A stretch of DNA of 31,923 nt from an uncultured Ruminiclostridium sp. (GTDB taxonomy: Bacteria > Bacillota > Clostridia > DSM-8532): NCBI GenBank assembly GCA_964462075.1, contig CAYWXN010000001.1, positions 1-31,923 of the forward strand, in the 5' to 3' direction. A program made the translations under genes and the position numbers. Each line of letters starts with the position of its first letter. Position 1 is the stretch's first letter. The notes under the pieces are model-generated. The model had not been told where the DNA came from. It was given only the letters and a program-made list of their open reading frames with translations, and ran no database searches. Shown here one piece after another: positions 1 through 31,923 of this stretch.

Positions 1-71
1 TAACATATAGCTATTTCATTTTACTTTATTCTACCCCAACAATTGACGCAGAACCGGAAAAACATGCAAAA

Positions 72-112
72 CAGGGTATTATCCTTACTTAATACTAAGA
101 GATAATACCCTG
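72..112 (-). terminator. Probable intrinsic terminator downstream of ppdK
   Basis: Perfect 12-bp inverted repeat cagggtattatc (72-83) / gataataccctg (101-112), followed on the minus strand by ttttgcatgttttt, 32 nt past the ppdK stop. Confidence 0.7.
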
Positions 113-144
113 ATAAGCTTTTTTTGTTTATGATTTAAAACTCT

Positions 145-2775
145 TTATTTCCTTGGATTATTAACCTGAGCCTGTGCTGCTGCAAGACGAGCTATAGGCA
201 CACGGAACGGTGAACAGGAAACATAGTTCAAACCTGCTCTATGACAGAAATCAACCGATGAAGGCTCTCCGCCGTGCTCCCCACAGATACCAAGTTTTAT
301 ATTAGGACGAGTCTTTTTCCCTAATTGAACTGCCATTTCAACCAATTTACCAACACCTGTCTGGTCGAGCTTTGCGAATGGATCTGATTCATAGATTTTC
401 TTCGCATAGTAATCTTCAAGGAAGTTGCCGGCGTCGTCACGGGAGAATCCGAAGGTCATCTGGGTTAAGTCATTGGTTCCGAAAGAGAAGAATTCTGCTT
501 CGGTCGCAATATCGTCAGCTGTTAAAGCTGCCCTTGGAATCTCAATCATTGTTCCCACCATGTACTTAAGATCAACTCCGGCTTTTTTGATTATCTCATC
601 AGCAGTTTTTACCACAACATCTTTTACATACTTTAATTCCTTAACATCTCCGACAAGAGGAATCATAATTTCAGGTATAACGCTCATGCCTTCCTTATTT
701 ACATTGATAGCTGCCTCAATAACAGCTCTGGTTTGCATTTCTGCAATTTCAGGATAAGAAACTGCCAAACGACATCCACGATGGCCCATCATAGGGTTAA
801 ATTCATGAAGGCTTATAACAACTGCCTTTAAAGCATCAAAACTCATACCCATTTCTTGGGCTAAATTTGCTATATCATCATCCTCCTGAGGAAGGAACTC
901 ATGTAGCGGCGGATCCAAGTAACGAATGGTAACAGGGAAGCCCTTCATTTCGCGGAAGAGACCTTCAAAGTCCCCTCTCTGCATGGGAAGCAATTTGTCA
1001 AGTGCCTTTCTTCTCTGCTCTTCAGTGCGGGAAACAATCATTTCACGCATAGCTTTAATTCTTTCGCCTTCAAAGAACATGTGCTCGGTACGGCACAGAC
1101 CGATTCCCTCTGCACCGAATTTGAAAGCCTGAGCTGCATCTGCGGGGGAATCCGCATTTGTTCTTACCTTAAGCACCCGGAGCTCGTCTGCCCAGCTCAT
1201 AAATTTACCGAAATCACCGGTAAGCTCAGGAGCAACAGTAGGTAATTTGCCTGTATAAACATTACCTGTCGAACCGTCAAGAGAAATCCAGTCGCCTTCT
1301 TTATAAATGTTTCCTGCTTTATCTTTAAAGATTTTTTCAGCTTCATTTATTGTAAGCTCACCACAGCCTGCTACACAGCATCTGCCCATACCACGGGCTA
1401 CAACAGCAGCGTGGGAGGTCATACCACCGCGAGCAGTTAAGATACCCTGCGAAACGTGCATACCCTCGATATCTTCAGGTGATGTCTCAAGACGTACCAG
1501 AATAACCATTTTCTCGCCATTCTCAAATGCTTTGGCCGCATCCTCAGCTGTAAAGAATACCTTACCTGTAGCTGCTCCGGGAGAAGCGGGAAGCCCCTTT
1601 GCAATAGGCTTTGCAGCCTTTAAAGTTTTTGATTCAAAATTAGGATGGAGAAGTGAATCAAGCTGTTTCGGCTCAACCTTCAAAATTGCTTCTTCCTTTG
1701 TCAGCATACCTTCGCTAACTAAATCAACAGCAATTTTTAAAGCAGCTTGGGCTGTACGTTTACCATTTCTGGTCTGAAGCATGAATAATTTGCCGCGTTC
1801 AATAGTAAACTCCATATCCTGCATGTCACGATAGTGATTTTCAAGGGTATTAGCTATTTTGACAAACTGATCATATGCAGTAGGGTTAGTTTCTTTAAGC
1901 TGGTCAATGGTCTGGGGAGTACGAATACCCGCAACAACATCTTCCCCCTGAGCATTCATTAGGAATTCGCCATAGAGCTTCTTTTCGCCGGTTGATGGAT
2001 TTCTGGTAAATGCAACACCGGTTCCTGAATCTTCGCCCATATTACCATAAACCATTTCCTGTACGTTAACAGCTGTACCCCAATCACTTGGAATATCGTT
2101 CATACGACGATAGTAAATAGCTCTTGGATTATCCCATGAGCGGAAAACAGCTTCTACTGCTTCTATCAATTGAACTTTAGGATCCTGCGGGAATTCTGTA
2201 CCCTTTTCTTTTTTATATAGGTCTTTATATTGTTCAACGAGTTTCTTTAAATCGTCGGCTTCTAAGTCAGTATCCAGCTTAACACCCTTATTATTCTTCA
2301 TTGATTCCAATAGATGTTCAAACTTATTTTTTTCAATTCCCATAACAACATCGCTGAACATATGAATGAATCTTCTGTAGCTGTCATAAGCAAATCTCGG
2401 ATTATTTGTAAGTTTAGCAAGTCCTTCAACAACCACATCATTCAGGCCGAGGTTAAGAATTGTATCCATCATACCGGGCATTGATGCTCTCGCACCGGAA
2501 CGAACCGATACAAGTAATGGATTCTCAGGGTTTCCAAATTGCTTTTCAACTACCTGTTCCATTTTGGTCAAATACTGATAAATTTCATCCTCAATATCTT
2601 TTTTGATTGTCTTTCCGTCATCATAATATCTGGTACATGCCTCTGTTGTAACTGTAAAGCCTCTAGGTACAGGCAAACCAAGGCCTGTCATCTCAGCAAG
2701 GTTTGCACCCTTTCCGCCGAGTAAATTCCTCATCGAAGCATTTCCTTCGTTGAAGAAATAAACGTATTTAATCAT
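145..2775 (-). CDS. ppdK: Pyruvate, phosphate dikinase
   Basis: 876 aa; N-terminal LLGGKGANLAEM, phospho-His motif GGMTSHAAVVARG, GIGLCRTEHMFF, FSFGTNDLTQ, GICGEHGG; RBS GGAGG upstream. Confidence 0.98.
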   Translation of the reverse strand: MIKYVYFFNEGNASMRNLLGGKGANLAEMTGLGLPVPRGFTVTTEACTRYYDDGKTIKKDIEDEIYQYLTKMEQVVEKQFGNPENPLLVSVRSGARASMPGMMDTILNLGLNDVVVEGLAKLTNNPRFAYDSYRRFIHMFSDVVMGIEKNKFEHLLESMKNNKGVKLDTDLEADDLKKLVEQYKDLYKKEKGTEFPQDPKVQLIEAVEAVFRSWDNPRAIYYRRMNDIPSDWGTAVNVQEMVYGNMGEDSGTGVAFTRNPSTGEKKLYGEFLMNAQGEDVVAGIRTPQTIDQLKETNPTAYDQFVKIANTLENHYRDMQDMEFTIERGKLFMLQTRNGKRTAQAALKIAVDLVSEGMLTKEEAILKVEPKQLDSLLHPNFESKTLKAAKPIAKGLPASPGAATGKVFFTAEDAAKAFENGEKMVILVRLETSPEDIEGMHVSQGILTARGGMTSHAAVVARGMGRCCVAGCGELTINEAEKIFKDKAGNIYKEGDWISLDGSTGNVYTGKLPTVAPELTGDFGKFMSWADELRVLKVRTNADSPADAAQAFKFGAEGIGLCRTEHMFFEGERIKAMREMIVSRTEEQRRKALDKLLPMQRGDFEGLFREMKGFPVTIRYLDPPLHEFLPQEDDDIANLAQEMGMSFDALKAVVISLHEFNPMMGHRGCRLAVSYPEIAEMQTRAVIEAAINVNKEGMSVIPEIMIPLVGDVKELKYVKDVVVKTADEIIKKAGVDLKYMVGTMIEIPRAALTADDIATEAEFFSFGTNDLTQMTFGFSRDDAGNFLEDYYAKKIYESDPFAKLDQTGVGKLVEMAVQLGKKTRPNIKLGICGEHGGEPSSVDFCHRAGLNYVSCSPFRVPIARLAAAQAQVNNPRK

Positions 2776-2825
2776 TCATACTACCTCCTGATTATATAAT
2801 AGAAGCAATTCATGCTTTCTTGTCA

Positions 2826-4214
2826 CTAGAATGACATCTTGTCCATCAAATATCCATTTAATTCTTTAATTGGTATTCTCACCTGTTGCATTGTATCACG
2901 TTCGCGAATGGTAATGCAATCATCTTCTAAAGAATCAAAATCAAAAGTAATACAGAATGGTGTACCTATTTCATCCTGCCTTCTATATCGCTTACCGATT
3001 GAACCGGCTTCATCGAACTCACAAACATAATCCTTACTGAGGGCTTCATATATTTTTAAAGCATCATCAGACAGTTTCTTCGAAAGAGGTAGTACTGCAA
3101 CCTTCACAGGTGCAAGAGCAGGATGCAATCTTAATACTGTTCTCACATCACCTTCTGCGACTTCTTCTTCATCATAGGCATCACAGAGGAATGCCAATGC
3201 CACACGATCGGCTCCTAACGACGGCTCTACACAATATGGAACGTATTTTTCATTTTTTACAGGATCAAAGTACGATAAATCCTCTTTTGCATGCTCTATG
3301 TGCTGCTTCAAGTCAAAATCTGTGCGATCAGCAATGCCCCAAAGCTCACCCCATCCAAAAGGAAATTTAAACTCAATATCAGTGGTTGCTTTGCTATAAT
3401 GAGACAGTTCTTCCTTGGCATGATCACGCATCTTAATATTTTCTTCTTTCATACCAAGACTAATCAGCCAATTTTTGCAGAAATCTTTCCAATAGTAAAA
3501 CCAATCCAAATCGGTCCCGGGTTCGCAGAAAAACTCAAGTTCCATTTGCTCAAACTCTCTTGTCCTGAATATAAAATTACCCGGTGTGATTTCGTTTCTG
3601 AATGATTTACCGATTTGCCCTATACCAAAGGGTATTTTTTTGCGGGTGCTTCTTTGAACATTCTTAAAATTGACAAATATACCCTGAGCAGTTTCCGGAC
3701 GTAAGTATATTTCATTTTTGGAATCTTCGGTAACACCCTGGAAGGTTTTGAACATAAGATTAAATTTTCTTATATCAGTAAAGTCATGTGCACCACAATT
3801 AGGGCACGGAATATTCTTTTCTTTCATATAGGCTGTCATAACATCATTTGGCAGACCATCTACAGCCATTTCAATTTTATTTTCAGTGTTATAATCTTCA
3901 ATAATTTTATCGGCTCTGTGTCTTGTTTTGCACTGTTTGCAATCAATAAGAGGATCTGAAAATCCTCCTACATGACCGGAAGCAACCCAAACCTGCGGAT
4001 TCATCAGTATAGCACAATCTACACCCACATTATAGGGATTTTCCTGAATGAATTTTTTCCACCAAGCCTTTTTGACATTATTTTTAAACTCAACACCTAA
4101 CGGCCCGTAGTCCCATGTGTTGGCAAGTCCATCATAAATTTCCGATCCTTGAAAAATAAAGCCACGGTTTTTGCACAGCGCTACCACTTTGTCCATGGTT
4201 TTTTCGAACTGCAT
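2826..4214 (-). CDS. glyQS: Glycine--tRNA ligase, homodimeric (alpha2) type
   Basis: 462 aa; [49 protein letters not shown] and C-terminal anticodon-binding domain [19 protein letters not shown]. Confidence 0.97.
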
Positions 4215-4250
4215 CTGGTATTCCTCCTAAATATCTCAATATTAAAGTAG

Positions 4251-4508
4251 TTAAACTTGATCCTCATTACTATTAAGTGATGTCTCAATCATATTATCAT
4301 GTGTCAGTTGAGGTTTTTTGATTTTATGATAGGAAATAGATCCTTCATCAATCTCATGTATGGCAATGGTCACATCCTTATCCGAATTAAACCCTGTAAG
4401 CTTTTGTGCTCCATTAGTCAACATACGGGCGCGTTTGGCTGCCAAAATCACTAACGTATATCGGCTTTCGACCTTCTTCAGTAAAGAAGACATCGGGGGA
4501 TAAATCAT
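4251..4508 (-). CDS. rpoZ: RNA polymerase omega subunit
   Basis: MIYPPMSSLL..SRYTLVILAAKRARML; directly downstream of gmk as is usual in Firmicutes. Confidence 0.93.
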   Translation of the reverse strand: MIYPPMSSLLKKVESRYTLVILAAKRARMLTNGAQKLTGFNSDKDVTIAIHEIDEGSISYHKIKKPQLTHDNMIETSLNSNEDQV

Positions 4509-4523
4509 AACATTCCAACTCCT

Positions 4524-5129
4524 CTAAATATTTTTATATTTCTTTATCAATAATTGATTTCTATTTGTTCGCATTTGCTCAGCCTGCACTATGTTAAAGA
4601 TTCTTTGTGCTGCATTTTCAATGCTGTCATTCAAAATCAAATAATCATAATTTTCAATATATTTAAATTCATCTTTTGCACGTCCAAGCCTTTTAATTAT
4701 TGATTCCTCAGTATCTGTTCCTCTTCCTCTGAGTCTCTTCTCTAGCTCATTGAAATCCGGCGGAATAATAAAACAGAGTACACAATCAGGAAAAAGGCGT
4801 TTTACGTTAAGTGCTCCATCAACTTCGATTTCCAGTATGACTATCTTTCCTTTTTCAATCTCACTGCAAACGAGGTCTCTGGGGGTTCCGTAGTAATTCC
4901 CGCAGTACTCCACCCATTCTATTAATTCATCATTTTTTATCATTTCCTCGAATTGTTCTCTGGTTTTAAAGTAGTAGTTTATGCCTTCAATCTCGTTGGC
5001 TCTTGGAATCCGTGATGTAGCTGAAATTGACAAAACAAATCTGGGATCATTCTCCATCATGCTTCGTACTATAGTTCCCTTACCCACACCGGCCGGCCCT
5101 GATACTACAATAAGTAAACCCGGAATCAT
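4524..5129 (-). CDS. gmk: Guanylate kinase
   Basis: P-loop [40 protein letters not shown]. Confidence 0.97.
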
Positions 5130-5422
5130 ATATCTGCCTCCCGTTCGGGTTTAATTTTTTTCAAAGCCTCACCAGCAGTATCTTCTTCCAAGTCTTGTAT
5201 CCTGTTGGCAACTGTTTCGGGCTGAAGAGAAGAAAGAATAACATGATCGCTATCTGTAATGATAACGGCTCGTGTCCTTCTGCCATAGGTGGCATCTATT
5301 AAAACTCCCCGTTCTCTTCCTTCTTGAATAATCCGCTTTATAGGCGCTGATTCAGGGCTAACAATAGCAACTATTTTATTTGCGGAAACCATATTCCCAA
5401 ACCCAATGTTTATTAGCTTCAT
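5126..5422 (-). CDS. remA: RemA / DUF370 family regulator
   Basis: [54 protein letters not shown]; conserved yicC-remA-gmk-rpoZ order. Confidence 0.93.
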
Positions 5423-5442
5423 AAGCGCCTCCTCCTCAAGAA

Positions 5443-6318
5443 TTATTCAATATTCTGTATTTGCTCACGTAACTTTTCAATTTCACTTTTCAACTCAACA
5501 ACGTTTCGTGTAATATCAATATCGCTTGCTTTTGATCCAATTGTATTAACTTCCCTGTTCATTTCCTGAATCAAAAAATCTGCTTTTTTACCAACCGGGC
5601 TGCCGGCATCAAGCATGTCTCGCATTTGCATAATATGACTTCTTAATCTGACAAGCTCTTCATCTATACTGCACTTATCGGCAAACATGGCAACTTCGGT
5701 AGCGATTCGCCCCGGATCAACCTTCTGTAGATCAATTAGCTCCGATAGTCTTGCCTCAAGTTTTTCTTTATACTCTTTTACGACAAATGGCGCTTTTTCG
5801 CAAATTTTTCCGATATATGTTTCAATTACCGAAAGGTTTAATAAAAGGCTCTCCTTGAGCTTTTCCCCTTCCCGAGTTCTCATCTGCAGAAGCTCATCAA
5901 GGGCTAAGCTAAAAGCCTTTTCTAAAATCTTACCGACTTCCTCGTTATTGTCCTGTTTCTCAACCTTCAAAATATCAGGAAAGCGGGCTAAGGATGTAGC
6001 TGATATATCGTCTCTAAGGCCAAGATTGACTGAAATTTTTCTCATTGAGTCACAGTATGCTTTTGCAAGTCCTTCATCAATCATTACCTCTTGAAAATCA
6101 GAGGATTTATTATTATAGGTTATGTAGATATCAATCTTTCCCCTTTGAATTTTCGCTGAGGCAAGAGAGCGAATCAGTTCTTCGAAGGCTGAAATCTGTT
6201 TCGGCATTCTAAGAAAGATGTCACTGTATCGATGATTTACTGTTTTAATCTCAATTGTAAAAGTAATATCTTGTTCTGTATATTCGCAATGGCCAAAGCC
6301 GGTCATACTTCTCAGCAT
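5443..6318 (-). CDS. yicC: YicC/YloC family endoribonuclease
   Basis: [51 protein letters not shown]. Confidence 0.95.
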
Positions 6319-6363
6319 TAATTAAATACTCCTTATAACTGTCAGTATAATTCAATATAATTT

Positions 6364-6741
6364 CTACTTATCCATAGCAAGAACATTCTTTATTGATTGG
6401 TAAACTCTTGACTTATCAAAGGGTTTTACGACAAAATCCTTGGCACCCTGTTTAATGGCTTCAATAACCATTGATTGTTGCCCCATTGCCGAAACCATTA
6501 TAATACGCGTCTTCGGGCTAACGTTCAGGACTTCCTTAACAGCCTGTATGCCATCCATCTCGGGCATGGTTATATCTAAAGTCAAAATATCCGGTTGATA
6601 TTTCTTCGCAGCATCAATAGCTTCATGACCATTAGATGCTTCTCCTACAACTTCATAATCGTCGGATTGCTCAATGATTTTTCTTAATAAGGTTCGCATG
6701 AATATTGCATCATCAGTAATAACAAAAGTAATCTTACTCAT
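6364..6741 (-). CDS. cheY: Single-domain response regulator, CheY-like
   Basis: 125 aa receiver only: DD(10-11)AIFMR, D56-ITMPEMDG, MVSAMGQQ, FVVKPF, matching Firmicute CheY; start overlaps the rsmE stop by 4 nt. Confidence 0.85.
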   Translation of the reverse strand: MSKITFVITDDAIFMRTLLRKIIEQSDDYEVVGEASNGHEAIDAAKKYQPDILTLDITMPEMDGIQAVKEVLNVSPKTRIIMVSAMGQQSMVIEAIKQGAKDFVVKPFDKSRVYQSIKNVLAMDK

Positions 6742-7487
6742 AAATTTATTTCACCCATCTCATACATTATAATTGAAAGGACAGAAATAGTCGCTGTTTC
6801 TACCCTTAATATTCGCTTTCCTAAGCTCACAATATCACAACCTATATTTGCACATTCTTCCACTTCTTGATGTATGAAACCGCCTTCAGGTCCTACAAAT
6901 AACGCGATATCCCTAATCTTATTAATATTATAACATTTCAATGTTTCTTTCAAACATTTTTTTCCCTCGTTTTCATATAACATTAAAGCCGCACTAAAAG
7001 GTTTAGTTTTTATCAAAGCATCTTTAAAAGTGATAGGCTCGGTGACCTCAGGCACATAAGCTCTGCGACATTGTTTGGCTGCTTCCTTTGATATTCTTGA
7101 CCAGCGTTCTGTTTTTTTTTCGCTGTCTATTTTATTAAGCTTAACAACAGTTCTGTTTGTTATAACAGGAATAATCCTATGGACCCCCAACTCGACTCCC
7201 TTTTGTATGATAAGGTCCATTTTTTCACCCTTAGGCAATCCCTGAAACAATGTAACACGAGTTTCCGGTTCTGTTTCGGTTTGAAATACAGCCTTTATTT
7301 CGGCAATCGCACTGGATTTTTCCAACGCGAGAATATTTGCTTCGTATTCGACACCGCTCCCATCAAATACAAGTATTGTATCTCCGGGTTTGAGCCTCAG
7401 AACTTGCCGTAAATGTTTTAAATCAACCCCCTCCAGAGTTATTTTGTTGTTTTGAATATTATTGGGAGAGACCATAAATCTATGCAC
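6738..7487 (-). CDS. rsmE: 16S rRNA m3U1498 methyltransferase
   Basis: HLRQVLRL, QGLPKGEKMDLIIQKGVELG, EAAKQCRR, FVGPEGGF, SLGKRILRVETA. Confidence 0.96.
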   Translation of the reverse strand: MHRFMVSPNNIQNNKITLEGVDLKHLRQVLRLKPGDTILVFDGSGVEYEANILALEKSSAIAEIKAVFQTETEPETRVTLFQGLPKGEKMDLIIQKGVELGVHRIIPVITNRTVVKLNKIDSEKKTERWSRISKEAAKQCRRAYVPEVTEPITFKDALIKTKPFSAALMLYENEGKKCLKETLKCYNINKIRDIALFVGPEGGFIHQEVEECANIGCDIVSLGKRILRVETATISVLSIIMYEMGEINL

Positions 7488-8412
7488 GAAAAACCATCGC
7501 CTCCCACTCTCCCATATTCAATTCCTCTAAAAGAATAAAACCTACGTCTGAATAATTTCTTTTTACTTCGGCTTTTCGTTCCTTAATAATTCCCGAAAGT
7601 ATAATATTTGTTCCGCTTTTTACATATTTCTTTATTTCTTTAGATATATCAATAATAACATCTGCAATAATGTTTATAAATATCAAATCAAAAGATTCCT
7701 CAGGAACATCATTCAATGCGCCCCGCATCACCCGAATTTTATTTGTTTCTCCATTATTATCGATATTCTGACGAGCAGTCCTAACGGCTGCATCATCGAT
7801 ATCCACAGCTAATGCTGTTGATGCACCGAGTTTTACGGCCAAGAGCCCTAATATAGCTGTTCCGCAGCCCAAATCAAGCACTCTGTCGTTGCCTCTTAAA
7901 TATTTCTCACCCAGAACAGCGCACATCTTTGTTGTTTCATGTGTCCCTGTACCAAAGGCCATACCCGGATCCATCTCAATAACTATTTCATCTTCTTGAG
8001 GACTGTATTCCTCCCAGCTTGGCTTAATCACTATTTTTTCGGTAAACTTGAAAGGCTTAAAGTACTGTTTCCACGCATCTTTCCATTCGGCATCATCGCG
8101 GAGGGCATACTTAATCGCTCCGGAACCGACATTAATTAGATTGGAAATGCTGTCAATAGTAAGCTTAAGTTCATCAGATATGATTATGGGGCTGAGCTCA
8201 TCTGAAAAGTAGGCTTTAACTATAACATCGGTCCCGTATTTTTCTATTAGCCCATCATCGGCATAATCAAGATATTTGTTATTTTCAAGGGCTTGACGAA
8301 ATGCCACCGGGTCAACCATTTCAGTTCCGTTTGCCCCCATGTTCATAAGCTTCTCGGCTATTGCCTCTGATGCTTCCAGTGTCGTTATGACTGAGACTTC
8401 AATCCATCTCAT
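7480..8412 (-). CDS. prmA: Ribosomal protein L11 methyltransferase (start re-set to MRWIEV, 310 aa)
   Basis: DPGMAFGTGTHETT, VLDLGCGTAILG, NIIADVI, SGII. The ORF-track start at 8559 lies inside dnaJ; ATG at 8412 follows AGCAGG just past the dnaJ stop. Confidence 0.95.
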   Translation of the reverse strand: MRWIEVSVITTLEASEAIAEKLMNMGANGTEMVDPVAFRQALENNKYLDYADDGLIEKYGTDVIVKAYFSDELSPIIISDELKLTIDSISNLINVGSGAIKYALRDDAEWKDAWKQYFKPFKFTEKIVIKPSWEEYSPQEDEIVIEMDPGMAFGTGTHETTKMCAVLGEKYLRGNDRVLDLGCGTAILGLLAVKLGASTALAVDIDDAAVRTARQNIDNNGETNKIRVMRGALNDVPEESFDLIFINIIADVIIDISKEIKKYVKSGTNIILSGIIKERKAEVKRNYSDVGFILLEELNMGEWEAMVFRA

Positions 8413-8425
8413 AGGGTACCTGCTT

Positions 8426-9562
8426 TCAATCCTTAAATTTATCTCTAACTTTTTCGAAAAATCCCTTTTTCTGTTCGAGCCCTTCATCACCACTGATTTC
8501 AGCAAATTGGCGCAATAGTTCTTTTTGCTTATTGGATAGCTTTGCGGGAACTTCCACATTCACACGAATATATTGATCTCCTCTGGAATTACTTCTCAGG
8601 CGCTTTATTCCCTTACCTTTTAACTTGAAAACAGTAGACGTCTGAGTTCCGTCAGGTATATTGTACTTTATAATACCGTCGATAGTGGGAATATCTATTT
8701 CAGCTCCTAAAGCTGCTTGCGTAAATGATATAGGTACATCACAAACAACGTCATAGCCTTCTCGTTTGAATATTTCATGGGGTTTGATATGTATTATCAC
8801 ATACAAATCGCCTGACTGACCGCCTCTTAGGCCTGACTCACCTTCACCCTTAAGTGATATGGTCTGACCACCATCAATACCGGCAGGAATATTTAGACTT
8901 ATTCGTGAATTCTTTGTTACTCTTGCTTTCCCATGACATGTTTCACAAGGCTGACTAATAATCTTTCCCTCACCATGGCAAGTATCGCAAGTTTTTACAT
9001 TAACAAACTGACCAAAGGGTGTTGCCTGAGTATAACGCACTTGCCCTGTTCCTTGGCACTGCTTGCAGTTTTCTGCTGAGGTTCCCGGTTTTGCACCGGT
9101 TCCGCTGCATGTGGCACAGGTCTGCATTTTGGTCACTAGTATCTCCTTAGTCACACCAAATGCGGCTTCCTCAAAAGTAATCTCCACTGAATACTGAATA
9201 TCCTTACCCCGGATAGGTCCGTTACGTCCGCTTTTTCTGCTTCTCCCGAAGCCTCCGCCCATAAAAGTGTCAAAAAGATCATCCAACCCGCCGAAGCCAA
9301 AACCGTCGAATCCGCTGAAACCGCCGCCCGTACCATCAAAGGCAGAATGCCCGAAACGGTCATAGCTGGAACGTTTTTGTTCATCACTTAATACACTGTA
9401 GGCTTCATTGATTTCTTTAAACTTTGCTTCAGCATCCTTATCTCCGGGATTTATATCCGGATGATACTGTTTAGCCAGTTTCCTATAAGCCTTCTTTATA
9501 TCTTCAGAGGATGCCTGCTTTGATATTCCAAGCACCTCATAATAATCTCTCTTATCAGCCAA
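8426..9562 (-). CDS. dnaJ: Chaperone DnaJ (TTG start, 378 aa)
   Basis: J-domain [14 protein letters not shown]-rich region, four CxxCxGxG-type repeats; GGAGGG RBS precedes TTG at 9562. Confidence 0.97.
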
Positions 9563-9634
9563 GTATAACCCTCCAAAATAGCATTTGATATGCAAACGCG
9601 AAACGGTAAATGTCATTCATACGTAGTTTCAATG

Positions 9635-9800
9635 CCTCGTCACTCGTTCGAAATCCGCAGTAGCTTGCTGCCAATCAGACTTCGCTTTCGCTCTTCTTCT
9701 TGGACAAGCCTTGCATGGGTGCTACTACTGTTTCCTTTCGTCGCTTCGCTCCTTGTAAACAGTGTAGCGACCTGCATCAGATTTCGGTAACGGGTGAGGT
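9635..9800 (-). ncRNA. Putative structured RNA with a closing stem and two long arms in the dnaK-dnaJ spacer; resembles, from memory, the Clostridiales-1-type repeat RNA
   Basis: Terminal stem CACCCGUU-ac-CGAAAUCUG / CGGAUUUCG-AACGAGUG; arm 1 9712-9776; arm 2 9663-9709; both arms capped by GAGCGAA(A)GCGA. Family assignment not verified. Confidence 0.6.
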
Positions 9801-9801
9801 C

Positions 9802-9812
9802 ATTATACCACA
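9802..9812 (-). promoter_or_regulatory. Extended -10 sigma-A-type promoter upstream of the structured RNA and dnaJ
   Basis: TGTG-G-TATAAT on the minus strand (TRTGnTATAAT consensus); no good -35 at 17 bp; the predicted start site coincides with the 5' end of the stem. Confidence 0.6.
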
Positions 9813-9890
9813 TATACCAGACAAATACCGTTCCGAATTAATATTAGCATAAGATTTTTTAAAATTATGGATTTAACCAACGCATTTTAT

Positions 9891-11831
<1,941 letters not shown>

Positions 11832-11837
11832 TTATTG

Positions 11838-12413
11838 TCAATTTGCCACCTTTACCATTGAATGACGTATTACTACTTCATCTTTATAAATATAGCCTTT
11901 TTGAAATTCTTCTGTTATTATGTTGCATTCGAGAGTATCATCCTCGATATGCATAACAGCATGATGAAATTCCGGATCAAAGCACTTGCCAACTGCTTTA
12001 ATAGGCTTGACACCTAATTGACACAATGTGTCTACAGTTTGCTTATAAATTAGATTTACACCTTCCTGTAATCCCTGGCTTTCTTCCTTTTCAGCTGCCG
12101 TTACAGCCCTTTCGAAGTTATCCACTACCGGAAGAAATTTTCCTACTACATCGGCAACCGCATCGACATAAATTCTTTCTTTCTCTTTCTGAGTCCTTTT
12201 TCTGAAATTATCAAATTCCGCAGCCAACCGTTGCATTCTTTCTAATAATTCTTTTAACTCAGCATCTTTCTTTTCGACGACCTCATTAAGGTCGATGTCT
12301 TCATTTTGTTTATCCAAATCATCATCGTTTGGTGTAGGTGATTCAGTAATTATGTCAGCTTCTTCGTCCTCGATGATTATCTTTTTTGGGTCAACATCAT
12401 TGCTTTTAGTCAT
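11838..12413 (-). CDS. grpE: Nucleotide exchange factor GrpE
   Basis: RLAAEFDNFRKR, FLPVVDNFERA, FDPEFHHAV, QKGY..VIRHSMVKVAN. Confidence 0.97.
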   Translation of the reverse strand: MTKSNDVDPKKIIIEDEEADIITESPTPNDDDLDKQNEDIDLNEVVEKKDAELKELLERMQRLAAEFDNFRKRTQKEKERIYVDAVADVVGKFLPVVDNFERAVTAAEKEESQGLQEGVNLIYKQTVDTLCQLGVKPIKAVGKCFDPEFHHAVMHIEDDTLECNIITEEFQKGYIYKDEVVIRHSMVKVAN

Positions 12414-12435
12414 TTTCTACTTCCTTTCATATCTA

Positions 12436-13491
12436 TCAGGGGTCATCCCCAAACATTCGTATTATTTCTCTATTCAGAAGTTCCCTGATGTATTTTATTG
12501 AAGAAACCACCTTACCATAGGTCATACGTGTCGGCCCTATGACGCCGATGGTTCCAATATCCTTACCCTCTCTGCCATAGACAGTGGTAATTATACTCAG
12601 ATCCTTCATTTCATCAATTTCATTTTCACTGCCTATTTTAAAGTCAAACTGCTGCTTTTTTGATGACTCAATGACTAATTGGTTTATTATTTCTTTTTCC
12701 TTAAGAAGATCCAAAACCTCACGTGCTTTTATTAAATCATTAAACTCGGGGTAGTTTAATATATTAGTTATTCCGTCCAAATAAACATCCGAAGTAGCAA
12801 TTTTTCGTACGCAGTCTTCTATTGCTTCAAAAATCGGTATTATCGCTTCGGTAGGGATATTAAAGTCTTTTTGCAGTTCCTTTACCATAGGCATAGAAAC
12901 CTGATCTATAGTTTTCCCTGATATAATCATGTTAAAAGCCTGATTAAGCTTTGCAATATGATTGTTATCAATTTTTTTCTCGTGGTTTATAAGCCTATTG
13001 TGAACAATTCCGCCTCCCGCAACTATTACCACCAGTATTCTTCTTTCGTCAACACCTAAGAGCTGAACGGACTTTATTACTGTTCTTGAAAGCTGTGGGG
13101 TCATTACGAATGCAGTGTATCCTGTTATATGGGATATAATTGTACCGGCTCTTTTAATAAGCTGATTAATTTCTTCGATCTTTTCGTCCATAGCCTCTCT
13201 GATAATGACCATTTCATTCTTGGCAAGACTATGAATCTGCATTAAATTTTCTACATAGAATCTATATCCTTTATCAGAGGGTATCCTTCCGGCAGATGTA
13301 TGGGGTTGGGTGATAAAACCTAACTCCTCTAAGTCAGCCATTTCGTTGCGTATAGTTGCAGAGCCAAGGCCTAACTCGTGTTTTCTGGCAATAGTCCTGG
13401 AACCAACAGGCTGAGCCGATTGGATATAATCATCTATTATGGATTTCAATATACTACGTTTTCTCTCATTAAGCTCATTTTCCAAGACCAT
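12436..13491 (-). CDS. hrcA: Heat-inducible transcription repressor HrcA (start at ATG 13491, 351 aa)
   Basis: QPVGSRTIA, SATIRNEMADLEELG, PHTSAGRIPSDKGYRFYV, GVIGPTRMTY; GGAGGTG RBS before 13491. The ORF-track start falls inside the CIRCE operator. Confidence 0.97.
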   Translation of the reverse strand: MVLENELNERKRSILKSIIDDYIQSAQPVGSRTIARKHELGLGSATIRNEMADLEELGFITQPHTSAGRIPSDKGYRFYVENLMQIHSLAKNEMVIIREAMDEKIEEINQLIKRAGTIISHITGYTAFVMTPQLSRTVIKSVQLLGVDERRILVVIVAGGGIVHNRLINHEKKIDNNHIAKLNQAFNMIISGKTIDQVSMPMVKELQKDFNIPTEAIIPIFEAIEDCVRKIATSDVYLDGITNILNYPEFNDLIKAREVLDLLKEKEIINQLVIESSKKQQFDFKIGSENEIDEMKDLSIITTVYGREGKDIGTIGVIGPTRMTYGKVVSSIKYIRELLNREIIRMFGDDP

Positions 13492-13513
13492 TACCTTCAC
13501 CTCCGCTCTATTG

Positions 13514-13540
13514 TTAGCACTCTCTGTCATTGAGTGCTAA
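13514..13540. promoter_or_regulatory. CIRCE element (HrcA operator)
   Basis: Exact consensus TTAGCACTC-N9-GAGTGCTAA (ttagcactc tctgtcatt gagtgctaa) upstream of hrcA. Confidence 0.98.
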
Positions 13541-13544
13541 TATT

Positions 13545-13573
13545 AAAATATCATTCTAGTTTCTCTTTGTCAA
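13545..13573 (-). promoter_or_regulatory. Sigma-A promoter of the hrcA-dnaK operon
   Basis: TTGACA (13568-13573), 17-nt spacer, TGa-TATTTT (13545-13550), immediately upstream of CIRCE. Confidence 0.8.
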
Positions 13574-13625
13574 GTATTCGTGATTCATAATTGTAATAAG
13601 GTTACAGTAGAGCCTATAATAATGA

Positions 13626-13653
13626 AATACCCGTGTACGAATACACGGGTATT
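13626..13653 (-). terminator. Hairpin terminator after the CheA-like gene
   Basis: Perfect 12-bp stem aatacccgtgta / tacacgggtatt with a TTCG loop on the minus strand, 39 nt past the stop at 13693. Confidence 0.75.
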
Positions 13654-13692
13654 ATTTGTCATTAAAGTGCTCTAATATGTAATTTAATAAAA

Positions 13693-14961
13693 TTATCTCT
13701 GAATTATTATGGACATTCGAACCCCTTCACCATGCATATCATCGGTTTCCAGTCTACATTTCAAATAACTGAGCTTTTGCATATTTTCAATATATTTATT
13801 GTCTGATTTCAGTTCTTCCAAATCAGTAACAACATCACCGGTGATATCGATATGTACATAATTATTGTCTTCATATGCTACCACTTCAATACTGCCGATA
13901 CGTTTATTCTCTTCCTTCTTGCTATACACCTTCTCAAGAAGCAGCCAGATTAAATCACCAAGCGGAAGTGAAATCCTGTCCGCGATCTCCTTATCTACCT
14001 CAATATTCTCGCCCAGAGTAGAAAACATAACCTCAAGATGATTTTCCTCAATTACTGAACATACTAATCGCGTAAGCTTTTGGAATGCTTGCTGCAAGGT
14101 TACCATGCGCAATTCTTTCAGAATATTTCGGATATCGGTAATCAAGTGATAGGCTTTTGTGGACTCAATAGTCAATGCATCATTGCTGCCGAAACGAAGA
14201 ACAGCTTCATCTTTCACCGAATCATATAATGAACTGACATTTTGTATTATTTCGATTATTTGATCCAATCGCTCCAAAGGAATTCTCACATATTGGTCGG
14301 CAGAACTCGTATTGCGGACCTTCTGCATTCGGATTGCTTTTATAATGTCTGAGGCATCTACCTTTTTTTCTCTTAGTACGATTTCTCCAAACTTCATTTT
14401 ATTGTTGCTGCTATTTTGTTTTTTCAGAACGTCCTCAACTTCCGATTGGGCTAAGGCTCCCTCCTGGACCAAGATTTCTCCTATGCGGGATTCTCGTACC
14501 ATGGGCTGACGTACTTCAAGAAGAATATCATCCTTGCTGCTGGCAAGATTCATTAGATGTCTGATAACTTCCCCGTTAAATTTGTTGTCATCCATTATCT
14601 TAGGATTATTGTTTAGCTTTTTAATAAAGTTGATAGAATCCAGAATCAGATTTATTATGGTTTTTGATATTACAGGACAATATTTTCTTACTGCTTCAAG
14701 CAACTCTTCAGTAGCTACGGTTATTTTTGTACTGGCAGTATTATTAAGAAGTCCTGAAAGTCCTCTGATTGTGTGGAAGCTGCAATAAATAGAATTCAGG
14801 CATTCCTTATTACCGGGATCCATTTCTAAATTTACAAGTTCGAGCTCAATGTCATCCAGAATCTCCAGAATCTCTCCCAGAAAATCTTCCATATAACTAT
14901 TGCTGATTTCCGAAATCACGGGCACTGCTACAGCTATATCATTATCTTTCTTTTTTGCCAT
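13693..14961 (-). CDS. CheA-like protein: Hpt + tandem MshEN-like motif + dimerization domain + degenerate HATPase, no CheW domain
   Basis: Hpt SFH63TIRGLSG; RIGEILVQEGALAQSEVEDVLKKQ and KFGEIVLREKKVDASDIIKAIRMQ; YVRIPLERLDQ..LRMVTLQQAFQKLTRLV as in the CheA P3/P4 junction; AAAGGAGG RBS at 14969-14976. Confidence 0.8.
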   Translation of the reverse strand: MAKKKDNDIAVAVPVISEISNSYMEDFLGEILEILDDIELELVNLEMDPGNKECLNSIYCSFHTIRGLSGLLNNTASTKITVATEELLEAVRKYCPVISKTIINLILDSINFIKKLNNNPKIMDDNKFNGEVIRHLMNLASSKDDILLEVRQPMVRESRIGEILVQEGALAQSEVEDVLKKQNSSNNKMKFGEIVLREKKVDASDIIKAIRMQKVRNTSSADQYVRIPLERLDQIIEIIQNVSSLYDSVKDEAVLRFGSNDALTIESTKAYHLITDIRNILKELRMVTLQQAFQKLTRLVCSVIEENHLEVMFSTLGENIEVDKEIADRISLPLGDLIWLLLEKVYSKKEENKRIGSIEVVAYEDNNYVHIDITGDVVTDLEELKSDNKYIENMQKLSYLKCRLETDDMHGEGVRMSIIIQR

Positions 14962-15003
14962 GAAGATCCCTCCTTTATACCCCTTATTAAATATAATATT
15001 ATA

Positions 15004-16143
15004 TTATATTAATTCAACAATAATTGCATCGGCAATGTCCATTCCTTTTTTTGTTAATTTTATCACTGGCCCTTGCCGTTCAACGAGTTTTTGTGCTATA
15101 AACTTTTCAATCTTTCTACCATGCTTTCTCACTAAATCAATTTTAAAATCTTTTGAAAGCTTTGAGAGATCAATTCCCTCATTAAGTCGCAGCCCTAAAA
15201 AAATACTTTCTTCAAGTTCGTTTTCCTTCGAAAGATAACTATCCTCCGATAAAATCAGATTTCTTTTTTTAACACCTTCAATGTACCCCAAAACATCGGC
15301 TATATTGGCAAAACGTCTTCTATTGTAATGTGAATGTGCACCTGCACCAACTCCGAGGTATTCTCCTCTTCTCCAGTAATTCATATTATGTCGGCATCTT
15401 AAATGAGGTTTCGCAAAATTTGATATTTCATATTGATATAGTCCTGCTGCATTAAAGCTATCAACAGCATAATGATACATCTTCCTGTCAAGTTCATCCT
15501 CTGCCTCTTTGATAATGCCTTTTTTCTTCATATCACCGTAAACAGTACCATCCTCAATAATTAAGCTGTAACATGAAACATGAGCAAGGTCTAAGTCTAT
15601 AACCCATTTTATAGTATCTTGCCATTGTTCAAAAGTCTGATATGGAATACCAAATATAATATCGGCATTTAAATTTTCGAATTCATGTTTTTGTGCCAGT
15701 TTTAAAGAAAACAAAAAATCTTCGCAGGTATGAATTCTACCCAGTTCTTTTAGGATTTTATCCTGACGAGCTTGTAGGCCAATACTTAGACGGTTTACAC
15801 CGGAATCCTTATATACTATTAGCTTATCATCGGTTAGAGTGCCCGGATTGCATTCGATAGTGCATTCCCAATCCGTGGAAACCTTATAATATGAATAAAC
15901 GGTATCCAGTATTTTAGATATATACACAGCAGGAATCAGAGATGGCGTTCCGCCCCCTATAAAAACAGTCTCTACATGTGGGTTATTGAATTCTTCTGCC
16001 TTAAGTATAAGTTCAGAGACCAGAGCATCAATATATGCTTTCCAAAAGTCCTCCATCCCGGAATAGGACGGAAAATCGCAATAAAAGCACTTCTGCTTGC
16101 AAAAAGGGATATGAATATATAAACCGATTTGTTTTTGATCCAT
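15004..16143 (-). CDS. hemW: Radical SAM heme chaperone HemW (HemN-like)
   Basis: LYIHIPFCKQKCFYCDF (CxxxCxxC), FIGGGTPS, ECNPG, RLSIGLQ, YEISNFA, HNMNYW, GVGAGAHS; follows lepA. Confidence 0.95.
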   Translation of the reverse strand: MDQKQIGLYIHIPFCKQKCFYCDFPSYSGMEDFWKAYIDALVSELILKAEEFNNPHVETVFIGGGTPSLIPAVYISKILDTVYSYYKVSTDWECTIECNPGTLTDDKLIVYKDSGVNRLSIGLQARQDKILKELGRIHTCEDFLFSLKLAQKHEFENLNADIIFGIPYQTFEQWQDTIKWVIDLDLAHVSCYSLIIEDGTVYGDMKKKGIIKEAEDELDRKMYHYAVDSFNAAGLYQYEISNFAKPHLRCRHNMNYWRRGEYLGVGAGAHSHYNRRRFANIADVLGYIEGVKKRNLILSEDSYLSKENELEESIFLGLRLNEGIDLSKLSKDFKIDLVRKHGRKIEKFIAQKLVERQGPVIKLTKKGMDIADAIIVELI

Positions 16144-16167
16144 ATACTAATCCTTCATCTCAATATT

Positions 16168-17979
16168 TTACGTATCCAGCTTCAGGACGCTCATAAATGC
16201 CTCTTGCGGCACTTCTACGCTGCCGACCTGACGCATACGCTTCTTGCCTTCCTTCTGCTTTTCAAGCAGCTTTCTCTTTCTAGATATATCTCCTCCGTAG
16301 CACTTGGCGAGAACGTCTTTTCTAAAGGCTTTAACCGTTTCCCTCGCTATTATTTTGTTTCCTATACAGGCTTGTATCGGAATCTCAAACATTTGCCTTG
16401 GGATAGTTTCCTTTAATTTTTCGGCCATTCTTCTTCCTCTTGAATATGCCTTGTCGGCATGAATAATGAAGGTAAGTGCGTCGACTACCTCATTGTTCAT
16501 CTTAATATCCATCTTAACAAGGTTAGACTCCTTATAACCTTTAAGCTCATAATCTAATGATGCGTACCCTTTGGTGCGGGATTTCAATGCATCAAAGAAA
16601 TCATATATTATTTCATTAAGCGGCATCTCGTACTTCAACATGGCTCTGGTTGCTTCCAGATATTCCATACCCAGATATGTTCCCCTCCGTTCCTGACAAA
16701 GCTCCATTATATTGCCTACATATTCAGTAGGCGACATTATGGTAACATTCACTATAGGCTCTTCCATACTCTCGATTAATGTTATATCGGGCATATTGGT
16801 GGGGTTATCAAGTTCGATTATTTCTCCGTTGGTTTTTATTATTTTATAGATAACACTTGGTGCTGTCGTAATAAGATCGAGATTATATTCACGCTCCAAC
16901 CGCTCCTGAATAATCTCCATGTGAAGCAATCCAAGAAATCCGCAGCGGAAACCAAAGCCTAATGCTTTAGAAGTCTCAGGCTCAAACATTAATGACGCAT
17001 CATTTAGCTGAAGCTTTTCAAGAGAATCCCTAAGGTCACCATATTTAGAACCGTCGGCGGGATATATACCGCAGAACACCATGGGAACAGCCTTTTTGTA
17101 CCCAGGTAATGGCTCTTTAGCCGGATTTGATGCAATAGTTATAGTATCACCGACACGACAATCCTTAACATTTTTAATACTTCCACAGATAAAGCCTACC
17201 TCCCCGGCGAGAAGTGTTTCGCTGGGTATAAGTCCTCCGGGCCTTAAATAACCGATTTCTGTTATTAAAAATTCCTTTCCGGTGTGCATCATACGAATAA
17301 TATCACCCAGTATGGCTTTTCCTTCCATGACACGAACATATGCAACAACACCTTTGTAGGTATCATAGTAGGAATCAAAAACCAAGGCTCTTAAAGGATC
17401 GTCATCATCACCTGTCGGTGGAGGAATGGTCTCAACTATTTTTTCCAAAACACTATCGATATTTATTCCGTTTTTAGCTGATATTTGCGGAGCTCCTTGT
17501 GCTTCAATACCTATTACATCTTCTATTTCCTGAATTATCTCATCAGGTCTTGCACTGGGAAGATCTATCTTATTAATGACTGGCATTATCTCAAGGTTGT
17601 GTTCAAGAGCAAGGTATACATTGGCCAAAGTCTGGGCTTCTATTCCTTGTGAAGCATCAACCACCAACACTGCCCCTTCACAAGCCGCAATGCTTCTGGA
17701 AACCTCATAGTTAAAATCCACATGACCCGGTGTATCAATAAGATTTAGAATATATTCAATACCGTCAGATGCCTTATATACCATTCTTACTGCTTGCGCC
17801 TTAATGGTTATTCCGCGTTCGCGCTCAATATCCATATTGTCAAGAACCTGCTCATCCATTTCTCTTGAGGTAAGAGCACCGGTTTTTTCGAGCAGTCTGT
17901 CGGCTAAAGTCGATTTACCGTGGTCAATATGCGCTATTATGCAAAAATTACGTATTCTCTTCTGTCTTTCTAATCCCAT
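16168..17979 (-). CDS. lepA: Elongation factor 4 (start MGLERQK, 603 aa)
   Basis: [73 protein letters not shown]; GGAG RBS before ATG 17979. Confidence 0.98.
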
Positions 17980-18021
17980 ATTCACAAAACTCCAATAAGT
18001 GTATTGATTAATTAAATCATA

Positions 18022-18050
18022 ATTATACCATAAGCACTTTTCACGTACAA
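18022..18050 (-). promoter_or_regulatory. Probable sigma-A promoter of lepA-hemW
   Basis: TTGTAC, 17-nt spacer ending in TGG, TATAAT (extended -10). Confidence 0.6.
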
Positions 18051-18172
18051 TTGTAATGACATCACCCATTACCGAAATCAAAGAATTTTAGGTCTATATT
18101 TATTATGCAACATTTATAGGGTTTGTCAGTCATAAATATAAGCTAGGATGAAGCAGATCTATAAGGAGCAGT

Positions 18173-18991
18173 ATGGATTCCGACCTGATTTTGTCAATTT
18201 GTCTGGCAACACTTGCCGGTCTTTCAACCGGTATCGGAGGATTGGTCGCGGTACTGTTTAAAAGAACCAATACCAAGGTTTTATCCATAATGCTAGGCTT
18301 CTCAGCCGGTATTATGATTTATATTTCTTTCATCGAACTTTATCAGGAATCTCTGACAAATCTGTGCAATATACATGGTCCCGTCGGAGGAAAAATTCTT
18401 ACCGCTCTGGCATTTTTCTTTGGGATCACTCTTATGGCTTTAATAAATGAGTTTATACCCGAACCTAATCATCCCCATAGAGCAAGGAAAATTGAATCGG
18501 TACATAAAGCCAGCATCTACGACAGTAACAGGAATGCCGGCAAGCTTCTTAGAACCGGCATTTTCACTGCAATAGCGGTTACTCTTCATAATTTCCCCGA
18601 AGGTATCGCGTCCTATGTATCGACCATGAAAAGTTCGGCTCTGGGGGCATCAATTGCTTTAGCCATAGCAATTCATAATATACCTGAAGGAATCGCCGTA
18701 TCCATTCCTGTTTATTATGCCACCGGCAGCAGAAAAAAAGCCTTATTTGCTTCCCTTATTTCCGGTTTATCTGAGCCATTGGGCGCCATAATCGCCATGG
18801 CTGTTCTCGGACCGTTGATTACCGACACAATGTTCGGTATTATATTCGGTGCAGTTGCCGGAATAATGGTATATATCTCCCTTGACGAGCTATTGCCTAC
18901 ATCAAGAGAATACGGGGAACACAATCTTTCTATTCTGGGAATAATGTTAGGCATGGCACTTATGGCCATTAGCGTCATCTTTATTTTTTAA
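18173..18991 (+). CDS. zupT: ZIP-family metal transporter ZupT
   Basis: TLAGLSTGIGG, LGFSAGIMIYIS, AVTLHNFPEG, AIAIHNIPEGIAVSIP, SGLSEPLGA, DELLPTS; AAGGAG RBS. Confidence 0.92.
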   Translation: MDSDLILSICLATLAGLSTGIGGLVAVLFKRTNTKVLSIMLGFSAGIMIYISFIELYQESLTNLCNIHGPVGGKILTALAFFFGITLMALINEFIPEPNHPHRARKIESVHKASIYDSNRNAGKLLRTGIFTAIAVTLHNFPEGIASYVSTMKSSALGASIALAIAIHNIPEGIAVSIPVYYATGSRKKALFASLISGLSEPLGAIIAMAVLGPLITDTMFGIIFGAVAGIMVYISLDELLPTSREYGEHNLSILGIMLGMALMAISVIFIF

Positions 18992-19926
18992 ATCAGGCCT
19001 GAAAATGATAACAGCAATACCCAAGTAAACACCGTAATAATCGACAATAATGATGTCATTACTACTATTTCTCCCGCTAACTCGCCGTTTCCACCTAGCT
19101 CCTGTGCCATGGGAAAAGAAGATGATGCTACAGGCGCAGCAAACATTGCCATTAAAGTCGCTAATTCCATTCCCCTGAATCCCAGTAAAATAGCAATTGA
19201 TAAAAACGCTATGGGCACTATAATCAACTTTCCCGTACATGCCGTCAGAAGAGCTTTTTTATGGTGCTTCAGAGCTTGAATTTTAAATGTTCCTCCCAAG
19301 CACAATAAGGCAATCGGTGTTGCCAGTTTTGATACGCTCTCCACCTGACTAAGCAGTAGTTTAGGTATTTCCAGTTTGGTTAATAAAAAAAACAGCCCCA
19401 AAATCCCCGAGAAAACCATCGGAGATTTTAATACGTTAAATAACAAAGCTTTTTTATTATTCTTTTTATCTGAATACATCTCAAAAAGCAATACAGTTAC
19501 AACACTATAAAGAGGAACTATAAAAGCTGATAGCAGGGCTACCATGCCCATGTCGCCATTTGGATAAATTGCTTGTACTATACACATACCATAAATAATA
19601 AAGTTGCTGCGATATATCCCCTGCATTACAACAGGCTGATCCCATCTGTCTTTTATAATACGCGGTATTAGGAAATAGAGTACTAGGCACATCAAGAATA
19701 AAGATATGATTGCATAAATAATTAACTTAACATTCAAACTATTCGACAAATCGGATTTATAAATATTTATAAACAAAAGAGCCGGTATGAAAATATAAAA
19801 AGTCGCTCGGCTAAACATTTTAAATCCACTTTCGGCGACCAGTTTCAATTCTCTCATTAAATATCCAAGAGCCAGCATGAAAAAAATCGGAAAAATAACG
19901 TTAAATGACAAAATTAAATATTGCAT
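18988..19926 (-). CDS. AEC (auxin efflux carrier / malate permease) family transporter (probable start MQYLIL)
   Basis: About 10 hydrophobic segments; FYIFIPALLF, YRSNFIIYG, ATPIALLCLG, KLIIVP, AAPVASSSFPMAQELGGNGELA. Confidence 0.88.
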   Translation of the reverse strand: MQYLILSFNVIFPIFFMLALGYLMRELKLVAESGFKMFSRATFYIFIPALLFINIYKSDLSNSLNVKLIIYAIISLFLMCLVLYFLIPRIIKDRWDQPVVMQGIYRSNFIIYGMCIVQAIYPNGDMGMVALLSAFIVPLYSVVTVLLFEMYSDKKNNKKALLFNVLKSPMVFSGILGLFFLLTKLEIPKLLLSQVESVSKLATPIALLCLGGTFKIQALKHHKKALLTACTGKLIIVPIAFLSIAILLGFRGMELATLMAMFAAPVASSSFPMAQELGGNGELAGEIVVMTSLLSIITVFTWVLLLSFSGLI

Positions 19927-20115
19927 TGTATCTTGCCCCCCGGTAAACATTAGCTGATGATAATAGTGCTTAAATAAGCACTATTTTATTGTACCATATA
20001 AATGATTAAAGAAAAAACAATATCCAAACAAAATAGAGGCCGGTCATGGCTCTTTTTGGATAAGCCTTTTACCGCCTATAGAAAGCAAATCTTGTCTCAT
20101 AATTATAATGAAACA

Positions 20116-20133
20116 GGCCGGTTTTAACCGGCC
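20116..20133 (-). terminator. GC-rich hairpin after the small Cys protein
   Basis: ggccggtt / aaccggcc inverted repeat about 8 nt after the stop, followed by tgtttcatt on the minus strand; weak U-tract. Confidence 0.5.
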
Positions 20134-20140
20134 CATTGCA

Positions 20141-20302
20141 CTATTCTTGTTCAAAGCTCGCACATTCGGTATCGCTCTCAGTTGTTGCAGTTGTCGGTTT
20201 GTTTTTTGAAACCTGTATATTCTCCAGACTGCACATAGGTTCGCTTTTCGCATGGTATTTGCATTCTTTTACAGAACAGCCTATCGATCTGTTCGCCTTC
20301 AA
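20141..20302 (-). CDS. Small Cys-rich protein, DUF1540-like (53 aa, TTG start; absent from ORF track)
   Basis: Hand translation MKANRSIGCSVKECKYHAKSEPMCSLENIQVSKNKPTTATTESDTECASFEQE; C-x4-C-x2-H..C..I-x-V..T-x-C-x-S-F pattern; GGAGGTGA RBS shortly upstream of the TTG. Confidence 0.85.
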   Translation of the reverse strand: MKANRSIGCSVKECKYHAKSEPMCSLENIQVSKNKPTTATTESDTECASFEQE

Positions 20303-20321
20303 ATTAACTCACCTCCCAATA

Positions 20322-20351
20322 TAGTATTGGTTAGGTGGCCGGGTCTTATTC
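20322..20351 (-). promoter_or_regulatory. Possible forespore sigma-G-type promoter for the DUF1540-like gene
   Basis: GAATA, 18-nt spacer, AATACTA, resembling the Bacillus sigma-G consensus (GHATA-N17/18-CATACTA); short motif, could be chance. Confidence 0.4.
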
Positions 20352-20372
20352 TGCGTGCATTTTTCCAAATTG

Positions 20373-21632
20373 CTATTTTATACCGATATCTTTTCTGTAA
20401 TGTGCATTCATGAAATTAATGGCAGAAACTGCCTTGTATGCTTTTTCCCGAGCTTTTTCAATATCTTCGGCCACTGCAGTTACTCCCAGAACGCGCCCGC
20501 CATTGGTATAGAATTTCTCACTTTCCTTCTTTGTCCCCGCATGAAATAATATGGTATCTTCCTGATTTTTTATTGCTTCCAGCCCTGTAATCTCATAACC
20601 TTTTGTATAGCTTTCAGGATATCCTCCCGATGCCATAACAACACAAACAGCACAATTATTCTTCCAAGATATATCTATTGTATCCAATTTTTCATCGATA
20701 ATTGCTTCAAAAATATCTACCAAATCAGTTTCAAGCCGGGGAATGACTACCTGAGTTTCAGGATCACCGAAACGAGCATTATATTCCAGTACCTTTGGCC
20801 CCTCAGGGGTTAACATTAAACCAAAATATAAAATGCCTTTAAAGGGTCTTCCTTCAAGATTCATTGCCTTAATGGTGGGGATAAATATTGATTTCATACA
20901 TTCCTGCTGAAGCTCCTCAGTATATACTCTGCTGGGTGAAAAAGTCCCCATCCCGCCTGTATTAAGACCTTGGTCATTATCGAATGCTCTTTTGTGATCC
21001 TGTGAGCTAACCATCGGTATAACTGTTTTCCCGTCTGTAAATGCCAATACAGATACCTCGGGACCTGTCATGAACTCTTCTACAACGATCCTTTGCCCTG
21101 CCGCTCCAAACTTTTTATCCTCCATAATGGATGTAACAGCCGTCAACGCTTCCTCTGTTGTATTGCAGATCAGTACACCCTTCCCGAGTGCAAGTCCGTC
21201 TGCTTTAACAACCAATGGTAATTTAGCGGTTTTTACATATTCCATTGCTGTTTTACTATCACTAAAGCATTCATAAGCTGCTGAAGGGATATTATACTTT
21301 TTCATCAGATCCTTTGAAAAAACTTTACTGGCCTCAATAATTGCAGCATTTTTTCTCGGCCCTAATGCACGAATCCCTGCATTCTCCAAAGCATCAACCA
21401 TACCTGCTGCCAAGGGATCATCGGGAGCCACTACAACCATATCCAAAGTATTATCCCGGGAGAATCTGACTATCTCATCAATATCCATGGCACCGATAGG
21501 CACACATTCCGATATTTCAGAGATTCCGCCGTTTCCCGGTGCGCAATAAAGCTTTGTAACCCTTGGGCTCTGTTTAAGTTTCCACAAAATTGCGTGTTCT
21601 CTTCCTCCGCTGCCTATAACAAGAATCTTCAT
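20373..21632 (-). CDS. purD: Phosphoribosylamine--glycine ligase
   Basis: GSGGREHA, APGNGG, KADGLALGKGV, QDHKR, NTGGMGTFSP, EYNARFGDPETQ, TNGGRVLGV, YRKDIG. Confidence 0.98.
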   Translation of the reverse strand: MKILVIGSGGREHAILWKLKQSPRVTKLYCAPGNGGISEISECVPIGAMDIDEIVRFSRDNTLDMVVVAPDDPLAAGMVDALENAGIRALGPRKNAAIIEASKVFSKDLMKKYNIPSAAYECFSDSKTAMEYVKTAKLPLVVKADGLALGKGVLICNTTEEALTAVTSIMEDKKFGAAGQRIVVEEFMTGPEVSVLAFTDGKTVIPMVSSQDHKRAFDNDQGLNTGGMGTFSPSRVYTEELQQECMKSIFIPTIKAMNLEGRPFKGILYFGLMLTPEGPKVLEYNARFGDPETQVVIPRLETDLVDIFEAIIDEKLDTIDISWKNNCAVCVVMASGGYPESYTKGYEITGLEAIKNQEDTILFHAGTKKESEKFYTNGGRVLGVTAVAEDIEKAREKAYKAVSAINFMNAHYRKDIGIK

Positions 21633-21641
21633 TTTACACCT

Positions 21642-22265
21642 CTATAATATTTCTACATGACGGCCGCTTATTCTGAGCTTCCGCTGGCTATAAAGGCTTA
21701 TAGCCTTGGGTAGAATTTCCCATTCAGCCTCTACCATTACCCTTTTTTGTAATGTTTCGGCAGTGTCACCCGGCAAAATCTCAACAGCCTTCTGTAATAT
21801 AATCGGTCCGGAATCATATTCTGGTTCGACAAAGTGCACTGTTGCACCGGTTACTTTAACGCCGTATTCCAGAGCCTTGACGTGTGGGATAAGCCCATAA
21901 TAACCCTTTCCGCAGAAAGACGGAATCAGTGAAGGATGCACATTTATAATAGCATTTTTATACGCATATACAAATTTCTCACCCAAGTGACTTAAAAAAC
22001 CTGCTAATACTATCAGCTCAACATCATAGCTTCTCATATGATGCAAAAGAGCATCATCATAATCCTCTAAAGAACTAAAATTTTTTCTGGATATAACTTT
22101 AGTTGGTATACCGTATGTTTTTGCTCGTTCAAGAGCAAATGCATCAGGCCTGCTGGAAACCACCGTGATAATTTGGCAGTCTGCTAATTTGCCGGCCTTT
22201 ATATTATCCAAAATAGCTTGAAGATTGGTACCCCCTCCGGAGACCATAACACCGATTCTTAGCAT
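21642..22265 (-). CDS. purN: Phosphoribosylglycinamide formyltransferase
   Basis: [39 protein letters not shown]. Confidence 0.97.
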
Positions 22266-23281
22266 ATTTCGATTTTCTCCTCGCCTTTAGCTACCTCACC
22301 GATTATATATGCTTTCTCTCCCTGGTTATTAGCCTCGGCTACGACAAAAGGTGCTATCTCAGCCGGAACAGCCATTACCATACCAATTCCCATATTAAAT
22401 GTATTAAACATATCTTTCTCGGGAACATTGCCTTTTTCCTGCATTAGCTTGAACACAGGATGAATAGGCCATGTGTCTTTATGAATAACAGCTTTCATTC
22501 CATCGGGCAGCATTCTCGGAATATTCTCCAGGAATCCTCCGCCTGTTATGTGAGCAATCCCTTTAATATTATACTTTCTCATAAGGGTGAGTATGGTCTT
22601 AACATAGATCCGGGTAGGTGTGAGAAGTTCCTCTCCCAAAGTCTTACCCAATATGTCCTGGTACTCTTCTAAAACCTTCTTGTTTATATCAAAGATTTTT
22701 CTGACCAACGAGTATCCATTGCTGTGAATCCCTGATGAAGCAAGGCCTATTAGAATATCTTTGGATTTTATCTTCTTTCCGGTTATAAGCTTGTCCTTGT
22801 CGGCTATACCGACCACAAAACCCGCCAAATCATATTCATCTTCAGGATAAAAGCCCGGCATTTCAGCTGTTTCTCCGCCGATTAAAGCGCATCCCGCTTG
22901 GATACAACCATCTGAGACACCTTTTACAATCTGCTCGACCCTTTCGGGAATGAGCTTACCCAATGCGATATAATCTAAGAAAAACAGAGGCTGAGCTCCG
23001 CTACAGGCCACGTCATTTGCACACATGGCAACACAATCAATACCTACAGTATCATGCCTGTCCATAAGAAAAGCAATCTTCAATTTCGTTCCGACACCGT
23101 CTGTTCCCGATACCAGTACAGGCTTTTCATAATTCATGCCTTCTAAACTGAATAGTCCGCCAAAACCGCCGATTTCCGTAAGCACTTCCGGACGCAGAGT
23201 TTTCTTTACATGTGATTTCATCAGATTAACCGCTTTGTAACCTGCTTCTACATCTACGCCGGCTTCCTTGTAATTTGTCAT
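22259..23281 (-). CDS. purM: AIR synthase
   Basis: [54 protein letters not shown]. Confidence 0.98.
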
Positions 23282-23316
23282 TTTCTAACCTAGCCTTTCT
23301 ATAAAATAATAAATCT

Positions 23317-24762
23317 TTAACAATTCTTATTCCCAGAAAAATTAGTATTATTTGTTGGGACTCTCATCGGATATTCACCTGTAAAGCATCCGGTACAAAA
23401 GGAGTTGGCAGGTGCTCCGATAGGCGTTTTCAACAAACTCTCCACACTTAAGAAAGCGAGGCTGTCAGCATTAATGCTTTCCCTTATTTCTTCTATGGAA
23501 TAGTTCGCTGCAATTAGATGTTCTTTTGAAGATATGTCTATACCGAAATAGCATGGGTTTAAAACAGGAGGCGAGCTAATTCTCATATGGACTTCCTTAG
23601 CCCCCGCATTTTTAAGCATTTGAACAATTTTATATGAGGTTGTGCCGCGCACTATTGAATCATCAATAATAATAATACTTTTGCCCGCGATTTCTTCCCT
23701 TAGAGCATTTAGCTTTATGCCTACGCTACGTTCTCTGAGTTTTTGAGTGGGCTGTATAAAAGTTCTTCCCACATACCTGTTTTTAATCAAAGCCTCACCG
23801 TATGGGATGCCCGATTCTCTTGAGTACCCTATTGCCGCAGTAAGTCCTGAATCCGGAACGCCAACCACAAGATCGGCCTCTACCGGGCACTCTTTTGCCA
23901 GCAATCGTCCGGCTTCTAATCGTGATTTGTAAATTGAAGCTCCGTCTATAACACTGTCAGGTCTGGCAAAATAGATATGTTCAAAAATACATGATTTATG
24001 TGCTTTGTTATAATTGGTTTTAATTGACTTAAGAGAACTGTCTTCTATAAATATGATTTCACCGGGTTCCACATCTCTGATAAATTCGGCACCGATCGCA
24101 TCAAAAGCACAGTTTTCCGATGCCAGAACATAAGAATTCCCCAGTTTACCTATACATAACGGGCGCATTCCCCATGGATCACGTATTCCCACCAGTCTCT
24201 TCTGTGTCAGAATAACCAGCGCAAAAGCACCTTCTATAACATCCATGGTTTTTATAAGAACTTCTTCAAGATCTTTGCATTTAAGACCGTTACGTGATAT
24301 TAAGTTGGCAATTACTTCGGAATCGGTAGAGGTTTGAAAAATGGCTCCCTTATTTTCGAGTTCATATCTTATTTTTGTTGCATTGACAAGATTTCCGTTA
24401 TGAGCCAGAGCAATTCTTCCTCCCTTATAGTTAAATATAAGGGGCTGGCAGTTTTCAATTGAGCTGCCGCCGGTGGTAGAGTAGCGAGTATGACCTATTG
24501 CAGATGTGCCGTCCATACGATCAAGAATCTTTTCTGTAAATACCTCAGGTACAAGTCCTGAGCCCTTTTGTCCGATTATTTCACCATTATTGTTTATTGC
24601 AATTCCACAGCTTTCCTGTCCCCGATGCTGAAGGGCATAAAGCCCAAAGTACATGATGTGTGCTAAATCATCATCCTGGTAGTCTGATATTCCAAAAACC
24701 CCACAAGCTTCGTGGATATCATCGTTTTCTGATTTGCTTAAATCAAAAATCCTATTATTCAT
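23317..24762 (-). CDS. purF: Amidophosphoribosyltransferase
   Basis: Propeptide followed by EACGVFG, LQHRGQE, GHTRYST, AHNGNLVN, IDDSIVRGTT; Fe-S cysteines present (CIFEHIY, PCYFGID, CTGC). Confidence 0.98.
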   Translation of the reverse strand: MNNRIFDLSKSENDDIHEACGVFGISDYQDDDLAHIMYFGLYALQHRGQESCGIAINNNGEIIGQKGSGLVPEVFTEKILDRMDGTSAIGHTRYSTTGGSSIENCQPLIFNYKGGRIALAHNGNLVNATKIRYELENKGAIFQTSTDSEVIANLISRNGLKCKDLEEVLIKTMDVIEGAFALVILTQKRLVGIRDPWGMRPLCIGKLGNSYVLASENCAFDAIGAEFIRDVEPGEIIFIEDSSLKSIKTNYNKAHKSCIFEHIYFARPDSVIDGASIYKSRLEAGRLLAKECPVEADLVVGVPDSGLTAAIGYSRESGIPYGEALIKNRYVGRTFIQPTQKLRERSVGIKLNALREEIAGKSIIIIDDSIVRGTTSYKIVQMLKNAGAKEVHMRISSPPVLNPCYFGIDISSKEHLIAANYSIEEIRESINADSLAFLSVESLLKTPIGAPANSFCTGCFTGEYPMRVPTNNTNFSGNKNC

Positions 24763-25271
24763 ATATTATTACCTCGCAGTTTCTCTTGAAGCTTTTGATC
24801 TTTTATTGCAACTTGATCTGCCAATTTATTTTTGTATTCGTGGAATTTGATTCTTAAATCCGGATATTTGCCCCCAATAATTTGGATGGCTAAAAGAGCC
24901 GCATTTTCGCTTCCATTTATAGCGACAGTAGCTACCGGAATACCTGTGGGCATTTGTACTATTGAAAGAAGAGAATCAAGGCCGTCCATTGTAGAGGATT
25001 TTATCGGTAAACCGATAACCGGAAGAACTGTAAATGCAGCCAATACACCCGGTAAGTGTGCTGCTTTTCCCGCCGCCGCAATAATCACATCATATCCGTT
25101 TTTCTCAGCATTTCGTGCAAGTTCAGCGGCCTTATCAGGTGTTCTGTGGGCTGAACAGATGTTTACTGTGTAATCTACCCCGAACTCCTTAAGAATTTTT
25201 ATGCTTCCCTCAACCACCGGGAAATCAGAATCACTTCCCATAATGATTGCGATCTTAGGCTGTTTTGACAT
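24759..25271 (-). CDS. purE: N5-CAIR mutase / AIR carboxylase PurE
   Basis: IIMGSDSD, SAHRTP, AAGKAAHLPG, PVIGLP, SIVQMPTGIPVATV. Confidence 0.97.
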   Translation of the reverse strand: MSKQPKIAIIMGSDSDFPVVEGSIKILKEFGVDYTVNICSAHRTPDKAAELARNAEKNGYDVIIAAAGKAAHLPGVLAAFTVLPVIGLPIKSSTMDGLDSLLSIVQMPTGIPVATVAINGSENAALLAIQIIGGKYPDLRIKFHEYKNKLADQVAIKDQKLQEKLRGNNI

Positions 25272-25401
25272 TGTATAACCTCCAAATTCACTTGTTTAGC
25301 AACCAGACATGAAAGTTTCAAAACTCAAAACGCAAAACGGGCAGGAGAAAACCAACCCTTGGATTCATTCATTTTTATACTATAGAAATTAAAAACTAAA
25401 G

Positions 25402-26316
25402 TCAATGTGAAACCTTCACTAAAAACTTCTTCACCATAAAGGCCGGATTGTAAGATAATTTAGATTTTCGCAAACCTTCTATACCTAAATCCTCTTCACG
25501 GTTAATATACTTTACGTTACTCCATTCATTAATACAAAAGTCCCTGTTTATTAATGTGTATAAGCCATGAAAATCTATATTTGCCTTCTCAATGTGTATC
25601 AGAGCCATTTCAGGGTTTAATAGCTCTCCTATAGAAAATGCCTCAAAGTTTCCGTTAATCTTTATTAAGGCTCCCTTTAGCGAAGTGAAGCTGTTCCAGT
25701 TATCAAAAAGGTCGTAGCAGGCAAATCTCTCACTGTTTTGTGAATCAATGTTTAATTCAAATTTATCTGCCCATTGGTCAAGTATCCTCTTACATTCTCC
25801 CAAATTCTCTTCTGTTACCGGCACATATTCATAATCCCCGTATAGTCTCATAAACTGACTTATATGGTTTCTCTTTTTACTGAATTTTTTGCCGGCAAGA
25901 CTAATCAAATCAGACGCATTATAAACATAGTCAAAAGTATGTTCAAGAGGTTCAATGGTAATTCTGTCCTGGTAAACTGCTTTGAGCTTATCGATACATC
26001 TCTCGCTGACTCTGGCAAAACGCAAAGACATTCCGTTTTCCTCAAAGTATTTTTCAATAAATCTAATAGCCTTCTTAAGCTTTTGCACATCATCTGTTCC
26101 ATTTACTGAAATAGGGCAAAAGCTGTATGGCTGGTATACATTTGATTTAGAAATCAGACATAAATAATCTTCTACTATAGTGTAACTAAAGTTATAATCT
26201 TTTCTCCACATATAAAGATATGGAAAGGTGAACTCAGAAGCTATCGGCCTCATTTTTTCAAATATGTCGTTAAATAATGTCATGTCTTCTAATGCTATTT
26301 GCTTAAAACTGTCCAT
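25402..26316 (-). CDS. DUF2156 / phosphatidylglycerol lysyltransferase-domain (GNAT-like) protein
   Basis: SEFTF..LYMW, FDYVYNASDLISLAGKKFSKKRNHI, IHIEKAN, INREEDLGIEGLRKSKLSYNP; no transmembrane region. Confidence 0.8.
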   Translation of the reverse strand: MDSFKQIALEDMTLFNDIFEKMRPIASEFTFPYLYMWRKDYNFSYTIVEDYLCLISKSNVYQPYSFCPISVNGTDDVQKLKKAIRFIEKYFEENGMSLRFARVSERCIDKLKAVYQDRITIEPLEHTFDYVYNASDLISLAGKKFSKKRNHISQFMRLYGDYEYVPVTEENLGECKRILDQWADKFELNIDSQNSERFACYDLFDNWNSFTSLKGALIKINGNFEAFSIGELLNPEMALIHIEKANIDFHGLYTLINRDFCINEWSNVKYINREEDLGIEGLRKSKLSYNPAFMVKKFLVKVSH

Positions 26317-26343
26317 AAAAGGGAAATGCCTCCCAAACTATTG

Positions 26344-27432
26344 TTAATCTCCAAAACTTACGCCCATATTTCTGGCTATTCTCACAAGCTCGCCGTCAAC
26401 CGGTACATACTTGCATTTATTTGCAATATCGGCTAAATCAATAGGGCAAAGCTCATTGTTTACGATTCCGGCCATTTTATTATAATTTCCTTCTGCGGCC
26501 ATCTTAAAAGCTTCAACACCAAGCCTGGTAGTTAGTATTCTATCTGATGGTGAAGGATCTCCGCCTCTTTGCAAATATCCCAGTACAGTAACACGTGTCT
26601 CAAGATGAGTCAGTCTCTCAAGCTCCACAGCTATTTGTGAGCTTATACCATATATTGATTTTGAACGTTCAAAGCAGATATCATCCTTATTTTCCGATCC
26701 TTCGGCCGGAACACATCCTTCCGAAACACAGATGATACTGAAATTTTTGCCGGTGTTTTTTCTTTCCAGAATTTTTCTGGCTACAAGATTTATATCATAT
26801 GGAATTTCGGGGATAAGGATAATATCAGCTCCTCCTGCTATACCTGATTCTAAAGCCACCCATCCAGCACGCCTTCCCATAACCTCCAAAAGCATTAACC
26901 GATGGTGTGATTCGGCCGATGAATGTAGTTTATCAAGTGCTGCTGTGGCAGTGTTAACAGCAGAAATGAAACCTATGGTGGCATCAGTGCCGGGAATATC
27001 ATTATCAATATTCTTAGGAATGGCAATAATCTTAACACCCAATAATGAAAGCCGGTATCCTGTAGTTATTGTGTTGATTCCCCCGATTATAATAAGCCCC
27101 TCAATATCATGCATCTTTAAGTTATCAATAATGCGGCCGCTCATATCTCTTTCCTGCTTTTCGCCGTCATTATCTACAACCATTTTAAAAGGATCAAAGC
27201 TATCGGTTGTACCCAGAATGGTTCCTCCCTTATCTAAAAGCCCCGATACATCAGATAAGGTTAATTTTTTAAAACGGTTATTGACTAAACCCATATACCC
27301 GTCTGTGAAACCGATTATTTCATAGCCGTAAATGTTAATAGCTGTTTTTACTACTGCTCGTATTACAGAGTTTAATCCGGGGCAATCGCCTCCCCCTGTT
27401 AATATGCCTATTCTCTTACGTTGACCATTCAT
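26344..27432 (-). CDS. pfkA: PfkA-family 6-phosphofructokinase, divergent active-site motifs
   Basis: GILTGGGDCPGLN, GGTILGT, PKNIDND, EVMGRRAGW, GADIILIPE, LQRGG; the GGDG motif is replaced by GGIN. Confidence 0.85.
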   Translation of the reverse strand: MNGQRKRIGILTGGGDCPGLNSVIRAVVKTAINIYGYEIIGFTDGYMGLVNNRFKKLTLSDVSGLLDKGGTILGTTDSFDPFKMVVDNDGEKQERDMSGRIIDNLKMHDIEGLIIIGGINTITTGYRLSLLGVKIIAIPKNIDNDIPGTDATIGFISAVNTATAALDKLHSSAESHHRLMLLEVMGRRAGWVALESGIAGGADIILIPEIPYDINLVARKILERKNTGKNFSIICVSEGCVPAEGSENKDDICFERSKSIYGISSQIAVELERLTHLETRVTVLGYLQRGGDPSPSDRILTTRLGVEAFKMAAEGNYNKMAGIVNNELCPIDLADIANKCKYVPVDGELVRIARNMGVSFGD

Positions 27433-27478
27433 TAAAAAACCTGCCTTTTTGCTTATTCACATATATAACAATTAATAT

Positions 27479-27973
27479 CTATACTTCATCTCCGTGAAGA
27501 TGCCCTTCCGATTGCATGTTTTTAAAACCGTCCTGCCTTAGTGCTTCATACAGAATAATTGCCACCGAATTTGACAAATTCAATGAGCGTATATTATTCA
27601 GCATCGGAATACGTATACATTTATCATAATTCGCTTTCAATAATGCCTCAGGCAGCCCTTTTGTCTCTTTTCCAAAAAGAAGAAAGCAATCCTCGGTATA
27701 TTTAATTTCATGGTAAGACTTTTGAGCTTTAGTAGTGCAAAAGATTAAATCGGCTCCTTTGTTCAGATCAAAAAACTCCTGAAGGCTGTTATAATATTTT
27801 AGATTGACATATTTCCAATAGTCAAGGCCTGCCCTCTTTAGATAGCGATCGTCTATTGAAAAACCTAAGGGCCCCACTAAATGCAGTGCGGCCCCAGTAG
27901 CAGCGCAGGATCTTGCAATATTGCCGGTATTTTGAGGAATTTCCGGCTCTACCAAAACAATATTTATTTTCAC
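27479..27973 (-). CDS. trmL: tRNA (cytidine/uridine-34 2'-O)-methyltransferase
   Basis: LVEPEIPQNTGNIARSC, LKRAGLDYW, FGKETKGLP, RSLNLSNSVAIILYEALRQ; GTG start with GGAG RBS. Confidence 0.95.
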   Translation of the reverse strand: MKINIVLVEPEIPQNTGNIARSCAATGAALHLVGPLGFSIDDRYLKRAGLDYWKYVNLKYYNSLQEFFDLNKGADLIFCTTKAQKSYHEIKYTEDCFLLFGKETKGLPEALLKANYDKCIRIPMLNNIRSLNLSNSVAIILYEALRQDGFKNMQSEGHLHGDEV

Positions 27974-28006
27974 AGTATTACTCCCTGATGAAAACCGGGT
28001 GACAAT

Positions 28007-28477
28007 TTAATTTTTTTCTTCCAAAGATACATCGATTTCAATTCTATTTTTATTACTTAAAATTAGGGGTATACTAATAGTCTGCATATTCGTAGGCGAT
28101 ATCATAAGTTTTTCGCCCATCAGCAGAGAAGGAGGTGTAATCTCTATTCCTATATCTCTACTGGCCAAAATTGTTGCAGTATTACCCATTATCATATTTG
28201 CAAGCTCTGATATTGCACTTTTTGATATTTCATCCAGTTCAACCACCGGCATTCCGCCCATCATTGCAGATGCAACTGATAAGGCCGAATCTTTTGAAAA
28301 CGAGATAACAACCTGTCCTCTGATTTTTCCTGTCAAACCAACTATAACTGCTATATTTTCGCTGGAAAAAGGCGCTCTCCTTAAATGAACCTTCCCTAAT
28401 TCGGGTTTTTCACCCGTCATCATCACCAATACTGACTGGCTTGCTTCAATAAATGGATTTATGTATTCTACGTTCAT
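28007..28477 (-). CDS. cheX: Chemotaxis phosphatase CheX
   Basis: MNVEYINPFIEA, VGLTGKIRGQV, SAISELANMIMGN (E-x-x-N catalytic motif), ITPPS. Confidence 0.9.
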   Translation of the reverse strand: MNVEYINPFIEASQSVLVMMTGEKPELGKVHLRRAPFSSENIAVIVGLTGKIRGQVVISFSKDSALSVASAMMGGMPVVELDEISKSAISELANMIMGNTATILASRDIGIEITPPSLLMGEKLMISPTNMQTISIPLILSNKNRIEIDVSLEEKN

Positions 28478-28511
28478 GCATTCTCTCCTATGGAGTCAAT
28501 GTTTTATGATA

Positions 28512-28540
28512 ATTATATTACCATAAACAATTGGTAACAA
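28512..28540 (-). promoter_or_regulatory. Possible sigma-A promoter for cheX
   Basis: TTGTTA, 17-nt spacer, TATAAT; AT-rich context lowers specificity. Confidence 0.45.
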
Positions 28541-28611
28541 CAAATAATTCTTTATAATTATACATTTTACCCACAATTCTTACTTCTTAAATCATAAATT
28601 ATGGCATACAA

Positions 28612-29757
28612 CTAAGAAAAACGTTTATACTCCAAAAATCTTCTTAAAGTATTTTTCCTTATTTTAATTGCTTTTTCCGGGCAAAATTCATGACAGCAAA
28701 AACAGCTGATACATTTTTTGTAATCAATATTTATCAGCTTTTCCTCATTTTTGGTCACTGCCTTTGGAGGACAAACCTCAACACATTTTCCGCATCTTAT
28801 ACATTTATCTTGCATGATTTCCGGCTGAGGACGAAATTTACTTTTAATAAAACGTGCAATACCAAATCTCGAACCAGTTTTTTGGTGACTGAGAGCCGGC
28901 ACCTCAAAGCTATCCGGTTTTATGCTATCTAAATCGACACCAATAACGTTTACACTATTCTTATCGAAAATACCACGCTTTTCTGCAATTTGCATCACCG
29001 GAACTTTACGATAATCAACTCCTATAGCCTTTAATGCCACATAATCGCATGCAAAAGCATCTGTTGATGCAAAGAGACAACCGACATATTTAGGAACTCC
29101 TGCACTCGGGCCGTCGCCTTCCATGGCAATAATACCATCAATTATGTTAATTCGGGGCTTTGTGGCAAGGAATATATCAATAAGGCAATTGGCGAACAAC
29201 TCATAATTACTCATTCTTAAATGGTAATCCGACTTCTCCAATCCTGCAATGGAGCCAAACATATTCTTTACTGCTCCTGTATAAACCATAAAACCATGGG
29301 TTTTCAGCTTTGCCAGATTGATAATGATATCTGCGTCATATAAAGGTTTTAGTATTTTTACAGACTTTAGATATTCAGCGTCGGCATTATTTATTTTCTC
29401 GACCCTAAGATCGAAATTGAGCTCGGCCCCTGTTTCGTTTGCAATTTGCTCTATCCCGGTTTTAGCATATACCATCTTAAGCAAAGGAATATTATATGGC
29501 CCTCCCGGGCTTTCGACTATAACAGCTATTCCTCCTACTTGCTGCACCAGCTTTATTACGGCATGGACTACAGAAGGGTGAGTTGTCGCCGCTTCCTCAG
29601 GTTTTTTTGCCATTAGAAGATTCGGTTTTATAGCTACCCTCATTCCGGGTTTTATGATATTTTTAATCCCGCCCATATCATCAAATATTTTCTCTAAGCA
29701 GGTTATCACTCTGTCCAGTCTATAGTTTTCTGAAGTGTTAACAATTACATCCATCAT
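28612..29757 (-). CDS. DUF362 domain protein with C-terminal 2x[4Fe-4S] ferredoxin domain
   Basis: VAIKPNLL, TTHPSV, INLAKLKTHG, TGAVKNMFG, IDGIIAMEGDGP; CIRCGKCVEVCP and CISCFCCHEFCP. Confidence 0.88.
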   Translation of the reverse strand: MMDVIVNTSENYRLDRVITCLEKIFDDMGGIKNIIKPGMRVAIKPNLLMAKKPEEAATTHPSVVHAVIKLVQQVGGIAVIVESPGGPYNIPLLKMVYAKTGIEQIANETGAELNFDLRVEKINNADAEYLKSVKILKPLYDADIIINLAKLKTHGFMVYTGAVKNMFGSIAGLEKSDYHLRMSNYELFANCLIDIFLATKPRINIIDGIIAMEGDGPSAGVPKYVGCLFASTDAFACDYVALKAIGVDYRKVPVMQIAEKRGIFDKNSVNVIGVDLDSIKPDSFEVPALSHQKTGSRFGIARFIKSKFRPQPEIMQDKCIRCGKCVEVCPPKAVTKNEEKLINIDYKKCISCFCCHEFCPEKAIKIRKNTLRRFLEYKRFS

Positions 29758-29837
29758 ATCCGGCCTTTTGTAACTTTCTTAAAATCTATGATATTTTCTT
29801 TAACTAGAATAAGAATCTCGCTTTTCTCGAGTTTCAG

Positions 29838-31094
29838 TTATGGATTTTCAGGTAAAAAGACGCTTTCTGAGTATGTATTACTGCCATCCCAGAGAATCCA
29901 TTCCTCGCATCCGGCATCATATACCGCTTGAATTTGTTCTCTTACCTGTTTCGCACCATATTCCTGATAATAACCTTCCTTCATCTTGATGGTAAAATCC
30001 TGCAGGTAAGGTCTTAACTTTGCTTTGTATCCGGGTACCTGACTAATCCTTGATTTGGCTTTTAATAGAGCCTGGTATATAACATTATAGGGTTCAAGGT
30101 CCGGTGCGGTAAACAAAACTCCGTTAATGGCCTGCCCTACTCCGTTTCCAAACATTCCGTTTGAAGCATTGGCATAGTGTGAAGGGTAAATCATTGGCGA
30201 AATATAGTCTATATTCATTCCTATTTCGTCAAATAACTGACCTATCGCTTTACCGTCTCTGTCACTTTCAATTACAATTCCGAAGATATCAGCTGATACC
30301 GGTATATCCTTTACTTTCTTTATCTCTTCAGCGGCTTTCTTTAAAAATCCACTGATAGTATCCGACTTAGGAGGGGGATTTTCACCATAAGTAACTTCTT
30401 TCGAGCTGGTAGTGGGAAATCTTACATAATCAAACTGTATTTCATCAAAGCCTAGTTCCACAGCTTCTTTTGCAATTTCAATGTTGTAGTCAATAACTTC
30501 TTTTATATACGGGTTTGTCCATGAACCCATCTTTCCCTCTTTCCATAGATTCCCGTTTGGTTTCTTAATAGCATATTCAGGTTTTTTGTTTGAAAGCCCG
30601 TTATCTCTGAAGACAACAATACGTCCTATTACATAGATATCGTTATCATGGCATTTTTTTAATATCTCTTTAGCATTATACACCTTTTTGTATAGTGATA
30701 ATTCCTGAGCTAACGGTATTTGTGATTCATAATTTATTATGCCATTTTCTTTTATATCAATTACCAAGGAATTCAATTCTTTCTTATTTGCCAAATCTAT
30801 ATAATGATCTATATTTTTAGCCGCTACGCCACCAGTTAAATATAAAGCCTTTACTTTTACAGGCTCTTTTGGCTCAGGAGTGGGTGTGGGCGTTGGTGTT
30901 GGTGTTGGTGTAGAAATCGGCGTAGGTGCAGGTGTGGTTGTTTCTTCGGGTAATGGTGTCGATGTATTAGTTGATAAACCCGGAGTTGTTTCAACCGGAG
31001 AACCGGTTCCATTCGGTATATTAGCTGAGCATGAGGCAAAGATCATTGATGCAATGATTATAATTGCTGTTATCCCTAAGATTCTTTTTATCAT
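29838..31094 (-). CDS. Lipoprotein, putative glycoside hydrolase (DUF4015-like), with Pro/Thr linker (start MIKRILG, 418 aa)
   Basis: Signal peptide with lipobox FAS-C22; PT linker; VKALYLTG, NSLVIDIKE, GFDEIQFDYVRFP, SADIFG, DYISPMIYPSHY, RPYLQDF; AGGAAGG RBS. Confidence 0.82.
   Translation of the reverse strand: MIKRILGITAIIIIASMIFASCSANIPNGTGSPVETTPGLSTNTSTPLPEETTTPAPTPISTPTPTPTPTPTPEPKEPVKVKALYLTGGVAAKNIDHYIDLANKKELNSLVIDIKENGIINYESQIPLAQELSLYKKVYNAKEILKKCHDNDIYVIGRIVVFRDNGLSNKKPEYAIKKPNGNLWKEGKMGSWTNPYIKEVIDYNIEIAKEAVELGFDEIQFDYVRFPTTSSKEVTYGENPPPKSDTISGFLKKAAEEIKKVKDIPVSADIFGIVIESDRDGKAIGQLFDEIGMNIDYISPMIYPSHYANASNGMFGNGVGQAINGVLFTAPDLEPYNVIYQALLKAKSRISQVPGYKAKLRPYLQDFTIKMKEGYYQEYGAKQVREQIQAVYDAGCEEWILWDGSNTYSESVFLPENP
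30877..30940 (-). repeat. Low-complexity coding repeat (Thr-Pro)n
   Basis: ggtgtt/ggtgtg/ggcgtt hexamer units on the plus strand encoding TPAPTPISTPTPTPTPTPTPEP. Confidence 0.85.
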
Positions 31095-31297
31095 GTTGTT
31101 TTCCTTCCTGAGCGACAATATTTGATATTTTACGACATAGTACCAATTTACCAAACTTTTTGAGGGTTTACAACAGAATTGTTCATTAAATAGTGTTTCA
31201 TAATTATTAGTCACAAAACCTAAGGTCAGCATATAAAGCAGAGATTAAAAGTATAGAAAAGCGGTGCGCCTTTTTCACACTGTAATTAGTTGATGAT

Positions 31298-31336
31298 ATA
31301 AAAATACGCCACACCTTTGGTGTGCCGTATTTTTAT
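31298..31336. terminator. Bidirectional terminator-like hairpin after the tRNA-derived copy
   Basis: ataaaaatacg-c-cacacc ttt ggtgtg-c-cgtatttttat: 11+6 bp stem with one C/C mismatch and A/T tails. Confidence 0.75.
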
Positions 31337-31438
31337 GGCTCCCCAAGTTGGACTCGAACCAACGACCTCTGCGCAACGTCTTTGCTTCGCAAAGCCGCTT
31401 ACAGCCGCGATGCATCTGTTAAGCATGAGTCGTTGGCT
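31336..31438 (-). pseudogene. Degenerate tRNA-Asn-derived copy with an exact 32-bp 3' end and a hairpin inserted at the anticodon arm
   Basis: 31336-31367 is identical to 31498-31529; further matches ctgcg and acagccgc flank a novel segment containing ctttgc-ttc-gcaaag; no 5' acceptor strand or D-arm. Confidence 0.75.
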
Positions 31439-31457
31439 GGAACCAAATTTAAAAGTT

Positions 31458-31498
31458 AAAATCAAAAAAAGAGTCCTCTGGACTCTTTTTTTGATTTT
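31458..31498. terminator. Intrinsic terminator immediately after tRNA-Asn (rRNA operon end)
   Basis: Perfect 19-bp inverted repeat aaaatcaaaaaaagagtcc / ggactctttttttgatttt with a 3-nt loop. Confidence 0.9.
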
Positions 31499-31573
31499 GG
31501 CTCCCCAAGTTGGACTCGAACCAACGACCCTGCGGTTAACAGCCGCATGCTCTACCGACTGAGCTATTGAGGA
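31498..31573 (-). tRNA. tRNA-Asn (GTT)
   Basis: TCCTCAATAGCTCAGTCGGTAGAGCATGCGGCTGTTAACCGCAGGGTCGTTGGTTCGAGTCCAACTTGGGGAGCCA: 76 nt cloverleaf, anticodon GTT, encoded CCA. Confidence 0.98.
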
Positions 31574-31581
31574 ATAAAAAA

Positions 31582-31697
31582 TTCGGCGACGACCTATTTT
31601 CCCGGGCCGTTACCAGCCAAGTATCGTGGGCACTAGAGAGCTTAACTTCTGTGTTCGGGATGGGAACAGGTGGGACCTCTCTGTTATAGTCACCGAA
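31582..31697 (-). rRNA. rrf: 5S ribosomal RNA
   Basis: Contains CACCTGTTCCCATCCCGAACACAGAAGTTAAGCTC; paired ends TTCGGTGAC / GTCGCCGAA; about 116 nt; ends approximate. Confidence 0.96.
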
Positions 31698-31709
31698 AAT
31701 ATTTTATAT

Positions 31710-31855
31710 AAATTGCTTTCGCAATTTTAATCCATTCAAAATTGCTTCGCAATTTCCTTTTAACAATTTACTTTCGCAATGTATTATTAAATTATCAATT
31801 GAGGTGAAGAACCGAAGGTTCTTCCAATGGATTAAAATTGTGATAACAATTTTAA
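31710..31855. repeat. Multi-hairpin palindromic element upstream of 5S (probable 23S-5S spacer)
   Basis: 15-bp perfect inverted repeat 31722-31736 / 31826-31840; hairpins at 31710-31727, 31739-31755, 31763-31782, 31806-31824 and 31832-31855. Confidence 0.75.
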
Positions 31856-31867
31856 TACTATTTGCAC

Positions 31868-31884
31868 TCCTCAAAACTGTATAA
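31868..31884 (-). other. Probable 3' strand of the pre-23S rRNA processing stalk
   Basis: Minus-strand TATACAGTTTTGAGGAG resembles the AGTTTTGAG stalk motif found downstream of Firmicute 16S/23S rRNAs; the 23S itself is outside the window. Confidence 0.5.
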
Positions 31885-31923
31885 TGATCTCTGCTTACGA
31901 TTTGTATATTACTCTTTTAAGAG

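Follow-up and report, generated by a model that had tools for sequence, protein, structure and literature searches.

Between dnaK and dnaJ, the branched fold is made up of two small repeats, nested one inside the other within the loop of a conserved native hairpin (P0), in the window studied here (the whole 31,923-nt stretch of DNA that was analyzed). We consider it probable that a portable promoter and a very stable RNA structure are delivered together here by nested palindromic repeats that are non-autonomous, of which the outer one most likely supplies a putative extended -10 promoter independent of CIRCE, along with a stable structured leader or RNA. The account is built on copy number, nesting, an empty site, covariation, and a link between the -10 box and the orientation of the neighboring gene.

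Genes on the minus strand of the window run in the order hrcA, grpE, dnaK, dnaJ, prmA, rsmE, response regulator, and yicC, with a 328-nt spacer between dnaK and dnaJ and with dnaJ heading dnaJ-prmA-rsmE-response regulator from a TTG start that lies 73 nt beyond position 9635. The perfect CIRCE of this cluster overlaps the beginning of the longest hrcA ORF, so the genuine hrcA start is probably more downstream. The source genome (G000) is a metagenome-assembled genome (MAG), 79% complete in 424 contigs. Among named relatives, its DnaJ comes closest to that of an anaerobic-digester “Clostridiaceae” MAG (79% identity), followed by that of Pseudobacteroides cellulosolvens (62%), and DNA of the window was also found in bioreactor, wastewater, and digester metagenomes. 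The features of the locus, in window coordinates, are as follows.

13514-13540: perfect CIRCE
12436-13530, minus strand: longest hrcA ORF
9891-11744, minus strand: dnaK (Pfam HSP70, E 4.6e-259)
9841-9849, minus strand: second candidate extended -10, TGCTAATAT, conserved in G000, G001, G003, and G021
9820-9835, minus strand: P0 left arm, CGGAACGGTATTTGTC, conserved with its partner in 21 same-genus genomes
9615-9819, minus strand: 205-nt insert in the P0 loop, outer plus inner modules, an imperfect palindrome
9802-9812, minus strand: extended -10 of the TRTGn-TATAAT type, TGTGGTATAAT, left edge of the outer module (direct reading)
9780-9796, minus strand: HP1 left arm, CACCCGTTACCGAAATC, with AC bulge
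9657-9776, minus strand: inner module, TGCAGG...CTACTGC, 120 nt, in the HP1 loop
9712-9776, minus strand: inner arm 1
9662-9710, minus strand: inner arm 2
9641-9655, minus strand: HP1 right arm, GATTTCGAACGAGTG
9615-9640, minus strand: outer tail (..GGCATTGAAAC..GTATGAAT), pairing with the -10 region
9599-9614, minus strand: P0 right arm, GACATTTACCGTTTCG, pairing with 9820-9835 in the minimum free energy (MFE) fold of 9590-9845
8426-9562, minus strand: dnaJ, TTG start at 9562 (Pfam DnaJ, DnaJ_CXXCXGXG, and DnaJ_C)

A sequence-only reading of this DNA had described a promoter-driven branched RNA of about 165 nt, and its sequence features are all present on direct reading: on the minus strand, TATAAT occupies 9807-9802 with TGTGG just ahead at 9812-9808, CACCCG begins at 9796, a basal stem pairs 9796-9778 with 9657-9641, and a three-way junction carries arm 1 (~9776-9712) and arm 2 (~9710-9662). 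The fold also beats chance, with an MFE of -59.4 kcal/mol for minus-strand 9635-9800 against a shuffle mean of -40.8 (z -5.25; 0/200 shuffles reach the native value) and -52.0 (z -2.62) for the plus strand of the same interval, and the wider region 9590-9845 folds into a rod that is nested throughout (-96.9 kcal/mol; z -6.9). Terminal inverted repeats are present, the entire insert being an imperfect palindrome. The single 165-nt unit has to be given up for two unrelated repeat modules, one nested in the other; the accompanying suggestion of a mobile structured repeat is borne out by multiple copies in the source genome and the genus and by an empty site in a relative. A 66-aa plus-strand ORF (9590-9790) was dismissed: it lies wholly within the repeat, whose units (109-121 nt) have lengths not divisible by three.

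The native hairpin is the fixed part of this spacer. P0 arms (GAAACGGTATTTGYC / GRCATYTACCGTTTC) were found between dnaK and dnaJ in 21/21 genus genomes examined, with a constant U.U/U.Y internal mismatch and with covarying top and base pairs, and P0 may be an attenuator or processing site setting the dnaK:dnaJ ratio. A CGYTT-rich stretch follows the hairpin. At this orthologous site, presence and absence are polymorphic, the loop being empty or variously filled among the genus genomes.

G013 and G041 (= L020 MAG): P0 loop of 5-6 nt
G001, G005, and G024: P0 loop with a -10-like box only
G003: P0 loop with a truncated outer copy
G004: P0 loop with one short outer copy
G017: P0 loop with two tandem short copies
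G021: P0 loop with the outer module and another insert
G000 (this genome): P0 loop with outer plus inner modules, 205 nt, 9615-9819

The empty site that had been proposed as a check in the dnaK-dnaJ spacer of relatives therefore exists, as a P0 loop of only 5-6 nt in two genomes. Since loop content differs between species, the promoter pointed out by the sequence-only reading falls within an inserted or variable segment. The right end of the outer insert merges into similar native sequence, and a clear target-site duplication was not seen. Separately, the TGCTAATAT box stands 5 nt upstream of P0 and would put the hairpin at the extreme 5' end of its transcript.

In the outer module, the TATAAT of the extended -10 is followed by five bases, then by the hairpin HP1 (17 bp, with a bulge), and then by a tail that ends in CATTGAAAC. 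HP1 comprises CACCCGTTACCGAAATC, a 3-nt loop, and GATTTCGAACGGGTG (8 bp, the AC bulge, and 7 bp) and is 94.8% paired across 38 copies, and an outer helix, AAYRAC/GTYRTT, shows covariation in 4/6 pairs and takes in the final three bases of the -10 box. The tail at 9615-9640 terminates in the degenerate beginning of a second unit, a tandem-unit junction known from arrays. A BLAST check of copy number in the source genome gave 48 matches that resolve into the two modules: the outer left arm occurs 21 times (≤2 mismatches), with many copies at contig ends, and inner-only and outer-only copies occur as well as one other full composite, on contig C15. These amount to ~20 outer and 8 inner loci with unit sizes of 70-205 nt, all inner copies being intergenic. 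Further afield, the outer 28-mer is present in 18/26 genus genomes at up to 53 copies (≤3 mismatches; 0 for the reversed control pattern), and the left part of the module in 5/8 genera of the family. Outer copies come in two subtypes, type A always with RTGn-TATAAT and type B with a degenerate box and a perfect outer helix; in the source genome, type A comprises six copies, namely this one, C6, C11, C29:7226, C180, and C301.

Several outer copies have settings of their own. Contig C29 carries a 69-nt tandem array of outer units (C29:7212-7700, equal to L100:2213-2700) with at least five units, broken by a run of N, which precedes a P-II-like gene and a DUF1538 gene, and a type-B unit plus T-box leader (L100:1170-1448) lies just upstream of it. 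This array and the ATTGAAAC tail had raised the idea of a CRISPR, which was rejected, as the neighbors are the P-II and DUF1538 genes with no cas genes and the “spacers” are identical, making it a tandem repeat. Within the window, a second, truncated outer copy on the plus strand (18052-18090; TGTAATGACAT-CACCCATTACCGAAATC, left arm only) stands 110 nt ahead of a same-strand 272-aa ORF (18173-18991). Several type-A copies, e.g., the one before def-fmt, are followed by a shared leader (CATTAAGCAGGT.GGCCTGC…CATGCCG…; L102:2560-2672 on the minus strand, L116, L189, L191, and L210), which may be a further repeat module or a conserved 5' UTR element.

The inner module replaces no sequence and is placed exactly between the HP1 triloop and right arm, and this nesting recurs in a constant orientation in C15, G002, G009, and G013 (8 copies). 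Dozens of inner copies occur in relatives, and across G000 and relatives the module also lies within two other kinds of palindrome, forms head-to-tail arrays with periods of 109-121 nt, and stands alone directly 3' of terminator hairpins and their T-tracts (at least nine cases). Its orientation relative to flanking genes is weakly biased (16 sense and 8 antisense, counted between co-directional genes). These recurrent landing sites, hairpin loops and the T-tract after terminators, suggest a structure-directed mechanism.

The inner module also has other hosts. A short-arm form sits inside another repeated palindrome (L140:1502-1716, L142, L143, L144, and L003:701-915) that has 19-nt inverted ends (GCTGCTACGATTTAAAGCG / CGCTAAATCGTAGCAGGC) and several copies per genome, and a further host repeat (…GCCGTCCGTGGCACCGCGGCACTAGGGCATCCATGGC…) holds the module at a fixed point in L119, L120, L012, L137, and L121 (~1500-1770), with L126 looking like a recombinant of that repeat and HP1. 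An Rfam search of the other palindromes hosting the module gave no match. A single composite of outer and inner modules (G064:C353:5903-6051; 84% identity) was found in another genus of the family that is otherwise devoid of the inner module, and may reflect transfer or a binning error.

Covariation analysis, which had been proposed as a check on the fold, came out in its favor. Across 41 copies, 97% of cells in the inner two-arm fold are paired, and 14/27 pairs show compensatory changes as compared to 3.5 ± 1.4 in shuffles (0/500 as good) and 2-6 in slid controls. On this strand, G-U pairs outnumber A-C mismatches by ~33 to 9, so the fold is read on the dnaJ sense strand, as RNA or single-stranded DNA, and apart from that tally one inner G-U pair is kept in 37/41 copies. 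The fold is under selection, with the caveat that a mobile palindrome can show covariation from the matching of its ends as well as from hairpin formation.

Both arm tips share the form GA-GC-(GNA/GNRA)-GC-GA, and the source genome holds two L7Ae-family genes, two observations that, together with the strand-specific covariation, the conserved G-U pair, and RNA-library contigs that span the insert, would suit a dedicated sRNA gene, i.e., a promoter-driven ~165-200-nt trans-acting or protein-binding RNA with its tips (GA-GC-GNRA-GC-GA) bound by an L7Ae-type or other protein. We hold this to be improbable. A kink-turn (the L7Ae-binding structure) was tried for arm 2 and rejected, its register being 54.7% paired with 181/500 shuffles as good, as against 87.7% for a symmetric register (a 2x2 tandem G.A loop, then AGAC/GUCU) that makes a continuous helix with 8 compensatory cells, matched by 0/500 shuffles. 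Moreover, what would be the gene is a composite of two independently repeated modules that occur in many unrelated contexts and in both orientations to genes, close relatives are without it at the dnaK-dnaJ site, and a terminator is absent.

At the left edge of the outer module, TGTGG-TATAAT (9812-9802) has TGn directly before a TATAAT-like hexamer, as in extended -10 promoters of the sigma-A type, and the “TRTG” extended -10 is the Gram-positive form. A two-hexamer promoter scan of the minus strand found no site, because a -35 box is absent. The sequence-only reading had proposed that dnaJ is thereby given a promoter independent of CIRCE, and the comparative evidence agrees: the box is of a kind that could do so, CIRCE lies at 13514-13540, and copies with this box face genes. 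We tallied the source genome plus 30 loci of 18 genomes, each represented by its first unit, finding RTGnTATAAT in 25 outer copies (6 type-A copies here and 19 first-unit copies in relatives), and in 25/25 of these the next ORF lies on the same strand, 88-727 nt downstream, a count that overstates the statistics since kin genomes are not independent and some loci may be orthologous. For outer copies without TGn, the next ORF is on the same strand in 2 and on the opposite strand in 7. Internal units of most tandem arrays have TATTAAT or TATGAAT in place of TATAAT, the exception being the G007 array with TGnTATAAT in every unit. Such a link between box and orientation is what selection on a portable promoter would be expected to give. 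A portable promoter also accords with the constitutive promoter that precedes dnaJ in Bacillus subtilis (PMC2952846, citing Homuth 1997) and with mobile promoters as conceived for Correia, ERIC, and REPIN (PMC3575422).

Genes behind the type-A copies are unrelated (def-fmt, EPSP-synthase-type, TPP enzyme, Lrp, AraC, and dnaJ) and share no function, so they do not form a regulon, and that idea was rejected. The same lack of a common function weighs against a promoter-operator cassette, in which HP1 (CGAAATC-N3-GATTTCG) would be the DNA site of a dimeric repressor controlling all genes behind type-A copies. HP1 does offer dozens of copies of a near-perfect 7-3-7 palindrome at ~+8 to +25 of the putative promoter, with high sequence conservation and half-sites that change together. 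However, the half-sites are 120 nt apart here and in at least seven other copies, units stand in tandem arrays of 2-5, and the AC bulge and lower stem are asymmetrically conserved, and we judge an operator to be very improbable.

Two properties of the locus bear on how the -10 box is to be read under the portable-promoter account. First, its last three bases pair with the tail, so part of the box conservation may serve the palindrome and not RNA polymerase. Second, relatives without HP1 have a -10 box in the P0 loop, so a promoter at this locus may predate the repeat. From the comparative evidence we infer that the outer module serves as a portable extended -10 promoter of the sigma-A type, which would add HrcA/CIRCE-independent transcription of dnaJ-prmA-rsmE and so may alter dnaJ expression. 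Transcription from it would start at the base of HP1 or close by, giving the RNA a large, stable stem-junction as its 5' end. Transcripts started upstream, by dnaK read-through or from the TGCTAATAT box before P0, would carry the entire palindrome, as RNA-library contigs in part show, and there it is predicted to fold into a rod of ~-97 kcal/mol and may persist as a ~200-nt RNA.

Those contigs come from three studies and match the locus with 0 differences (9616-9826, 9638-9821, and 9705-9818), together spanning the insert including the -10 box and 6-14 nt beyond it (to 9818-9826); they are assembled sequences from which strand, level, and true ends are not readable and in which DNA carry-over is possible. 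A clean start near 9796, which the sequence-only reading had expected, does not fit mismatch-free contigs that extend upstream of the -10 box; with the box and up to 14 nt more included, some RNA starts upstream of 9796. A start near 9835, from the TGCTAATAT box, would fit the contig ends at 9818-9826 better than 9796. In one contig, 22 letters abut 9616, which we take to be the end of the Illumina universal adapter, and which imply a common fragment end there. Contig ends at the palindrome base are a weak hint of trimming or cleavage to a nuclease-resistant core, by analogy with REP and BOX (PMC3049150). In runs X16 and X18, the insert has a depth of 12-16 with little or no cover of the dnaK/dnaJ flanks, and X16 holds 0.94 of the insert's words vs 0.17 of those of the 1-kb stretch, which suggests an RNA far more abundant than the neighboring mRNAs, but these values are contig-based, and since contig depth and uncovered parts cannot rank expression we do not count them as evidence.

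The contigs' reach to 9818-9826, and the one ending at 9616 at the palindrome base with adapter abutting, would also be expected if the same nested repeats carried a TATAAT box that is inactive here, with RNA coming solely from upstream (dnaK read-through or the TGCTAATAT box) and the element acting only as RNA structure. It would then act as a processing site or as a block that resists nucleases, keeping the fates of dnaK and dnaJ mRNA apart (as for REP, ERIC, and BOX), or be neutral selfish DNA. We regard this as unlikely, if deserving of serious weight: the whole region is one rod (z -6.9), the TGCTAATAT box is conserved before P0, and the -10 box lies partly within a covarying helix. Yet TRTGn-TATAAT stands in all 25 gene-facing copies and is mostly lost otherwise, which is hard to explain without promoter selection, and most internal array units carry the altered hexamers. 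We thus favor the portable promoter joined to a stable RNA structure as the reading of the locus.

As to how such repeats spread, they are small, non-coding, and present in many dispersed copies, i.e., MITE-like. No longer element with the same ends, as a parent insertion sequence would be, was found in the source genome (79% complete MAG), no copies were found in the plasmids, phages, and viral contigs searched, and our searches for a transposase, target duplication, or other mobility mechanism found none. A REP/REPIN-RAYT system was rejected, given that Y1 (PF01797) is absent from the repeat-rich genomes G000, G013, G002, G004, and G011 and present in G015 and G010, both without repeats; RAYT/IS200 or a reverse transcriptase as partner was likewise rejected, since their distribution in the genus does not track the repeats. 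Y1_Tnp ORFs of 253-312 aa, longer than typical IS200/RAYT, occur at 1-5 copies per genome in G012, G023, G015, G016, G001, G017, and G009, and their presence does not track the repeats either. A bolder proposal, to which we attach rather little probability, is that the insert (205 nt) comes off as a discrete RNA, structured and abundant, and that the inner module represents a new class of selfish element targeting hairpin loops and the post-terminator T-tract without a recognizable transposase or reverse transcriptase; if so, it would spread perhaps via an RNA or single-strand DNA intermediate, with the GA-GC-GNRA-GC-GA tips as a protein handle.

Known RNA families offer no identity for the element. 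Rfam cmscan of the window at gathering scores returned 5S rRNA and one tRNA only, and Rfam 15 at E ≤ 10 over 9500-9950 returned two chance snoRNA-like matches outside the element and none on it. Hence, the resemblance to Clostridiales-1 that the sequence-only reading had suggested fails in the Infernal check. Apart from that suggestion, position in a heat-shock operon would speak for a described RNA family or for a riboswitch or RNA thermometer controlling dnaJ, which we find scarcely credible: the same element precedes unrelated genes, dnaJ leaders of close relatives are without it, and the ribosome-binding site at 9569-9574 is untouched by it. Like the element here, Clostridiales-1 is structured, repeated, and intergenic, occurs in Clostridia, and has no known function; it differs in that the element here matches no Rfam model at the same threshold.

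The element is a nested pair of interspersed repeats specific to the genus and family, and adds a further case to the structured intergenic repeats already known as BOX, ERIC/REP, and Correia; a single dedicated sRNA gene is unlikely. Correia elements (CREE/NEMIS, Neisseria) are likewise small non-coding palindromes with many intergenic copies, -10-type promoters at their ends, and transcript hairpins, and Correia transcripts are processed by RNase III. They differ in having no sequence relation to the repeats here, in defined 26-bp terminal repeats, in a TA target duplication (no duplication is seen here), in not being known to nest in hairpin loops, and in being restricted to Neisseria. Correia has been counted among mobile elements harboring promoters (PMC3575422). 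BOX elements of Streptococcus pneumoniae (boxA-boxB(n)-boxC) also have paired end modules that enclose a variable number of internal hairpins, and have stable RNA structures, expression in RNA-seq, and composite structures with leaders (PMC3049150). However, BOX is an unrelated family in an unrelated host, for which a conserved extended -10 is not known, and the inner module here also occurs solitary, in tandem arrays, and directly after terminators.

REP/BIME, REPIN, and ERIC of proteobacteria are similar as intergenic palindromes that often lie within operons. They can stabilize RNA or block its decay, and ERIC exists in short versions and in long ones that carry internal inserts. REP/REPIN has a RAYT (Y1) transposase partner; in our case neither G000 nor G013 has Y1_Tnp, and its occurrence among genomes is out of step with that of the repeats. 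The mobile-promoter concept has been applied to REPIN, ERIC, and Correia, and the putative mobile promoters of Matus-Garcia et al. 2012 (PMC3575422) resemble our case as highly similar upstream sequences before unrelated genes in one genome and related taxa. That survey, which took its sequences from -150 to -50 with respect to the start codon, did not give structure (PMC3575422), whereas here the -10 box, the attached hairpin, and the empty site are defined. Lastly, the heptacistronic dnaK operon of B. subtilis (Homuth 1997, via PMC2952846) shares the order hrcA-grpE-dnaK-dnaJ-prmA-rsmE, and there too the CIRCE promoter upstream is inducible by heat and dnaJ is preceded by a second promoter. 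That second promoter is constitutive and lies in ordinary unique DNA, unlike the candidate here, which is on a repeat inside a hairpin loop.

As a comparative signature of “mobile promoters”, the link between the extended -10 and gene-facing orientation (25/25) is a clean one, and it comes from an uncultured Clostridia lineage of anaerobic digesters. Such repeats break assembly, with many copies at contig ends, and can pass for sRNA genes. Via repeats that land in loops, a housekeeping operon could acquire, in a single step, both a second promoter independent of its regulator and a large RNA structure, with intermediate states preserved in related species as an empty loop, a -10 box only, one copy, two copies, and the nested composite.

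Follow-up and report, generated by a model that had tools for sequence, protein, structure and literature searches.

A truncated, predicted kinase-dead CheA offshoot with an MshEN-like module in one Clostridia family, a candidate c-di-GMP-responsive Hpt adaptor

The gene between hemW and hrcA in the stretch of DNA analysed here (the window; 31,923 nucleotides from an uncultured Ruminiclostridium sp.) encodes a CheA paralogue, referred to as X, that descends from MshEN-containing CheAs, has lost their ATP-site motifs and P5 domain, and is maintained by purifying selection at a fixed genomic position in a single family of Clostridia. Our preferred reading, to which we assign a probability of about 0.5, is that this descendant of the MshEN-CheAs acts as a dimeric Hpt adaptor that responds to c-di-GMP, works independently of ATP and receives its phosphoryl group in trans; of these features, the binding of c-di-GMP, the dimer, the phosphorylation in trans and the partners involved are what we infer. 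The initial annotation had described a catalytically dead CheA paralogue, which the loss of the canonical ATP site from the sequence bears out. Its domain make-up (P1, P3 and a P4 remnant) was recovered as well, but it omitted an MshEN-like module that is the best-conserved segment of the protein, and this putative c-di-GMP module changes the likely mechanism. The coding features are as follows.

13693..14961, minus strand: ORF X, 422 aa plus stop, uninterrupted; a predicted kinase-dead, P5-less CheA paralogue
14509..14913, minus strand: P1/Hpt domain, residues 17-151, five helices (NCBIfam CheA N-terminal match, PDB CheA P1 profile matches, AF2 helices)
14773..14775, minus strand: codon of His63, putative phospho-acceptor (aligned with E. 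coli CheA His48)
14323..14487, minus strand: tandem MshEN-like motifs, residues 159-213 (NF053729 match, orthologue matches, sub-domain model)
14110..14298, minus strand: P3 dimerisation hairpin, residues 222-284, including the CheA-type Q-Y-V-R-I-P-x-x-x-L-D entry (alignment, profile and fold; AF2 helices 229-257 and 262-284)
13696..14109, minus strand: degenerate P4-like alpha/beta domain, residues 285-422 (alignment A3, Foldseek matches to CheA P4, dN/dS 0.04-0.06)

Domain anatomy and the lost ATP site

Pfam gave only a sub-threshold Hpt match on the single X sequence (P0001; 17.9 bits vs. a cutoff of 24.6) and no match to HATPase_c, H-kinase_dim or CheW, so the domains had to be established by profile, structure, and alignment. 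The X family profile matched PDB structures of CheA P1 with E-values of 4e-11 to 6e-14. His63, already pointed out as the Hpt histidine within SFHTIRG, lies in the second helix of the five-helix P1 model and aligns with His48 of E. coli CheA, while R66 and E85 align with K51 and E70 respectively. Glu85- and Arg/Lys66-type residues serve phospho-His chemistry in CheA.

Profile positions 221-378 of X correspond to CheA 260-422 (P3-P4), with an E-value of 2e-21 to 6s1k, and the homology to P4 ends at position 378. Foldseek matched the X model to the CheA P3P4 structure 4xiv (E 2e-9, TM 0.63-0.66), and the dimerisation region and P4 entry are thus CheA-like, as first described. P3 is about 17% identical to CheA P3P4 structures, and X probably dimerises via this hairpin. 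An ESM Atlas feature search with residues 222-422 returned generic CheA fragments only (scores ≤0.86).

Aligning the X family with four intact CheAs (alignment A3) showed what became of the ATP site. Where the CheAs have the N box H-x-x-R-N-S-x-D-H-G, X has DLIWLLLEKVYS; in place of the G1 box (D-D-G-x-G) it reads TGDVV, after which comes a gap of 17 residues; and the F and G2 boxes, the latter being GRGVGxDVV, fall into a gap of 24 residues. Of the P4 motifs only the final G-x-G and the last strand (GEGVRMSIIIQR) are kept, and the ATP lid is absent. The alpha/beta sandwich and D376, which occupies the second Asp of the D-D-G position, are retained, whereas the whole family lacks the His and Mg-binding Asn of the N box, the first G1 Asp, both G1 Gly, the F and G2 boxes, and the ATP lid. 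X terminates where the P4-P5 linker would begin, and contains no P5/CheW domain. The replaced and missing boxes and the abrupt end after the last P4 strand had all been noticed in the initial annotation, and support the view that X is a CheA-derived protein predicted to be incapable of canonical ATP-site use.

The MshEN-like module and the descent of X

Between P1 and P3, the usual place of P2, X has a four-helix domain (residues 154-216) that contains two MshEN-like motifs (residues 159-182 and 190-213) separated by a 7-residue spacer. The MshEN_N domain is defined by a four-helix fold and two tandem 24-residue motifs of the form R-L-G-x2-h-h-x2-G-h-h-x4-L-x3-L-x2-Q. In motif 1 of X all six key residues fit this consensus, and the contact positions are conserved among orthologues (R/K159 in 74/83, G161 in 78/83, L179 in 79/83 and Q182 in 78/83). 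In motif 2 the key positions are occupied by K, F, G, I, I, and Q, with the turn Gly replaced by Lys199; this motif is the best-conserved block of the whole protein (mean column conservation 0.89). The NCBIfam model NF053729 aligned with X over its full length (positions 1-53 of 53; E 1.5e-7) at 31.1 bits, which is below the 38-bit cutoff. It also matched 73 of the 83 orthologues at E ≤ 0.001 (best E 1.8e-10), and intact CheAs with the same module, which deviate from the consensus as X does in spacer length and in the Lys at the motif-2 turn, score above the curated cutoff (P0091, 44.4 bits). In 9/83 orthologues motif 1 has degenerated or been deleted, and these genes remain intact.

An AF2 model of the sub-domain (pLDDT 75) adopts the four-helix fold. 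Its seven best PDB matches are N-domains of MshE, PilF GSPII, and PilB only (rmsd 1.0-2.6 Å); the top six have probabilities of 0.97-1.0 and the last one 0.51, and the E-values are weak (0.15-5) because the domain has only ~57 residues. With the MshE/PilF/PilB N-domains (5htl, 8pfa), X shares both the fold and the tandem 24-residue motif, and the model superimposes on them at an rmsd of 1.0-1.4 Å over 56-57 columns with 21-28% identity. The PilF and MshE N-domains among these matches are c-di-GMP-bound structures. In these proteins the domain controls a secretion or pilus ATPase, and its spacer is 5 residues long and its motif-2 turn carries Gly, unlike in X. Judging from the motifs and the model, the module of X probably senses c-di-GMP.

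A class of MshEN-CheAs, with an MshEN_N-type tandem motif directly before P3, was catalogued in 2016 (PMC5013675, Supplementary Table 4). The catalogued proteins have the module in the same place as X, and their P1 and P3 are homologous to those of X, but unlike X, in which P2, P5 and the N, G1, F and G2 boxes are missing, they possess P2, P5 and a complete ATP-binding P4 (PMC5013675). Actinobacterial members are found among the sequence matches of X (P0096). The best full-length relative is P0125 (three Hpt-MshEN-P3-P4-P5; E 1.9e-117), which like P0271 has 897 aa; P0090 has 624 aa and the layout Hpt-MshEN-P3-P4-P5. All three are uncharacterised metagenomic or MAG CheAs. P0125 and P0090 are each 32% identical to X from P1 to mid-P4. 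Like X, the three proteins have a 7-residue spacer, a Lys/Asn-type motif-2 turn, and no P2; unlike X, they retain P5 and an ATP site with all four boxes (N, G1, F, G2) intact. P0125 and P0090 lie in complete che operons (cheY-cheX-cheA-cheW-mcp-cheR-cheD-cheB), whereas X is solitary. As its nearest full-length relatives are intact Hpt-MshEN-P3-P4-P5 CheAs, X is a truncated and, by its sequence, kinase-dead offshoot of the MshEN-CheAs. In the literature searched we found no experiments on a full-length MshEN-CheA fusion, and nothing relevant on a CheA pseudokinase besides the 2016 catalogue (PMC5013675). The earlier remark that this architecture is not recognisable as a characterised one therefore holds as far as experiments are concerned, with the amendment that X is a derivative of a catalogued class.

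Orthologues, selection and genomic setting

Orthologues of X form about 88 protein clusters of ~420 aa with 40-96% identity, and all of them, down to 40% identity, share one length and one set of deletions. X is carried by 49 of the 55 genomes of one Clostridia family, to which its range is restricted, including the cultured Thermoclostridium caenicola DSM 19027. Whole-gene dN/dS is 0.04-0.07, an approximate value, since even the closest pairs have a dS of 1.0-2.0 and all the rest are saturated. Every domain is constrained, with dN/dS of 0.05-0.12 for P1, 0.005-0.03 for MshEN, 0.01-0.03 for P3, and 0.04-0.06 for the P4-like domain, and the conservation of X matches that of the adjacent hemW and hrcA. 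The invariant core consists of motif 2, P3, and the first half of the P4-like domain. One clade is further eroded: its branches are long, and it has lost both motif 1 and the His. A short X in one genome (G010) was considered as a pseudogene and rejected, as the contig ends there. These observations support X being kept by selection rather than decaying; the suggestion in the initial annotation that this is not simple decay is upheld, and the signs it named for recent pseudogenization, missing orthologues or a dN/dS near 1, did not appear.

His63 is retained in 70/83 orthologues and replaced in 13/83, and was lost independently in at least three clades whose genes remain intact. Glu85 is present in 74/83 orthologues overall: in 69/70 of those that bear the His (by subtraction from the exception list) vs. 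5/13 of those without it. Being kept with His63 and mostly lost without it, Glu85 appears to act with the histidine as one functional unit. The replacement of His63 in at least three clades also means that phosphotransfer cannot be the whole conserved function, and, together with the loss of motif 1 from intact genes, that neither feature is indispensable to the X family. The phospho-relay or sink role proposed at the outset is thus compatible with the window protein, in which His63, Glu85, and Arg66 are intact, and does not account for the lineages that have replaced the histidine.

The following signals flank X.

14974-14969 (14969..14974), minus strand: Shine-Dalgarno AGGAGG, 7 nt 5' of the X ATG
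13626..13653, minus strand: intrinsic-terminator-like hairpin of 12 bp with 5 GC pairs and a T-rich tail, 40 nt past the X stop
13514..13573, minus strand: hrcA promoter-like site TTGACA-17-TATTTT followed by the CIRCE inverted repeat TTAGCACTC-N9-GAGTGCTAA (sequence read directly)

The uninterrupted frame, strong ribosome-binding site, and terminator are as first annotated. X begins 42 nt after the hemW stop, and is therefore probably co-transcribed with lepA-hemW, while the terminator-like hairpin sets it apart from hrcA. The promoter-like site and the inverted repeat, which we take to be CIRCE from its established consensus, mark the beginning of a separate heat-shock operon. All 48 loci examined, the most divergent at 40% identity, retain the order lepA-hemW-X-hrcA-grpE. 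In genomes of a sister genus hemW is followed directly by hrcA (lepA-hemW-hrcA), so these neighbours function without X. With terminator, promoter, and CIRCE intervening, and the sister genus dispensing with X, a functional link between X and hrcA was rejected. Two metatranscriptomes contain exact-match contigs of 272-297 nt inside X; these are a weak sign of expression, being few, of low depth, and possibly DNA carry-over.

The host genome encodes 16 GGDEF proteins, 13 MCPs, a canonical CheA fragment, CheW, and CheC, and a canonical CheA is present in all sampled genomes that carry X. In one X clade, an intact gene for a 134-aa receiver overlaps the X stop codon. A 125-aa receiver encoded at 6364-6741 in the window was considered as an X-specific partner and rejected, since its 67-96% identical orthologues occur order-wide, including in genomes without X.

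Possible modes of action

In the mechanism we propose, X would dimerise via P3, would neither bind nor hydrolyse ATP in the canonical way, and, lacking P5, would not dock to CheW or receptors. Its input is likely c-di-GMP at the tandem MshEN-like motifs, which run straight into the P3 helix, and its output is likely the P1/Hpt domain. His63 would be phosphorylated in trans only, either by the P4 of a true CheA or by a phosphorylated CheY-type receiver that passes its phosphoryl group back. In this role X would be a c-di-GMP-gated phospho-shuttle, sink, or adaptor that conveys the level of the second messenger to a Che-type phosphorelay.

A rather unlikely alternative is that X works by binding only, as a scaffold or decoy without any catalytic role, in which case phosphorylation of His63 would be irrelevant and c-di-GMP, if bound, would tune the binding. 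X may then form inactive P3 heterodimers with canonical CheA, an inhibitory heterodimer having been suggested in the initial annotation as well, or its P1 and dead P4 surfaces may sequester CheY or the P4 of CheA. Such a role fits the repeated loss of His63 from a gene that stays intact and conserved, the location of the invariant core in motif 2, P3, and the first half of the P4-like domain, and the co-occurrence of canonical CheA in the host genome and all sampled carriers. It is harder to reconcile with Glu85 and Arg/Lys66, which most lineages keep along with His63 and which tend to vanish with it, as would hardly be expected of a functionless site, and the ~17% identity of P3 to CheA P3P4 structures does not obviously favour a heterodimer. 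It is improbable that X instead serves its neighbourhood, as a c-di-GMP-responsive regulator of the hrcA-grpE-dnaK-dnaJ heat-shock operon or in LepA/HemW function. The gene order found in all 48 loci speaks for such a role, but one insertion event, inherited vertically thereafter, would be expected to leave a fixed synteny too; X and hrcA are set apart by a terminator, a second promoter and a CIRCE operator, the sister genus lacks X at this site, and Pfam and NCBIfam profiles show no DNA-binding domain in X.

Residual kinase activity, through non-canonical ATP binding in the remodelled P4-like domain, is very improbable. The purifying selection on this domain (dN/dS 0.04-0.06) and its retained sandwich, D376, and terminal G-x-G could be read in that way; however, the N-box Asn/His, the G1 Asp/Gly, the F and G2 boxes and the ATP lid are missing throughout the family, Pfam finds no HATPase_c, and the P4 homology breaks off at profile position 378. 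Least probable of all is that X is a functionless, decaying CheA remnant. The loss of catalytic motifs and P5, and the more eroded clade with its long branches, deleted motif 1, and lost His, might suggest decay, but X is intact in 49/55 family genomes and in about 88 clusters of constant length, its dN/dS is 0.04-0.07 at dS 1-2, it is equipped with a strong RBS and a terminator of its own, and the sole apparent truncation (G010) is a contig end.

For the preferred reading, a c-di-GMP-responsive Hpt adaptor phosphorylated in trans, the split CheA of Rhodobacter sphaeroides is a precedent, in that CheA3 is also a CheA-family protein unable to autophosphorylate. CheA3 consists of P1 and P5 with a phosphatase region and CheA4 of P3-P4-P5; the P1 His of CheA3 receives its phosphoryl group in trans from another CheA and goes on to serve or dephosphorylate a CheY (PMC6829392, PMC3591291). 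The CheA3 P1 structure (3kyi) is among the profile matches of X. CheA3 lacks P3 and P4, has P5 and sits in the receptor cluster, whereas X has P3 and a dead P4, no P5, and the additional MshEN-like module; by analogy X may work like CheA3, through a trans-phosphorylated P1, without being a CheA3-type member. Bacillus Spo0B and Caulobacter ChpT are histidine-kinase-derived phosphotransferases with a dead catalytic domain that relay phosphoryl groups between proteins. Like X, they combine a dimeric helical hairpin with a C-terminal alpha/beta domain that descends from an ATP-binding domain and does not bind ATP (in X, as predicted from sequence). They carry the His on the dimerisation helices (the class I kinase layout), whereas X carries it on a separate Hpt (the class II, CheA layout), and unlike X they have no c-di-GMP module. 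Tentatively, X may represent a new class of c-di-GMP effector, in which c-di-GMP at MshEN exposes or withholds the Hpt of an ATP-independent dimeric phosphotransferase; if so, this class would wire c-di-GMP directly into a chemotaxis-type phosphorelay, as a class II counterpart of Spo0B/ChpT.

Cross-talk between c-di-GMP and chemotaxis is known mainly via PilZ adaptors and CheY-like proteins. In X, evolution has in effect dissected an MshEN-CheA: catalysis and receptor coupling are gone, and P1, MshEN, P3, and the P4 shell remain under strong selection, which points to a non-kinase job for these parts. As a small soluble protein, it could be used to probe the effect of c-di-GMP on a CheA P1-P3 unit, and it would bring a CheA-class case into the short list of histidine-kinase-derived pseudo-enzymes. 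In the family that carries it, X most likely signals without being a kinase.

Domain anatomy and the ATP site

As the initial annotation had noted, P0001, the 422-aa CheA paralog, carries an Hpt histidine, His63 (in SFHTIRG), which aligns to His48 of E. coli CheA, with Arg66 and Glu85 corresponding to Lys51 and Glu70 respectively. A profile of the P0001 family matched CheA P1 structures with E-values of 4e-11 to 6e-14, and its matches to CheA P3-P4 (E 2e-21 for 6s1k and 6e-12 for 4xiv) bear out the CheA-like dimerization region and P4 entry described earlier; the P4 match ends at position 378, the G1 position. The AlphaFold2 model, built from 83 orthologs (mean pLDDT 81), has four parts:

Residues 16-151, P1, five helices
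Residues 154-216, a small four-helix domain
Residues 229-284, a helical hairpin
Residues 286-421, an alpha/beta domain

P3P4 of Thermotoga CheA (4xiv; E 2e-9, TM 0.63-0.66), with which a superposition had been proposed, is the best PDB match of the model, alongside other CheA structures.

In an alignment of P0001 with four intact CheAs, one of them the C-terminal CheA fragment from its own genome, DLIWLLLEKVYS stands in place of the N box (H-x-x-R-N-S-x-D-H-G) and TGDVV in place of G1 (D-D-G-x-G), with a 17-residue gap after TGDVV; a 24-residue gap covers the F box and G2 (GRGVGxDVV), and the last G-x-G and the final P4 strand are kept. The C-terminus of P0001 falls at the expected start of the P4-P5 linker, and Pfam detected no HATPase_c, H-kinase_dim or CheW domain in the protein, with Hpt matched only below threshold. 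The eroded pocket and absent CheW domain were thus correctly recognized from the start, and P0001 departs from CheA at both P4 and P5. Judging from its sequence, it should be unable to use the canonical ATP site or to couple to CheW and receptors, and residual kinase activity is unlikely. What it retains is P1 of the CheA type, in which the surroundings of the phospho-His are intact, together with an MshEN-type module, the P3 hairpin and a P4 shell.

The MshEN-type module, which is central to this protein, was missing from the initial annotation. Wang et al. (2016; PMC5013675) defined the c-di-GMP-binding motif as a pair of 24-residue units with the pattern R-L-G-x2-h-h-x2-G-h-h-x4-L-x3-L-x2-Q. 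Motif 1 of P0001 (residues 159-182) fits at every key position, and motif 2 (residues 190-213) starts with K-F-G and ends with I, I and Q, with Lys199 at the position of the turn Gly; the two motifs are separated by 7 residues vs. 5 in the definition. NCBIfam NF053729 (MshE-related c-di-GMP motif) matches residues 159-213 over model positions 1-53 of 53 (E 1.5e-7), at 31.1 bits, below the curated cutoff of 38. It also matches 73 of the 83 orthologs (best E 1.8e-10), and intact CheAs with the same module, Lys-type turn included, exceed the cutoff (P0091, 44.4 bits). When residues 148-224 were modeled on their own (pLDDT 75), the seven best PDB matches were all MshEN-type domains, namely PilF GSPII-B with bound c-di-GMP (8pfa, 9gl5), c-di-GMP-bound MshE (5htl) and the N-domain of PilB (rmsd 1.0-2.6 Å; probability 0.97-1.0 in the first six); the small size of the domain accounts for the weak E-values. 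The region is accordingly predicted to adopt the MshEN fold. In motif 1, the c-di-GMP contact positions are conserved across orthologs and the positions between them are variable. We consider it probable that P0001 binds c-di-GMP.

Locus, distribution and selection

The gene lies in the following neighborhood (window positions), with dnaJ, prmA, rsmE, a 125-aa receiver gene and yicC past dnaK on the same strand:

16168-18081, minus strand, lepA
15004-16143, minus strand, hemW/HemN-like radical-SAM gene
13693-14961, minus strand, P0001 gene, uninterrupted 422-aa ORF
12436-13530, minus strand, hrcA, mechanically called ORF
11838-12413, minus strand, grpE
9891-11744, minus strand, dnaK

The P0001 gene starts 42 nt after hemW, with AGGAGG 7 nt upstream of its ATG, and a 12-bp hairpin with a T-rich tail lies 40 nt past its stop, so that the open frame, ribosome-binding site and terminator reported earlier all stand. 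Between the hairpin and hrcA are a promoter-like TTGACA-17-TATTTT and then a perfect CIRCE inverted repeat, which makes the P0001 gene the last of a lepA-hemW-P0001 unit, outside the heat-shock operon. Each of the 48 loci for which flanks are available shows the order lepA-hemW-P0001-hrcA-grpE; a functional tie to hrcA is nevertheless unlikely.

The CIRCE operator, TTAGCACTC-N9-GAGTGCTAA (window 13514-13540, minus strand), overlaps the first ATG (13530) of the called hrcA ORF, and the true hrcA start is probably a downstream Met (residues MVLENELNERK...), like that of the ortholog in another genome's locus, L050. At that locus, from a MAG, a 366-aa predicted membrane protein is encoded between the P0001 ortholog and hrcA (L050:5377-6477).

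The 125-aa receiver, P0122 (window 6364-6741, minus strand), is a stand-alone CheY-like protein encoded in the string dnaJ-prmA-rsmE-REC-yicC, with a start that overlaps the stop of rsmE. It occurs with 67-96% identity and at a constant distance to hrcA in almost every one of the 58 genomes from the order, whether P0001 is present or absent, and is therefore ruled out as a specific partner; it is an orphan receiver embedded among housekeeping genes. One deep clade of carriers gives the sole clade-specific indication of a receiver partner: there, a 134-aa receiver gene lies between the P0001 gene and hrcA, with its start overlapping the P0001 stop codon and with an intact acidic pair, phospho-acceptor Asp, Ser and Lys (L022:7266-7670; also L023, L071, L072, L073 and L079).

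P0001 is confined to a single family of Clostridia from anaerobic digesters, most of which are uncultured. A search of 5.8 billion proteins found about 88 ortholog clusters (390-433 aa, 40-96% identity), all from Clostridia MAGs and Thermoclostridium caenicola. One copy is present in 49 of 55 genomes of the GTDB family of the window (7 of 8 genera) and in neither of two genomes from the order's other families; among 400 genomes sampled from the class, only this family had it, the other matches all being 600-900-aa CheAs. A scan of the genome collection gave 45 loci, with T. caenicola DSM 19027 (65% identity) as the only cultured carrier. The genus of the family that lacks the gene has lepA-hemW-hrcA with a 0.3-0.6-kb spacer.

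P0001 diverges at about the rate of hemW and hrcA (for example, at 78% lepA identity: hemW 42%, P0001 46%, hrcA 48%). Nei-Gojobori dN/dS against the five closest orthologs is 0.04-0.07 for the whole gene, an approximate value given dS of 1.0-2.0, and all retained parts are under purifying selection.

Mean column conservation over 83 orthologs, and approximate dN/dS, by region
P1: conservation 0.65; dN/dS 0.05-0.12
MshEN: conservation 0.71 (motif 1) and 0.89 (motif 2); dN/dS 0.005-0.03
Motif 2-P3 linker: conservation 0.77
P3: conservation 0.76; dN/dS 0.01-0.03
P4-like: conservation 0.79 (first half) and 0.52 (last third); dN/dS 0.04-0.06

Simple decay, which the initial annotation had argued against and had associated with a lack of orthologs and dN/dS near 1, does not fit these conserved orthologs and low ratios, and a pseudogene is unlikely. 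Exact-match contigs of 272-297 nt inside the gene in two metatranscriptomes are weak evidence of expression. P0001 is almost certainly a selected, kinase-dead CheA derivative.

Origin from MshEN-bearing CheAs

When 1.8 billion representatives were searched exhaustively with the profile, the six P0001 clusters ranked first, followed by 830-1080-aa proteins. The best of the latter, P0125 (897 aa, E 1.9e-117), has three Hpt domains, an MshEN-like module, P3, an intact HATPase_c and CheW, shares 32% identity with P0001 from P1 to the G1 position, and is encoded in a cheY-cheX-cheX/C-cheA-cheW-mcp-cheR-REC-cheD-cheB operon. Equally similar is P0090 (624 aa; Hpt-MshEN-like-P3-P4-P5), from a cheA-cheW-mcp-cheR-cheD-cheB operon. 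MshEN-CheA fusions had already been catalogued by Wang et al. (PMC5013675). Since its nearest full-length relatives are MshEN-bearing CheAs, P0001 is a truncated, kinase-dead offshoot of this class, inserted once between hemW and hrcA in an ancestor of most of the family. About 548 representative clusters match the profile at E <= 1e-30, and the top-ranked ones checked are CheAs with an MshEN-like module, so the class, which is unstudied, looks large. The three-Hpt CheA (L093:8001-10694; P0271/P0125), part of a complete che operon, is followed by a >1600-aa dCache and PAS sensor protein.

Possible role in the cell

The window genome (assembly 79% complete) encodes 16 GGDEF-domain proteins, 13 MCPs, three CheW-domain ORFs and a canonical CheA C-terminal fragment (HATPase_c and CheW; L003 on contig C40, 1492-2514, minus strand) followed by cheW and cheC/cheX. 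A search of this genome for H-kinase_dim gave no match, because the canonical CheA is cut by the contig end. P0001 is thus an extra paralog in a chemotactic, c-di-GMP-using organism.

We propose, with a probability of about 0.5 for the reading as a whole, that P0001 is a c-di-GMP-gated phospho-shuttle, sink or adaptor. It would dimerize via P3, and c-di-GMP would be bound by the MshEN-like module, the last helix of which runs into the P3 entry; His63 would receive phosphoryl groups only in trans, either from a true CheA or, by back-transfer, from a receiver. The relay or sink suggested initially agrees with the intact His63/Arg66/Glu85 environment, but less well with the family as a whole, in which position 63 is His in 70 of 83 orthologs and N, D, R, Y or Q in the other 13. 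His63 is therefore not universally required: in a maximum-likelihood tree rooted on P0090 it was lost in at least three separate well-supported clades (four if only losses are allowed). These repeated losses favor the main rival reading, a purely binding scaffold or decoy, possibly heterodimerizing with CheA, which we regard as much less likely than the shuttle, sink or adaptor; the retention of Glu85 and Arg/Lys66 together with His63 argues against it. Glu85 is kept in 69 of the 70 His-bearing orthologs (by subtraction from the exception list) vs. 5 of the 13 His-less ones, so the His-Glu pair behaves as one unit, kept or abandoned together.

In one fast-evolving clade, motif 1 is gone and so, in most members, is the His. 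A fast-evolving P0001 sub-lineage of 390-401 aa (G007:C126:9117-10277 and G008:C13:6287-7480; proteins P0066, P0072, P0073 and P0077) has motif 1 deleted and His63 replaced by Asn, yet its ORF is intact and retains motif 2, P3 and the P4-like domain; this may represent an additional stage in functional reduction.

Spo0B and ChpT are kinase-derived dimers with a dead catalytic domain, which P0001 would resemble by analogy, except that its His sits on a separate Hpt domain. In Rhodobacter sphaeroides, P1 of CheA3 is phosphorylated in trans by CheA4 (PMC6829392, PMC3591291), and P0001 may work like this part of CheA3; CheA3, however, lacks P3 and P4 and keeps P5, hence P0001 is not of the CheA3 type. 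The literature searched contained no report of such a kinase-dead CheA, nor experiments on any MshEN-CheA. P0001 is a real, well-supported feature, correctly observed and partly rightly interpreted in the initial annotation, that relates to MshEN-CheAs and to split or pseudo histidine kinases, and its one cultured carrier makes biochemical tests feasible.
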